Source: Ostreococcus lucimarinus
Lineage: Eukaryota
DNA length: 64,000 bases
Reading direction: 5' to 3' (one strand)
Assembly: GCA_000092065.1 (NCBI GenBank)
Contig: CP000589.1
In this document: one piece after another, positions 1-64,000 of the stretch
Layout: each line of letters opens with the position of its first letter
Numbering within the stretch: the first letter of the stretch is position 1
Notes under the pieces: generated by a model
Database searches by the model: none
Told to the model about the DNA's origin: nothing
The model's input: the letters and a program-made list of their open reading frames with translations, nothing else
Position numbers and translations under genes: made by a program

Positions 1-1118
1 TCGTCGGCGTCGTTCCCGGACGCCGGCCATAGAAATAAAACCTTGTCGTTGTGGCTCGCGCACAGAGTCGCGAGCATCGTCTTACACGAACTCAGCGCCA
101 GTCGCACGCCCGCTCGTTCGATACCTCGCGCGTCGCACGCCAAAGTTTTCTGTTCAAACCGCGCGACTTTTTCGTATCCGTCTCCGCGCTGAGACTCGCG
201 GAAAATTCTCGTCGATGCCGTCGCGTCGCACGTCAGCGGGTGCGTGAGCGCGCGCGTGATCCGCCAAGTCAATTCATCGATCCATAAAAGGGCCTCGTTC
301 GACACGCACGTGACGATGAGACGTCCATCCTTCGCCCGAACGCTCGGCGCCGACGCGCCTCGAATCGTCGCTCGCCGGAGGCCTTCGGCCGAAAAAATCT
401 CCAGCGCCGGTCGCGCCTCCACCGCGCACGAATCGTCATAAATTAGAATCTCCTGCCCCCCTGCGCCGCCAAACTCGATCATCTGCGCATCGAAGCCCGG
501 AGGCAAGCGAAACGAGATCGCGCCTTCGTACGGCGCCGTCGCCGAGAACACCTCCACGCGTTCGCGCGCTTCGTCGTCGCGCGTCACGAACGCCATCCAC
601 CGTCCATCTCGCGACCGCGCGTGCGCGCTAAATCTGGAGCTACTCTTCCTCGCGTGCGCGATTCGAACGAAGTCGAATCCGTCTCGGTCGTCGAGCATCG
701 TCGTCGACGCGTCGCCGTCGCCGGCGAACGCGAGCGCGCCGTCGCCCGCGCGGAACGCCCGCGAGCACGCCCCGATGCCGCGCGCGACGCGCTCGAGCGT
801 CAACCCGCGGTCGTCGACGGTGACGACGCACGCGGTGCCGTCGTCGAGGACCACCGCGCAGACGTCGCGCGTCGCGTGCCAAGCGACAGACGCGATTGTG
901 CTTTCAAACTGTATCGCCTTCCCGACGCGTTCGTCGACGCGCGCGGCGCGCCGGAGCGTCAGATGGACGCCATCGCGCACGAGCGCGCGCGTGCGGTCGG
1001 GGCTGAGCGCGACGGAGCCGCGAAGATCGCGGTCGTCGAGCGCGAGGGCGGGCATGCTGTGCGGCTGGCGCCGGCGCGCGTCGCGCCGGCAGTCGGTGGC
1101 GCGGTCTATCTCTCGCAT
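1..1118 (-). CDS. Partial CDS; its C-terminus lies beyond the window start. Hypothetical protein, possibly beta-propeller/WD-like
   Basis: Hand translation of the minus strand finds an open frame from ATG at 1118..1116 (a second ATG at 1056) down through position 1 with no stop, over 370 codons. Composition is protein-like with hydrophobic cores (ILIYDDS, LIVTCVSNEALLWIDELTW, KVLFLWP). It is absent from the ORF track because there is no stop inside the window. No family recognised. Confidence 0.45.
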   Translation of the reverse strand, partial: MREIDRATDCRRDARRRQPHSMPALALDDRDLRGSVALSPDRTRALVRDGVHLTLRRAARVDERVGKAIQFESTIASVAWHATRDVCAVVLDDGTACVVTVDDRGLTLERVARGIGACSRAFRAGDGALAFAGDGDASTTMLDDRDGFDFVRIAHARKSSSRFSAHARSRDGRWMAFVTRDDEARERVEVFSATAPYEGAISFRLPPGFDAQMIEFGGAGGQEILIYDDSCAVEARPALEIFSAEGLRRATIRGASAPSVRAKDGRLIVTCVSNEALLWIDELTWRITRALTHPLTCDATASTRIFRESQRGDGYEKVARFEQKTLACDARGIERAGVRLALSSCKTMLATLCASHNDKVLFLWPASGNDAD

Positions 1119-1178
1119 AAAACTACGGCGCGGCGCCGCGCGGGAGCTATGTCTAATAACACTGGCTGCGTCGATCAC

Positions 1179-2225
1179 TCAGACGTTGCCGTCGGCCTGG
1201 ACGCCGTCGTAGGAGACTCTGTACGCCGGGAATTGGCTGGCGTCGATGACGCCGCAACCGATGTCTCGCACAGTGACGTTCAAGCGACCGTTGAGCATTT
1301 TCCCACGCAAGTGACCGGGCATCGATCCCGGGTACACGTTTAACACGCTGTGCACGATCATGCGCGAAGGGCCGCCGAAGAGCAAGACGTCGCCCGAGTT
1401 CAGGCGCACGACTTTGTGCTCGGGATCGTCAAACGAATATTTGTACCCAAAGTCGCCGCTCAGCCCTACGGAGAAACTCACGATGGGCGGACCCGTGCGC
1501 GATTTTACGAGCTTTGGATCTTCACTATCTTTGTGCCACTTGAACTCGGCGCCGTCTTTGTAAAAGTTTACCAGGCACGTCGTCGGGTTCATGTTTGTCG
1601 GCATCTCGGCGTCCGCGGCGCACGCCGCCGCCACCGCGTCCTCGCACATCTGCGTCAAAATCCCGTCTGGAAACGCATCGGGTTCGAGGATCATCCGCCC
1701 ACGACTACCTTGATTCAGCTTGAACGTCCCATCTCCCATCTTCGCGAAGAAACCTTGCCCGCGCGCGGCGTCGTCGGATCCTGATTCGCCGAGCGCGAAC
1801 GATTCGCTCGCCAACCACATTTGCGCCTCCACGCTCAAAAACTTCCTCAAGCACACCAATCCTGGTCCGAGACGCTCCGTCTTAAATCCGTGCGGCTTTT
1901 TCTCTCGTTCACGCGTCGATTTCACCGCCGCGTCGTCGTCTAAATCCCGTCCGACGCACTCTCGCAGCCGCCTCCGGTCCAACGCCGACGGCGTCGTCGC
2001 GATCACCTCTCGCGCCGTCGCCCTCGTCACCCCCCCCGTCCGCGCGCACTCCACCAATACTTTCGCGAACTCCGACGTCGTCACCTCCCGGCGCTGAAAC
2101 GCCCGCGCGTGCGCGCGCAGCGCGTCGTACGCTTTCTTCGCCAGCTGTCCCCGCAACGCCTTCGCGAGCTTCTGACACCGCCCTCTGGCGCCTTCGCCGC
2201 CCGTCGCGTCTCGCGCGTCGTCCAT
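1179..2225 (-). CDS. AlkB-family 2OG-Fe(II) dioxygenase (nucleic-acid demethylase-like)
   Basis: The C-terminal ~200 aa of ORF 1179..3095 carry a double-stranded beta-helix with the WHKDSED...H iron-binding pattern (GPPIVSFSVGLS...HSVLNV...RLNVTVR). Start taken at MDDARD, ATG 2225..2223; the longer upstream ORF is GC read-through that overlaps the SNARE gene. Confidence 0.7.
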   Translation of the reverse strand: MDDARDATGGEGARGRCQKLAKALRGQLAKKAYDALRAHARAFQRREVTTSEFAKVLVECARTGGVTRATAREVIATTPSALDRRRLRECVGRDLDDDAAVKSTREREKKPHGFKTERLGPGLVCLRKFLSVEAQMWLASESFALGESGSDDAARGQGFFAKMGDGTFKLNQGSRGRMILEPDAFPDGILTQMCEDAVAAACAADAEMPTNMNPTTCLVNFYKDGAEFKWHKDSEDPKLVKSRTGPPIVSFSVGLSGDFGYKYSFDDPEHKVVRLNSGDVLLFGGPSRMIVHSVLNVYPGSMPGHLRGKMLNGRLNVTVRDIGCGVIDASQFPAYRVSYDGVQADGNV

Positions 2226-2330
2226 CGCGGTGTCGTCCGCGCCTCGACCGCGCGCGCGTCGACGCTCGACGCCCGCGCGCGCCGCTCTGTCGCCATTCGT
2301 CGACGCATCGCGTCGCGTCGCCGCATCGTC

Positions 2331-3029
2331 ATGACGGACGCGCGTCGCTACGACCGCGCGAACGACCCGTACTACGTCGTGCGCGACGAGATCGCGCGCC
2401 ACGTCGACGACCTCGCGCGCCGCGCGCGGAGCGGCGCCGCGAGCGCGACGGTAAGCGCGGCGCTCGAGCGAGACATCGAGAGCGCGCGCTGGGAGCTCGA
2501 CGAACTCGACCGCGCGATCGCGGTCGCGGAGCGCGAGAGCGCGCGGTACAAGCTCGACGCGCGCGAGATCGACGAAAGGAAACGGTGGAGCGCGCGGGCG
2601 CGCGAGGCGGTGGACGAAGCGATGGCGACGACGCGCGCGAGGGCTCGAGCGGGACGCGCGAACGGGGACGGCGACGGCGACGCGAACGGGACGACGACGC
2701 GAACGGCGGGAGACGCGGGCGTCGGTGAGGCGGGATTCGACGATCATCAACAGTTGCTCGTGCGAAGGCAAGACGAGGATCTGGACGACATATCGGCGAG
2801 CATAACGCGCATCGGACAAGTCGGTTTGACCATCGGCGAGGAGCTCGCGTCGCAGTCGAAAATGTTGGAGGACTTGGACGAAGACGTCGACGGCGTCAAC
2901 GCGAGGTTGGCGGCGGCGGAGCGAAAGATGCGAGATGTTTTGAAAAAGGTCGGTCTGCGCGGACAGCTTTGCGTGATTTTCTTCTTGACCGTCGTGTTGT
3001 TCGTCTTGTTCGCGATCGCGTTTCAGTGA
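2331..3029 (+). CDS. Qc-SNARE (syntaxin-6/8, SYP5/6-like t-SNARE)
   Basis: C-terminal SNARE coiled-coil motif (ITRIGQVGLTIGEELASQSKMLEDLDEDVDGVNARLAAAERKMRDVLKK) followed by a transmembrane anchor (LCVIFFLTVVLFVLFAIAF). ATG at 2331 (MTDARRYDRANDPYYVVRDEI). Confidence 0.7.
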   Translation: MTDARRYDRANDPYYVVRDEIARHVDDLARRARSGAASATVSAALERDIESARWELDELDRAIAVAERESARYKLDAREIDERKRWSARAREAVDEAMATTRARARAGRANGDGDGDANGTTTRTAGDAGVGEAGFDDHQQLLVRRQDEDLDDISASITRIGQVGLTIGEELASQSKMLEDLDEDVDGVNARLAAAERKMRDVLKKVGLRGQLCVIFFLTVVLFVLFAIAFQ

Positions 3030-3148
3030 CGCACGCGGCGTCGGCGCGTCGCGGTTCGCTAGTCTAATACTTGCAATATTGTACTGTACAAACACTTCCT
3101 TCGTCTTCGTCCTCTCTAATCGTCGCCGCGCGCGCTAACATCGTTTAT

Positions 3149-3931
3149 TTAATCGTCCCACGACAACACCTTGGTGGTGTCCCAACGCGCGACGCCGCTT
3201 CGCGTCACCGCGTCGTCCACCATGCGCTCGGCGTCCTCCAGCGCGACGTCGACGATTTCGTATCCGAGCATCCCTCGCATCGTCCCTCGCACGCGTTCGA
3301 ATATCTCATCGCGCTCGTACCCTCGATCGCGCAATCGCGTCACGAAATCTCCGTGCGCGCGTCCGTTCCTGTACGCCGGCGCGCGTTCCGGCGTCTTCAG
3401 CGTCGCCGCCATCGCGTCCTCGTCGTAGTCGTACAGAAACGACGTGTGGTGCAAAAACCTTCCCCTCGTGATCGCCTGCGCGTTCCCTCCGAACTTTCGC
3501 GTCCCGAACGCGTAATCGTTCTCTCGCAGCGCGAACGTCCCGCACTTATCGAACACCCGCGCGTACACCTCTCCCGTCGCCGCCATCACTCTTCGCGGGT
3601 GCGTCTCGCGTTCGCGCACCATCGCGTCGTCGCCCGCGTTCATCGTCATCCCCACGAACAGCGTGTCGCCGTCGCACGCGATCGTCCCACCGCCCGTGAA
3701 TCGTCGCACGAGTTTCACGTCGCGCCTTCGCGCCTCTCGCGCGTCGACCAAGCGCTCGACCGCGCCGGAGACGCCCAACACGACGGCGCGTCGCGCCGCG
3801 CCGTCGAGCGTCGTGAGCCAATCCTCGCTCGCGCGGTGTCGCAGCAGCCCCTCCTCGAGTCGCAGGAACCGCGCGATGTCGACCGATCGCGCGTGGACGT
3901 GGTACAGCGCTCGCGACGCGCCGCGCGCCAT
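3149..3931 (-). CDS. Lipoate/biotin protein ligase family (LplA-like catalytic domain)
   Basis: VRRFTGGGTIACDGDTLFVGMTM matches the BPL/LplA RRxSGGGAVxHDxGN signature. Complete ORF in the track. Confidence 0.55.
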   Translation of the reverse strand: MARGASRALYHVHARSVDIARFLRLEEGLLRHRASEDWLTTLDGAARRAVVLGVSGAVERLVDAREARRRDVKLVRRFTGGGTIACDGDTLFVGMTMNAGDDAMVRERETHPRRVMAATGEVYARVFDKCGTFALRENDYAFGTRKFGGNAQAITRGRFLHHTSFLYDYDEDAMAATLKTPERAPAYRNGRAHGDFVTRLRDRGYERDEIFERVRGTMRGMLGYEIVDVALEDAERMVDDAVTRSGVARWDTTKVLSWDD

Positions 3932-4013
3932 GCGCGTCGCGCGTCGCGTCGCGATGTGTCGTCATCGGCGGCTCAGCCTTCGTCGGCGTTCGCCACTCAT
4001 CGGCGCTTCGGCG

Positions 4014-5090
4014 ATGACGGACGTCGAGCTCAAGGCGTCGCGCGCGCTCGAGGCCGCGCGCGCGTTCCTCGCGCGCTCGCCCGCGAGCGCGCGCGCGCCG
4101 AGCGCGACGACGCGCGCGAGGAACGCGCTGAATGTGAATCTCGACGCGACGTTTTCCGCGGCGACGAGCGACGACGCGAGGACGGACGCGGACGCGGCGA
4201 CGACGGGACGCGCGCCGGAGACGCCCGCGTCGGTGGCGTTGGAGCTGTCGAGCGAGAGCGACGACGACGACGACGCGGCGACGGGCGGCGACGACGCGCG
4301 GGAGAGAGGCGAGGAAGGGCGACGGGTGAGGCTCGAAGTGGACGAAGACGAGGACGTCGACGACGGCGCGCGCGATGGTGGGGAATCGGACTCCGAGGGC
4401 GTGTTCGCGGTGGCGATCAAACGCGAGCGAGACGAGGCGGAGGCGGAGGCGGAGGCGGAGGCGGAGGCGGAGGCGGAGGCGGAGGCGGAGGCGGAAACCG
4501 GCGGCGAGGCGGAGGCGAACGCCGAGACCGCGGCGGCGTTGCGAGCGAATATCGACGCGTTGCGCGAAGAGTTGGAAGAGTCGAGATGGGCGCGCGAGGC
4601 GCTGGAGACGCGCGTGCAGGAGGCGGAGAAGATCGCCGCCGAGGCGCGCTCGAAGACAATCGAGAGCGCGTTGGATCCGCAAAACCAGTTGACGAACGAG
4701 CAAGTGGCCGCGCTCAGGGCGGAGATCGAACAAGTGGAGTATTTGAAACGTTTACTCGCGCGCGCGGAGCAGATGCGTAACGTCGCGCGCGCGGAGACGA
4801 AACAGGCGCGCGACAAACACGAGAGCGATTTGGAAATCGTTCGCAAGGAAGTCGCCGTCATGGACGCCGAGATGGAAAATTTACGGCGGCGCGTGAAAAA
4901 GGACAAAGCGAAAATTGAGGCGATGGAACGCACGACCATCGAGGCCGCGGATGAATTCGCGACGCTGTACTCGCGACAAGAGAACACCAGACGTCTCCTC
5001 GGCGCGTGCATCGTCGCCATCCTCGCCCTCGTCGTGCGCCTCGGTCTATCGGGGCAAACTTTCATGATGAAAAACATGTATCAGTACTGA
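4014..5090 (+). CDS. Coiled-coil, tail-anchored membrane protein with an (EA)10 repeat
   Basis: ATG at 4014 (MTDVELKAS). Acidic region, then (EA)10, then a long coiled coil (LRANIDALREELEESRWAREALETRVQEAEK...), then a C-terminal TM (LLGACIVAILALVVRLGLSG). The start sits 83 nt from the LplA-like gene on the other strand. Confidence 0.5.
   Translation: MTDVELKASRALEAARAFLARSPASARAPSATTRARNALNVNLDATFSAATSDDARTDADAATTGRAPETPASVALELSSESDDDDDAATGGDDARERGEEGRRVRLEVDEDEDVDDGARDGGESDSEGVFAVAIKRERDEAEAEAEAEAEAEAEAEAEAETGGEAEANAETAAALRANIDALREELEESRWAREALETRVQEAEKIAAEARSKTIESALDPQNQLTNEQVAALRAEIEQVEYLKRLLARAEQMRNVARAETKQARDKHESDLEIVRKEVAVMDAEMENLRRRVKKDKAKIEAMERTTIEAADEFATLYSRQENTRRLLGACIVAILALVVRLGLSGQTFMMKNMYQY
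4432..4494 (+). repeat. Hexanucleotide microsatellite (GAGGCG)n encoding (EA)n
   Basis: gaggcggaggcggaggcg... seen directly in the sequence. Read in other frames it gives the poly-Gly and poly-Pro artefact ORFs in the track. Confidence 0.9.
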
Positions 5091-5135
5091 TGTAAGAACA
5101 TAAACGCGCGCTTCGTTCTAAACCCCCATCGGCGA

Positions 5136-5492
5136 TCATTTGCCGCGCTGACCCGCGACGCCGCCGTCGACGTCGTGTTTCCAGTCGAGAAGTCTCTGTA
5201 GCGCGTCGTCGCTCATCGAACGCGTCTCCGGGACGACGTATCGCAAATGTTTGATTTCTTCCACGGCAGAATCATATCCGTGCTGCTTTGCGTGGACATC
5301 GCGCAGTTTTTTTGATATCTTGCGTAGTGACTCGAGGTCTTGTTCGTGCACGTACGCGGCCTCGGCGGCGCGGTCGCGAGCCTTCACCCAGTCTGTTGCG
5401 CCGACGCCGACTGTTTTCGAGTAACACCGCGCCGGCGCATCGCGAACGAGCGCGCGCCGTGCGAACCGAGTCGTGATCGCCGTGAGTGACAT
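5136..5492 (-). CDS. Small hypothetical protein (118 aa), possibly organelle-targeted
   Basis: Complete ORF with an R/A-rich N-terminus and non-repetitive composition (HGYDSAVEEIKHLRYVVPETRSMSDDALQRLLDWKHDVDGG). No family recognised. Confidence 0.35.
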   Translation of the reverse strand: MSLTAITTRFARRALVRDAPARCYSKTVGVGATDWVKARDRAAEAAYVHEQDLESLRKISKKLRDVHAKQHGYDSAVEEIKHLRYVVPETRSMSDDALQRLLDWKHDVDGGVAGQRGK

Positions 5493-5580
5493 GCGTTTGC
5501 GTTTTTGAAGCGCGAGCGGTGTCGGCGCGAGGCGAGGTGTGCGGCGCGCGAATAATTGAAAACAACGAGATGGGATTAAA

Positions 5581-7224
5581 TCACGGCGCCGCCGAGGTCG
5601 CGTTGGAGACGCCTAAAGGCTGGACTTCAGCTATCGGGCCTTCGCGAATGAACGCGGCCCAGTAATCGGGCATGAGAAGGGCAAGAATGTGCGGCTCGGT
5701 GTCGCGCTCTAACGCGACCTCGAGCGTCAAGACGTCTTCGAGGAGCTTCTCGAGAGATTTGCTCACCTTGGAAAACATCGGACCGAGAGTCTGCGCGGCG
5801 CGAGAAGCGTCCGCGGGAGAAAGCCAAAGATGTTCGCGCAAAGCGGGGAGAGAACCCCCTTGAGCGCCTCGCAAGGAGTTGAGTTGTGCTGTGAGTACAC
5901 CGCGCAAATTTTTCGCTTCGCTGAGCAATCGCGCGCACTCTTCGGCGTCGCCGTCGGCGCGGCAGGCGCGGCCGAACAAGCCCGCTAATAAATACTGCAC
6001 CTGTTTCGTCCCACGATCCTGCGCGAGACGCTCTAAAATCCAATCTTTGATCATCATTGCCTCATTCGGGCGCTGCCACAACACGTTCACGAGCAACAAG
6101 GTGTCGAATTCGCTCACCTCGTCGCGGTTGTTCGTGTACGCCGCGACGCGCAACATTTGCACCGCCTTGAGCAAGCGACGATCGGAAACGTACACCGGCG
6201 GCTCACACTTGTCTTGCAAAAACGTTCGTAAGTCAGTGATCAGCTCGATGACGTTCGTCGGTACCTCGGTCTCCGCCGCGGCTTCGTATCGAATGTTCGC
6301 AAAGTCCTCCGGCTTGAGTCGGGTGTCGCTCGTCGAGACGCCGCCGTGATCGTTCGCCTTGGACCCGATCGCCGCCTCGCCGCCGAGAGATAGCAACTTC
6401 CCGAGCCCACCGGCGGATACTTGTTCGACGCTCGATCGCAATAAAAATCGATCGTACAGCGCGTCCAACTCCTCGCTCTCCGGTAATTCATTCGAAGCGC
6501 CGACCAAGCACAACAGCGGCACGTCGACGCGTTCGCTCCCGTTATCAAACAACCTCTCGTTCAATATCGTCAACAGCGAGTTCAAGATGGCTGAATTCGC
6601 CTTAAAAATTTCATCCACAAACGCCACGTTGGCGCTGGGCAGATATCCATCAATCTTCCGCACGTACTCATCGTTTTCCAGCCCCTTCATGCTCAGCGGT
6701 CCAAACAACTCCTCCGGCACCGAAAACCGCGTGAGCAATCGTTCAAAAAATTGCCCTCCCTCGCACAGCGCGCTCAGCCGGCGTCCAAGTTCGCTCTTCG
6801 CCGTCCCAGGCGGTCCGAGCAACAGCAAGTGTTCTCCGCAGCACGCCGCCAGCAGCAACAACCGCGTCTCCGTCTCGCGTTCCACCAAACCTCGCTCCAG
6901 CGCCGTCGTCGCCGCCGCGATCTTCCTCGACAGTTCCTCCCTCCGCGCGCTCGACGACGCCATCCCGTCCTTTGCGTGCGCGTCCGCGTCGACGTCGGTC
7001 TCTCCGCTCACGATCGGCGCCATGCGCTCGCGCACGCGCTCGCGCACCGCGCGCTCCTCGGCCGATATCTGCGCATCCTGCTCGCGCTGTCGCCGCTTCC
7101 ACTCCGGCTCGTCCGCGTCCGCGGCGCGCGCGATCGCGCGACCGCGCGGTCGGACCTCGCGTCGGTCGCGCGCGCGCGCCGGGATCGCGCCGACGCGCGA
7201 CGCGCGCGCCATCGCGAGCGCCAT
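5581..7224 (-). CDS. RavA/MoxR-type AAA+ ATPase
   Basis: LLLGPPGTAKSELGRRLS...FERLLTRFSVPEELFGPLSMKGLEND...YLPSANVAFVDEIFKANSAILNSLLTILNERLFDNGSERVDVPLLCLVGASNELPESEELDALYDRFLLR is near-collinear with E. coli RavA, including PPVYVSDRRLLKAVQMLRVAAY. Start set at MALAMARAS (ATG 7224..7222); the upstream ORF extension overlaps the divergent PsbP gene. Confidence 0.75.
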   Translation of the reverse strand: MALAMARASRVGAIPARARDRREVRPRGRAIARAADADEPEWKRRQREQDAQISAEERAVRERVRERMAPIVSGETDVDADAHAKDGMASSSARREELSRKIAAATTALERGLVERETETRLLLLAACCGEHLLLLGPPGTAKSELGRRLSALCEGGQFFERLLTRFSVPEELFGPLSMKGLENDEYVRKIDGYLPSANVAFVDEIFKANSAILNSLLTILNERLFDNGSERVDVPLLCLVGASNELPESEELDALYDRFLLRSSVEQVSAGGLGKLLSLGGEAAIGSKANDHGGVSTSDTRLKPEDFANIRYEAAAETEVPTNVIELITDLRTFLQDKCEPPVYVSDRRLLKAVQMLRVAAYTNNRDEVSEFDTLLLVNVLWQRPNEAMMIKDWILERLAQDRGTKQVQYLLAGLFGRACRADGDAEECARLLSEAKNLRGVLTAQLNSLRGAQGGSLPALREHLWLSPADASRAAQTLGPMFSKVSKSLEKLLEDVLTLEVALERDTEPHILALLMPDYWAAFIREGPIAEVQPLGVSNATSAAP

Positions 7225-7294
7225 GGATGAATGCGTGCGCGCGCGGCAATCTGACGTCAGCGCGTCGTCGTCGTTATCCGCACACGCGCGCGCG

Positions 7295-7406
7295 ATGCGA
7301 GGCGCGCTCGCGACGCCGCGCGCGACGCGCGGCGCGCGACGCGACGCCGCGACGGTCGGTCGACGCGGGCGCGCGACGCGCGCGCGCGCGGCGACGCGCG
7401 GCGACG

Positions 7407-7437
<31 letters not shown>

Positions 7438-8089
7438 ACGGCGCGCGCTGGTCGCGCTGGTCGCGCTCGCGAACGCGCGACGCGCGAACGCGGGTCCGGC
7501 GACGCGACCGTTCGTCGTCGACGCGGTGAAGAACGAGCGATGGGTGGCCGTGGACGCGACGTTCGAGGTGCCGGCGACGTGGGCGAACAGGCCGGGGCAA
7601 CGCGCGAGGGTGGATAAATACGTCCTGTACACGGATACGTACGGGCCGAATTATCGGTACACGACGACGGTGCCGAAACTGCTCGGCGACGGCGAGGCGA
7701 AGATCGATCAACTCGCGCTGGTCGTCGTGTCGAGGGAGGGATTGGAGAGCGTGGGGGATTTGGGGACGATTGAAAGGATCGATCCCGCGCGCGCGTTCGG
7801 CGTGGAAGGTTTCGAGGGATTGGCGGCGAGCGAGGTCGCGAAGGCGAGCGTGAGAGAGGACGCGGGCAAGCAAACGTATTATCAGTGGGAGCTCTTCGAT
7901 GGCCAACATCGATTTTTGATGTCGGCGTGCGTGTCGGGAGGGGGGTTGTATTGCTGGGTCGCTCAAATCGACGGCGCGCGGTTCGACGCCGACGCGGAGA
8001 CGTACAGGGCGGTTTTGGACTCGGTGAACATCCCGCTCGTGGAAGAATCGCGTAACGATATGTCTAGTCGTATTTATGAAACCCGCTAG
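7295..8089 (+). CDS. PsbP-domain protein (PSII PsbP-like / PPD family, thylakoid lumen)
   Basis: C-terminal PsbP pattern (QTYYQWELFDGQHRFLMSACVSGGGLYCWVAQIDGARFDADAETYRAVLDSVN). N-terminal R/T-rich targeting region containing TTTTTTTTT from a (GAC)n repeat. ATG at 7295, with an alternative ATG at 7223. Confidence 0.6.
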
Positions 8090-8106
8090 TGATTGGGATG
8101 CAATAA

Positions 8107-9456
8107 TTATCGCGCTTGTTGTTGTTTCATCGACTCGTTCATCGACTCGCGAAGAATCGCTTGCGCGCGCGACGCCGTGCCTCGATCGACCCCCTCGGTC
8201 TTACCGTCCACCGCCGCGTCTAAGAGCTCGAGCACGGTCTCTGCTTTCGCGACGTTTCGACCGGCGCCGATGTTCATCGCCGTGGCGCTTCCCACGTGCG
8301 TCGCGAGCGTCGCGGTGGTTTGCAAGACTTCGCTCAAATCCAACGCGTCGTCGGCTTGCTTTCGCAGGTATCCTAAGACGTACGCGCCCGCGCTGCTATC
8401 ACCGCACCCCACGGTGTCGCCGACTTTCACGCGTGGACAACCGACGCGCGCGCTTTGACCGTCGCGCGTGACGACCATCGCGCCTTCGGGACCGAGCTTC
8501 ACGACGACCCACTCCGCCGCGGATCCCGGAAAGTCGAACACAGCCGCGGCGTAGTCCGTGGGCGGCGCATTCGCACGCACGCCCGTGAGCGCTGCGAGTT
8601 CTTCCTCGGTCGCGAGCACGACGTCGGAATTTTCCAGCGCCACTCTCAATGCCTCCATGCGTGACGGATTCGTCTCGTCGACAAACGTAAACGCGCGAGG
8701 CCCCGGATCGAAAAACACCCCCGCGCCGTTCCCCTTGGCCAATTTGAGCGCCTGCGCTACAGCCTGAGGCTTGAGCTCGTCGAACACAAAACCGTTGAGA
8801 AACACCGCTCGACACGAACGCAACGCCTCGCGCGCTTCGTTAGAGACGTCGCTCACGTCCCGCATCAGCGGCCACGGGCCCAAATCGTACCTACTACAAA
8901 ACGCGTGCGAACCGGCGCCGTCGCTCAACACGAAACAAATCAACGTCTCGGCCAAAGCGCTCACGCGCACGCCCTGATCGTCTCCTGGAATCAATTCCAC
9001 GTGATCAATTCCCTCCAGCGCGAGCTCATCGATCAAAAACTTGCCGTATTCATCGTTTCCGACGTGTCCCGCGCACGACGCTCGCAAGCCCAGCCTCGAC
9101 GCCGCGATTAAAAAATTACAATTCCCGCCCAGTTCCCACGACTCTCGCGCCGGCGCCGTCCTCGCGAGTTCACCGAGTGTTTTAGTCGTCTTCAGCGACG
9201 TCGCGTCTGGGATCGGGCCGGGCGGCAGTAACACGTCCACGCACAGGTTACCGAGCGCGACGACGTCGTACTCTCGACTCGCGCGCCGCGCCACCCTTCG
9301 TCGCACCTCTCGCTCGCGCGCGCCCGCGCGCGCGCGGGACGACGCACGACCACTGTGCGCGCACTCTCCACACGCGCGTCGCCGCTCGACGTGCGCGTGC
9401 GCGGCGACTCGCGTCGAGATCATGGTGCTCTCGATGCCGCTCGCCGAATCAATCAA
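8107..9456 (-). CDS. PfkB-family carbohydrate kinase (ribokinase/fructokinase-like), organelle-targeted
   Basis: YDVVALGNLCVDVL near the N-terminus and DTVGCGDSSAGAYVLGYL (the DTxGAGD anion-hole motif) near the C-terminus. Its stop is only 17 nt from the stop of the convergent PsbP gene. Confidence 0.75.
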   Translation of the reverse strand: MIDSASGIESTMISTRVAAHAHVERRRACGECAHSGRASSRARAGAREREVRRRVARRASREYDVVALGNLCVDVLLPPGPIPDATSLKTTKTLGELARTAPARESWELGGNCNFLIAASRLGLRASCAGHVGNDEYGKFLIDELALEGIDHVELIPGDDQGVRVSALAETLICFVLSDGAGSHAFCSRYDLGPWPLMRDVSDVSNEAREALRSCRAVFLNGFVFDELKPQAVAQALKLAKGNGAGVFFDPGPRAFTFVDETNPSRMEALRVALENSDVVLATEEELAALTGVRANAPPTDYAAAVFDFPGSAAEWVVVKLGPEGAMVVTRDGQSARVGCPRVKVGDTVGCGDSSAGAYVLGYLRKQADDALDLSEVLQTTATLATHVGSATAMNIGAGRNVAKAETVLELLDAAVDGKTEGVDRGTASRAQAILRESMNESMKQQQAR

Positions 9457-9672
9457 TCGCGCACGTTTCGCGCGCGCACGCGTTCGTGTCGAACGCCGCG
9501 CGCGATGGAGAAGACGAAGACGACGGTTCTACGTCCCGTTCGACGCGCGCGCGGACGTGGTGCGCGAACGCGTCGGTGCGCGCGTCAAAGTGTGGTTTCG
9601 ACTCGGTGCTGGTTAAGGGGAAGAAGGAGATATTTATTCGAGTCGAATAATTCGACGCGCGACGCCGAAAAG

Positions 9673-11127
9673 CTAAATCAACGAGCCGCCGGTAAATTTT
9701 GCCGGTGACATTGGAGGGTTTTGAGATCTAGCGTCGTTCGACGACGAAGATCCAAAACCGAGATCTTTGGTCAAGGCGGCGAGCGCGTCCAAGGAGTCGG
9801 TCGCGAGCGGCGGCTTTCGCGGCGACGAGCCGCCGCTCAGTCGCGGGGAGGCGCCGGGAGAACCGAAACTGGATAACCCAAATGGATCGGCCGCAGGTTT
9901 TGGAGGACTTTGGGGAACTTGCGCAGCGTGTGGATGCATCGCCGAAGCCTGCGGGGGCGGTGCGAAACCGAATTGATTCGCCGGCGACGGCGCCGCTCGC
10001 GGCGCAGGCGCGCCAAACGACGCGAGCGGGTCGGCCCCCATCGCTGGCTGCGGCGGCGCGTGCGCCTGGTTCGGGGCGTTGAACAAGTTGTCCAAATCGC
10101 CCCAACCAGAAGCCACCGGCGCGGCCGCGGGTGCAGCCGCAGGCGTCGCCGCGGGCGCGCTCAAACCTCCGAGCAAATCGTCGATGCTCGACGTCAGCGC
10201 CGGCGCCGCGGACGAGGCGGAGGAGTAATTCACCGCCATCACCGCGTTCGTCGCGCGAGGTGGCGGCGCGAACGCCATCACACCCGGCGCCGGCGCGACG
10301 CTCGGTACGGGAACGTCTCTAAAAACAATCTTTGGCGCCGCGTTCGCCAACGGCGCGTCGTCTTCGTCGTCGCTCGAATCCGCCTTTTGTCGTCCCGACG
10401 CGAACGCCGGCGCCGGCGCGCTCGGCGGCGCCACGGGAGCGCGTGGTTTCACGTCTTCGTCCGCGCGATTCCACGGCGCGCCGCCAGCGCCACCGCCCGA
10501 AGAAATCGACGCCGTCGACCGTCGCTCCGAGTCGCCGCCGAGCGCGCTCCCTCCCGAAAACGACCCACCCGCGCTCGACGTCGACCCTCTCCGCGCGTGC
10601 GTCCGCGCTTCTTCGCTCGACATCCCCGCGTACTTGCCGCGATTTCTCTCCGCCTTTTCCCTCGCCTCCTCGACCGATCTCGGATCTTCCACCAACGCCT
10701 TGATCTTTTCCGCTCGATGTCGCACGTTCACCCCCTCATCCTTCCCTCGCGCGTCCTTGTACTCGAACCTCAGCGCGCCGTCCATCATTCGCCTTCGCCT
10801 GACGTCCTCCGCGATCGCTCGATCGCCGTTCGCGACGAGATACTCGACGACGGTGAGCGCCTTGTACGCGCGTCGCCACTCCTCCGGCGCGCTCTTCAAG
10901 CGTTTCTCCAGCACCTCGCGCACGACGTCCCACTTCCCATCGCGCGTGAGCCGCGCGATCGCGCGCAGCTGCTCCCCGTGCGGGCCCCAGGGCTCGGAGT
11001 TCGTCGCGTCGCGGACGAGCGCTTCGTCGTCGCCGATGCCTTTCCATTGATTGACGCGCTTCTTCGCCGCCTGCGCCACCTCGTCCGGGATCGCGGACTT
11101 GATCGTCGTCAGCGCGGCTTTGAACAT
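9673..11127 (-). CDS. Epsin-like ENTH-domain protein with a Pro/Ala-rich tail
   Basis: ENTH domain from ATG 11127..11125: MFKAALTTIKSAIPDEVAQAAKKRVNQ...NSEPWGPHGEQLRAIARLTRDGKWDVVREVLEKRL...ALTVVEYLVANGDRAIAEDV. The unstructured tail carries DPF/FG-like peptides. Confidence 0.75.
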   Translation of the reverse strand: MFKAALTTIKSAIPDEVAQAAKKRVNQWKGIGDDEALVRDATNSEPWGPHGEQLRAIARLTRDGKWDVVREVLEKRLKSAPEEWRRAYKALTVVEYLVANGDRAIAEDVRRRRMMDGALRFEYKDARGKDEGVNVRHRAEKIKALVEDPRSVEEAREKAERNRGKYAGMSSEEARTHARRGSTSSAGGSFSGGSALGGDSERRSTASISSGGGAGGAPWNRADEDVKPRAPVAPPSAPAPAFASGRQKADSSDDEDDAPLANAAPKIVFRDVPVPSVAPAPGVMAFAPPPRATNAVMAVNYSSASSAAPALTSSIDDLLGGLSAPAATPAAAPAAAPVASGWGDLDNLFNAPNQAHAPPQPAMGADPLASFGAPAPRAAPSPANQFGFAPPPQASAMHPHAAQVPQSPPKPAADPFGLSSFGSPGASPRLSGGSSPRKPPLATDSLDALAALTKDLGFGSSSSNDARSQNPPMSPAKFTGGSLI

Positions 11128-11212
11128 CGTCGCCGTCGCGCGCGGCGCGGCGCGCGACGCGACGGCGCGCGACGCGACGGCGTGTGACGCGACGTCTCTT
11201 GCACCGCGCGAC

Positions 11213-11246
11213 GCCAAAACCAAAACCAAAACCAAAACCAAACACG
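11213..11246 (+). repeat. (CAAAAC)n microsatellite in the epsin 5' region
   Basis: caaaaccaaaaccaaaaccaaaaccaaaca, flanked by direct repeats of gcgcgacgcgacggcg. Confidence 0.85.
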
Positions 11247-11319
11247 GAACGCGAAAGCGGGCACGCGTCACTCGGCGACGCGTCGCGCGCCGGACCGGCG
11301 ACGCGCGCGCGCGCGACGC

Positions 11320-11565
11320 GTGCCGATGAACGCGTCGACGTGCGTCGTGTGCGGCGCGACGGGACGCGGGAAGACGACGGTCGTGAACGGATTGGTGCGG
11401 GAAACGCTGCGGGAAGAGATTCTTCTCGGAACGGACGACGAGGACGCGCGCGCGACGGAGCGGGCGCGCGCGGTCGTCGATGAGGTGCGACGAAGGACGA
11501 CGCGCGACGACGCGAAAAACGCGAATGCGATGGTGCGCGCGCTCGAGACGAAGCGCGGCGAGTGA
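11320..11565 (+). CDS. Possible 5' exon or ORF carrying a Walker A/P-loop (uncertain)
   Basis: VCGATGRGKTTVVNGL is a canonical GxxxxGK[ST] motif. It lies immediately upstream of, and in a different frame from, the 11702..13420 ORF that carries DTPG. How the two connect (intron or frameshift) is unresolved. Confidence 0.25.
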   Translation: MPMNASTCVVCGATGRGKTTVVNGLVRETLREEILLGTDDEDARATERARAVVDEVRRRTTRDDAKNANAMVRALETKRGE

Positions 11566-11701
11566 CGCGCGCGCGGGACCGATGCGACAGAGCGAGACGA
11601 CGCGGGCGAGGCGCGATGGAAATCGGCGCGCGGCGAGACGCGAAGGACGGACGACGAACGGAGGGGATTGGAGGTGGCGACAGCGCGAAGAAGTGCGAGA
11701 A

Positions 11702-13420
11702 ATGATGTCTAGTGATGAGGGGCGACGAGCGATGGAGGCGTGCGTGCGAAAACAGAATGCGTTGGATGTGATGCCGACGAGCGCGAGGACGGGGTGCCCG
11801 ATAGCGATTCGACGCGCGACGTTGGACGACGAAGATGAAAAACAGGCGGCGAACGGCGTGTTCATCGCGCGAGTCGTCGTGCGATACCGAGAGGAGCATG
11901 AACTGGAGCAGGCGTTGCTAGATGTGGCGATTCAGTCGCGCACGGCGGGAGAGTTGGCGGGGAGACTGTGCGCCGGAGGGACGCCGCCAAGAAGAAATCG
12001 CGCCGACGAGGACGAGGCGGAGGCGAACGACGGATCGATCGAAGAACTCGCGAGCGTGCTCGGTGAAGACCCAAAAGACGTGAAAGCGCGTGTGTTGGAG
12101 TGTTACGATCGATGTGAGCCATTTCTTCCAGCGCGCGTTCGAGATTTGCTCGGACGCGAACGCGTGTACGAAGTCCGAAGCGCTTGCGCCGGCGCCGCAC
12201 TCACGGCTATTCGTTCTTTTATTTTACGCGTGGCGACGGCGGGTAAGTGGACGCACTGGGGCATCATAGAAGGTACGGTCGAGGTCGAGCTTCCGTTAGC
12301 GTACGACGTCAAGTTCGTGGATACGCCCGGGATTGATGCGTCGCAATTCTCTCTCAAGCGATTGCGCCGAGTAATTGGCGCTGAAGCCGAGGAGCGATTC
12401 GGGATGTTCATATACGTGTGCGGTAAAGATGCACCGAAAGAGTGGGAGTGGAGCGCTCTGCATGCAATGGGTACGCTAAAGAAGATCGTCACCGAGGGTC
12501 CGCGGCTGTGTTTGTGCTGGCCCGTGGAGCTCGTGGTGAACGCCAACGGACGTCCAGATGGCTTTGTCACGAATCTCCAAATCAAAAAGTTCCAGGATCG
12601 CACGTTGAAGATGCTGCGATCGGACTCTAATCATTGGCGCGAACGTCTTGATCAATGTATCGTCGCATCCAAGGTCGATGGCTTGCGCGGTGATTTAAGA
12701 CGCGGCATGGCGCTGGCGTTTGTTCGGGCGTTTAAGCCCGACGCCTCGACGATTTTGAAGTATTCCATGTATCAGCTGGCGTTTTCGGTGGAAGAAGAGC
12801 TCAAACCATCACCGCCGAGCGATAACGGCAGTGGAGTCTTACCGAGCACCGCGGTGGTCGCTGACGCAAAACCTTCGACAGACCCTTGTCCGAAGACCAA
12901 GCGAAAGATTGACGAAGAAGCCGCGACGAAAGCGTCGCCACCAAAGAAACGCCTTAAGAAGCAACCACGCCAGTGTACCATCGCTGATCCATTCGTGTTC
13001 AACGAAGACGATGGTCTTTTTGCCGACGAAGACGCCGCAACACCTCCAATGTTCGGCAAGCACATCGCAAAAACCAAATCAACGCGCTCGCCGCTCGTCG
13101 ACGCCAACGAAAAGTCTCGCGCGACGGCGGCGGCGCGACGCAAAACCAAACCGTCGAACACCGCACCGAAGCGACCGCTCGTCTTGACGTCGACGACCGT
13201 TTCTCCGCCGAAGTCGAAGCATCGAGGTGCTGAAGCACCGCAGCCGAAGCTTTCCCCTCAACTCTCCGCGACGCCCGCGTCCAAGCCTGCGCGAAATCGG
13301 CCAAAGTTCGTCGTCGCCTCCGTCGACGACGGTCCCACCCCATCCCCACCCCCCGCGCGTCCGAAACGCCCGCGCGAATGCACGAAACAACCTTGGTGGG
13401 TCGTCCAATCGCATCGATAG
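11702..13420 (+). CDS. Hypothetical protein with a GTPase-like G3 motif (DTPG); basic, Pro-rich C-terminal tail
   Basis: Long non-repetitive ORF. KFVDTPGIDASQF and a downstream hydrophobic strand (FIYVCGKD) resemble AIG1/IRG/dynamin-type GTPases. C-terminal K/P/S-rich tail with KRKI/KKRLKK NLS-like peptides. ATG at 11702. Confidence 0.5.
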   Translation: MMSSDEGRRAMEACVRKQNALDVMPTSARTGCPIAIRRATLDDEDEKQAANGVFIARVVVRYREEHELEQALLDVAIQSRTAGELAGRLCAGGTPPRRNRADEDEAEANDGSIEELASVLGEDPKDVKARVLECYDRCEPFLPARVRDLLGRERVYEVRSACAGAALTAIRSFILRVATAGKWTHWGIIEGTVEVELPLAYDVKFVDTPGIDASQFSLKRLRRVIGAEAEERFGMFIYVCGKDAPKEWEWSALHAMGTLKKIVTEGPRLCLCWPVELVVNANGRPDGFVTNLQIKKFQDRTLKMLRSDSNHWRERLDQCIVASKVDGLRGDLRRGMALAFVRAFKPDASTILKYSMYQLAFSVEEELKPSPPSDNGSGVLPSTAVVADAKPSTDPCPKTKRKIDEEAATKASPPKKRLKKQPRQCTIADPFVFNEDDGLFADEDAATPPMFGKHIAKTKSTRSPLVDANEKSRATAAARRKTKPSNTAPKRPLVLTSTTVSPPKSKHRGAEAPQPKLSPQLSATPASKPARNRPKFVVASVDDGPTPSPPPARPKRPRECTKQPWWVVQSHR

Positions 13421-13692
13421 CTCCATCACGACGCATCGCTTCTATCAATTTATCCATCGCTGACTCGCCGACAGTTACGCCTCGCGCCTCGTCAGCGTCC
13501 CCGCGCGCCTCATTCCGAGGCGACCTCGACGTCGCGTTCGACGCCGCAGATCGTCGGAATCGATCGACAGCGCGCGCGTTGCGTTTTCGATCGCATCGCT
13601 CGCGCGAGACGCCGCGCGCGCGTCCGGTCACCGCTCGGAACCGGCGCGATTCAACAATCGCTCATTAATCGCCCGACGCGATCGACCGAGCG

Positions 13693-16056
13693 ATGTCGTC
13701 GAGCGAAGGCGCGCGGTCGCGCTCGCCCAAGCGCATCGCGCGCGTACACGTTACCGCAGACGCGCGCGCGCGCGACGCGCGGCAAATGCTCGATCACGCG
13801 TGGCGGGAGTGCGAAGGAAAGGCGCGAGCGCGGCGCGCGAGAGCGTCGGCGAGAGGCGAAGACGAAGCGGACGACGAAAGGATGGAAGATTTGCACGCCA
13901 TCGGAGACGTCGTGCGTGAATTGTGCGCGGTGGATGATGGGGTGCTGATGCGATCGACCCTGGGGTGCATGGATGGGTTTAAGGTGGCGTTGCGCGCGGA
14001 GCGAGAGGACGACGACGAGGCGAGGAGAGAAATTTGCGTCGCGGCGTTGTTTGGATTGAGCAAGCTCGCGACGACGGCGAGGGAACAAGTCATCGGGGGG
14101 GATGTGGAAGAAGATGTGGTACTTGAAATGCTTCGCGTGCAGTGTAAGGCGCCGAATATGCGATTTTCAGAACGCGCTCGGGCGATGTCGACGTACGTCA
14201 AGGCGGTGGGCGTTCGGGAAAACTTGACAAACGTCAACGTTCGGACGCCTCCGGCATCGCCGAAGGATAAGAGTGGTAGAACTATAGGTGGCTTAGCGCG
14301 AGCGTTTGCATCGCAACAAGAGATGGCAGATTTCAACACACCAGACGTGAGCGACGACGAGGGGACAGAGGAGCGCAGGCAATCGATGAGTTCGCTGTGC
14401 GCGTCACCGAGTAGAATCTTCTACTCGCCGAAAATTTTGAGCGGAGATGGCACGGTCGTTGATGAAGCGATCACACCTCCAGGCACAGTTATATGTCGCA
14501 TCTGCGAACAGCCTGTCGCCAAACGAACTTTTGCCGGTCACAACGCGACGTGCGCTGGATTTCGTCCGTCGTCGCTGGGTTCGAGTGGTTGCGCGTCTGC
14601 GCGCACTTCTGCCTCTCTCGCACAAGATGATTCGGAAACTTCAGACCAGATGTCTATTGATGACTTTCGAATCATAAAACTGATAAGTGGGGGCGCGTAC
14701 GGGCGAGTCTTCTTGGCGCAGAAACGCGCGACGGGCGATTTGTTCGCCGTCAAGGCGTTGCGAAAGCGCGATCTCGTGTACAAGAACATGATGGATCAAG
14801 TCGTCGCCGAACGTGATGCCCTGATAGCAGCTGCGAATCCGTTCACAATCAAATTGTACTACTCATTCACCTCTGCGAGGCACGTTTATCTCGTCACCGA
14901 ATACGCAAACGGTGGCGACTTGTACAGTCTGTTGACGCAGCTCGGTCGATTGAGCGAAGAGCACGCTCGCCAGTACTGTGCCGAGATCGCACTCGCGCTC
15001 GAGTACGTGCACTCGAAAGGAATTACGCACCGAGATTTGAAGCCGGGTAATTGTCTCATTGCGTCGGATGGGCACATCAAACTTGCTGATTTTGGTTTAT
15101 CGCGAATCGACCGAGACGCCGGGGACGCAGCGGGAAGCGGTAGCAACTCGCCCAGCCCTTACAGTGGCACGGGATCGCCCATGTCGCCGAGCAGTGGAGC
15201 CGCTTCGATCCGAATCCCAACGCAAGATCCCATGACGACGAATAGTCCGATACATAGAATGACTCTAGCCGCAAACGCGAGACAGAGCCCAACTCAGAGC
15301 CCGTCGCGAAAGGTGCATCGACGCTCGGCGTCAAGACACGCTTCTGGAGCTAAGGGTACTCCAGATTACTTGGCACCTGAAATTCTTTTATGCGAACCGT
15401 GCGGCGAGGGTGTGGATTGGTGGGCGTTAGGAGTGATGGCGTACGAAATGCTCGTGGGAGTTCCTCCGTTCAATGCGTCGACGCCGTTGGCGATTTTCGC
15501 AAGAATCATCAACGGCAAAGTGGAATGGCCAGGAAGTGGCGCCGCGCTGAGTGACGAGTCTAAAGATTTTGTTAACGCTCTACTCGTGCACGATGTAGAA
15601 GCGCGTCTGGGCTCGAACGACGATGCAAATGATATCAAGGCTCATCCTTGGTTTGCAGACGTCACTTGGGAACACGTCTACGACAAGAGCGCTGCGAGCG
15701 TGTTCGTGCCAAAGCCCGAAAGTCGACAAGATACGTCGTACTTCGTTCCCGCGTCGGATTTAAGCTTAGGTGTGGAGTATCCAGTCGGAGAGCGAAGAAT
15801 GAGTGAATCTCACGCAAGTGAAGACAGCTCGAGCATGAAGGAGGACGTAGTCATTCCTGTCCCCACGCCAGAGGAAGTGGATGAAATCGAAGATTGCGAC
15901 GAGGAAAAGTTACGGGCATTCACGTATAAGAACCTCGCCGAACTGGCGATGCGAAACATGAGGGTTTCCGGAGGGTCTGTCACACACTCAGCCGCCCAAA
16001 CGAGCGGACTTCCTCGTCGAGGCTCGGTTGGCAAAGACTTAGCGCACCAAAATTGA
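13693..16056 (+). CDS. AGC-family Ser/Thr protein kinase (MAST/IRE/Greatwall-like, long insert in the activation segment)
   Basis: Kinase subdomains GGAYGRVFLAQKRATGDLFAVKAL, HRDLKPGNCLI and DFGLS; ~110 aa S/P-rich insert before GTPDYLAPEILL; AGC-type C-terminal extension. Confidence 0.85.
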   Translation: MSSSEGARSRSPKRIARVHVTADARARDARQMLDHAWRECEGKARARRARASARGEDEADDERMEDLHAIGDVVRELCAVDDGVLMRSTLGCMDGFKVALRAEREDDDEARREICVAALFGLSKLATTAREQVIGGDVEEDVVLEMLRVQCKAPNMRFSERARAMSTYVKAVGVRENLTNVNVRTPPASPKDKSGRTIGGLARAFASQQEMADFNTPDVSDDEGTEERRQSMSSLCASPSRIFYSPKILSGDGTVVDEAITPPGTVICRICEQPVAKRTFAGHNATCAGFRPSSLGSSGCASARTSASLAQDDSETSDQMSIDDFRIIKLISGGAYGRVFLAQKRATGDLFAVKALRKRDLVYKNMMDQVVAERDALIAAANPFTIKLYYSFTSARHVYLVTEYANGGDLYSLLTQLGRLSEEHARQYCAEIALALEYVHSKGITHRDLKPGNCLIASDGHIKLADFGLSRIDRDAGDAAGSGSNSPSPYSGTGSPMSPSSGAASIRIPTQDPMTTNSPIHRMTLAANARQSPTQSPSRKVHRRSASRHASGAKGTPDYLAPEILLCEPCGEGVDWWALGVMAYEMLVGVPPFNASTPLAIFARIINGKVEWPGSGAALSDESKDFVNALLVHDVEARLGSNDDANDIKAHPWFADVTWEHVYDKSAASVFVPKPESRQDTSYFVPASDLSLGVEYPVGERRMSESHASEDSSSMKEDVVIPVPTPEEVDEIEDCDEEKLRAFTYKNLAELAMRNMRVSGGSVTHSAAQTSGLPRRGSVGKDLAHQN

Positions 16057-16166
16057 TACTGTAGATGAAATTCTATGCGTCACACTTCAAAACTAAGCGC
16101 TCGCTATCGGACAGAAGACGAGGATGTTTCCGGCGTTCAATTGATGTGCGTTCTGCGGGGCTAGAG

Positions 16167-16919
16167 CTAATGGATGCGCAAATCGCGGCGTAGCAAGACG
16201 CGGGCGGGACGGCCGAGCGACGACTCGGCGCCGGCGGTTTCTTGCGCTTCGCGGATGAAATCTGAACGTTCGTAAAGAGCGATCGCGGCGTCGTTGTCGT
16301 GCTGGACGTGGACGTACAGCGTGTGCACGGCGTATTCGTCCCTCGCGATGATGGACGCGCGCTCTATCATGCGCGAGGCAACACCGGTCCGTCTCGCGGC
16401 GGGCGCCACGCCGACGTTTGATAAATACGCGCGTCTTCCGAGCGAGCGCGTTCCAGCGAGTTCTTCCGCCGGTAAACGATCGCCGATGTTAATGTCTAAC
16501 GAACCGACGATCAAAGACGTCTCGGCGCCGTCGCGCACGCTCAACGATGCCGGATCGAACTCTCGTATGTCGTACTGCGCCGACGACGCGGGCGCTCGAG
16601 CGACGATGAGCACCACTTTCACGTTCTCGTAACCGACCTCAGCGCCGCACAGCTTGTTCGTCAGCGACGTGGTTTCGTTCTCAATCTTCATCGCGACGTG
16701 CGCGCGCTTGGCGAACGCGCTTCGGTCGCTCGGGACGTTTTGGCTGAAACTGAGCGCTCGACACGCCGCGGCGCCTACGACGTCGCTCGCGTGCGAGGAG
16801 ACGTCGATGGTAATCGCGGAGCACGATGGGCTCGTCGTAGCGCGCGAACATTGTCGAGCGCGCGCGCGGGTGAAGACGGGCGAGACGCCGCGCGACGGCG
16901 CGACGACGGAGGACGCCAT
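16167..16919 (-). CDS. GNAT-family N-acetyltransferase, organelle-targeted
   Basis: Acetyl-CoA binding motif A (YLSNVGVAPAARRTGVASRMIERA) and the GNAT fold pattern; S/T/R-rich N-terminal presequence. Confidence 0.65.
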   Translation of the reverse strand: MASSVVAPSRGVSPVFTRARARQCSRATTSPSCSAITIDVSSHASDVVGAAACRALSFSQNVPSDRSAFAKRAHVAMKIENETTSLTNKLCGAEVGYENVKVVLIVARAPASSAQYDIREFDPASLSVRDGAETSLIVGSLDINIGDRLPAEELAGTRSLGRRAYLSNVGVAPAARRTGVASRMIERASIIARDEYAVHTLYVHVQHDNDAAIALYERSDFIREAQETAGAESSLGRPARVLLRRDLRIH

Positions 16920-16962
16920 GCAGTGCAGTGCGGCGACGCGCTGGGCGATTTACAAGTCTAAG

Positions 16963-18354
16963 TCATCGACGCGTAGCGTTCCACGACGTTTCGCCGGTCT
17001 TAGCGTTGTAGTAATATGTTTTTCCCTCTGGAGTTTGCGCCGTCATCCAATCGCTCGGTGGCGCGGAGTACGCGTCGGGGTAGTATTGCGCGCCGGGCGC
17101 CGACGTCGGGGCGTCGAACGCCGCGGAACCGGCGGCGGAGGACGGATGCGCGAAGGGCAGAGGTGGCAACGTGACGTACGATGTTCCTTGCGTAGAATGC
17201 ATCGCATCGCGCTGCTGTGGCGGCGCCGGTGATGTGTATCCTTGGACTTCGATCTGAATGTTTGACGGGTCGGCAAAGCGATGGGGCGGCGTTCGCTCTG
17301 GCGCTAACGGTCGAGAAGCGGATGGGGGTGTCGCGGCTTGCGCAAACCCTTGCCGCAATTGCTCCGTCGTTGACGCTTGCCCAGTCGAGGTCGACGTGCG
17401 CTCGCGCATGGCTTTCTGTAAAGCTTCGAGCCATTGCGATCGCTCGCGCTCGGAATCGGCGACGAGATACTTTGTCCCGATTCTCGCCGGTAGAGCGCCT
17501 TCGAGATGGATCGCGTAAGGCTTGCCAGCCGCCGCCTCTGACGCGACGGACACACTGTCGATGGATTCTATCGGGATCTCTCCTCGAGTCACCGCGCGCT
17601 CGTTCACGACGTTGGTCTTGAACCACACCAAATGTCCTTGCTTCAACACGAACCATCGCTTGCGCCACGTTCGCAACATCTCTCCTTGCTTCGTGAGCCA
17701 TCCCGAGTACTCAGGGGTCTCCCAGAATCGAATCCCCGCGGCCGAAGACGTTGCCGTCGCGCCTGATCCCACCGTCGTCGCCTTGAGATTCATCCAATCC
17801 GATCCGCTTGACACTATGGTGTCCATCGCGTCCAAACCGTTCAACTCGCACCACTGAAAAGCCGACGTCGTCAACACATCCACGAGCGCCGCGATCGTCT
17901 TTACATCTGCGCTCAACGCTAACGACGTCTCGCCTGTGCCTTCTTTCGCGTGTATGCTCAAAATCGTCGGATCCGTCATCGACCATTTCGCTATTCTCGG
18001 CAGCTCGAACGCTCGTCTGGCTTTCGTCTCGTCGCCAACCGCGAAGCACTTCACCCCATCCAGCCCGACTTGCGCGATGACGTCTTCTATGTCGTCCCCG
18101 TCGTTCACCGGAAGTGTCATGCATCGATAACGCACGTTCCCAGCGGGTGCACCGGGAATTTCTCCCGCCTGCGCGTCGCGCGGTCCGCTCGCGTCTCGCG
18201 GCGTCCCGTCGCTCCTCGCGCCGGCACCGTTCTGTCCATCGTACGCCCCTTGCATCACCGCGCTCCCGTGCGAACTCGGCGTGAGTGTCACGTACGATGT
18301 TGTCGGGTACCTCACCGGCGTCGACGCGTACGGGTCGGTGTTATACGGGTCCAT
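16963..18354 (-). CDS. PH-domain plus WW-domain protein
   Basis: PH domain (GWLTKQGEMLRTWRKRWFVLKQGHLVWFK...SQWLEALQKA) and a C-terminal WW domain (DWMTAQTPEGKTYYYNAKTGETSWN). Confidence 0.7.
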   Translation of the reverse strand: MDPYNTDPYASTPVRYPTTSYVTLTPSSHGSAVMQGAYDGQNGAGARSDGTPRDASGPRDAQAGEIPGAPAGNVRYRCMTLPVNDGDDIEDVIAQVGLDGVKCFAVGDETKARRAFELPRIAKWSMTDPTILSIHAKEGTGETSLALSADVKTIAALVDVLTTSAFQWCELNGLDAMDTIVSSGSDWMNLKATTVGSGATATSSAAGIRFWETPEYSGWLTKQGEMLRTWRKRWFVLKQGHLVWFKTNVVNERAVTRGEIPIESIDSVSVASEAAAGKPYAIHLEGALPARIGTKYLVADSERERSQWLEALQKAMRERTSTSTGQASTTEQLRQGFAQAATPPSASRPLAPERTPPHRFADPSNIQIEVQGYTSPAPPQQRDAMHSTQGTSYVTLPPLPFAHPSSAAGSAAFDAPTSAPGAQYYPDAYSAPPSDWMTAQTPEGKTYYYNAKTGETSWNATRR

Positions 18355-18830
18355 GACGAGATTGAGAATTCACAGCACGGGCCTGGTGCCGTGTGATTCG
18401 TCGCCGTTTGTCGCGCGTCCACGCGCACGAGACGCGTTCGTGCGTCGCCACGAAGGGTTTAAAGGGTTTCTGGACGCGTGAGCGCGCGCACAGCTCGCGG
18501 GCGTCGCGCGCGCGCCGATTTATGAGGCGATGAAGCTAACGACCGAGATTCTGGTGTGGTCCCTCTCTGAGGCGTGAGCGCCGCCCGCGCGAACGCGCGC
18601 AGAACGCACTTCAAATTGTCGATTTAAGTAATCAAAAAAGGGTATGTTACATGTGTGAGTGTGTCGGTGTGACTATACTAGCTATCGTGCCGTCGATCGC
18701 GAACAGAATAAGCAGAAAGCGAAGCGTCGCCGAGCTCGTCGAGCGGCGTCGCTCGTCGCGAAACGCAAATTGAGCGGAGCAATCTTGGATGCGCACAGAA
18801 TGATACTCGCGTCAGCGAATACTTAAAGAT

Positions 18831-20363
18831 TTACTCGTACACGTCAGGCGTGCTGAGCGGAATGGGTGAAGTGAACGTGGCTCGCAACGGACCGTCCTTC
18901 GCAGCGTCGTGCATGCCGCCGAAGACAGTGTTCGTCTTTCTGTCTCGCGGCGTCTTGAACTCACCACCGTGGCCGCTATCCTCGTTGAAGAGCGGTACGG
19001 GCGCTTTACCGCGAGATGACGAAGACCGAATGCTGTACTTGCCCGGACGCATGCCCGGCGTGAGCGGAGACATGAAACCGTGGGATGGCGTTGGACGAAG
19101 CGGAGACATCTGTCCGGCGCGAAGAGGAGACAACGCAGTCGCGGGAAGTGAGCTCGTAGAGAAGAAGGGCGAGAGTTGAACGCCTTCGGAAAGTAGAAGA
19201 GTTCGCAGCGGTGACTGCTCCACAGACTTGCTCAAGTTCGAGTATTCACTCGATAAGTCGTCGGTATGCTCAAACGCTCGAAGCGGCGACCCCATCACCC
19301 CCGTCAACTTGAAATCCTCTATTATGAGGTCATCTTGCAACTCCTTGGCCGCCATCGTCGTTGCAGCGACGGTCTCTCGCGAGCGCGCTTTAGATTTGGA
19401 GACTTTCGACGCCTTCGCGGCTCCACCTCGTGGAAGCGCGGGGGAAGGACCGTTGTCGTTGTTCTTGCAACCTTCGCACTTGCAGTAATCTTGGCACTTG
19501 ACGCCCGCCTGGAAGCACTCACAATACTTCTTCAAGCACGCGCTCTTTTTGCAATGGCAACCCTTGGTGTGACGCGCATCGTCGCCTGCATCAGCCATGA
19601 TTTTGCTCTCGAACGCATACGGGTTGCGCTGCTCAATCTGCTGTCTCGTCTTCGTCACGATAGCCTCGTTCTCCGTCGTGTTTTGGCACTGCTGACAAGA
19701 GCAATCCTTGCAAAAGGCGCCGGCGGCGAAGCATTCGCAGTACAACTTGAGACATTTGCTCTTCTTGCAGTTGCACTTCTTACTCGCAACGAACTCTCGG
19801 CACGCACTGGCATTCTTCATGGCACTCGCGTTAGATGCCAGACTGGAGTTCTTCGCCGTCGCGACGCCGCGCTTCGCTACGACAGCCTTGGATGCCTCCA
19901 CGCCGCCGCGCGGCGCGCGAGCGCTACGCGTGCCCACGCGAGGAGAATCCGCATCGAAGTTCTTCAGAGTCTTCGTGTAACCTTTCGTCCATTCGACGCT
20001 CGCGCCAGTCGTGCTCGAACGTTTAGACGCAGAATCCTCGTGACCGTCCCCTCGCGACGCCCCTCCTCGACGTGGATACGAGCCTTGCTCTTCGACGCCG
20101 ATGACGGAATCATCAAACTCGTCGTACATGTTTTGCAAGACGTATCGATCATCTTGAAGTGCTTGGACGTCCAACTCACCAAATTCAACATCGAGTTGCC
20201 TTCGCGCGCGCCCACCACCGCCGTTTCCTCGTTGAATCGACGCCTCCGCGCTCAGCGCCAAGCGCGCGACGTCCGAAACGCCGCCGCCGTTTGTCGCCTT
20301 TCCATCGCCATCACTGCGTCGCCGAGCGTCATCCGATGCATTCGTCAGTCTCACGCGATTCAT
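18831..20363 (-). CDS. CXC/tesmin-TSO1 (CRC) domain protein, LIN54-like
   Basis: Two CXC repeats ([30 protein letters not shown] and [31 protein letters not shown]) joined by the conserved RNPxAF linker. ATG 20363..20361 (MNRVRL); the upstream extension is GC read-through. Confidence 0.75.
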
Positions 20364-21210
20364 TTCGATCGTGTTCACCGCCAACTCGCGTCTGACCACC
20401 CTATTCGAGCGCCCTTCGCGACGTCGATTCCCCTCTCTTCTCTCGCGCGCTCGAGGCTCCCACCCGCCCGTCTCCCGGAGACGGCCACCGAAACGCGCGC
20501 AATCACCCCGCGGCCGCGCTCTCGCGCGTGGACGACTCGCGACGTACCTCATCGGTCTCGATGGAGAATTAAAGCACGGAACTTCCGGCGATCGCACGCC
20601 CACGGACGAGACGTAACGCGTCGTGCTCGCGTCGCTCAACTGCGCGCGCGACATCGCGATCGGGCTCAAACTGGATGCGCAAAAATTGAAGAATCCCGGC
20701 GACCCGAGCAACGCGGTGACCTGCGACGCGAACCGATCGACGCGTGATTTTCGTCAGTCCCCTCCGCATCGCGCGGTCCGTCGTCGCCCCTCCCTCGCGC
20801 GCGCGACGACGGTTTAAAATCATCACATCGATTTGCGCGGGAAAACTCGATTGCGCGTGTTCGCGCGCGAACACGCACGTCTTCGTCCGTCGTTTTCGCG
20901 CGTCGTTCGGGCGTTTTGCACCCATCGTCGCCCGCGACGTCGCGCGCGATTTCTTCGTCGTCGTCATCGCCGCGCGCGCTTCGTCGCGTCCGCCGCGTCG
21001 CGCGCGCGGTCGCGCCCATCGTGCGCCGCGCGGAGTGCGGCCGTCGTCCGGCCTTTGGCGTCCTCGCGTCCTCGAGCGCATCGTTAAATACGAGATTTGA
21101 TGGCGTTTTCGGACGCACGGCGCGATGGATTCGCGCGCGATCGTCGTCGTCGGACGTTCGGACGTTTCGGCGTCGGCGCGAAGGGACGCGCGCGACGCCG
21201 ACGACGACGA

Positions 21211-21251
<41 letters not shown>

Positions 21252-21464
21252 GCGTCGACGCGTCGTCCCGACCGCGCGCGTCGGCGGGCGAGCGACGGAC
21301 GACGACGACGACGACGGGACGGGCGGCGACGCGACAGCTCGGGAGAGGTTTGAATTCGAGCGGGACGCGCGAGACGCGAGGAGGGGTCGGACCGAGGCGC
21401 GCGACCGGCGAACGGGTTCGAACGGGCGAGGATCGAGGGAGAACGCGCGGTGGGATGGCTAGGG

Positions 21465-22535
21465 TTACCTATTTCTGCTCGCGGGGCGACGGGCGCGAAC
21501 GACGCGGCGACCGGGCGCGGGGTCGGCGGCGGCGCCGGCGGAGAACGCGAACGGCGTCGCGCTCGGCGCTCCGACGGTGGGGGGCTTGGAGAAAGGATTC
21601 GCGGTCGACGATGACGGTGGCGCGGCGGTGAAGGTGAAACCACCGGTCGAGGACGGTGGGTTCGACGTCGTCGTCGATTTCGCGGGCTCGGCGGCGGCGG
21701 TCGCCGCGGTCGATTTGAACTCGGCCAACGCGGCGCCCAAGCCGCCACTGTCGTTCGATTTCGGTCTATCGCTCGCGACGGTCGTCGCGTAAGACGACGG
21801 TAAGCCGAGCGCGGGCGCCCGCGTGGCTTCTAAGCGCTCTCGCTCGGCTTTGTCCTCGGCCAGTTCATCGAACTCGACCCGAGCGCGAACGTCGACGATT
21901 CGTCTTCTCCCTCCCAAGCCGCGGCGGTTCGTCGGGCCTCGTCGCGCGGGCGCCGCCACGCGCGACGACATCTTGGGCAGCGCCTTGAATCCATCTAATC
22001 TACCGCCCTTCAAAACCTTTTCCGCGACCAGAACAGGCGTCGCGCGCGCTCGCGGAGCTTGAACGCTCGCGCGCTCCGAAGTTCGCCGACGGTGCGCCGC
22101 GGGCGTCTCCGCATCCTCTTCGTCCTCTATCCCCCGCTTGCGCTTCGCGCTCGGCCAAGGCGCTAGATCTTCGTCGCCTCGTCCCGATATTTCTCCGCGC
22201 ACGACGGCGACGTCCACATCGTCGTCGTGTCGAGGTCGTTTACCGCCCGCGCCGTCGTCGTCGCCGCCGCCGTCGACGTCGCCGTTCGCGCCCTCACCGT
22301 TCGTCCCGCTCGATTCGCGCGCGCGTTTACCGCCGACGGCGTCTCTGACGAACCGCGACATCGCGCGCGACGCTTGGTTCCCGTTCGTCGCGCGCGCGAC
22401 GCCATCGGACGACGCTCGAGCGAAGGACAAACGACGCGGAACGAGCGATTTCACGCTCGACGCCGGCGAACTGCCCGCGATTTCCCCGACCGGGCCGCTC
22501 AGGTACGCCCCCAGAACGCGTCGAACGGTGTCCAT
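21465..22535 (-). CDS. Hypothetical low-complexity protein with FxF/FG-type repeats and a KRKRG NLS (nucleoporin Nup50/Nup2-like?)
   Basis: FTFTAAP, FAFSAG, NPFSKPP repeats and basic NLS-like KRPRHDDD/KRKRG. Start taken at MDTVRRVLGAYLSG. Weak identification. Confidence 0.3.
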   Translation of the reverse strand: MDTVRRVLGAYLSGPVGEIAGSSPASSVKSLVPRRLSFARASSDGVARATNGNQASRAMSRFVRDAVGGKRARESSGTNGEGANGDVDGGGDDDGAGGKRPRHDDDVDVAVVRGEISGRGDEDLAPWPSAKRKRGIEDEEDAETPAAHRRRTSERASVQAPRARATPVLVAEKVLKGGRLDGFKALPKMSSRVAAPARRGPTNRRGLGGRRRIVDVRARVEFDELAEDKAERERLEATRAPALGLPSSYATTVASDRPKSNDSGGLGAALAEFKSTAATAAAEPAKSTTTSNPPSSTGGFTFTAAPPSSSTANPFSKPPTVGAPSATPFAFSAGAAADPAPGRRVVRARRPASRNR

Positions 22536-22730
22536 GGCGCGCGCGACGCCCGCGCGCGAGCGCCGAGCGCGGGATTCTGCGGCGCGTCTCTTCGCGCCGC
22601 GGCACGGTCGACGGCGACGGCGAACGAAGGCGATACAAACGGTGAACAATGCGTAACAAAGCGAGCGAGCGAACGAGCGGGCGAACGAATAACGCGCGAC
22701 GCGACGCGACGCGCGCGCGAGATCGCGCGC

Positions 22731-23341
22731 TCACAGACCGTCGCCCTCGGCCCAACACTGGTTCAAGAATTCGACCATCTCGCGAAGCGGAATCGGCGCC
22801 TTGAACGCGCGATCGACGCAAACTCTGTCGACGCCGAGAAACGAGTCGTACGACGCGTTTCTCGGAATCTGACGCTTCGTCGCGCGATCGCGATCGACGT
22901 CGCCCTCCGCGCGCCGCCGCCGTCCCGGATTGGTCCACATCTCCCTCCGTTTCAACCACAACAACAACGCTCGATTCGTCGCGACGCCGTTGATTCGGTT
23001 GAACCGGTACGTCTTCGCGTCGATCCCAAAATCCGGTTCTCGCCCCGACCCCGACCCCGAATCATCGCTCGACCGCACCGTCGTCGCGCTTTCGCTCGCG
23101 CGTCGCCGATGGTTCCCGTTCGCGCCCCCATCCGCTCGCGCGTTCGCGTCGCCGTCGCGTCGCCGCCGCGCGCGCGTCGCCGTCGTCGTCCTCCGCCTCT
23201 GTTCGCCCGCGCCGCCGTCCTCCCGCGCGCTCGCGCCGCCGCCGAAGCACCCGCTCAGCAGCGTCGTCCATCCCGCCCCGTCGCGCGTCCCGTCGCGCGC
23301 GCGGCGCGTCGTCGCGTCGTTCGTCGTCGCGCGCCGTCGTC

Positions 23342-23376
<35 letters not shown>

Positions 23377-23459
23377 TCGCGCGTCGTCGTCGTCGTCGTC
23401 GCGCGTCGCGCGTTCGAGGCGTCGGCGACGCCGTCGCGCGCGTCCCGCGTCGACCGCAT
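22731..23459 (-). CDS. Hypothetical protein (non-repetitive C-terminal ~110 aa; D/T/R-rich low-complexity N-terminus)
   Basis: The C-terminal segment DFGIDAKTYRFNRINGVATNRALLLWLKRREMW...DRVCVDRAFKAPIPLREMVEFLNQCWAEGDGL looks like genuine protein. The N-terminal half derives from (GTC)n repeats, so the start is uncertain. Confidence 0.3.
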
Positions 23460-23627
23460 CCGTGTGACGCCGCGCGCCGTTCGCGGGAGGCGTCGCGCCG
23501 TCGCCGTCGCGAATCGAATTGTCGAATCGTCGAATGGCGTCGCGTTGAATCGTCACACCGCGACGCTCCGCGCGCGCGATCTCGCGACCCGAACGCGAGC
23601 TCGAACTCGAACTCGACCGCTCGCGCC

Positions 23628-24188
23628 ATGGTCCGCGCGTCCACGCTCGCGCTGCACCTGAACCTGGTCGAAACGATCGCGGGCGCGGAATTGGTGGCGC
23701 TCGCCAATCCGCGGTCCGCGCTTTCGGCGATCCCGCGGTTGACGAACGGCGGAGGCCTCGGGGATGGGCTGGCGCGCGCGTGCGCGCAAAACGCGGTCGT
23801 CGCGTTCGTGGTCTCGCTGTACGGCTCGCTCTTGGTGGTGAGCGGCGCGTGCGCGGCGATGAAAATTCGCGACCGGACGCTGCGCGTGGGCGAACGACAA
23901 TTCGCGGGGACGCACGCGGTCATCGCGGCGAACTGCGTGGCGTTTCGCGCGCGCGTGCCCGCGGTCTTTCCACTGGGGGCGTTGTTCCACGCCGTCGTCG
24001 CCGCGCTGTTCCATCTCGGCGACGGCTACAAGTTGCCGCTGAAGTTTCCGAGCGTGCTCGGACGCGCGAAGACGACGAGCGCGGCGGCGCGCAAGGCGGC
24101 GAAGAAGCCATCCAAGAAGTCTTCGTCGAACAAGGCGAAGCGAGCGCCGGCCAAGCGCGCGTCGTCGAGCAGAAAGAGCCGGCGTTGA
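23628..24188 (+). CDS. Small membrane protein with a lysine-rich (histone H1-like) C-terminal tail
   Basis: ATG at 23628 (MVRASTLALHL). Three or four hydrophobic segments (VVAFVVSLYGSLLVVSGACAAM; VPAVFPLGALFHAVVAALFHL), then AAARKAAKKPSKKSSSNKAKRAPAKRASSSRKSRR. The longer 22227.. ORF is GC read-through. Confidence 0.45.
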   Translation: MVRASTLALHLNLVETIAGAELVALANPRSALSAIPRLTNGGGLGDGLARACAQNAVVAFVVSLYGSLLVVSGACAAMKIRDRTLRVGERQFAGTHAVIAANCVAFRARVPAVFPLGALFHAVVAALFHLGDGYKLPLKFPSVLGRAKTTSAAARKAAKKPSKKSSSNKAKRAPAKRASSSRKSRR

Positions 24189-24300
24189 TCGAAAGTCGAT
24201 CGCAAGTCGATCGATCGTCGACGCCCGTCGTCGCGACGACCGGCGGCGCGCGGCGACGGTCGCTCGCCCGGGCATCGACACATATTTAACAGGTTTCTGG

Positions 24301-24314
24301 GCTATATAATAACA
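24301..24314 (+). promoter_or_regulatory. Candidate TATA box (CTATATAATAAC) ~120 nt upstream of the plastocyanin ATG
   Basis: The only strongly AT-rich stretch (24290..24350) in the short intergenic region between 24188 and 24433; canonical TATAWAW. Confidence 0.3.
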
Positions 24315-24432
24315 CATAAAAACTAATATACACCAATAACTCAATGCGCATACCCGAAGAACGGACCGAAAATCGCTCGCCCCGGACGCTCCTTGCGCGC
24401 GTCGTCGTCACACCCACGCGCTCGACATCGTC

Positions 24433-24912
24433 ATGTCTGCCTTCACCACCTCCTTCACCGGCGTTCGCGTCGTCTCCAAGACCACGGTCGCGAAGAAGAC
24501 CGTCTCCACCAAGGCGTGCGCGTCCATGGACTTCAAGAAGGTGCGTCGCGAATTCGCACGCGCGCCGAATTCGCGCCCTCGATCGCCGTTCGCGGGCGAC
24601 GCGCGGATCGATCCGGCGTCGCGAACGCGCCGGTCGAGCGCGCGTCGTCGCGCGTCTGCGCGCGCGCGTCCGCGATCGAGAATCTTCGAATTTCGCCTCG
24701 CGCGCGCGACGGACGCGCGCGCGACGAACGCGATCGCGCGCGCGACCGACGACGCGTCGATCGCCGACTGACGATGACGCGACCTAATTTCCGACGCGCG
24801 CAGGCTGCGGTCGTCGCCGCGACGACGCTCGCGATGTCCTCCCCGGCGTTCGCGGCGACCATCAAGCTCGGCGGTGATAACGGCGAGCTCGGTTTCTACG
24901 TGCGTGACCCGA

Positions 24913-24948
<36 letters not shown>

Positions 24949-25342
24949 CGCGACGGACCCCCCCGAGCGAACCTCTAGATACGGTTAGCGCTCGACGACC
25001 AATCCTGACTCGAGGGGACCCGGCGCGGGTGGATGACGAGGACGACGAACGAGCGCGAAGACTGACGGACGCGCGCGATTTCCCGATGAATAGCCGCCGT
25101 CCATCACGGTCAAGGCTGGTGAAACGATTGAATTCGTCAACAACAAGGCGTTCCCGCACAACGTCGTCTTCGACGAAGACAACGTGCCGGCGGGCGTCAA
25201 CGTCGACGCCATCTCGCACGAAGACTACTTGAACGGCCCGGGCGAGAAGGTGACGAACAAGTTCGACACCCCGGGTACGTACGGCTACTACTGCGAACCG
25301 CACCAAGGTGCGGGCATGGCGGGTAAGATCATCGTCCAATAA
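24433..25342 (+). CDS. PETE: Plastocyanin precursor, three exons: 24433..24540, 24804..24899, 25094..25342 (stop included)
   Basis: Exon 1 is the transit peptide ([36 protein letters not shown]). Exon 2 is [32 protein letters not shown]. Exon 3 is [82 protein letters not shown], with the type I copper ligands H, C, H, M. Both introns start GTGCGT, end AG, and have ACTGACG 30-37 nt upstream of the AG. All junctions are phase 0. Confidence 0.85.
24541..24803 (+). other. Plastocyanin intron 1 (263 nt; GTGCGT...ACTGACG...CAG)
   Basis: Required to join the exon frames. Shares the 16-mer TCGATCGCCGACTGAC with the LHC intron. Confidence 0.75.
24900..25093 (+). other. Plastocyanin intron 2 (194 nt; GTGCGTG...GACTGACGG...TAG)
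   Basis: Required to join exons 2 and 3. Contains a (GACGCGAC)5 internal repeat. Confidence 0.75.
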
Positions 25343-25575
25343 ATTGGCCAGCTATGATGGTTTGAAACGCGCGAACGACGCGGTTTCGGCGCGGTTTGGT
25401 TAAATGGCGCCGAGGGCGCGCGCTCGCGCGTCGTCGGTACTACGGCGCGCGTCGCTCTTTCGTTCGACCGCGCACACAAGAGTGTCTTTAATAAACGATG
25501 AATTAATTTCAAGTTCAATGTTTTCGCAAGCTCGCACGATGCGCGCGCTCGCGTGCCTAAATACATCTACATCAA

Positions 25576-27945
25576 CTACGCCTCGACGCGAGCAAAATTT
25601 GTCGAACCGGCGTGCGGGTCGGCGTCGACAAACTTTAGCGTCAGCGTCTCCCCCAACACCGCGCCGCGATCGAGCTTCACCACAGTTTCGTAGCCAAGGT
25701 CGTCGAAGATGACCAAAACTAAATCGTCGCCGCGAATAAACTTGACCACCGTCGCCGTCCAACGCGCGTCCGCGGGCTGGGCGTCAAAGTACGCCGAAGC
25801 CCAATACTTTGACGTCTCGCGTTGAGAGCGAATCGCGCCACCAACGGTGGTACCGACGTCTTCGATGACGTTTTCCATCGATTGTTCGTCGAATGGAAGC
25901 GGTTCGCCTCGTAAGTACGCCTTGATTTGATGATGCGCCAAGACGTCGGCGTACCTGCGAATCGGCGACGTAAACTGCACGTACGCGCTCAAGCCGAGAC
26001 CGGAGTGCGGACGGGGCGTAGCGCCACTCGTCGATGACGTCATGCACGAACGCATAGCCATATCCTGACATATCCCTTCGGGGATTCCATCCCACTCGTC
26101 GTCGGACATCAAGCGCGGCTCGCCCTGACCTCGGAAAGGAAGCGGGATATTTTCTCTCACGCCAAAGCGCGCGACGACGTCGCCGACGAGAACCATGAGC
26201 TCGGAGACGAGCATGCGCGCCGGCGTGTGACCATTGATTTTTGACATTGTTATAGCGACGTCGCCGTCGCCTCCGCGCGCGGTGGCTCCTCGCACGTTGA
26301 CTGAATTCTCGGGAAGAATGATGGTCACCGAACCGTCTTCGGCGCGACGCTCGTCTCGCGCGCTCGCCACCTTGTACAACAATCGAAGTCCTTCATCGCA
26401 CGTCGCGCTGTCGAGTTCGACGTCGACTTCATCGTACGTCCAACGTCGATCGAGCTTTACGAAACTCGGCATAATTTCAAAATCCATGATGTTACCCTCG
26501 CGATCGATGTCGGCGCGAACCGTCATCGCCTCGCTCGCGACGTCTGACCTCGAGCCCAAAGACATCGGACCCGCGGCGATTTCCAGAGGAAACATCGGGA
26601 CGATCTCCGTGGGGTAATACAGCGTCGTCGCGCGCTGACGCGCGATGGCGTCCAGCGGCGACCCGAGAGGGATCCATCGCGTCGGATCGGCGATGTGCAC
26701 CCACACTCGAATCTGTCCGTCGTCGCCCAGCGCCTCGGCGCTCACCGCGTCGTCCACCTCAACCGTTTCAGCGTCGTCGATGGCGTACGCTCTTAGGTAA
26801 GTTAAATCCACGCGCGACGCGGCGTCGGCGTCGACTGGTTCATTAGACAACACCTCCGCGCACGCTTTTGCGGTACCTTCGGGGAAATCAATCTGCACCC
26901 CATACTTGCGCACGGATAAATTTTCGTGTCGGCTCCACGTGCCGGTTGAAATCAACGTCTTCAACGCGCCCTCGGATGAGCGCGTGAACCCTAGTTTGCC
27001 GAGTAAATCGTCCGCCATCGCCTTCTCTCCGGCGGAATGGAATTTCTCGCCGAGCGCGTACGCTTCCAGCGCCTCTAATCGACGAACGCGCGCGTCGTTA
27101 TCCTCGTCGCTCGGTCTCCATAGCGCGTCGCGATCGGGCTTTACTCCCGCGGGCGCCGCGGCGGCGGCTTTGATCTCATCCAAAAACGCTTCTTCCACCT
27201 TTGCTGCGCGAGATTCAGCTTCTGCTTTACGCTTAAGCGCGTCTATTTGATCCGCCGCGCGCGATTCGTACGTCCCTTTCGCCTTCAGTTTGAAATAAAT
27301 ACCCCCCATCGGCGAGCTCAACAGACGATGCGCGGCGAATTCCCTCGCGCCCGCGGGCGCGTTCGCGTCGTCTTCAAACATCAACTCGCTCACGTACGTC
27401 GCATCGCACACCTCCCCACTCTCTAACCCAAACTCATCGATCAGTTCCCACGCCCCTCGCAATAACGCATCCGCCTTCGCGCTCTCCGCCGCGTCTCGCG
27501 CGAAGCGTTCCATCGCTTCGCAGTCGCACTTCGCGCCAAAGTTAAAATCAATCGCCTTCGCGTTCACCTTGACGCTTTCGCGTCCCGGCATCTCTCGCAC
27601 CACCACTCCCGTTTTCCCGTCTCGTCGCTCCACCGTCCCGATTCGCACCTCCCCGCGCCTCGAGTACGCCACGCCGTCGCCCGCCTCGACGTCGCCGCTC
27701 GCCGCGCGCGCCGCCGCGCGCGTCCCGCGTCCCCGCCCTCCCTCCGCGCGCGCCGACGCCCGCGTCGCGCGCGTCGTCGTCGCCGTTCGTCGTCGTCGCG
27801 CCGCCGTCGCGCGTCGTCGCCCGTCGCTCGCGTCCGCGCGCGCGCGCGACGCGCTCGCGGCGCCGAGCGCGCGGTCGACGCTCGCGCGCATCGCGAGCGC
27901 GCGTCGAGCGCCGATCTCGAGCGCGCGTCGCGACGCGCGGCGCAT
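25576..27945 (-). CDS. RNase II/RNase R family 3'-5' exoribonuclease (RNB domain), organelle-targeted (RNR1-like)
   Basis: RNB catalytic region (LRAYAIDDAETVEVDDAVSAE...IRVWVHIADPTRW...ATTLYYPTEIVPMFP) and a C-terminal S1-like region; R/A-rich presequence. Confidence 0.8.
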   Translation of the reverse strand: MRRASRRALEIGARRALAMRASVDRALGAASASRARADASDGRRRATAARRRRTATTTRATRASARAEGGRGRGTRAAARAASGDVEAGDGVAYSRRGEVRIGTVERRDGKTGVVVREMPGRESVKVNAKAIDFNFGAKCDCEAMERFARDAAESAKADALLRGAWELIDEFGLESGEVCDATYVSELMFEDDANAPAGAREFAAHRLLSSPMGGIYFKLKAKGTYESRAADQIDALKRKAEAESRAAKVEEAFLDEIKAAAAAPAGVKPDRDALWRPSDEDNDARVRRLEALEAYALGEKFHSAGEKAMADDLLGKLGFTRSSEGALKTLISTGTWSRHENLSVRKYGVQIDFPEGTAKACAEVLSNEPVDADAASRVDLTYLRAYAIDDAETVEVDDAVSAEALGDDGQIRVWVHIADPTRWIPLGSPLDAIARQRATTLYYPTEIVPMFPLEIAAGPMSLGSRSDVASEAMTVRADIDREGNIMDFEIMPSFVKLDRRWTYDEVDVELDSATCDEGLRLLYKVASARDERRAEDGSVTIILPENSVNVRGATARGGDGDVAITMSKINGHTPARMLVSELMVLVGDVVARFGVRENIPLPFRGQGEPRLMSDDEWDGIPEGICQDMAMRSCMTSSTSGATPRPHSGLGLSAYVQFTSPIRRYADVLAHHQIKAYLRGEPLPFDEQSMENVIEDVGTTVGGAIRSQRETSKYWASAYFDAQPADARWTATVVKFIRGDDLVLVIFDDLGYETVVKLDRGAVLGETLTLKFVDADPHAGSTNFARVEA

Positions 27946-28007
27946 TCTGAGGCGTCGCGCGTCGTCGCGTCGTCACGTCGCGACGCGCCGATTCGTTCGG
28001 CTTCGCC

Positions 28008-28505
28008 ATGCCGCGCGCGCCGCGACGCGACGCGCGCGGTGAGACGGCGTCCGCGCCGAGCGTCGACGACGGCGCGACGCGCGACGGCGCGCGAACGGCG
28101 TCGCGCGACGAGGCGAAGGAGGTCGAACCCGTCGCCGATCGCGCCGACGACGACGGACTGCCGGGACACGCGGTGCAGCGCGGCGCGAACGCGAAGGAGA
28201 GAGCGGATGAATATTACGGATACGCCGACGCCTTGGCGTTCGCGCAGAAGGAGCGCGAGCGAGAGAGGAGCCGACGAAGACGGGCGAATCAGTCGTCGGC
28301 GGCGCGGGAACGCGAACGCGCGCGGTCGCAGCGAAGACGAGACGCGCTGAGCGAAGAAGCGAGACGCGCGCTGGCGGAGAAAAAGGTGCGGAAACGAATG
28401 GTGGAGAGACAGGAAAGGAATCACAACACCGCGGCGGCGGTGCTGGCGTCGCGATTGGACGACGAACGCGCGGCGACGAACGCGAGAGCGGCAAACGCGG
28501 AGTGA
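28008..28505 (+). CDS. Small basic hypothetical protein (165 aa)
   Basis: Complete ORF 63 nt from the divergent RNase II start. DEYYGYADALAFAQKERERERSRRRR followed by a charged helical region. No family recognised. Confidence 0.35.
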   Translation: MPRAPRRDARGETASAPSVDDGATRDGARTASRDEAKEVEPVADRADDDGLPGHAVQRGANAKERADEYYGYADALAFAQKERERERSRRRRANQSSAARERERARSQRRRDALSEEARRALAEKKVRKRMVERQERNHNTAAAVLASRLDDERAATNARAANAE

Positions 28506-28755
28506 CGACGCGGCGAAGAAGCGTCGATCGGTGGTTGAATTCACCGCCGCGATCGATGTCGGACTACGTATATGAACTATTTTAAATTATGTGTAAGCGT
28601 GCAGTTTAGTTTAGTTTACGCGCGCGTCGACCCACCGCGCGAGCGACTTTGCCCGTTTACGGCGTCGTTTCGCGCGCGCGTCGCCACTCCACGGCGCGTC
28701 GACCGAGCGCCCGTCGCCGTGACGTCTCGCGCGCGCGACTACTTGTCCGTTCGTC

Positions 28756-30573
28756 ATGCCCGGCGCCGCCGACGCGCGCGCGGCGGCGCAAAAGGGTGAT
28801 AAGCAGCGCCAGAATGTTTTTGAACCGATGAGTGGGACGCGAATTTCAAATCGTCTCGTGTCCGGCGCCGTCGTGCGCGCGCGATTCGACGATCGCCGAC
28901 ACTGCGCGATCAAAGATTTAGAAAAGGAAATCGTCGGCAAGCACGGATTCGTGGGCGTGGTGACGGAGGCGAGGATAAAGGTGAATGGAAGAGGTTCAAA
29001 GTACGCGCTGTGGACGGTGAGCGAGCTGCGCGGCGGCGGCGCGAGCGCGACGGTGTCGGTGTTCGGAGACGCGTACGCGGCGCACGGTGAAGACGAAAAG
29101 AAGGCGATAGGATTCATATGGGGAGTGTTTGATACGAAATTCTACCAATCGCGAAGCGTGAGCGTGGAGGATGGAGGACAGTTGATGAAGATTGGCGCCG
29201 CCGCGGATTTCGGCGTGTGCAAGGCGACGAGGAAAGACGGGACGCCGTGCACGAAGGCTGTGAACGTGTCGGAGTGTAAGTTTTGTGAATTTCACGTCCC
29301 GAAAGCGATTCGTGAGGTGGCGAACGCGCAGCGACAGATGACGGGGAAGAGAAACGCGAATGGAGACTTCAAAGTCGGCTTGCAAAAGTACGGAGCGTCG
29401 ATGCAACCGACGAGCGCTCGAGCGAGTCATTTACAGCGACCGGGCGAAGGCTTGATGAATGGCGGTCCCGCACCGAGCGCGAGAGCACAAGCGATCTTGA
29501 AGCAATCCAACGCACATCTCCCTCGCAACGCGTTCAAACCTAAGCGAACGGGAGAGGAATTCGCGGCGAGACTGCACGCCAAGGCGCCGACGACGATGGC
29601 GCTCGAAGAGGAAGATTTGGACTTTGAAGACGATAAAGAGGCGCTCGCGACGCTCGCGAGGCAACACGCGGCGTCTATTGCTCAGACGCGTCAGGACGCG
29701 TCGCGTGCGAAGCAACGCGAAGTGGCAGAGCGGTTGAGAGCGACTGGACTTACGCTAACAAAGCCAGACCCGAACGACACGTCGGCGAAGAAACCGACGA
29801 CGACGGTGCGAGCGGAACCCAAACCGTTGCCCGAAACCCTGAAAGCGCATGGTTTACAGATGGCCACCGTGCAACAGTTAGAACGTAAGCTCAAGGCTGA
29901 GATTGCGCGTAGAGAGGCGCTGGAGAAGGAGAACGAAGAGTTGCGACGTCAACTCGCCGAAGCGCGCGGCGCGCCTGCCTCGAGTTTCGCTCCAGCGCGG
30001 CCGGCGATGCGAGACGTGTCGAACAACGGCACCAAGTCCACGAGCGCGCCGTCGACTACGGCTAGATTATTCGGTCACGTCGCCGCGCCCGCGTTGAAGT
30101 CTCGATACGCCGCCGAAGCCGAAGAAGAAGACGTGGATCAAATGATGAAGAACATGGACGCGTTGGAAGAACGCGACCAGCTCGCCGCACAACTCGCGCT
30201 GAAACGCGAGGTCAAAGTCAAGGTGTACCATTGCACGGTGTGCGAGAAAAAGACCCGATTTTTTGATGTTGCGACTTGTAGAGAGCATCGCGACAGCGTG
30301 AAGCACGTGGATTCCATCATGCGATACTTCCGCTGTAAGGGGTGCAACCGAACGAACACGTCGTTCGACTCGCTGACACCCAAGCACTGCGAGAAGAGTG
30401 GGTGTATGAGCGTGGCATTCGAGCGCGTCACCGTCGCGGACGTCACCACCGCGGCGAAACCACGCAAAGAAGATTTGGTCGCCGTGGAGGGCAACGTGGC
30501 GAATCGAGACGCCCTCGCGCCGCGCGGCGTCGAACATGGTTTTAGGTTGGACACCATACACAATAGCGCTTAG
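28756..30573 (+). CDS. MCM10: MCM10 homolog (DNA replication initiation factor)
   Basis: OB-fold region followed by the Mcm10 CCCH zinc finger (GTPCTKAVNVSECKFCEFHVPKA). The C-terminal tandem zinc ribbons (VYHCTVCEKKTRFFDVATCREHRD...FRCKGCNRTNTSFDSLTPKHCEKSGC) match the metazoan-type Mcm10 C-terminal domain. Confidence 0.8.
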   Translation: MPGAADARAAAQKGDKQRQNVFEPMSGTRISNRLVSGAVVRARFDDRRHCAIKDLEKEIVGKHGFVGVVTEARIKVNGRGSKYALWTVSELRGGGASATVSVFGDAYAAHGEDEKKAIGFIWGVFDTKFYQSRSVSVEDGGQLMKIGAAADFGVCKATRKDGTPCTKAVNVSECKFCEFHVPKAIREVANAQRQMTGKRNANGDFKVGLQKYGASMQPTSARASHLQRPGEGLMNGGPAPSARAQAILKQSNAHLPRNAFKPKRTGEEFAARLHAKAPTTMALEEEDLDFEDDKEALATLARQHAASIAQTRQDASRAKQREVAERLRATGLTLTKPDPNDTSAKKPTTTVRAEPKPLPETLKAHGLQMATVQQLERKLKAEIARREALEKENEELRRQLAEARGAPASSFAPARPAMRDVSNNGTKSTSAPSTTARLFGHVAAPALKSRYAAEAEEEDVDQMMKNMDALEERDQLAAQLALKREVKVKVYHCTVCEKKTRFFDVATCREHRDSVKHVDSIMRYFRCKGCNRTNTSFDSLTPKHCEKSGCMSVAFERVTVADVTTAAKPRKEDLVAVEGNVANRDALAPRGVEHGFRLDTIHNSA

Positions 30574-30643
30574 ATCTAGTCTATAGTTTTCTAATACAAA
30601 TACGCTGCTGAAGTAAGTATTCTTCTAATCGTTTCTAATCGTT

Positions 30644-32173
30644 TCACGCGCTCGTTCTGCTCGCGAGCTCGCGTTCAAGTGGCTTGACGTAGCGCTCGTC
30701 GATGTCCGGTTGCAACTCGGCCGCCTCGCGCAAAATTTCCAAAGCGCGTTCTGGATCACCATTTAGCTTCAAGGCGCTCGCCAACGCCACTTTAACGCTA
30801 GCATCGGTTGGATTCAAACGATTAGCTTCGTATAACGCCTCGCTGGCCATGCCAAGATCACCTAGACGCGCGCGCGCGACGCCGGCGCCCATAAGCGCGC
30901 GCGAACGCCGTAAAGGATCCGGTTCGGCCCGCGCCGAATATTCATACGTCAGCGCCGACTTTTTCCATTCTTTAAGCACGGCGTACGTTTGACCGAGCGC
31001 GAATAGTACCGTTGGATGTGATTTACCCAAATCTTCGCCTCGAAGCGCCGCCGCGACGTCGCCACCACCGCGAGCGGCGCGCAGCAACAAGTTCACCGCC
31101 TGCGCGTTGTTGTTCCCGGCGCGCTCCTTCGCCGCAGCCTTTACTAACTCTAAAACTTCCGGCGACATCGCCACGTCCTCGCCACCTAGACCTTGGCTCG
31201 CGGCAATTTCACGCGTCACCTTGGCGAGCGCATTTATCCCGAGCGCTTCTCGAGCGAACGTCGTGGACAGCGCTCGGTTTTGCGCCAGCGCCCACGCGCT
31301 CGACGTGAGCCAGTAACAGTGCACCGCCTGCGGTAGCTGCATCCCGATCACCAACATCGGCAGCGTCATCCACTCTAACACCAACTTGACAATCGTCATA
31401 CCCCGAGATTGCGCCGCCGCGGACGCGAAATTCGCATTCACGTTCGCGAAGAGCGCCGCCGCCGTGAGCACGGGCAAAATACCTCCGTACGGCCCCATCG
31501 GCGCCGTCATCATCGCCACATCCACCGCGGGGACGGTCAAATCTTGAAACCACAGCGCGCCACCGGTGACGAGCCCATTGTTCGCCCCATCCGCCGCCAA
31601 TCGACGCACAGCCATCACCGCGCACAGGAAGAATGGAATTTGCGCCAGCGGCCCCGCGACGAGCCACGCCGGGTGCGCGCCCGTCCCCGGAGCTTTCCCT
31701 CGCAACTCTCCGATCGCATCCAGAACATCTCGCACCCCCACGTGTTCGGAGTTTCCTCGTTTTCTAGATTTCGCCAGCGCGCTCGCCGCGCTCACCGTCG
31801 CGCTCGCCTTGATCGTTCGCGCGGATATAGGCGCCGTCGCCGCTCGAACCAACGCCGCGCTCGCCGCGAGCGCGACGAACCAAGGCGCGCCCGTCGCCGC
31901 GTGCAGGTGCGTCATGGAATCGCTCATGAGCGACACCGCGTCGAACGCCGCGCTCGTGGACGCGCTCGAGGCGAAGCCGCGGCGCGAGGGCGTCGCCACG
32001 ACGCTCGACGGTCCGACGACGTCACGACGCGACGACGACGACGACGACGACGACGAGGCGCGCGCGCACGCGATCGCGGGGACGGCGGACGACGGGAAAG
32101 GCGAAGCGAGCGGCGCTTGGACGTCGCACAGACGACGCAAGGCGCGCATCGCGGCGCGGTTTCGATGAGCCAT
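30644..32173 (-). CDS. Oxa1/Alb3/YidC-family membrane insertase fused to C-terminal TPR repeats (OXA2-like)
   Basis: Insertase core (WFQDLTVP...GPYGGILPVLTAAALF...MTLPMLVIGMQLPQAVHCYWLTSSAWALAQN), then 3-4 TPR repeats (ALGQTYAVLKEWKKSALTYEYSA...DPERALEILREAAEL). Confidence 0.7.
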   Translation of the reverse strand: MAHRNRAAMRALRRLCDVQAPLASPFPSSAVPAIACARASSSSSSSSSRRDVVGPSSVVATPSRRGFASSASTSAAFDAVSLMSDSMTHLHAATGAPWFVALAASAALVRAATAPISARTIKASATVSAASALAKSRKRGNSEHVGVRDVLDAIGELRGKAPGTGAHPAWLVAGPLAQIPFFLCAVMAVRRLAADGANNGLVTGGALWFQDLTVPAVDVAMMTAPMGPYGGILPVLTAAALFANVNANFASAAAQSRGMTIVKLVLEWMTLPMLVIGMQLPQAVHCYWLTSSAWALAQNRALSTTFAREALGINALAKVTREIAASQGLGGEDVAMSPEVLELVKAAAKERAGNNNAQAVNLLLRAARGGGDVAAALRGEDLGKSHPTVLFALGQTYAVLKEWKKSALTYEYSARAEPDPLRRSRALMGAGVARARLGDLGMASEALYEANRLNPTDASVKVALASALKLNGDPERALEILREAAELQPDIDERYVKPLERELASRTSA

Positions 32174-32294
32174 CGCGGGCGCGAGGTCGCGCGACGCGCC
32201 GCGAAGTGCGGCGAGGCGACGCCTTCACGCGCACGCGAAGCGACGTTTCGGGATGCATGCGGTGGTTTCTATCGTGAGAAATGAACTAAGTGTA

Positions 32295-34295
32295 CTAAAC
32301 ATTTCTATCTTTCGGGGCGACGTAATCCAATTGTAATGCGTCGAAGATGTCTTTTTCGTCGCGAACGCGAACGCGCGAAGCCGCGGCTTCGGACCGGTCG
32401 CGGAACAAGCCTTTGTCTTGCAAGGCATAACCTTTGCGCTTAGCCCACAATCGCATGCTTCGATTAAACTTGTCGCTACCGGTGAAGTAGAGCAATGCCG
32501 TGGGAAATGCGTCGGTTTCGTAGACTTTGATGTCGATTCTGCGATGCACGGGCGGTGCCTGGTCATCCGCGCGTAGGGGCTGCTGAAGAGCGGCGACTCC
32601 CATGTACTGCACGTCGCCGACTTGCAAGTCATCCGTCAAGATTCCACTTCGTGGGCTTGGGCTACCCGCGCGCAAGTCGTTCAGTATGTGCATCAATAGG
32701 TCGTTGGCGAGAGAGACGTCGCGACACTCGACCAAAACGTCGACGTCGCCCGAATCTGCTTTGCCTCTGCGGAAAGAGCCAACGCAGTAGCATCGCACTT
32801 CATCCTTCATGAACGTATTCGCCGCCTCACGAACAGCGGTAGCGATGTGACTGACTTCTTCGCGTGGTATACGTTGCTTGAATTCTTCGTAATACTTCAG
32901 ACCGATCCACTGCGTCGGCGTGAGAGTGTCACGCGGTACGCCCGGCGCACGCAAGTCTGCGAGGGATTTGTACCCTTTGTCGAAGAGCTTTCGAGCGGTG
33001 ACAGGGCCGACGCCGTGGATCCCGGAGAGTTCTACGCACGATTTCACATCTGGCCTCTGACGTAAACTTTGCAGCGCCGTCAGCTTACCAGTGGTCAATA
33101 TCTCTTGCACGTACTTGCGTATCTTGCCGTCCCGTTTTTTCAACATCGGAATCACGTCAACTTGATCGATTGATTGCACTTCGAAATTCAAAGAACGCAA
33201 CGCACTCGCCGCGGCGGCGTATTGCTTTGCTTTGTACACTTCTCTCAGCGCGTCCTGGTTGATTTTCGCCATCTCAGAGAGTAAATCTGCAACCTTCGAG
33301 TTGCATTCCAAAGGCATCGCTTTCGCATTTTGCTCGCTCGGTTGACACGAAAAGAATTTCCGGCTCGCCTCAAGTTTTTCGTGGTCGACTAAATCGCTCG
33401 TCCAAACGACACCGAAGCCTTCAGAACGGCGCACCGCAACAGCACTGGCGTGCTCTTTGCGTTCACGAGCCGCGAGTGCTTTTCGCTCGGCTTCGCTCGA
33501 CGTCTCCGTGTCTTGAGAATGCGGCCGATCTGGAAGCGCCCGAATGAGCACTCGCGGCGCGAATTCGGGCGCATCCACGGGAAGCGCACGATTTTGCTTG
33601 TAGCTCTCCGTGATCCATTCCGGCGTGATCGTGATCACGTCCTCTAGAGCGATCAATTCCAACGCTTTCGTCAACGGCGCGTTTCGTTCGCTCGCCACGA
33701 CATGCGTGACGCCGCCGTCGGCGGCGCTCGTCGCGACGGATCCACCCATACGCTCGAGTGTTCGCCCCAGCGCATCGGCGCGTTTGCTCGGTATGTTTAT
33801 GAAGCACGCGTGAACGCCCTTCATGAGCGATGATACGTCGACGACGAGAGCTTCTGAGTCGTCGGCGTCGTCCGAGCGATCGCCGCCGACGTTCGCCGCC
33901 GCCGCGCATCTCGCGAGCGCTCGATACGGGTCGTCCACGGCGACGTCGCCGCAACCGATGGCGTCGGCAAACATTGCCGCGTTTCGCGCGCAATCTGAAG
34001 TGTTCATGGAACGGCTCTCGTTCGTCGCGCCTTCCGAACTCTCCGCGCGGCGCGCCGCCCTCTCGCCTCGCGCGCTCGTCGTCGCCTCCACTCGCTCTAA
34101 GTCTCTCACCCGAAGCGATTTCGGCAACTCCAACGTTTCCGTCGCCTCTGTGCCCTCGTCACCGACGCTCGCGCGACGGCGCCGTCGCCGTCCCGCCGTG
34201 GCGGCGTCCTCGCTCAACAGCGCGCGCACCAAGCGCTCGGCGTCGTCGCCCAAACCATCCTTCGCGACCGCAGAGACGCGCCGTTTACCGCCCAT
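32295..34295 (-). CDS. POLL: DNA polymerase lambda (Pol X family) with an N-terminal BRCT domain
   Basis: BRCT domain (GVHACFINIPSKRADALGRTLERMGGSVAT...ITPEWITESYK); helix-hairpin-helix 8 kDa domain; nucleotidyltransferase motif (GSFRRGKADSGDVDVLV); thumb (LLYFTGSDKFNRSMRLWAKRKGYAL). Confidence 0.85.
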   Translation of the reverse strand: MGGKRRVSAVAKDGLGDDAERLVRALLSEDAATAGRRRRRRASVGDEGTEATETLELPKSLRVRDLERVEATTSARGERAARRAESSEGATNESRSMNTSDCARNAAMFADAIGCGDVAVDDPYRALARCAAAANVGGDRSDDADDSEALVVDVSSLMKGVHACFINIPSKRADALGRTLERMGGSVATSAADGGVTHVVASERNAPLTKALELIALEDVITITPEWITESYKQNRALPVDAPEFAPRVLIRALPDRPHSQDTETSSEAERKALAARERKEHASAVAVRRSEGFGVVWTSDLVDHEKLEASRKFFSCQPSEQNAKAMPLECNSKVADLLSEMAKINQDALREVYKAKQYAAAASALRSLNFEVQSIDQVDVIPMLKKRDGKIRKYVQEILTTGKLTALQSLRQRPDVKSCVELSGIHGVGPVTARKLFDKGYKSLADLRAPGVPRDTLTPTQWIGLKYYEEFKQRIPREEVSHIATAVREAANTFMKDEVRCYCVGSFRRGKADSGDVDVLVECRDVSLANDLLMHILNDLRAGSPSPRSGILTDDLQVGDVQYMGVAALQQPLRADDQAPPVHRRIDIKVYETDAFPTALLYFTGSDKFNRSMRLWAKRKGYALQDKGLFRDRSEAAASRVRVRDEKDIFDALQLDYVAPKDRNV

Positions 34296-34916
34296 GATCG
34301 CCCCACTCGCTCGTTCACGGCGTTCGATACGACGCGTCGTCGTCGTCGTCGTCGTCGTCGTCTATATCTTCCAACGCCTCGTCCGCGTCCTCGTCGTACG
34401 ACGACGTCGTCGCCTCCGACCGCAACTCCGCCTCCAATCGCTCCGCCCTCGCGCTCGGCGTCTCTATCGGTCCTCTCCCCGTCCCGTCCAACGACGCTCG
34501 TTCGTCGTCGTCGCCGTCGCTTCCGTTCCCTCCCCGCGTTCCGAACGTCCCTCGCGCGTCGTCCTCGTCGTCGCCGCGCTCGTCGTCCTCGTCGCCTCGC
34601 GCGTTCGTCCCTCGCCGTCGCGTCGCGCCGTGCCTGAACGACGCGCTCCGTATCGCGATTCGCGCGCCGCCGCCCTCGTCCCGCCCTCGCGCCCCTCCCA
34701 CGGCGTCCAATCGCGCGCGCTCGAGCCGTTCGAACCGTTCGACGTGCGCGCGCGACGCGTCGTCGTGCGTCGCGCTCGCGCTCGCCGATCGCGCGAACGC
34801 GGTGCGCGCGCCGCACGCGTACCGTCCACCGTTCGGCGGCGCGACGCGCATCGACGCCTGCGCGAGCGACGCGCGATGCCGTCGTCGCGCGCCGAACGCG
34901 GGCGACCGCAGAGCGA

Positions 34917-35112
34917 CGCGCGTCGACGCATCGCGCGGGCGTCGACGCATCGCGCGGGCGTCGACGCATCGCGCGGGCGTCGACGCATCGCGCGCGTCGC
35001 GTCGGTCGCGCGCGTCGCGTCGGTCGCCATCCATCCATCCAACCATCCGACCGGGACATCGATCCATCCATCCATCCATCCGTCCGGGACATCGATCCAT
35101 CCATCCATCCGA
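34917..35112 (+). repeat. Minisatellite cluster in a divergent promoter region
   Basis: Three and a half copies of a 21-nt unit (cgtcgacgcatcgcgcgggcg), then two copies of tcgcgtcggtcgcgcgcg, then (CCAT)n-based units (ggacatcgatccatccatccatccgaccg, about 3 copies). Seen directly in the sequence. Confidence 0.85.
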
Positions 35113-35156
35113 CCGGGACGTCCGCGCGTCCGTGCGTCCTCCGACGAACGGGCAAC

Positions 35157-36011
35157 ATGACGACGGGCGCGAACGCGCGCGCGCGATCGGGATCGAACGC
35201 GACGACGACGGCGAGACAGACGACGACGAAACAGAGCGCGGCGCGGACGACGACGCGGGACGGCGGGACGAGCGAAGGCGCGAAGGACGACGGGGAGACG
35301 ACGGCGAGACGAGTGAAAAAGAAACCGGGAGAACGACGGATGACGCACGCGCCGAGCGTGATGTGGTTCGCGACGCTGGCGTGCGGCGGCGCGCGCGTGT
35401 GGTCGAGCGGCGCGGTGGGGGAGAGGGCGCTCAAGGCGAGCGCGACGGCGCGATTCGGTTGGATGGACGACGTGTTTTCGAGCGCGATGGGACCGGCGTT
35501 ACCGCTGACGTGCGCGCTCGCGAGGTGGTTCGCGGCGTCGTGCGTCACGGAATACGATCGAGGTAGAGAGGGGTTGGTGCCGCTGGGGACGTGCGCGCAC
35601 ATACGCGCGGACGTGGAGGCGTACCTGTACGTCGCGGCGACGCGGCTTTTGGCGTACGCGACGCTTCGGCGCGCGTGGCCGTCGGCGTTTATGAGCGATC
35701 ACGTCTTCTTGGCCGCGAGCGTGTTCACCGCCGTGCACGGGGAAGTGTTGAGCTGCGCGGTGGACTTTCTCATCCTCGTCGAGCGACGGGAAAAGCCGTT
35801 AAGGCGAACCGCCATCATGTGCGTCGCCCTGTACGGCGTCGCCGTCATGGCGGCGACGTGCGTCGAAGTCTTCGTCACGGCGAGATTTTATCATCGCGGT
35901 CTCGAGACCGCGGTGGCCGCCGTCTTGGGTTGGTTCGTCTTACAGCGTCCACTCGTGCTCGCCGTCGTCAGGCCGCGCGCGAGAGAATTAGCCGCCGCGT
36001 TAGCCTTGTAA
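35157..36011 (+). CDS. Hypothetical multi-pass membrane protein
   Basis: Complete ORF. T/R-rich N-terminus, then 5-6 hydrophobic segments ([11 protein letters not shown]; [12 protein letters not shown]; [22 protein letters not shown]; [17 protein letters not shown]). An alternative start is MTHAPSV at ~35340. Confidence 0.4.
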
Positions 36012-36145
36012 GCGTCGCGTCGTTCGTCCGCCGGCGCGTTCGAGTCAGTCAAAGCCACCGCTCGTCGCGCGCGCTGCGTCACTCAACGACGTCCGGTCCC
36101 GCGTCGCGCCGCGACGCGCGAGGCTCAAAGTCTGCGACATCGGAC

Positions 36146-36412
36146 ATGGCGTACGCGACCCAACACTACGCCCCGGGCGTCGCGCACGCGCGTCCCGGCG
36201 TCGCGCACGCGGTGCCCGGGCAGTACGGGGTGTACGCGCCCGGCGCGCAATACGCGAACGTGGGCCACGCGCAGTGCGTGGACGGGGCGTACTTGACCGA
36301 GAACTACGTCGGACCGATCACCATCGTGTTGGGGTGCTTTCTGCTCGGGCCGTTGCTCTGCCCGCTGGCGCTTCTGTGTCCGGTGCGTCTTCGCGACACC
36401 TGGCGAGACTGA
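36146..36412 (+). CDS. Small CYSTM-like protein (Y/P/G-rich N-terminus, C-terminal Cys-rich TM)
   Basis: MAYATQHYAPGVAHARPGVAHAVPGQYGVYAPGAQYANVGHAQ followed by ITIVLGCFLLGPLLCPLALLCPV, the CYSTM architecture. 88 aa. Confidence 0.4.
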   Translation: MAYATQHYAPGVAHARPGVAHAVPGQYGVYAPGAQYANVGHAQCVDGAYLTENYVGPITIVLGCFLLGPLLCPLALLCPVRLRDTWRD

Positions 36413-36834
36413 CGAAGGCGACGCGGAATCGCGCGCGCGCTCGGCTCGTTCGCGCGCGAGGCGCGAGCGACGAACAAACGCGCGGAGACTGACGAACAAC
36501 GGCAACGCCTTACGCTTTACCGAACCGCAGTGCGATACGCGAACGAGATTCGTGCCCGCGACGCCGTACGACGTCGCGACGCAACAGCAGCCGCAGCAGT
36601 GCGGACAGGCGCAGCCGTACGGACAAGCGACGCACGTGGTCATGATGCCGCCGCAGAACGTCGTCATCGCGGAGGGTAGACCGGCGACGCCGACGAAATC
36701 GTATTATCCGAGCGTGTAGCGCGGAGGAGCCGCGAAAAGGACGTGAACGATAGCTTAGCTCGTAATGTCAGAATACTCGCGCCGAACGCGAACAAACCAC
36801 GCCGACGTCACATCGTCGCGCGCGATAGCGACTC

Positions 36835-37317
36835 GTGCGCGGGACGAAGGGCGCGATGTCAGAACAATCATCCAACTACGTCGTCGTGCAAAACGGCATC
36901 GACGCGCCTCGCGCGGCGATGGAACCGGCGAGCGATGACTTTGGTAAGGAAGGTGTTGCCGACGAAAATGGCGCGCAAACGCTCGACGACGACGATTTTG
37001 AGGCGCGAAAGCGCGCGATGCGACGCGATCCTCGATGGGCGTCGAACGCGGCGGCGGAGTACGACGCCAACGTGGGTGCGAAAGGGCGAGAGGTGAATAA
37101 GTTGCTCGTCGAGCTAAAGGAGAGTCAAGACAAAATGGCGCAGAAGATAAGAGACGCGGAGGAGGCGACAGCGTGGGTGGACACCATCGAAGGGGCGAAG
37201 GCGACGATGGATAAATTACCAGAGTATACTTTAAAGGCGCGAGAGGCGAGTCGGAGGATGCAGGAGCTGAGACAACGATTGGAGAAGGTGGAGGCGCGCG
37301 TGAGCAAATTTTCGTAA
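36835..37317 (+). CDS. Small coiled-coil hypothetical protein (~155 aa)
   Basis: Complete ORF of non-repetitive charged helical sequence (VNKLLVELKESQDKMAQKIRDAEEATAWVDTIEGAKATMDKLPEYTLKAREASRRMQELRQRLEKVEARV). Confidence 0.4.
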   Translation: MRGTKGAMSEQSSNYVVVQNGIDAPRAAMEPASDDFGKEGVADENGAQTLDDDDFEARKRAMRRDPRWASNAAAEYDANVGAKGREVNKLLVELKESQDKMAQKIRDAEEATAWVDTIEGAKATMDKLPEYTLKAREASRRMQELRQRLEKVEARVSKFS

Positions 37318-37344
37318 ATCCGAGGACGACGACGGCGACGTGTT

Positions 37345-38724
37345 TTGCCCTCGGCAGACCACGACGTCGTCGCGATGGTACGGAACGGTGTCGCGATACC
37401 ATTGCGATGGGTCGTCGTCGTTGCGCTCTCGAGCGCTAGACGTGCGCGAGCGCAGGCGTCGGACACGTTCGTCGCCGAGTGCGCGGCGGAACGACTTGAG
37501 GCGCTCGTGTCCGCGTGCGACGCGAACTCTGAAGCTACGTTCGATCGAAACGAGTGCTGCGTGAGACTGCGAGAATTGGACTCGCGCGATTGTTTTTGCA
37601 ACGTCAATCTCGGCGCGGTCGATTTCGAACTTCGCCGAAGGGCGCTGCCGGAGGTGCTTCGCGCGGAGCGCTTGTGCGACGCGAGACTCAAGTTTGGCAA
37701 CGAGTGCGCGCCGTTGCCGCGGTTTCCACCGTTGAACGTGCAGCCACCACCACAGGCACCATCACAGGCACCACAACAACCACCACGGGCACCATCAACG
37801 CCGCCGCCACCGCCCGCGATCGTCTCGCCCGCGATTATCTCTCCGATTCAAGCCACGTGCTCGGTCGACGGCTTGGTGACTTTGATTCAAGCGGGATGCG
37901 CGTCCATCGTAGATTCAACGGATTCTGTACTCAGACAACGCGTTACCTCTGAGTGTTGTAGAGCTCTCGTTAAACTCAACGACGAGCGGTGCTTTTGCTC
38001 GGAAGGAGACATGATTCAAGAACTCCTTCGAGAGTTCCCCGCAAACTTTGGCGGCATGTTCAAGGCTGCGCCGAACGTGTGCGGGTCGACGATCGTCGGT
38101 GGTTGGCAATGTCTCCCGTTCGTCGATAGGACACCACCACCGTCGCCGCCGCCACCGGCGTCACCACCACCGTCGCGAGCGATTCAACGCGCACCGTTGC
38201 CCCCGTTCATAGGTCGCACGTTTGGGTTGGAGCGAGACGTCGTGGAAACGATCACGCGAGACGTGCAAACTCGCGTGTGCGGTATTTCGGCGTATGCCAA
38301 CATTCTAGACGCTGGGTGCGCTCGCTTGCCATTTCTCGATGTTTCAACCAATCGCGCGAAACGGTGTTGCGAGCTCATCGCGCTGATGAACGCGGCTCTT
38401 TGTTTCTGCGAATCGGCGCTCGCCCCGCTCATCGCGAGCACGAGCGCCGTCGTCGAGCCCATGTTCGCCGCCACGACATCGAAGTGTCGTCCTGGTTTTC
38501 AAACTTTTGCGCGTGGACTCACGGAAGATTCATGTCTCGCCGTCGACGCCCCGCTTCCGGCGTCGCCGCCGCCGCCGGCCGCGCCGCCGGCCGCGCCGCC
38601 GCGAAATCCCGACGGTTCCGTCGTCTTCGGCGTGTGGTGGCCTTTCGCTCCGCGATCGCGTCAAAGTGATTCGCCTCCATTGTGGCCCGAGCGTCCTCGC
38701 GTTCCCCCGGTGCTCATCGGTTAG
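37345..38724 (+). CDS. Secreted protein with three tandem 8-cysteine-motif (nsLTP/bifunctional-inhibitor-like) domains joined by Pro-rich linkers
   Basis: Signal peptide (MVRNGVAIPLRWVVVVALSSARRARAQ from ATG 37375). Three repeats of C-Xn-C-Xn-CC-Xn-CXC-Xn-C-Xn-C (for example CSVDG...GCASI...ECCRAL...CFCSEG...CGST...CLP), separated by PPPQAPSQAPQQPP- and PPPSPPPPASPPPS-type linkers, with a Pro-rich C-terminus. Confidence 0.55.
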   Translation: MPSADHDVVAMVRNGVAIPLRWVVVVALSSARRARAQASDTFVAECAAERLEALVSACDANSEATFDRNECCVRLRELDSRDCFCNVNLGAVDFELRRRALPEVLRAERLCDARLKFGNECAPLPRFPPLNVQPPPQAPSQAPQQPPRAPSTPPPPPAIVSPAIISPIQATCSVDGLVTLIQAGCASIVDSTDSVLRQRVTSECCRALVKLNDERCFCSEGDMIQELLREFPANFGGMFKAAPNVCGSTIVGGWQCLPFVDRTPPPSPPPPASPPPSRAIQRAPLPPFIGRTFGLERDVVETITRDVQTRVCGISAYANILDAGCARLPFLDVSTNRAKRCCELIALMNAALCFCESALAPLIASTSAVVEPMFAATTSKCRPGFQTFARGLTEDSCLAVDAPLPASPPPPAAPPAAPPRNPDGSVVFGVWWPFAPRSRQSDSPPLWPERPRVPPVLIG

Positions 38725-38836
38725 CGTTCGTTCGCTCGCTTGTATTGTAACTGTCACGCAGTGTCAACGACCTTTGCGCGCCACACGCGCGCGACCGCGA
38801 CCGCGAGGCGCGGCGCGCACCGGACTCGCGCGCGCG

Positions 38837-40171
38837 ATGACGACACGCGCATCGGTGTCGACGTCGTCGTCGACGCTCCGTCGTCTCCCGCGCGCGGTGC
38901 GATGGAACGCGCGCCGGACCGCGAGGATTGGGACGCGCGCGGCGTCGACGCGAAAACCGCCCAACGCGATGACGTCCACGAAGCGCGCGGTGTCCATGCC
39001 CGAGATCCGCGAGCGACGCGCGTTGATACCGTACTTTAACGACGCGCGAGAGCGACCGGTGTACGTCGGGGACGCGGCGCGCGCGAAAATCGCTGCGAGG
39101 AAAGTGGAAGATTTTTTGGCGCTTCCGCGCGAGGAGACGAGCGACGCGCTGCGAGCGCTCCGGGCGATCGTCGAGGACGGATGGGCGACGCACGAGCGCG
39201 AGGGATGCGGACACGCGCGACAGTGGCCAGAGATTTTCGTCGCCGCGAGCGCGTTGATACGCGAACAATTTCCGCAGTTTGGCGTCGCGTCCGAAATTTT
39301 ACCGGGCACGGGGTGGGGGACGGAGAGCGAGGCGATCGATTGGGTGATTCGGCGACCTGAGAAGCACATCATCGCGTCGAAGATACATTTCGCCACGCGT
39401 TTACATCGTGATCCGGATTCATGGACGAATCCAGCGACGACGCAACGGCCGCGCGACGGGTGGCCCGAGTTGTCGATGCCAGACCGCAGTCGCTACCAGT
39501 ACCGCTTCATCAACGTGCACCTCACGACGAGCGCGCTCGATCCTACCGGCAACGCGTGGCAAAGCCCGTTGGTAGTAATGCTTCCACGCGATGGCGGCGC
39601 GCGAGAGTGGGCTTTCGTGAAACGAAAGCTCGAGATGACGAGCGAAGGTGCCAAAGACGAAAACAACTTTGACGACAAGCTCAACATTTTCGATCCCAAA
39701 ACGTGGATCATCCGCGGCAACCGCCTGACGCGAGGCGCGTACACGAAAGAATCGAAAGTCAAAGACGACACCGATACGCGTGGTGCCGATGGAATGACGG
39801 ACGCTGAACGTGACTTCGAGTTCCCCGAAGTCGTTTCGCAAGACGACCAAGAATTCGTGTCAAACGGCGCGATTATGTTTGACTCGTTTGATTGTTGGCA
39901 CGGCGCGGCGAAGTGGCAAGAGGACAAAGCTTTTAAAAAGACGCTCACGGATGTCGACCCCAAGGGTCGACAGCCGTTTCATTCAGCGCGATGTTCGATC
40001 GAAATGCGATTTCGCGTGCGCATAGACATGAACGCCGCCGGCGCTGAGAAACTCCAGTGGGGTCCTTTCACTTCGGCGGTGCGAGACGGAAAATTCCTCG
40101 ACGAACCGCTTCGAGATTCCGAGGCGCGATACGATCTCGCTCGAGGGCGTATCGTTCGTGCGACGCGTTAG
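38837..40171 (+). CDS. Hypothetical protein (444 aa), organelle-targeted; no recognised domain
   Basis: ATG at 38837 (MTTRASVSTSSSTLRRL). Well-balanced, non-repetitive composition with conserved-looking aromatic positions (WPEIFVAASALIREQFPQFG, YQYRFINVHLTTSALDPTGNAWQSPLVVMLPRDGG, FDCWHGAAKWQEDKAF). Confidence 0.45.
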   Translation: MTTRASVSTSSSTLRRLPRAVRWNARRTARIGTRAASTRKPPNAMTSTKRAVSMPEIRERRALIPYFNDARERPVYVGDAARAKIAARKVEDFLALPREETSDALRALRAIVEDGWATHEREGCGHARQWPEIFVAASALIREQFPQFGVASEILPGTGWGTESEAIDWVIRRPEKHIIASKIHFATRLHRDPDSWTNPATTQRPRDGWPELSMPDRSRYQYRFINVHLTTSALDPTGNAWQSPLVVMLPRDGGAREWAFVKRKLEMTSEGAKDENNFDDKLNIFDPKTWIIRGNRLTRGAYTKESKVKDDTDTRGADGMTDAERDFEFPEVVSQDDQEFVSNGAIMFDSFDCWHGAAKWQEDKAFKKTLTDVDPKGRQPFHSARCSIEMRFRVRIDMNAAGAEKLQWGPFTSAVRDGKFLDEPLRDSEARYDLARGRIVRATR

Positions 40172-40201
40172 AGATGGTGTACTTTTCGTATTAATAATAA
40201 A

Positions 40202-40984
40202 TTACAGCTTGCGTTCGATGGAGATGGTGAACACCAACGCGTCGCCCGGTTTAATAAATCGTCCAGAGCCTCGCGCGCCGTACGCCAGCTCCGAAGGACA
40301 GAACAGCTGCCACTCGTCGCCCTCTCGCATCAATCGCATCGCCTCCGTCCACGCCTTGATGACTTGCTTCGGCGCGAACGTGATCGGTTTCCCGCGCTTG
40401 TACGACGAATCGAACTCCGTGCCGTCGATCAACGTCCCCGCGTAGTGGCACTCGCACGGCGTGTCCATCTTGATGTTCCCCGGCCCCGTTCCATTTTTTA
40501 TCGCGCGATACTGCAGCCCGCTGGCCAGGGTCACCACGCCCTCCTCCCGCGAATTCGCCTCCAGCCACGCCCGATCGCGCGCGTTCGTCATCTCTCGCCC
40601 CTCCGGCCATCGCGCGAGCTTCAGCGACGCCGTCTCCGGTCCCTCCGCGAGGCGCGCGACGACTTCGTCGAGCGACATCCCTCGCGCGTCGACGCCGTTC
40701 ACCTCTCGCACGACGTCACCCCGTCGCGCGTCGAGCGCTTCGACGGCGACGTTTCCATCGGCGCTGACGTCCGCGATCCACGCCCCTCGATCGCGCGCGC
40801 CCTGCTCGAGCGTCAGCCCCAGCGGTTTTCGCGCCTCGATCGCGACGACGCGCGGGACGTCGTCGGACGCGGACGACGCGGACGCGCGGGACGCGCGCGC
40901 GCGGAGACGCGCGCGTGGAGACGCGCTTTGAGACGCGCGAACGCGCGCGCCGACGCGCGTCGTCGTGAACGTCGTCGTCGCCAT
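40202..40984 (-). CDS. FKBP-type peptidyl-prolyl cis-trans isomerase with a PDZ-like domain, chloroplast/lumen-targeted
   Basis: The FKBP domain (VVTLASGLQYRAIKNGTGPGN...DTPCECHYAGTLIDGTEFDSSYKRGKPITFAPKQVIKAWTEAMRLMREGDEWQLFCPSELAYGARG...IKPGDALVFTISIERKL) follows a PDZ-like segment and an S/R/A transit peptide. Confidence 0.8.
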   Translation of the reverse strand: MATTTFTTTRVGARVRASQSASPRARLRARASRASASSASDDVPRVVAIEARKPLGLTLEQGARDRGAWIADVSADGNVAVEALDARRGDVVREVNGVDARGMSLDEVVARLAEGPETASLKLARWPEGREMTNARDRAWLEANSREEGVVTLASGLQYRAIKNGTGPGNIKMDTPCECHYAGTLIDGTEFDSSYKRGKPITFAPKQVIKAWTEAMRLMREGDEWQLFCPSELAYGARGSGRFIKPGDALVFTISIERKL

Positions 40985-41069
40985 CGCGCGACGCGACGTG
41001 CGGGACGTTCGATCGATCGATCGTTCGCGACAGAGCGCGGCGCGAACGGCGCGACGGCCGACGGCGACG

Positions 41070-44000
41070 ATGGCGCGCGCGGACGACGATGACGATTACG
41101 ATGACGACGTCGATGACGACGATCGAGGACGCGGCGCGACGTACGCGGACGCGGGGGCGCGAGACGACGACGACGACGACGATTACGACGGCGCGTCCGA
41201 AGACGCGATGGACGCGAGCGACGACGGCGACGCGTACGAAGACGAGAGCGAGAGCGAGAGCGAGGACGATGATTACGACGAAGACGTCGGGAAGACGAAG
41301 AAGCGCGGGAAAACGGGACGGACGACGCGGGCGAGCGGGGGGGCGGTGGTGGTGGTGCCGACGACGACGGGACGCGGCGAGCGAGGCGTGAAGGTGGCGT
41401 CGGTGAACGCGGACGACGCCCTGAGGGCGCAGTTGAGTGGGAAACAGGATCCCATGGCGTTCGTCATCTCGAGCTCGGTGCCGGAAACGGGAGAGGTGTT
41501 GAAGTTTACGTCGTTGTTGCACAACGCGCGAGACGGACGAACGTACGCGGCGGCGTTCGGGGACGCCAGACGAGGCGCGGGAGAGGACGACGCGTCCAAG
41601 GCGACGAATCGAAGATTAGACATGGAACAACGAGAAGACGACGGGGGGGGGAGCGAGAACGACGAAGATTACGATGAAGACGCCGAGGACGGGGACGAAG
41701 ACGACGCCGCGTGGTTCGCCAAGGTTGACGAAAATTTTCCGCTCGAGCGGTACGCGACTTTAAATCCCACGCTGAGCGACGACGAGGACGACGATGAGTA
41801 CTACGCCGATAACGAGGCCGCGCGGCCGGCGTTAGACGTCGGCGAAGCCGAGGCTCGCATGAAACCGCGTAGAGGCGAGAGCGGGTTGGAAAACGAAGAG
41901 TGGGAGCGCGGAGTGGTCTGGGGCGCAGATTCCGACGAAGACGAAGAGATTCGTCTCGCCGCGGTCGGTATCGACACCGTGGGCGCGTTCAAAAAGCCGC
42001 GACGCGGCGAAGAGACGGACTTGTCATCGCAAGTGACGGTTCCGTCGTTACCCCCGGCCACCGCGCTCGCGTCGGCGACGTCGAGATCTTGGGGAGAGCT
42101 CGACGGGGAGAGCCCGAGCGGCGGCGCGAGCTCGTTCGATAGCGCCGTCTCGGATTACATGCGACATCTCAGCTTGTACGGCGTCGTAGACGAGAAGCAG
42201 CAGAGCGGTGATGTGGACATGACGGACGCCAACGCCGCGCGTGGGGCGGGTGAAATGCTGCGCATGCGAAATCACGACTTCGCGAACGGGCGTTGGTTGG
42301 GCGACGTCGAGTGGGAGGGTAAACCGCGTCAAGTCATCGATCCACATCGCAAGTACATCTTGCCAAAGGTGCAAGTGAACCCGAACGATCCGAGATTGGT
42401 GTTGCAGTACAAGGGTGATTTAGAAGCGACGGTGTGGAAATGGGCCAACGCCGTCATGGCGCCGAGCTGGGATCTCGATCCCGTCAACGACATCGACGAG
42501 GCGTTGAATATCAGCATGGATGACAAGTACAAGGAGGAAAACGAGCAAACTGTAGACACTGGCGAGCGTCCCCCGAGACAAGGACGAATTGACGGCATTC
42601 AACACGCCGAATTCCTTCTCACGTCGGTGCCCCAACTCGTTCGCGATCCCCTCAACGATTATCCCGCGCCCAGGCCAATGCTGCGACCGCCGACGGTGCT
42701 CCCGAAACACGCCACGGCGTCGATGAAAATTAAAATCGCGGGGTCGGAGTTGCAAACGTTTAAGGTTTGCATCAAATCGCTCAATATTCACAGTGCGGTG
42801 ATAAACTTGAAAGTTCGCGGTACCGACACCATCGGAAGCGTCATCCCTCGCATTCGCAAGCGCTGGACCGACTTAGACGGTCCTATTCACTTGTACTACC
42901 CGGGAAGTCCGAAGCCGAACGAAAAGTTGAACGAAGAAATGACGCTCGTCGATGCGGGCTTGCAAGCGCAAGTCGGCTTGCCGATCATCTATCTCGTGGC
43001 TCCGAAGGTTACGTTCATCAGCGAAGAGGCGGCGTTGGCGCCCCTCGCTTCCGACGCCGTTCTCGCGCCCCCGGGCGCGTACAAAAAACCCTCGGATTTG
43101 TCGGCGCGAAGTGGTACGCTGATGATGGTGCAGTACACAGAAGCGCGCCCGCCGCTCATCGCTAAGCCTGGTATGGGAGCAAAGAAGGTTGTGTACTATC
43201 GCAGAAAGACGCTCGGCGATCAAGGCGCGCGTCCATACGCCAACGCGACGACGACTGTCATTGATCTCAAGCCGAACGCGCCGTCACCCTTCCTCGCCGA
43301 ACTTCCTCCTGGGCGAGGCATAACGGCCCTTGAAACGAGCATGTTCAGAGCACCGTTGTTTCAGCAAGCAAAGTCTGATGACTACGTTGATTTTCTTCTC
43401 ATCAGAGCTCCGAACGGCAAGTTGACGCTTCGCGAAGCGCCGTCGCTTCACCTGGCTGGACAACAAGAGCCACACGTAGAGATTCCGGCGCCGGGGAGTG
43501 ACATGCTCAAAGACTTTGAAGAGCGTCTCGTCAACGCCACCGTACTCCGCTACTTCTTGAACCTGCAAGCGAAAGGGCTCATCGAACCCGGCACGATGCC
43601 GACGGTGAAATCGACCGACGTCGCGGCGACGCTCTCGCACGCGCTTTCCGTTCGAGATGTTCGCAAAAATATTCGCCGAAAGATTTGCGCGGTGCGCCGC
43701 GGCGCCGAGGCAAATGAGGATGAGTATGTTCTCAATCCTTCGTACCGATTCGAGCACGAAAAAGAGGTGCAACGGATGGCGACGCCAGAAGAAGTGTGCG
43801 CGTACGAGTCGTATCGTCACGCGGTTGCTGTACTCTGCAAGGACCGCGATCGCGACGAACAGGAGCGAATTTTACGATTGTCGTCTCTTTCGCTTCAACA
43901 GTTGAAGAATGCGGTGACCATCTTGATCCGACACAGCGAGGGCAAGCGCAAGCGTCAACTGGAGAACTTGGAGTTGTGGCTGCAAATTCAGCCGTGGGCG

Positions 44001-45749
44001 CAAACGCACGAATTCCTTCAGGCTTCGCTGGGCACGAAGGGAATTTTACATCTCGAGACGTCGAGGAGAATCCAGCGACTCACTGGAAAGTTCTACAACT
44101 ATATTCGACGTATGACTGTACCAGATCCTCCGGAAGATCGTCGACCTCGCCGCGAGCCCGGAACCGTGACGGGGACGAATGCCGATCTCCGTAAGCTTAC
44201 GATGCCTCAGGCGCAACGCATCCTTGAAAACTTTGGGGTAGAGAAGGAAGTGATTCTCAGGCTTGAACGATGGAAGAGAATCGGTTTGATTCGTGAATTG
44301 TCTGGTGCTGCGACCGCGGATGGCACGAACTCTCACGCGGGCATGGCGCGTTTCGCCCGTCGCTTGCGAGTGAGCGAAGCGGACCAACTCAAAGAGATTC
44401 GCGAACATTCTGATTTGCTCTTCAAAAGACAGATGAAGCAATATTCTCAGCGACACACGCGTCACGAAGATTCTTCGAGCGGTGGCGAGACGGATGAAGA
44501 CGATTCGTCGAGCGACAGTGAAAGTGAAAGCGATTCTTTGGCAGATGAGTTGGAAAAGCAACTCGAAGAAAAGGCTGCCAAGGATGCGCCGAACGAAGAA
44601 GACGAACGCGCCGAGCTCGAGGCGCTTCGTAACGCCCTTAAGGACGGTAGTTCCATCGAGCCATCCGTTGACCCGATGAAGGCTTTGGCGCAAGGCATTT
44701 TGGTGCCCGGAAAGAAGCTGAAATTGAAGCGAGTTTCGACCCACATCTTCCCAGACGGTCGATCCGCCAAGGTGGAGGACGACATCACCGAGTACGCGGG
44801 AGAGGCTTGGCTTCAAGCGCGCGCGCAAGGTGTCGAAGCCGCAGACGCTGCGACGACTGCTGCACTCATCGCATGCGGCATGGATAAGCCGCCAGAGCCG
44901 CCGAAGGAAGCCTTGGAGAGGAAGGAGCTCGACGACGAAGAAACTGGTCTTACTCCGGAAGCAAGAGCGCGTTACGAAATGCTTCGTCAGCGGAAACGTG
45001 CCAAGGAGCGCGTGCGACGAGCCGGCGAGAAGATCAAGCGTTTGCAGTCCATGGGCGTCACCGATGAAGGCGCGGACTTGGCGAACGCGCAAAAGTCGCC
45101 CGGAATCACGCCAAGCGAGAGGCCCGCACCCGTGGTTCCAGGTCCCGGTGGACTGAAAATTAAGCTTGGCGTCAGCAAGAAGACGATGGATAAAGTGTTC
45201 AGCTCTGGCGCGACGCCGCAGAAGAAATCCACGCTCGGTCGCAAGTTGCCTTGGGATAAAGTACTCATAAAAGTCACCGAAAGCGCAATGAAACATGGAA
45301 CATACGGCCAAGTGTTTACGCCGGCGGTGACGTTGTCAGACTACGCAAAGTTTGTTGAGCAACCCATGGATCTGGGCGCCATCATGGCACGCCTTCGCGA
45401 GGGCTTGTACAATGATCCCAGCGACTGGGCATCGGACGTCAAGTTGATCGCAGTCAACGCGCAGGCGTACCACGGGAGCGAAGAACCGGTTGAGCTTCGT
45501 CTGGATTGGGTTCCTGGGATGGCGGCGGACATGGTCAACTACATAGCCGATCAAGCGAAACGTCACGAAGCGGACATCAAGGCTTCGTTTTCGGATTTCT
45601 CCGCCGACTCTCTGCGCGTTGCGCGTCAGGGAGCCACGGCCGGTGGTGATAGCGCTCCAGCCGAAGTCAAAACCGAAGTTCCAACAGAGCCCGCGGCGCC
45701 GCCGAAGCCGCTTCCAAAGCTCAAGTTTTCGTTTGGAAAGAAATCGTAG
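41070..45749 (+). CDS. TAF1: TFIID subunit TAF1 (plant HAF-type: ubiquitin-like domain, DUF3591/HAT domain, C-terminal bromodomain)
   Basis: The acidic N-terminus derives from (GAC)n. Ubiquitin-like domain (HSAVINLKVRGTDTIGSVIPRIRKRW...LYYPG). DUF3591 collinear with human TAF1 (SMFRAPLFQQAKSDDYVDFLLIRAPNGKLTLREAPSLHLAGQQEPHVEIPAPGS...ATPEEVCAYESYRHAV). C-terminal bromodomain (YAKFVEQPMDLGAIMARLREGLYNDPSDWASDVKLIAVNAQAYH). ATG at 41070, 85 nt from the divergent FKBP start. Confidence 0.85.
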   Translation: MARADDDDDYDDDVDDDDRGRGATYADAGARDDDDDDDYDGASEDAMDASDDGDAYEDESESESEDDDYDEDVGKTKKRGKTGRTTRASGGAVVVVPTTTGRGERGVKVASVNADDALRAQLSGKQDPMAFVISSSVPETGEVLKFTSLLHNARDGRTYAAAFGDARRGAGEDDASKATNRRLDMEQREDDGGGSENDEDYDEDAEDGDEDDAAWFAKVDENFPLERYATLNPTLSDDEDDDEYYADNEAARPALDVGEAEARMKPRRGESGLENEEWERGVVWGADSDEDEEIRLAAVGIDTVGAFKKPRRGEETDLSSQVTVPSLPPATALASATSRSWGELDGESPSGGASSFDSAVSDYMRHLSLYGVVDEKQQSGDVDMTDANAARGAGEMLRMRNHDFANGRWLGDVEWEGKPRQVIDPHRKYILPKVQVNPNDPRLVLQYKGDLEATVWKWANAVMAPSWDLDPVNDIDEALNISMDDKYKEENEQTVDTGERPPRQGRIDGIQHAEFLLTSVPQLVRDPLNDYPAPRPMLRPPTVLPKHATASMKIKIAGSELQTFKVCIKSLNIHSAVINLKVRGTDTIGSVIPRIRKRWTDLDGPIHLYYPGSPKPNEKLNEEMTLVDAGLQAQVGLPIIYLVAPKVTFISEEAALAPLASDAVLAPPGAYKKPSDLSARSGTLMMVQYTEARPPLIAKPGMGAKKVVYYRRKTLGDQGARPYANATTTVIDLKPNAPSPFLAELPPGRGITALETSMFRAPLFQQAKSDDYVDFLLIRAPNGKLTLREAPSLHLAGQQEPHVEIPAPGSDMLKDFEERLVNATVLRYFLNLQAKGLIEPGTMPTVKSTDVAATLSHALSVRDVRKNIRRKICAVRRGAEANEDEYVLNPSYRFEHEKEVQRMATPEEVCAYESYRHAVAVLCKDRDRDEQERILRLSSLSLQQLKNAVTILIRHSEGKRKRQLENLELWLQIQPWAQTHEFLQASLGTKGILHLETSRRIQRLTGKFYNYIRRMTVPDPPEDRRPRREPGTVTGTNADLRKLTMPQAQRILENFGVEKEVILRLERWKRIGLIRELSGAATADGTNSHAGMARFARRLRVSEADQLKEIREHSDLLFKRQMKQYSQRHTRHEDSSSGGETDEDDSSSDSESESDSLADELEKQLEEKAAKDAPNEEDERAELEALRNALKDGSSIEPSVDPMKALAQGILVPGKKLKLKRVSTHIFPDGRSAKVEDDITEYAGEAWLQARAQGVEAADAATTAALIACGMDKPPEPPKEALERKELDDEETGLTPEARARYEMLRQRKRAKERVRRAGEKIKRLQSMGVTDEGADLANAQKSPGITPSERPAPVVPGPGGLKIKLGVSKKTMDKVFSSGATPQKKSTLGRKLPWDKVLIKVTESAMKHGTYGQVFTPAVTLSDYAKFVEQPMDLGAIMARLREGLYNDPSDWASDVKLIAVNAQAYHGSEEPVELRLDWVPGMAADMVNYIADQAKRHEADIKASFSDFSADSLRVARQGATAGGDSAPAEVKTEVPTEPAAPPKPLPKLKFSFGKKS

Positions 45750-45890
45750 AAATAACTCGGTCGCACGGCACACGCATGCATAGATTACGCGTTGTGACGA
45801 CGAAACACAAACGATTAGAATAGATGATTCGGCGTTTCCCCCATTATTACAAAACGTTAAAACGCACCCGAGCTCGATGCGATGGCAAGT

Positions 45891-46307
45891 CTACACGCCA
45901 GGAGGCCACGAAAGTTGTTGCCCTCCGATGACGTGGACGTGCAAGTGATACACGCTTTGACATCCCTCCACGCCATCGTTTATCACGCACCGGTATCCCG
46001 CATCGAGGTTTTCTTGCTTCGCCACCACGCTCGCGGTGTACATCAAGTGCCCTAAGAGCGTCTTGTGTTCCTCCGTAGCCTTGCTCAGGCGCGTCAACCC
46101 GGCGCGAATCTTCGGAATGACCAAAAAGTGCGTCTTCGCCTGCGGGTTCACGTCTCGAAACGCCATCGCCAGCGCGTCTTCGTACAATATCGTCGCCGGG
46201 ATCTCTTTCGCGACAATCTTATCGAAGATCGTGCGCTCATCCGCGTCGTCCAGGCCGCGTAAATGCGCCTCTTGCGCCGCGAGCACTTCGTCGTGCGGCG
46301 TCGCCAT
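45891..46307 (-). CDS. HINT: HIT-family protein, HINT (histidine triad nucleotide-binding protein)
   Basis: TIFDKIVAKEIPATILYEDALAMAFRDVNPQAKTHFLVIPK...LLGHLMYTA...GYRCVINDGVEGCQSVYHLHVHVIGGQQLSWPPG is the canonical HxHxHxx triad. ATG at 46307 (MATPHDEV). An upstream in-frame Met (46430) could add a targeting peptide. Confidence 0.8.
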   Translation of the reverse strand: MATPHDEVLAAQEAHLRGLDDADERTIFDKIVAKEIPATILYEDALAMAFRDVNPQAKTHFLVIPKIRAGLTRLSKATEEHKTLLGHLMYTASVVAKQENLDAGYRCVINDGVEGCQSVYHLHVHVIGGQQLSWPPGV

Positions 46308-46998
46308 CGTCGTCCCGAGCGTTCGTTTCCAGCGTCGTTCGCGCGCGCGTCGCGCGAGGGTGCGGCGTAAATGCGAACACGCGCGCGCGCTCGTTCGTTC
46401 CGTGCACGCACGCGCGGCGCGCACCAACATCAACCGACCACCGCGGAGTGACGGGTCGGACCGTCGCGCCGCGTCGAGTCCGCGGGTCGTTGGCGCGCGC
46501 GGCGACGGCGACAGAGCCGGACGCTCGGACACTCGGACACGCGTCGTCGGTGCGCGCGACGCGACGCGACGCGACGCGAACGACGCGACGCGCGCGCTCT
46601 CCGCTCGCGCGCGCTCTCCGCTCGGGTGTCAATAATCCTAACGACGGCGACGCCTCAAAGCCACGTCCGCCGTCGTCTTGTAGCGCACCGACATTGAATG
46701 CGAGATTAGGCCCTCGCGCCGCGTCGCGCGAAACGACGCGTCGCACGCGAACGACGATGACTCGGGCACGCCCGCGTCGTCGTCGATCATGGACGCGTCA
46801 TCGCCGACGCGGGACACGCGATGTGAATGGAAAAGGACTCGCGCGGGGTTCCAGCGGCGGCGGGACGCGCGACGCGCGGGACGCGTTCGGGTCCGCGATC
46901 GCACTGACGCGATTCCGACGTCGAAACCGCGCGAACGGTGACTGACGATGCGTGCATTTTGCTTTTTGTGCGCCCTCGCAGACGGTCGGCGCGTCGTC

Positions 46999-47748
46999 AT
47001 GGCGAGCGAGAGCAGCGAGAGCGAGGACGACGGGTTGCGACGACGGGCGCTCGCGGTGGACGGCGAACCGGACTATTCCACCGGGCCGCCCATGGATGGT
47101 TTTGAGTATCTCAGGCGGGTGGCGTTCGAGGCGAGACAAACACCGGACATCATGCGGGCGGAAAATATGGATTTGACCGCTCTGGAGGAAGAGACGGCGA
47201 CGAGCGGCGGCGTAACGGCGGACGAGGAGACCGAGTTCGCGCCGCCGGCGTGGGCGAAACCCGATCGCGCGTGGGTGAGAAGGACGGTGGGTGATTTTAG
47301 TGATTTGAGGGTACGATTATCACGGATATTAGCGCGCTTTCCGACAAGCGTGAGACGCGGATCCTATCCATCGAACGCCGATAAACGCGACTGGGAAAGA
47401 TTTTGCGTTGACGTTCGCGAGCCTCCACTCGGGGCCCTCGTCGCCATGGACGCCGTGACGTGTGCGTATTTACTACGACATATCTCACGCGGATTGTTCA
47501 GATACGACTACGACAGCGACGGCGTGGATGTCGACGACGTCATCAGACGTTTGCGGTGGTTTCACGCCCTCGTCGCGCGCGTCGATCTTCCGCTAGATGC
47601 CGACACCGAAGCGTCGATACGATCGGCGATGAAAGGTGTGGCTCGAGGTAGGCTGTCGACTTCATCTGAGGACGACGAGCTGCTGCCGCACTTGAATTTA
47701 GCCATCGCAATAGGGGGAGGGTATTTCAAACAGTGGCGCGGTGAGTAA
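46999..47748 (+). CDS. Gemin2/SIP1-like protein (SMN-complex component)
   Basis: GPPMDGFEYLRRVAFEARQTPDIM matches the Gemin2 N-terminal signature (PPtsgeEYLRRVqfEA), followed by the helical Gemin2 C-terminal region. ATG at 46999 (MASESSESED). Confidence 0.5.
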   Translation: MASESSESEDDGLRRRALAVDGEPDYSTGPPMDGFEYLRRVAFEARQTPDIMRAENMDLTALEEETATSGGVTADEETEFAPPAWAKPDRAWVRRTVGDFSDLRVRLSRILARFPTSVRRGSYPSNADKRDWERFCVDVREPPLGALVAMDAVTCAYLLRHISRGLFRYDYDSDGVDVDDVIRRLRWFHALVARVDLPLDADTEASIRSAMKGVARGRLSTSSEDDELLPHLNLAIAIGGGYFKQWRGE

Positions 47749-47814
47749 CGCCGTGCTTCCAAAAATAGATCACGGCGGCGGCAAATTCGTCACACACGGG
47801 CTGTCGGTGGCGAT

Positions 47815-48621
47815 ATGGAGATTCACGCTACGTCTCCTGATTTACCGTCGATTATTGACGCCGTTCAGCGTGGATCCATCGACGACGTAGACGACGCACT
47901 GCGGCGCGAGACGAGCCGAATCGACGAGACCCATGAGTCAGAAGACGCGCTCATCTTTGCCGTGCGCGGACGCAATTCAGACATGGTGAATCATCTTCTC
48001 GCACGCGGGGCCAATGTTCGTTTTGCCAACGCGCACGGTGATACGGCGCTTCACCTGGCGTGCTTATTGGGCGAGGTAGACATCGTCAAGGCTTTGCTTT
48101 CTTACGGCGCAGAGTTGGAGCGAAGAGGCGCGAGCGCAAATCGCCCGATCCATCTCGCGTGTTCCGGAGGATTTGAAGACGTCGTGACGACTTTGATACT
48201 TCGTGGGTGCTGTGTAAACGCGACAAACGCTAACGGTGCTTTACCGAGCGCGCTTTCACAGAATTTCAAGCACATCAAAGCCATCGTGCGAGGCGTCGAA
48301 CAGGATGGCGAAAAGGCGAGAGAACAGCTGCGGCGTGATGTCGCCGCTAGACTCGCGAATGAAGCCATCAAGAGGCGCGAACGCGAACGTGAACGCGTCG
48401 AAGCGGAGCAACTTCGCGCGCAGGAAGATGCAGAAAAAGCCGCGGAGGCTAATCGCGAGCGCATCGCGTCGGAGCAGCGTCTTGCAGAGGAACGCGACCA
48501 GCTCGCAACAGAGTTGGTCGCGTTGCGCGAGAAGGAAGCGGAGCGATTGAAGTTGGAGGAAAAGAAGCGGGCTAAGAAAGCAAAAGCGGCGGCAAGTAAG
48601 AAGGGCGCGGTAAAAAAGTAG
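47815..48621 (+). CDS. Ankyrin-repeat protein with a C-terminal K/E-rich coiled coil
   Basis: Four ANK repeats (DALIFAVRGRNSDMVNHLLARGANV; HGDTALHLACLLGEVDIVKALLSYGAEL; NRPIHLACSGGFEDVVTTLILRGCCVN...), then a KE-rich helix. Confidence 0.65.
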   Translation: MEIHATSPDLPSIIDAVQRGSIDDVDDALRRETSRIDETHESEDALIFAVRGRNSDMVNHLLARGANVRFANAHGDTALHLACLLGEVDIVKALLSYGAELERRGASANRPIHLACSGGFEDVVTTLILRGCCVNATNANGALPSALSQNFKHIKAIVRGVEQDGEKAREQLRRDVAARLANEAIKRRERERERVEAEQLRAQEDAEKAAEANRERIASEQRLAEERDQLATELVALREKEAERLKLEEKKRAKKAKAAASKKGAVKK

Positions 48622-48660
48622 CGAGTGAACAAGTAGGACGTAGCGCTAGTGTCGATTTTG

Positions 48661-51144
48661 TTACATCGATGGTAAATTTGATAGCAGAGTGTACGCAAAC
48701 TGCGCCAGTTGCCCCGCCGTTTTCGAGGCGCACACTTTCGATCTCCACAGTTGCCGACAACCGTCCCATTTCTTCGCATCGAGCAATTGCAGATTATACA
48801 CCGCGACTTCGAAGTTCCACAAAACCATGCGAAGCTCCACGAAAGAAGACGTGTGGCATTGTTTCATGAGGCCAACGATGTGCGTCGCGAGCCAATCGAG
48901 TCGTCTCCATCGATGAGACGAAATCTGCAAGAAGTGCAGTATTTCGGCTCTCGTCTGCGCGATCGTCGGGTGATCTTTGACGGCTTCTTCGGTCAAGTGA
49001 GCGTAACCATCAAATAGCACGCACTTTCTCTCTAGATTGTCAATCATGGACTTCTCGTCTCGATTGTCTCTCGGAGGTTTGCCTTCTTCATCTTCGCCGC
49101 GGCGATCGGAGAGAAAGCGATGGAACTCGCGCTGTTTCAGCGTCAACGCCACGAGGGCCGACATCGTGGCTAGTCGCATTCGCGGCGTCAGTTGAAAGTA
49201 ATCGGCTTTCGCTAATAATGAGCTCGCGCGCGATGCGGCGAGTTTGACGTCCATCACGTTGCCCTCGTCGTCAATCAACTCGCGAGCAATCTCCGGCCAC
49301 GCGTGGACGTGAAGTTCGGTTTCGAATCTCGCCACGCGCGTGGGGGCTGCCGTGGGATCCGCTCTTCGACCCTCGACGACTATTTGCTCGATAACCGATA
49401 TCGATGGAGTCACTTGTCCGATGAGTGCGCAGTGAACGTCGCGCAGGAGCGTCCAAGATGCCTTCGAAACCGGGCACATCACCGCGCGCATGAAACGATG
49501 GAACGAAAATAACGGAAGGCGCAACACGTCGGCGTGTTCGGCACAAAACTCCCAGACTTGGAGCGCTTCCTCGACGATACACGACTTCGTATTGTACTTT
49601 TCTTTCACTTCTTCGATCCACGTCGCTAAAGTGTCCTCGTCTCGCGCGTCACTCAAAATTGGACGAGCGTCAGCGCACGATTTCCACCCACCCTCGCCGA
49701 AGATGCGCTCGAGGTCTTCGTCGAGGACATCGACGACGTTGGCTTGATGAGACATCACAAACTCATCGCGCGTTTCTCGAATCATATCATACATCGTGTG
49801 TGTTTTCTTCATCAACGCGCTTATCATTTGCGCGCTTCGGCGGTTTAAATGATCCAATTCATTCATGCACAGATTGCAAAGCGTCGTCTTGCACGCCCAC
49901 ACGTCGGCGATTTTGTAATCGGTCCACGTCTCACCTTCGGCGTCTCTGTCATTTACCATCCGCAATGCAGCTACGTCTGCGGGCTGTCGCGTCAAAAGCT
50001 CGGGAATTATAGACTCGAGCGATGATCGCGGACTTCGCGGCAGCGCACGCGCGGTTCGGCGAGCCAAATCATATCTCATTTGAAAGCTTCGGTTGTACAG
50101 CATCGAGTACGTCGCCTTTGGTTTCAAAAGCTTGTACGTCGCCGTGGACGTTACGAGGTAGAATCCACGAATCTCCGGCACCGTCGCGACGAATGAATAC
50201 TGATACGCGACGATATTACCAACTTCAATCTGTCGACCGCCGTCTTCTTCGTCGTCGTCACCGAGCGGCGCCAACGCGTCGGATCGTACCTCTCGCAATC
50301 GACCTGAGATGCGAATCGTCGCCGCGACGTCTGGATTTTCGAACAAATCTTCGTGAAACTTTATGCAGCGCCGTCGAGCGCGAGTATCACAGCTAGCCGA
50401 CGTAGTCTCGCACTGAACGAGCTCGAAATCGTCCAATAAACGTATGATGCCGCCGTGTGCGCCGTCGCCTAAACGCTCGCACGCTCGCTCGCTGGCGTTG
50501 TACTTTTCCGCAACGTCTACTTCGTCATCGTCTCCGAACCAGCCATCGCGAACGGCGAGCCTGATTCCCTCCGCGCGCTTCTTCGATCCTCTGCTTCTCG
50601 TCGCCCCGACCCTCTTCTCGATCAAACTTTCGACTATTTCCTCGATAGCTCCCCACGCTCTCAAAGTCAACGCGTCGATTTCCATCCGCGCCGTGACGTC
50701 CGCCGCGCATCGAGTCGCCCTCGCACGTTTCGCCTCGCGCACCGCCTCGCGCGCGCTCCGCACCGTATCTTTCACCCTTGTCCAGATCTTTTGATTCATC
50801 GCGTCTTCGTCGCTATCGTCTTTCTTTCCCCGTTTTGTCTTCGTCTTCGTCTTCGTCTTCGTCTTCGCCGTCTCGTCGTCGCGTCTCGTCGCCTCGCGCG
50901 CCAGTGTTATCATCCTCTTCGCGATCGTCTCCGTCATCATCGACCCCGAAGGCGTCGGCGCATCGCAACACATCGTCGTCGTCGTCGAGGGCGACCCTCT
51001 CGCCGCGCCCTCCCCCCGTCGCCCCTTCGCCGCCGTCGTCTCGTCGAAGTCAGCACGCGTCCGAGGCGTCGATTCGTCGTCCGAGTCGTCGTCGAACGCC
51101 ATCGCGCGTCGTAACACCACCCATACGGCGCGTTCGACGTCCAT
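48661..51144 (-). CDS. DDT/WHIM-domain chromatin protein (ISWI-associated BAZ/RLT-like)
   Basis: DDT-like and WHIM segments (CIVEEALQVWEFCAEHADVLRLPLFSFHRFMRAVMCP; TLCNLCMNELDHLNRRSAQMISAL); acidic and basic low-complexity regions including (KT)n. Start taken at MDVERAVWVVL (ATG ~51144). Confidence 0.5.
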   Translation of the reverse strand: MDVERAVWVVLRRAMAFDDDSDDESTPRTRADFDETTAAKGRRGEGAARGSPSTTTTMCCDAPTPSGSMMTETIAKRMITLAREATRRDDETAKTKTKTKTKTKRGKKDDSDEDAMNQKIWTRVKDTVRSAREAVREAKRARATRCAADVTARMEIDALTLRAWGAIEEIVESLIEKRVGATRSRGSKKRAEGIRLAVRDGWFGDDDEVDVAEKYNASERACERLGDGAHGGIIRLLDDFELVQCETTSASCDTRARRRCIKFHEDLFENPDVAATIRISGRLREVRSDALAPLGDDDEEDGGRQIEVGNIVAYQYSFVATVPEIRGFYLVTSTATYKLLKPKATYSMLYNRSFQMRYDLARRTARALPRSPRSSLESIIPELLTRQPADVAALRMVNDRDAEGETWTDYKIADVWACKTTLCNLCMNELDHLNRRSAQMISALMKKTHTMYDMIRETRDEFVMSHQANVVDVLDEDLERIFGEGGWKSCADARPILSDARDEDTLATWIEEVKEKYNTKSCIVEEALQVWEFCAEHADVLRLPLFSFHRFMRAVMCPVSKASWTLLRDVHCALIGQVTPSISVIEQIVVEGRRADPTAAPTRVARFETELHVHAWPEIARELIDDEGNVMDVKLAASRASSLLAKADYFQLTPRMRLATMSALVALTLKQREFHRFLSDRRGEDEEGKPPRDNRDEKSMIDNLERKCVLFDGYAHLTEEAVKDHPTIAQTRAEILHFLQISSHRWRRLDWLATHIVGLMKQCHTSSFVELRMVLWNFEVAVYNLQLLDAKKWDGCRQLWRSKVCASKTAGQLAQFAYTLLSNLPSM
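50836..50866 (+). repeat. (GTCTTC)n hexanucleotide repeat encoding (KT)n in the DDT-domain gene
   Basis: gtcttcgtcttcgtcttcgtcttcgtcttcg seen directly. Confidence 0.9.
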
Positions 51145-51372
51145 GAGTCGGGATGAAATCGAGTCCGCGCGCCGCGCGGATCTCCCGCGCGAACGCCGCG
51201 CCCTCGCGGCGCTCGCCCGCGTCGTCGTCGGCCGTCGAGTGGCGTTTCGTCGTCCCGCGTCGGACTTTTCCCGATCTGGGTTCTTTCTAACTGATTGCCC
51301 ATACGTACGCTTCACGACTCACGAAGACCCCCTCGCGCCGCGGCGGGCGATTGGCGTTGCCGGCGCGTCCGC

Positions 51373-52427
51373 ACACACTCACGCACGTCGACATGTCGGT
51401 TTCCATGCGCATTTCCTCCACGGCCGGGTGCGTGTTCGCGCTCGTTCGTTCCGCGTCCGCGTCCGCGTCCGCGCTCGCGCGTCGCGCGTTCGCGCCCGTC
51501 GCGCGCGGTCGCGCCAGACGGATCGTATCGAGCGTATCTTCGATGCGCTCGAGCGTGCGATCGGGGGCGCGCGCGCGTTCGCCCGGCGCGCGCGCGCGTA
51601 CGCGCTCGGGTCGCGCGTCGATGACGATGCGAACGAATCGAACGCGTCGCATCGCGCTCGACGCGCCGCGTCGTTCGCGGCGTGGACGCCCGATTCCGTC
51701 GACCCTTCGATCGCCGACTGACTGATATCCCTCCTCGCTCTTCGCGCTCGCCAGGCTCAAGACCCGCGTCGCGACGAAGACTCGCGCGTCCCGCGGCCCG
51801 GTGGCGGTGTCCGCGAACGCCGACCGTCCGGTGTGGTACCCGGGTAAGGCGCCGGCGGCGCACCTCGATGGGTCCTTGCCGGGCGACTACGGCTTCGACC
51901 CGCTCTCGCTCTCGGCGGATCCGGAGATGCGCCAGTGGATGGTGCAAGCCGAACTTCAACACGCGCGCTGGGCGATGTTGGGCGTCGCCGGTTGCGTTGC
52001 CCCGGAGCTTTTGACCAAGATCGGTGTCGCGGACTTGCCGAACTGGGTCGACGCCGCCACTTACCAATACTGGGCCCCGGGCGGGACGCTGTTCTTCATT
52101 CAAATGGCCATGTTCAACTGGGCCGAAATTCGCCGCTGGCAAGACATGAAGAACCCGGGCTCGGTCAACACGGATCCGTTGTTCGGCTACAACTCCAACG
52201 ACACCAACACGGACGTTGGCTACCCGAAGGGCTTGTTCGACAAGTTCGGCTGGGCTAAGGATGAGAAGACCACGGCGGAGCTCAAGTTGAAGGAGATCAA
52301 GAACGGGCGCTTGGCGATGCTCGCCTTCCTCGGCATCTGCGCGCAATACGTCCAAACGGGCGTCGGTCCCGTCGAGAACTTGTTCAGCCACATGGGTAAC
52401 CCGGGTCAAGTTGGTGTTTTCATGTAG
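51373..52427 (+). CDS. Chlorophyll a/b-binding light-harvesting protein (LHC family), two exons: 51373..51407 and 51755..52427
   Basis: Exon 2 is a canonical LHC (PVWYPGKAPAAHLDGSLPGDYGFDPLSL...EMRQWMVQAELQHARWAMLGVAG...KEIKNGRLAMLAFLG). The track ORF begins at GTG with an in-frame stop just upstream and no ATG. A 35-nt first exon (ATG 51373, MSVSMRISSTAG) ends at the donor GG|GTGCGTG. The acceptor CAG|G at 51753/51755 restores a Gly codon (phase 2). This gives the transit peptide MSVSMRISSTAG-LKTRVATKTRASRGPVAVSA. Confidence 0.8.
51408..51754 (+). other. LHC intron (347 nt; GTGCGTG donor, ACTGACTG branch region, CAG acceptor)
   Basis: Needed to supply the start codon and transit peptide. 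Shares TCGATCGCCGACTGAC with plastocyanin intron 1. Confidence 0.7.
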
Positions 52428-52585
52428 ATTGGACACTTTGCGCGGGTCTTTTCGGGTCTAAACTACTCTTATAATGAACGTCAGTGAGACTGTAAACGTC
52501 GCTCTTCGCTCGCCTTCGTCAAGTAAGAAACTGCTTGTTTTACATCGTGCCTACATAGAATTACTACCGTTCCCGCGCCGTGGTG

Positions 52586-53365
52586 CTACTCCAACATTTC
52601 GCCGTCATCGTGCAGCTGCTTCCCGATGACGGATGCCCACTCACCCTGAGAGTACGCGAGCTTCACTTCCTCTTCGCTGAGCTCGCGGATCCTCGACATC
52701 GGGCCAGCCGCGCCGCGCCCCGTGGTGGCTGATATTGTCGTCCCTGTGAGTTTTTGAACGAGCGCGCGCGTCTAAAGTCAGTCTTCGAGTGTGCACGAGT
52801 CACGGCGCGACGATGACGCGTGCGTCGACGCTTGAAACTGACGTCGCGTTCGCTTCGCTTCGCTCTGCGTCTTACCGAACACGGTGGCGTTGGGCGCCGT
52901 CTCCAACACCGGTAAAGGCGGCACACCGACCGCAATCATCCCGTGTTGCAAGAAAAACGAGTGAAACGTCATCAAACAGATTTCGTGCCCGCCGTATCCT
53001 TGTCCCGCGCCCCCTACTTCGGTGAACGAGCTCCCTATTTTCCCCTTCAACGCGCACCCGTTTGAGTGAAACGCCGCGAGGCGGTCGAAAAACGCGCTCA
53101 TCTCTGGAGCCATGCGACCGTGTCTCGTCGGTGAACCGAAGATGATGCAATCGCTCTCTAGTATGTCCTCGGGCGTCGCCACGGCGCAGTCCAGAATCCC
53201 TCTGTCGTACGCCGACGCGTCGTCCTCGCCGCGGATCGTGTCTCGCACGCGCAGCACGCGCACGTCCGCCCCCTCCACCGCGCGCGCGCCCTCGGCGATG
53301 ACGTTGGCGAGCGTCACGAGCCTCGCGGACTTGCTGAAGAAGACGACGGACACGCGGAACACCAT
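52586..53365 (-). CDS. WrbA-type flavodoxin-like NAD(P)H:quinone oxidoreductase (FQR1-like), two exons: 52876..53365 and 52586..52743
   Basis: Exon 1 is the track ORF up to ...HGMIAVGVPPLPVLETAPNATVF. A GTAAG donor follows (minus strand). After a 132-nt intron (52744..52875, ACTGAC branch, CACAG acceptor), exon 2 encodes GTTISATTGRGAAGPMSRIRELSEEEVKLAYSQGEWASVIGKQLHDDGEMLE. This is collinear with the E. coli WrbA C-terminus ([33 protein letters not shown]). Phase 1. Confidence 0.75.
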
Positions 53366-53766
53366 GAGGCGCGAGCGCGGCGAACCGACGCGCGCGAGAC
53401 GGCGCGGCGCGAGAGACGCGCCGACCGGTGGCGACAGACGCGGACCACCGGCGCGATTTCGGAGGTCGGCTGTCGCGCGGGACGTGGGGCGGCTAGGGTC
53501 TAGCGTTCATGACGATCTACCGCTTCGCGTCTCTTGAATACGACAAAAGTGCGTGGGACGATTTTTTTATGGGACGACGCGATATTCGCGATATTCGCGC
53601 GGATGGGTGGCGTCGTCGCGCCCGCGACGCGCGCGCGCCACTCGTCGGCCGAAACCGCGGTCGTTCGACGACGGGCGACATGGCGAACGCATACGCGACG
53701 CACGGCGCGTGCCTCCGCGTGTGCCCGAAGTGTCGAGGGTGCGGGACGACGACGCGACCGCCGACG

Positions 53767-54360
53767 ATGGCGGTGACGACGACGTCCAAGATGGCGACGC
53801 GAGGCGCGACGACGACGGTGACTCGCGCGTCGTCCGTTCGCGGAGAATCGGACCACGGTGAGGACATGCGTGAAGTCGTCGCGCGCGATGCTTCCGCGCC
53901 GACGACGCGGCGACGGGCGCTCATCGCCCTCGGCGCGGCGGCGATGAGCTCGAGCGGCGTCGTCGCCGAGCCGGCGAACGCCGAGCTCGGGCCGAACGAT
54001 TGCTTGGAGTGCGGTGGACGAGGCGTGGTGGCGTGTGATATGTGCGGAGGAACGGGTAAATGGAAGGCGCTGAACCGTAAGCGGTCGAAGGATACGTACG
54101 AGTTCACGGAGTGCCCGCAGTGCTTCGGGCGTGGTATTCGAGTGTGTCCGGTGTGCTTCGGCACGGGCGAACGCAACGTAAAGGGTTTATTGCGTAGAAC
54201 CGAAGCGACAGAGCTCGTGAAGGCGATGCAACGCGGTGAACTCCGACCGGGTGACGTGCAAGCGCTCATCGAGGAGGGTAGGTCGATGAACACCGAACGC
54301 GGGGGCTTCGACGCCGCCCCCGCGCCCGCGAAGCCAGCGGCGCAGCGTGAATTTTTATAA
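53767..54360 (+). CDS. Thylakoid-lumen DnaJ-like zinc-finger protein (CxxCxGxG repeats; PSA2/LQY1/BSD2-type)
   Basis: Four CxxCxGxG units ([21 protein letters not shown]...[20 protein letters not shown]). Bipartite targeting: an S/T-rich transit peptide, then a twin-arginine signal ([26 protein letters not shown]). ATG at 53767 (MAVTTTSK). Confidence 0.6.
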
Positions 54361-54514
54361 CGCCGCCGCCGGCACCGCACCGCGCACGGTAGAGATGTGA
54401 TGGTTTACTAGAAAAGGGCGAGTCCACGCGCGCACACGGCACGACCTTTGCTTGATTTTATTGTAGTGATTTGATGAACGCATTTCTAACACAACTACTG
54501 TAAGTCCATCTCGG

Positions 54515-55465
54515 CTACGCAGCGAGTCCTCTCTGCAACTCGTCGATGAACAGACGCTTCACACCTTCGTGGGTCGTTGTTTTCAGTGATTTCGACGCGA
54601 GCTGCAAGAAATCTCGCTTCCTGCGTCGTAACTCCGCGAGCGTGAGCACGCGCGCGCACCGCAACGTGGGCATACCTTCGCCGAAACCGTACACCGAACA
54701 GCAAGATCCGCCGTTGCTCTGTTGAGCCGACATGATGGTTTCGACGACATCTTGCGCGGCTCTATCCATCTCATAGCGCAAATTGGTTCCGCTCAAAGGT
54801 GAATTTTGCGTCGCTTTGTTCGGGACGAGCGTTCTCGCTTGTTTTGTAGTGTTTGACGAGTCTCCTCGTACGTGAGCGCACAACGCGTCGTACAAATCGG
54901 CTTCATGTCCCGGCGCGTCCAGGCCCGGTCGAAATGTAAATAAAGGCGAATCCCAGCGATTGTTCGCGATGGGATGTTCAAACCGAAAACACAAGTCTCG
55001 TAGTATGGTCTCGTCGTACGCAGACTCTCCCGCCTCGTCATTCATTTGCGCCACGCGTTCGTCGCTCGCGTCGACGTACACGACGCAGTATCGCGCCGCC
55101 GCCGCTCGAGCCGCGCACCAGAGCTCGTATCGAAAGCCTTTGATCGCGTTCAACGAATCTAATATCACGCACGGTCCCTGAGCGTGCAGAATTCTATCGC
55201 AAGCACTCCTCAACGCGCCTCTCGTCATCTTTTCCTTCGCCGCGTTCTCATACGCCTCGTTCCTCGCGCCGGCGTTGACGCTCGCCTCGTCCACTATCGT
55301 CACCTCAGCGTTTGCTCCATCGGGCGCGGGCGCGCGCAGGCGTTCGGAAAGCTTCGAAACGACGGATGACTTTCCTGAACACGGTTTACCGCACATCACG
55401 ATCAAGCACGCCGAAGGGCGCGCCGTGGAGGCCTTCGTCTGTGTCAGCTCGCGCGACACGTCCAT
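54515..55465 (-). CDS. KTI12: KTI12 homolog (Elongator-associated P-loop protein)
   Basis: N-terminal P-loop (CLIVMCGKPCSGKSS) and the overall KTI12 layout, with a conserved C-terminal region. Confidence 0.65.
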   Translation of the reverse strand: MDVSRELTQTKASTARPSACLIVMCGKPCSGKSSVVSKLSERLRAPAPDGANAEVTIVDEASVNAGARNEAYENAAKEKMTRGALRSACDRILHAQGPCVILDSLNAIKGFRYELWCAARAAAARYCVVYVDASDERVAQMNDEAGESAYDETILRDLCFRFEHPIANNRWDSPLFTFRPGLDAPGHEADLYDALCAHVRGDSSNTTKQARTLVPNKATQNSPLSGTNLRYEMDRAAQDVVETIMSAQQSNGGSCCSVYGFGEGMPTLRCARVLTLAELRRRKRDFLQLASKSLKTTTHEGVKRLFIDELQRGLAA

Positions 55466-55769
55466 TCGGGTGGCGGCGGTGACGCGCGGGCGCGGTTCAG
55501 ACGACGATGATGCTCGAGGCTCGATGCGACGACGCCGATACTAAATGCGTCGTGCTTTGACAACGCCGCTTCGCGCGCGGCGACGTGTTACGAACACGCG
55601 TCGGTCTGAGGCGTACCCGCGGTGCGGCGACGAGTGGCGCAGCGTCGGCGCGCTCACGGATGTTTTAGAGAGTGCGACGTTTGGACGCGCACATAGCGGC
55701 ACGCATCGACATCACTAGCGTGCACAGTTTTCATCACACGTTCTCTACGTCTACTCTTCAGAGCGACTG

Positions 55770-57386
55770 CTACGCGTACTCGCGCGAAGGATATCGCACG
55801 CGTATGGCCATCGTATCGCCGCCCGGTTCGTTGTCGCATTCTAAAACACCTCCAGCGCGCTGGATGAGACGGCGAGCGATGCGCATGCTGGGAGCGTCTG
55901 TATCCACATACACTGAACCGTTCGCAAGCGATGCGTCCACCTTAACTTCGACGCCGACGCCAGTTTGGACGTCTCGCGCGTATGGTTCTTCCACGGCGAC
56001 GTCTATTACGGCGCCGCGAGGAGCAGCCATAAGCGCGAGGTCGATGATCTGCGCTAGAGCAGAGCGCACGTCTTTCGGACTCGCATAGACAACTGTTTCC
56101 GGATTCTCACTTTCGGGCAGCGTCGCTCGCATCGCCAAGCCGCTGCTTGTCGCGACGACGTCTGATGTCGCGAGAAGCGTTATGACGACCTTGGTGACGT
56201 CGCACATTTCATCGCTCGAGACGACTGTCAACGCGTCGGTCCTCATCGAATTCGACGTCACGCGCGCGCGTGTGCCGTCAGTTAGAAACTTTTCGCTGAC
56301 GTCCGTGCGGCCACCGCTCGCACCGTACAACACGCCTCGTTGCTCGATGGATGAGTTTGGATACAGAGCGCTCTCCAACTTGACGCTGAGCTCGGCGAGC
56401 GCGTCTCCTTGCTGCACTAACGCCTCCGCCATATCACCCGCCGGATCGTCCGGCTTCAAGTAAGTCTTCAGCATGCCCCCGAGCGTTCTCAGCGCGGTTA
56501 GAGGTTGCCGACTCTCGTATAAATATCCACCGACGGTTTGATCGGCGCGGTACGCGGCGGCGACGGCGACGACATTGTTCCTATGAATCGCCCATGCGTC
56601 TACGAAGGCGCTCGCGGAGACTTCGAGAGACTTACGCTGTTTCTTCGTAAACGCCACCGAGGCGTCGCCCACGGCGTCTCGTCCCATGCGTTCGACGACG
56701 ATGAGCCCGATGAGAGACTCCTCGTACGCCAAGCACGCCACGACGGCGTTCGCTGACGGCAAATCGAAAGTTTTCTGAGACGCCAACGTGTCTTCGGGTG
56801 CGTCCCAATCAATCGCGCTCGCGCCGTCTTCGTCGTCGTCGACGTTTTCACTAATATCCGTGTCGAATCCCCCCTCGTCCCAATCTCCCGTGAAGCTGAG
56901 AGTTGATTTTTTATTCGTCGACGCCGTTGACGCCCCTCGCCGCGGCCAGGCGGCGACGCGCGTCAACCGCATGCTCGTCGTCCCACCGGACCCACGCAAA
57001 TAAATCATACATTTCGCGTCATCGCCATCGTCGTCGTTGGACATCATTCTCGCCACCAGTTCCGCGTGCGTGTGCGCGAATCGCGCGAAGAGGTCGACTT
57101 CGCTCTCGCGCGCCGCCGTCAAAGTCGTCGCCTGTGATCCCCCGTCTGATCTCGAAAGCGCCAGCGCGTTCGAAGGTGCGGTCGCGTTCGCACCCGTGGG
57201 CGTCCACTGCGCCTCCTCGTCGTCCGACGCCACGGCGTGAGGCGGGCGTCGTCCTCGTCCTCGCCCTCTCTTCGCCTGGGCACCGCCGCGCGCGCCGCGT
57301 GCGCGACGACGCGCGCCGCGCGACGGCGACGACGACGGCGGCATCGCGCGCGCCGTCGTCGATGCCGCGGACGAAGCCATCGCCAT
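55770..57386 (-). CDS. Hypothetical organelle-targeted protein with a GAF-like region and a C-terminal histidine-kinase-like ATPase-type segment (possible chloroplast sensor kinase-like)
   Basis: Central region (VVACLAYEESLIGLIVVERMG...) and a C-terminal N-box-like segment (VRSALAQIIDLALMAAPRGAVIDVAVEE...GVGVEVKVD). The identification is weak. Start at MAMASSAAS (ATG ~57386). Confidence 0.35.
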   Translation of the reverse strand: MAMASSAASTTARAMPPSSSPSRGARRRARGARGGAQAKRGRGRGRRPPHAVASDDEEAQWTPTGANATAPSNALALSRSDGGSQATTLTAARESEVDLFARFAHTHAELVARMMSNDDDGDDAKCMIYLRGSGGTTSMRLTRVAAWPRRGASTASTNKKSTLSFTGDWDEGGFDTDISENVDDDEDGASAIDWDAPEDTLASQKTFDLPSANAVVACLAYEESLIGLIVVERMGRDAVGDASVAFTKKQRKSLEVSASAFVDAWAIHRNNVVAVAAAYRADQTVGGYLYESRQPLTALRTLGGMLKTYLKPDDPAGDMAEALVQQGDALAELSVKLESALYPNSSIEQRGVLYGASGGRTDVSEKFLTDGTRARVTSNSMRTDALTVVSSDEMCDVTKVVITLLATSDVVATSSGLAMRATLPESENPETVVYASPKDVRSALAQIIDLALMAAPRGAVIDVAVEEPYARDVQTGVGVEVKVDASLANGSVYVDTDAPSMRIARRLIQRAGGVLECDNEPGGDTMAIRVRYPSREYA

Positions 57387-57557
57387 CGCCCGTCGCGCGT
57401 TCGCCGCGTCCGAGCGCGCGCGAGTGCGACGACGACGCGCGCGCGCGTCGACCCTCCACCCTCGTCGCGCCGCGGCGACGGGGGTGCGCGTCGAGGCTTT
57501 CGTGTCCTCATTCGTCGTCGCGCGCGCACCGTCGACGGTGCGATACGGACCGCCGAC

Positions 57558-58375
57558 ATGCCGTCTCGAGGAATGTCCGCCGAGGTGCGACTCGCGCGGA
57601 TGGGCCATCGCCGCGCGCGCGCGATCGAGCGTCGAGAACGCGACCGCGACCGCGACCGCGACGCGCGGTGCTCAGATTTGAATTGAAATCGATTGAAATC
57701 CATTCAATCCAACGCGACGGGCGAGCGAACGAGGCGACGACTGACGGATGTCGACGACGCGCGTCGATGTGGCACGCGTAGGACAAACGTATCACCGTGC
57801 TCGCGATGCTTCACGAGTCTCGCGAGCCGTGGTTGCTTAAAGACGTAGAAAAGGCGGCGTCCAAGCGCGGCGTCGTGATACAAGCGGTGAAAGACGTCGT
57901 GCAATCGCTCGTGGACGACGACTTGGTGCACGTGGATAAAATTGGGACGATGAATTGGTACTGGGCGTTTCCGGGCGAGGCGACGAACAAGGCGCGCGCT
58001 GCCCTGGAAGCAGCCGAATCGACAAAGGCGCAAATGGACGCCGAAATCGCGGCGTTGGCGAAGGGAGTGGCGGAGGAAAAGAAGAAGAATCCAGTCACTG
58101 CGGAACACGAAGAAATGAGCGCGGGCTTGAGCCAGGCGAGAGAATTGAACCAGAAGCTGCACGTCGAGCTCGAAACGTTTTCGAGCTCGAACCCAGAAAC
58201 CGTCGATGCGATGCGCCAAGGCGCGAAGATTTCAAAGCAAGCGGCGAACGTGTGGACTGACAATGTCTTCATGATGAAATCGTGGGCGGAGAACAAGATG
58301 GGAGATAAGGAACAAGTGGCGCAGTTCTTTAAGACGGAGGGGATTAATTTGAATACGTTCGACTACATTGAGTGA
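57558..58375 (+). CDS. MND1: MND1 (meiotic nuclear division protein 1; Hop2-Mnd1 complex), two exons: 57558..57584 and 57782..58375
   Basis: Exon 2 matches MND1 (VKDVVQSLVDDDLVHVDKIGTMNWYWAFP) but lacks the N-terminus; the track ORF begins at GTG. A 9-codon exon 1 (MPSRGMSAE|GTGCGAC) with branch ACTGACGG at 57739..57746 and acceptor GTAG|GAC at 57781/57782 gives MPSRGMSAE-DKRITVLAMLHESREPWLLKDVEK. This aligns with human MND1 ([34 protein letters not shown]). Confidence 0.7.
57585..57781 (+). other. MND1 intron (197 nt; GTGCGA donor, ACTGACGG branch, TAG acceptor)
   Basis: Inferred from restoring the conserved MND1 N-terminus. Confidence 0.6.
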
Positions 58376-58511
58376 ACGCGCTGAACCCACGACGATGACG
58401 CCGACGACGAAACGACTGATTGATTTTTTGTACAACCTGTAACTTACTTCATCGAAAATCACAATATCCTTCACAACAACTATCTACGCTCTATAATTCG
58501 ACACATTCCAA

Positions 58512-59669
58512 TCACGCAGCGCCCTCGAGGACGAGAACGTCGTCTTGTTCGATCCGCGCCGGAGCCGCTGGTGGTTTTCGATTAAACACCGCCGACGCCG
58601 CGGCTTCGGCGCTTCCGCTCTTTCTGAAGACGAAAGTTGTGTACAAGTACGCCGCCTCCCACTCTTCATCCGTCATGCTCATCGAATCATCACCCATGAT
58701 TTGTGACCAAAGTGCCGACGCTCGCTCGCGAGTCTCCACCCCGCTCAATTGCGAATGAACGTAATCGTGAAAATTTCGCCACTCCACTAGCTCGAGGCCG
58801 TATTCAGCCGCCAACGAAACCCACACGTCTTTCGGCACCATGCACTCGCGACACTTCGTGACGGCGTCGGCGAGTGTAAACGTGTACTCGATGCCGAATC
58901 CATCGGTCTGGTTCGTAGGAAACACTTTGCTCTTGAACGCGTCGTCGAACTCAACTTCGTACACGGGATTCCAAAAAGCCAAACCATCCGCTTCTCGAAG
59001 TTTTCTCACCAGGACGTTGGAGTCCACCGTGGTGCCTATGAAATATCCTCCCGGCCGTAACATCGTGCACACGTTTCTCAGCGCGCGACGCGCGCGCTCT
59101 TCGGTCGACAACGAGTAGTGTATGGCAAACTGGCACGAAATCACATCCAGCGTCCGCACGTACTCCGGCAACACAGACGCCAAATCGACGACAAAGGCGT
59201 CGCCGGCGACGAATTTTGCCGGGAACTCTCGCGCGTGCTCGGCGTTGTACCGCTTCACGGCGTCCCGTCGCACGCTTTCTAACGCTATATCCACCCCCAA
59301 ATACGAGGCTATCTTCGCCCTGGCGTACTTTTTCAAATCGCCACCCTTCCCGCACGCCAAATCCATCACGCGGTCGTTTTCGCGAATCTTCGACTGCAAC
59401 AAGTTGGACTTGACCCAGTTGTTCAAGCAACGCAAGCGATAAATCGGTGATTGCTTACGCTCTTGGTGCGTTTGATTCGCGCGTCCGCTGTAATGCTGCG
59501 CCACCAATCGCGCGGCGTCGTCCTTCGTCGCGGTCGACGACGCCACCGCGCCGGTGTCCTCGTCCGCCGCACCGCCGTCGCGCGTCGACGGCGCGTCGGC
59601 GCGTTCGACATCGCCGGCGTCGCCGGCGTCCTCACCGCTTCGTCGTCGCTTACCCGCGACGACCATGTC
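58512..59669 (-). CDS. RNMT: mRNA cap guanine-N7 methyltransferase (RNMT/ABD1)
   Basis: SAM-dependent methyltransferase motif I (VMDLACGKGGDLKKY) and the collinear RNMT core (FVAGDAF...ISCQFAIHYSL...LRPGGYFIGTTVDSNVLVRKL...WNPVYEVEF). Start at MVVAGKRRRSGED. Confidence 0.8.
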   Translation of the reverse strand, partial: DMVVAGKRRRSGEDAGDAGDVERADAPSTRDGGAADEDTGAVASSTATKDDAARLVAQHYSGRANQTHQERKQSPIYRLRCLNNWVKSNLLQSKIRENDRVMDLACGKGGDLKKYARAKIASYLGVDIALESVRRDAVKRYNAEHAREFPAKFVAGDAFVVDLASVLPEYVRTLDVISCQFAIHYSLSTEERARRALRNVCTMLRPGGYFIGTTVDSNVLVRKLREADGLAFWNPVYEVEFDDAFKSKVFPTNQTDGFGIEYTFTLADAVTKCRECMVPKDVWVSLAAEYGLELVEWRNFHDYVHSQLSGVETRERASALWSQIMGDDSMSMTDEEWEAAYLYTTFVFRKSGSAEAAASAVFNRKPPAAPARIEQDDVLVLEGAA

Positions 59670-59855
59670 GCGTCGTCGGCGCGCTGGTGAGTGATGAGTG
59701 AACAACGTCGCCCCGGTGACGAGATGATGACGCGACGGACGGACGGATTGGATTGCGCGTCGATCGACACGATCGGCCAATCGTCGGCGGACGTCACTTT
59801 CGTGCACGCACGAAACGCTCGACCGAGTGAATCACGCACTCGCTCAACTCTTCGC

Positions 59856-60296
59856 ATGTCTCGCGTCTCGACGCTCAACCTCACGTCCAAGCTCGTCAAC
59901 TGCGCGGCGTTGAAACGAACTTCTCGACACGCGCCGACCGCCGCGCGATCGATCAAGACGATGGCGTCCATTGAAATCACGAAAGGCGTCACTTTCGACA
60001 CCGTCGCTCGCGAATGGCGATGCAAATGGAGCGAAGATGCCGATAAGGCCTCGCTCGCGGCGGCGCAAAAGGTGCTCGACAAGCACTTGCCGGCGATGAA
60101 GGCGAAAGGCAAGGTCCAACGCACCGTGTGCGGCGGTTGCCTCGACTTCAAGGCGAACACGTCCATGAGCGCTGACGCGTTCGGCGCTTGGGAAGCCGAA
60201 GGATTCGCGCCGGAAAAGCAATTCTTGGAAGAGCTCGCGGCGATCCCTGGAATCTCGAGCATCGAAACGCAAACGTTCACTTTGATGTCCATGTAA
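59856..60296 (+). CDS. Hypothetical small protein, probably plastid-targeted; no recognised family
   Basis: The non-repetitive C-terminal ~110 aa (MASIEITKGVTFDTVAREWRCKWSEDADKASLAAAQKVLDKHLPAMKAKGKVQRTVCGGCLDFKANTSMSADAFGAWEAEGFAPEKQFLEELAAIPGISSIETQTF) follow an S/T/R-rich presequence. The ORF begins at 59691; the internal Met at 59856 is preferred. Confidence 0.35.
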   Translation: MSRVSTLNLTSKLVNCAALKRTSRHAPTAARSIKTMASIEITKGVTFDTVAREWRCKWSEDADKASLAAAQKVLDKHLPAMKAKGKVQRTVCGGCLDFKANTSMSADAFGAWEAEGFAPEKQFLEELAAIPGISSIETQTFTLMSM

Positions 60297-60579
60297 GCGC
60301 GCGACTCGCCGACGAGACTCCTCGGCGTCGAAAAGCTCCTCGCGTCGTCGTTGTCGTCGTGTTCCACCGCGGCGACCGTCGCGCGATCGCGGCACTTTCG
60401 TAAAGCACCAATCCTACTTAAAACGACGCGCTCGTTGTAATCTTAAAGCGCAGCCGTCATCAGACCGGCGAACGCGCCACTCGACGAAAAACCACTCGAC
60501 GAGACTGATAATCTGGAGTCAAGCAGAATTCTTTATTATCCCGCACTTCGCGCCGCACCTCGGACGCGCGGCGCGCGTT

Positions 60580-62025
60580 ATGGACGAAGATGAAGCGATT
60601 GATACGCTCGCCGCCATCCTAAACCTCGAGCACGATCGCGCGCGGTGCAGGGAGTTGCTCGAACGAACTGGTTTCGATTTGCAGAGCGCCGTCGACCGAG
60701 GCTTAAGCGGCGACGACGCGGCTGCTGACGTTGGGTTACGACAGCGTCGACGACCTAATACTAGTCATGGTGGCACGAGCGCTAGACGCGATGCTCCCCG
60801 CGCGCGCCCAACGTCAGGGTCGGGGCGCGTTCGACGAAGCGGCGGGGGTTCCAATCCAGTCTCCTTCGTCGCCGCTCTCGGCTTCGGCATCGTCAAGGCT
60901 GCGGTGAAGCTTTCTGTGGGCATCGTTGACGCCGCATTGCGTGTGGTTCTTCCCTCAGGCGTGTACTCGCGATTCTCGCGACCGCTATTGCTTCTCGCAG
61001 CCAGCTTCGACTCGTCCAGCGCGCTGCCGAGAGGCGAAGGGGGCGCCGAGTCTCGCGCGCGCGAGTTTAGCGAGTGGTTCTCGGAAATGTTTCATGATGG
61101 CGATACATCGCGTGGCGTGCATTTCGTGCAGCTGTCACATCGCGAGGCTGTCGCCTTTGCGCAACGAGAGACGAAGCTCTTGTTTGTCTACCTGCACGCG
61201 CCGGCGCACCACGAATCGGAGCTTTTCTGCGCTCAGGTTCTCGCCGATCCCACAATGACGGCGTATGTGAACCAAAATTTCGTTGCATGGGGTGGAAACG
61301 TGCGTGACGGTGACGCGTTCTCCTTGTCCGCAGGGCTGAAACCGACGGGGTATCCGTGCGTGGCGATTTTAGACTCTGTGTCCGGCGGAAGCGGAAGCGC
61401 GAGTTTGGTGATGTCGTGCGAGGGGTTCATTGATGTTGATGTTTTGATTAGTGCGTGTGAAGAGGCGCTCGCTGGTCAGAACGCTAGCTTAGATGACGCG
61501 CGCGCACGACACGCCGAAGTCGACGCCAGTCGGCGATTAAGAGAGGAGCAAGACGCGGCGTTTGCCGAGTCTCTCGCTCGAGACGCGGCGCGCGCGAGAG
61601 AGTTGGACGCACAGCGTGAGGCGGAAGAGGCTGAACGTAGACGTGTGGAAGAGGAGCGGCGCGCGGTAGAAGAAGAGACAAAGAAAGCCGAAGAAGCCGA
61701 GCGTCAACGCGTCGAGGAGATTGAAGCGCGGCGAGCCTCCAAGGCATCGAAACTTCGTGATGAACCAGCCGACGGCGCCGACGGCGTGTCAAAGCTCGCC
61801 GTCCGACTCCCAGACGGTTCTCGCGCCGAGCGTCGATTTCATAGCACGGATACGATTGCCGACGTCTACGATTTTGTCGATACGTTGGAAGAGCTCGACG
61901 AGGTCTCGTATTCGTTGGTGACCAACTTTCCTCGACGAACGTTCGCGCGAAGCGAGCGCGTGTCTCTCGTCGACGCAGGAGTCCACCCGAATGGCGCGAT
62001 GTTCGTACAAACTGAGTCTTCGTGA
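60580..62025 (+). CDS. UBX-domain protein with UBA-like, UAS/thioredoxin-like and coiled-coil regions (FAF1/FAF2/PUX-like p97 adaptor)
   Basis: N-terminal UBA-like helix (IDTLAAILNLEHDRARCRELLERTGFDLQSAV); UAS (FVQLSHREAVAFAQRETKLLFVYLHAPAHHESELFCAQVLADP...GYPCVAILD); E/R-rich coiled coil; C-terminal UBX (LAVRLPDGSRAERRFHSTDTIADVYDFV...TNFPRRTF). Confidence 0.75.
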   Translation: MDEDEAIDTLAAILNLEHDRARCRELLERTGFDLQSAVDRGLSGDDAAADVGLRQRRRPNTSHGGTSARRDAPRARPTSGSGRVRRSGGGSNPVSFVAALGFGIVKAAVKLSVGIVDAALRVVLPSGVYSRFSRPLLLLAASFDSSSALPRGEGGAESRAREFSEWFSEMFHDGDTSRGVHFVQLSHREAVAFAQRETKLLFVYLHAPAHHESELFCAQVLADPTMTAYVNQNFVAWGGNVRDGDAFSLSAGLKPTGYPCVAILDSVSGGSGSASLVMSCEGFIDVDVLISACEEALAGQNASLDDARARHAEVDASRRLREEQDAAFAESLARDAARARELDAQREAEEAERRRVEEERRAVEEETKKAEEAERQRVEEIEARRASKASKLRDEPADGADGVSKLAVRLPDGSRAERRFHSTDTIADVYDFVDTLEELDEVSYSLVTNFPRRTFARSERVSLVDAGVHPNGAMFVQTESS

Positions 62026-62053
62026 CGACAATGTAAAAATGCTCCTCCCTACG

Positions 62054-63250
62054 CTAGCGATGTCGATGCGTGCCGCGATGTGCGTGTCCAAACGTCGCAC
62101 ACTCTAAAACGTCCGTGAGCGTGATGACATCGAAAGGTGCGTCGCTCGTCTTGCTCACTATGTAGACGCGTTGCTTGTTGAGTTTTGAAAACCATTCGTA
62201 GCGAAAGCACGAGTCAATCTCGACGGTAAACACGCCCGCGGGCGGGACACCGCTGAGCAAATCTGTTCGTCGAGGATCAATAGCGAGTGCTCGCTTTCGT
62301 TCGTGCTCGTATTGCTCGCGGCGAAACGCTCTCGACTTCTCAAAAAACGCGCTCTTAAAGCCGCCTTCGGCGTCATCGTCCGGTGCGCTGGCGGCATAGC
62401 CGCTGTAACTCGTGCCGTGCGTCAGCGCGATGAACTCGGCGACGGGCAAACCCAGCACGCTAAAATGTTCACGCGTCAACGTGCGCAAGTCGCCATTCGT
62501 GATGTCTGCAATGATTCGACCGTCTTTCGAGACCACGGCGGCGCCAGAGACTTGTTTTTCTCTCATTTTACGATAGCACTCGATCGTTGGAGTGCTCGCG
62601 TCGACGGTGACGAATTCGCGTTTGCGCGCGTCGCTCCCGAATCCGAGATCTCGCAATGTGTAAGTTTCCAAAGAGTGGGTTAGCTTGCGATCGTGCTCTG
62701 CCAGCCACTGCAGTACATCAGTTTGCGAAATCAGGCGGCGCAAGGCGCCATCGGCTTCGAACAGCACGACGCGGTGCACAATCGTGCTTCTGTCCGCGTC
62801 GCCACCGAAGAATCCCTTAACGATTAAATCGTACACCGATGTTGCGGCCGCGTTAGGCGTGTACATGAGATCGGCATCGTAACCAAGAACTTTGATAAGG
62901 TGTGTGTCGGCGACAACTCTTTCAACTTTTTCGATCTCCGTCATCGCGGACAACATCGTCGTCACGGGTTTGATGATGTCAAGCAGAGCTTTGACGGCGT
63001 CACGTACGTCGAAAACTCCGATGAGCGTTTCGAGAGGCTCGTTATCTTCGGGTAAGCGCGTATCGAGAGTGTCCGCGACGATCACCACGGGCGCGCTCAG
63101 GATGTTGTGGCGCGCGAGAACTTCAAGAGCCGTGGCGACGTCGTCGTCATGCCGCAGCGTCACCACGCGCCTCGGAAGTTGTTCGCGCTCGAGCTCGGCG
63201 ACTTTCGCGCTCTTCAGGAGTAAATCGCGAGCGTCGATGGTACGACTCAT
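62054..63250 (-). CDS. CBS-domain protein with four CBS motifs (SNF4/AMPK-gamma-like)
   Basis: Two Bateman pairs (DLLLKSAKV...RRVVTLRHDDDVATALEVLARHNILSAPVV; ...KDGRIIADITNGDL...; C-terminal RVYIVSKTSDAPFDVITLTDVLE). ATG 63250..63248 (MSRTIDARDLLL); the longer ORF reads through the 5'-leader repeats. Confidence 0.65.
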   Translation of the reverse strand: MSRTIDARDLLLKSAKVAELEREQLPRRVVTLRHDDDVATALEVLARHNILSAPVVIVADTLDTRLPEDNEPLETLIGVFDVRDAVKALLDIIKPVTTMLSAMTEIEKVERVVADTHLIKVLGYDADLMYTPNAAATSVYDLIVKGFFGGDADRSTIVHRVVLFEADGALRRLISQTDVLQWLAEHDRKLTHSLETYTLRDLGFGSDARKREFVTVDASTPTIECYRKMREKQVSGAAVVSKDGRIIADITNGDLRTLTREHFSVLGLPVAEFIALTHGTSYSGYAASAPDDDAEGGFKSAFFEKSRAFRREQYEHERKRALAIDPRRTDLLSGVPPAGVFTVEIDSCFRYEWFSKLNKQRVYIVSKTSDAPFDVITLTDVLECATFGHAHRGTHRHR

Positions 63251-63259
63251 GGCGTCGCG

Positions 63260-63344
63260 CGTCGCTGTGAGGTCGCGCGTCGCTGTGACGAGGATACGGG
63301 GACGCCAACGGGCGTCGCTGTGAGGTCGCGCGTCGCTGTGACGA
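63260..63344 (+). repeat. Direct repeat (2 x 32 nt CGTCGCTGTGAGGTCGCGCGTCGCTGTGACGA) immediately upstream of the CBS gene start
   Basis: Two near-identical copies (63260..63291 and 63313..63344) separated by a 21-nt spacer. Each copy itself contains an internal GTCGCTGTGA(G/C) duplication. Confidence 0.85.
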
Positions 63345-63876
63345 TGTCTCCGAGACGTCCCATGTTGGATTTCACATTCGCGAGCGAGCGCGCGTGAAGA
63401 TACACATGCGCGAACCACACGGGGATCGCGAATGAACGATCGCGGGCTAAAAATAGAAGAAACAGGAATGCGAAACGATTGACCGACGTCGCAGTCGTCG
63501 TCCCGCGTCGTCTCCCAGCGCGCGTCGCCCGCACTCGCCTCCCTGAACTAGGGTTAGAAACTAGGTGTAGAAACTAGGGTTAGCAGTTTCTCTGGAACAT
63601 GACGCTTTTGCCGCCCTGAAAGTTGCGCGAGTAAAGGGGTCACCGAAACCACTACACTGGCGGTCGACGACGCTGGAATTTTGCGTACACGCATGAAACA
63701 CGCATTTGCATCTGTGTACGCGCGCGTTTCGCGGAACTCTGGGTGCCGGCGGCGACCCGGACCTTTACGTCGTCGCGGGCGTAGGCCGCGGTTTGGGTTT
63801 TTTTGGAAATGTGTGATACTGGTTTTGGGTTGAGGACTACGTTAGTGAGGGCGGGGTAAACGAGGGTTTGGAGGAC

Positions 63877-64000
63877 TAGGGTTTAGGGTTTAGGGTTTAG
63901 GGTTTAGGGTTTAGGGTTTAGGGTTTAGGGTTTAGGGTTTAGGGTTTAGGGTTTAGGGTTTAGGGTTTAGGGTTTAGGGTTTAGGGTTTAGGGTTTAGGG
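63877..64000 (+). repeat. Telomere: (TTTAGGG)n, plant-type, G-rich strand running 5' to 3' toward the end
   Basis: About 17 perfect tandem TTTAGGG units reach the last base of the window. They are preceded by degenerate variants (AGAAACTAGGGTT at 63540..63580; GAGGACTAGGG at 63870). Confidence 0.95.

Follow-up and report, generated by a model that had tools for sequence, protein, structure and literature searches.

The 64,000-nucleotide stretch of Ostreococcus lucimarinus DNA analyzed here (the window) very probably closes with a telomere-capped chromosome end in which one copy of an element of ~0.5 kb, common to many chromosome ends, lies between the telomere and the first gene. This end architecture is already known for O. 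lucimarinus, and our results reproduce its published description (Chaux-Jukic et al. 2021, Nucleic Acids Res 49:7571; PMC8287924) from independent data. The additions made here are modest and consist of several junction and element alleles at one end in nature, together with a signal of exchange between ends and a probable relocation of the terminal gene.

Results

The terminal telomere array

The KTI12 open reading frame of the window is identical to XP_001419870.1 and the MCM10 open reading frame to XP_001419658.1 (O. lucimarinus CCE9901; 670,853-bp NCBI contig), and the GC content of ~62% and the compact gene layout also fit O. lucimarinus. Tandem Repeats Finder delimited a TTTAGGG array at 63877-64000 on the plus strand, with a period of 7, 17.7 copies and 100% matches. 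The heptamer occurs 17 times in the 64 kb, in every case on the plus strand within 63882-64000; 1.1 occurrences were expected by chance, and none of 100 shuffled sequences reached 17. These values bear out the ~17 perfect repeats, G strand outward, that had been noted in the preliminary description. The array reads 5' to 3' on the plus strand through the final base of the window, which is the orientation of a right-hand terminus. TTTAGGG is also the telomere repeat given for Ostreococcus in an earlier compilation (PMC1955436, Table 2). With its identical unit, perfect array and outward G strand, the tract resembles the Arabidopsis-type telomere of plants and most green algae, a likeness that covers just the 124 nt of tract within the window.

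The same locus was compared among independent marine-metagenome contigs. A search of public metagenome assemblies located the exact sequence of the protein encoded by the last gene, a CBS-pair protein, in 175 blocks. In three of the contigs of this locus (L002, L003 and L025), the side of the CBS gene that faces the telomere in the window terminates in a CCCTAAA tract, and others with the exact CBS protein (L004-L010) stop inside the subtelomere. Together with eight contigs of other chromosome ends, these three carry the tract in terminal position and in the correct orientation. No sequence distal to a TTTAGGG tract was present in any contig of this or the other ends, short-read contigs being unable to cross long arrays, and no locus had an array flanked by unique DNA both proximally and distally, the arrangement that an interstitial telomeric sequence would show. 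The interstitial or artefactual tract against which the preliminary description had cautioned was thus not encountered. This termination of independent contigs in CCCTAAA repeats shows that the tract marks a true right-hand chromosome end, as had been proposed. The O. lucimarinus genome itself was reportedly finished to its telomeres by Palenik and colleagues in 2007 (Palenik et al.). Because the independent contigs and this finished genome point the same way, the end of the window is taken to be the end of the chromosome. Collectively, these sequence comparisons confirm positions 63877-64000 as the physical right end of the ~0.67 Mb O. lucimarinus CCE9901 chromosome, with a conventional plant-type (TTTAGGG)n cap.

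Organization of the telomere-adjacent element

The element occupies 63368-63876, a length of ~0.5 kb in a single copy per end, as delimited by a 20-mer scan, BLAST of 19 loci, flank clustering and alignment; it extends to ~0.6 kb if the leader of the CBS gene is counted. Homology among ends begins at the telomere junction, 63876. Alignment of the ends revealed a common anatomy, in which the telomere is followed by ~100 nt of degenerate CCCTAGTCCTCCAAA-type units, a variable stretch, a conserved core that holds two to four 13-nt units, and a proximal part that finishes near the first gene. In the window, the distal part of the element is a telomere-to-subtelomere transition at 63781-63876 on the plus strand, made up of degenerate G-rich, telomere-like units and recognized by GC skew and by comparison of the junctions of the window, L025, L003 and L002. 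These 96 nt adjoining the telomere contain 40 G and 9 C (skew +0.63), and on the C strand their units are 15-mers.

The 13-nt units of the core lie at 63546-63583 on the plus strand, where Tandem Repeats Finder and the alignment of ends identified 2.9 copies of AACTAGGGTTAGA with 84% matches. Each unit joins a 6-nt spacer to TAGGGTT, which is one complete telomere repeat in cyclically permuted form. Most ends have three perfect copies, and the middle copy is mutated in the window strain. Telomere-like units had previously been placed at 63540-63580 in 2.5 copies; their presence was upheld, and their limits and copy number are revised here. These AGAAACTAGGGTT units are not local debris: two to four copies are found at nearly every end, and they are a conserved feature of the element.

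Apart from the 13-nt micro-repeat of 2.9 copies, Tandem Repeats Finder detected no tandem array in the element, and the alignment contained one copy per locus. No second copy of 63368-63876 was present within the 64-kb window. An Rfam scan of 62000-64000 at E<=1 returned only a chance snoRNA match (20 bits; gathering score, 120), and when the conserved core was folded as RNA on each strand, the z-scores were +0.6 and +1.9, with no structure signal.

Distribution of the element over chromosome ends

Scanning JGI metagenome contigs with the 20-mer GGTGACCCCTTTACTCGCGC, which lies at window ~63625-63644 on the minus strand, yielded 19 loci. By BLAST against the window, one of them (L025) was the same chromosome end, and the homology of the other 18 (81-94% identity) was confined to window ~63370-63990, their sequences diverging from there. 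The inner limits of homology vary between 63368 and 63494 across loci and extend to 63252 for L026. A telomere tract in the expected orientation was carried by 8 of these 18 loci. The inner flanks clustered into ~12 groups including this end, and thus into at least 11 other gene contexts; as the metagenome loci may derive from several related Ostreococcus strains or clades, the ~12 flanks do not necessarily represent one genome. The 20-mer adjoins the core with the 13-nt units, so the apparent conservation of the core is partly due to ascertainment.

The first open reading frames at the other ends were unrelated to one another and included SET/Rubisco-LSMT, dynein heavy chain, DnaJ, AAA_11 helicase and YqaJ-like proteins as well as several unknowns; a CBS-encoding gene was absent from all other-end loci. 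One of these loci, L027, lies at the end of another O. lucimarinus chromosome, since its ATAD3-like protein clusters with XP_001419248.1 (701,771-bp contig). In L026, homology to the window takes in the CBS leader as far as 63252, two bases short of the ATG, and a different gene follows. Because L026 homology reaches this position, essentially all of the 626 bp that separate the telomere from the CBS gene are shared with other ends. The ~500 bp of subtelomeric DNA that the preliminary description had called unique are therefore nothing of the kind: the same sequence is found, at 81-94% identity, at 11 or more other ends with unrelated flanks.

Other parts of that description fared better. Neither a satellite array nor a helicase or other subtelomeric gene family was found here or at the 11 other ends sampled, in line with the earlier statement that this end lacks a subtelomeric gene family, helicase or repeat block. 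The hallmarks of a classical complex subtelomere, namely kilobase-scale arrays or duplicated blocks beside the telomere and a paralogous first-gene family, were likewise absent from the 12 ends. The passage from gene to telomere, which had been described as unusually abrupt, is so when set against large genomes only; in this genome it is the norm, and it has been published as such (PMC8287924).

The first long open reading frame was transcribed toward the telomere at 10 of the 12 sampled ends, a small sample assessed from open reading frames only. The CBS gene and the open reading frame of L026 were the two exceptions, and only there did the shared homology reach the start codon. Two further loci, L014 and L020, belong to the same record (GenBank JACLAB010003728.1, 18,541 bp) and are two inverted copies of the element, a few hundred nucleotides apart. 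Both copies are cut at the equivalent of 63701, with similar inner flanks and no telomere tract; the pair represents either a chromosome end with a fold-back palindrome or a hairpin artefact of the assembler. In L019 (JGI Ga0209666_1001567), where a dynein heavy chain fragment comes first, GC content was 52.5%, compared with ~60% at other ends, and this locus may come from a low-GC outlier chromosome region of Ostreococcus.

Variation at the telomere junction

Comparison of the window with L025, L003 and L002 revealed four telomere junction alleles at this one end in wild populations. The junction of the window is the shortest, its array sitting directly and in phase on an internal seed that ends in CTAGGG (...GGACTAGGG). 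The junctions of L025 and L003 are ~15 nt longer and that of L002 is ~200 nt longer, and among the other ends the element of L022 exceeds that of the window by ~730 nt. The CBS gene is 99.7-99.8% identical among the junction alleles. Four junctions beside a near-invariant gene are what would be left if the end had been shortened and telomerase had then healed it at a TAGGG seed, as may have happened here.

The alleles also differ by many indels and variants within the element. The distal element of L003, which belongs to this end, is 85.7% identical to the window and 92-94% identical to the copies at other ends (L012, L023 and L029), and the CBS gene of the same contig is 99.7% identical. As the distal element of L003 is closer to the copies of other ends, these data suggest exchange between ends and not local divergence.

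The terminal gene

The last gene of the window, at 62054-63250 on the minus strand, encodes a CBS-pair protein of 398 aa (Pfam CBS, E=2.5e-12) and is annotated by JGI as an AMPK regulatory gamma subunit. It is transcribed away from the telomere and starts 626 bp from it, which brings single-copy housekeeping genes that close to the chromosome end. The genes inward of it are ordinary and include UBX/FAF, mRNA cap N7-methyltransferase, Mnd1, KTI12, MCM10, DNA polymerase lambda and RNase II, among others. The 5' leader or promoter region at 63251-63367 on the minus strand, recognized by repeat scan and allele comparison, contains a duplicated GTCGCGCGTCGCTGTGAG motif and is homologous to the leader of L026. 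Tandem Repeats Finder identified an 18-nt unit in 1.9 copies at 63254-63288, and the motif recurs at ~63310-63345. Both the identity and the start of this minus-strand CBS gene at 63250 and the reach of its leader repeats to ~63345 agree with what had first been read from the sequence. The leader is indel-polymorphic among L001-L010, one ~35-nt copy of the motif being absent from L001, L002 and L010 and an insertion of ~75 nt being present in L006 and L007; the coding sequence is nearly invariant.

Homologs of the CBS gene in three related species or strains (P0003, P0004 and P0011; 59-64% identity) are all internal and have other neighbors. The neighborhood of the internal homolog (L030, L031 and L035) comprises an AAA_11/12 helicase, an SH3 protein, a NAD_binding_10 protein and a hydrolase/DAGAT. 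The L027 locus (JGI Ga0257114_1002239) is syntenic with that neighborhood and has the ATAD3-like AAA ATPase in place of CBS. Because the homologs are internal and L027 is syntenic with ATAD3-like instead, the terminal CBS gene was probably relocated, the presumed direction of the move being toward its telomere-adjacent site.

An inverted relic of the CBS 3' terminus lies at 55593-55721 on the plus strand, between KTI12 and the next gene, and its DNA is 90-93% identical to 62051-62128 over 71-78 nt. In it, the last 40 codons can still be recognized, at 52% amino acid identity. The relic and the CBS 3' end flank 6.3 kb that contain an unannotated open reading frame of 612 aa, Mnd1, the cap methyltransferase, an open reading frame of 200 aa and UBX. 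From this arrangement we infer that the relic may be the footprint of an inversion with staggered breaks.

Alternative explanations

A chromosome that continues past an interstitial or artefactual TTTAGGG tract is very improbable. The window does stop at 64000, and one metagenome contig carries the CBS region on into other genes. This contig, L001 (ENA ERZ27251070 k141_819621, 161,895 bp), is 99.0% identical to window 52058-63510 (11.4 kb) and then passes, with no telomere, into LSM12-like, SPC12, Rieske and SET genes. Its join, at 9715-9790, consists of 77 nt of filler that in part matches a third locus, L013, and the breakpoint lies in a GACGACGACGG low-complexity tract inside the shared element. 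L001 was rejected as proof that the chromosome continues, as it lacks the tract, is a mosaic of three pieces and has a different downstream neighbor of LSM12 from that seen in three other contigs (L020, L039 and L040). Against a continuing chromosome stand the 3 contigs of this locus and 8 of other ends that terminate in a correctly oriented tract and the want of any contig with sequence beyond one. By its sequence, L001 is probably chimeric. Were it real, some wild strains would have lost the telomere and the distal element here and become fused to an internal site near another end, so that the end would be polymorphic in the species; this would be compatible with a telomere-capped, element-bearing end in CCE9901. 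The length of the contig, its 99.0% identity over 11.4 kb, the filler at the join in place of a clean repeat overlap, the position of the breakpoint within the shared element and the known variation of Ostreococcus karyotypes (PMC5498103) speak for such a fusion. We nevertheless consider it unlikely, since the arrangement was present in 1 of the 24 contigs read, L010 has the same proximal haplotype as L001 with a normal subtelomere, the gene after LSM12 is another one in L020, L039 and L040, and a low-complexity breakpoint and filler matching L013 are both typical of de Bruijn graph chimeras.

Equally hard to sustain is the idea that the telomere adjoins ~500 bp of unique, essentially structureless DNA on a chromosome nearly without a subtelomere. 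Within the window it has some appeal, as the 64 kb hold no other copy of 63368-63876, the element contains no tandem array besides the 13-nt unit of 2.9 copies, and ordinary genes continue up to the end. However, the same sequence is telomere-adjacent at no fewer than 11 other ends at 81-94% identity and has been published (PMC8287924), and the differing flanks rule out that the 18 loci are misassembled copies of one end. A more serious contender concerns not the structure of the element but its meaning. The element could be functionless, a neutral by-product of truncation, recombinational repair and healing, with the telomere-like units as relics of old tracts, and we regard this as a substantial possibility, if somewhat short of an even chance. 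It would accommodate inner boundaries that differ by end (63252-63494), the many indels and variants between alleles, the lack of a structured-RNA signal in the core and the mutation excess near telomeres (PMC5455958). Set against it is the core with the 13-nt units, which keeps its position and its 2-4 copies at nearly all ends, an observation that is partly ascertainment because the core is seed-adjacent.

Discussion

The preferred explanation of this end is a telomere, one copy of a shared element and then the first gene, and several tentative steps may be proposed for how it arose. The element may have spread and been homogenised by ectopic recombination between ends, through gene conversion or break-induced replication. 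Truncation may also have recurred at the ends, each time followed by telomerase healing at an internal TAGGG seed; the telomere of the window strain would then sit directly on such a seed, and the L002 allele would have kept ~200 nt more. Both proposals are put forward because of the junction alleles, the exchange signal in L003 and the literature. By analogy with other systems, the telomere-like units might be sites for putative Myb-type proteins that bind telomere repeats, and might serve as a boundary or as a backup seed, and the proximal element possibly supplies a putative promoter and leader for the CBS gene. Each of these four steps is offered with less than even confidence.

A bolder proposal, which we hold to be doubtful, is that the element would form a self-contained minimal subtelomere module that combines a healing seed, a TAGGGTT protein platform and a first-gene promoter or terminator. 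If true, copies of such a module would pass from one end to another on population time-scales, and new or remodelled ends would be capped by them. It could also explain how the relocated CBS gene came to be a terminal gene, with a start codon directly after the shared sequence, as at L026.

The element resembles the published Type-I (<=411 nt, 21 ends) and Type-II (<=844 nt, 15 ends) shared sequences of O. lucimarinus, for which no subtelomeric tandem repeat but 5' truncations and a variable telomere junction phase were described (PMC8287924). Like them, it comes from the same species, adjoins the telomere, is not tandem, is common to many ends and measures a few hundred nucleotides, a likeness drawn from the published description. 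This copy may be a Type-I sequence or a 5'-truncated Type-II one. The 5' truncation and differing junction phase have their counterpart here in four junction alleles at one end; the alleles found in the wild at one end and the signal of exchange are what the present analysis adds to PMC8287924. Species-specific sequence is likewise spread across green-algal chromosome ends in the Sultan arrays and spacer of Chlamydomonas reinhardtii and the Subrel arrays of Coccomyxa (PMC8287924). In contrast to the single copy per end without an array found here, those are tandem units of 166-850 bp extending over kilobases.

A parallel of another kind is provided by short telomere-adjoining elements outside the algae. 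Yeast core X and STR elements contain TTAGGG motifs bound by Tbf1 (Tbf1/STAR), and plants have telobox/TRB sites. Like these, the O. lucimarinus element is short, shared, telomere-adjoining and furnished with isolated telomere-like units, which may be sites of putative Myb-type binding. It has no sequence relationship to them and is accompanied by no Y'-type helicase element, so that the analogy is one of mechanism only.

The end described here represents a minimal working eukaryotic chromosome end, in which a telomere and ~0.5 kb of shared sequence are followed by housekeeping genes. Such an end should be useful for the design of synthetic algal chromosomes and for studies of end protection without heterochromatic arrays. 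Subtelomeres of Mamiellophyceae have been defined by AAACCCT repeats, and an excess of mutations was reported within 1 kb of these repeats (Krasovec et al. 2017; PMC5455958). Our results account for subtelomeres as mutation hot spots in such mutation-accumulation studies, with the caution that the mapping of subtelomeric reads is confounded by paralogous copies.

Two further repeats were recorded in the repeat scan of the window. CATCC-rich imperfect repeats with a period of ~33-41 nt lie at 35020-35139, and a (GAGGCG)n coding microsatellite lies at 4434-4499, within 4410-4559.
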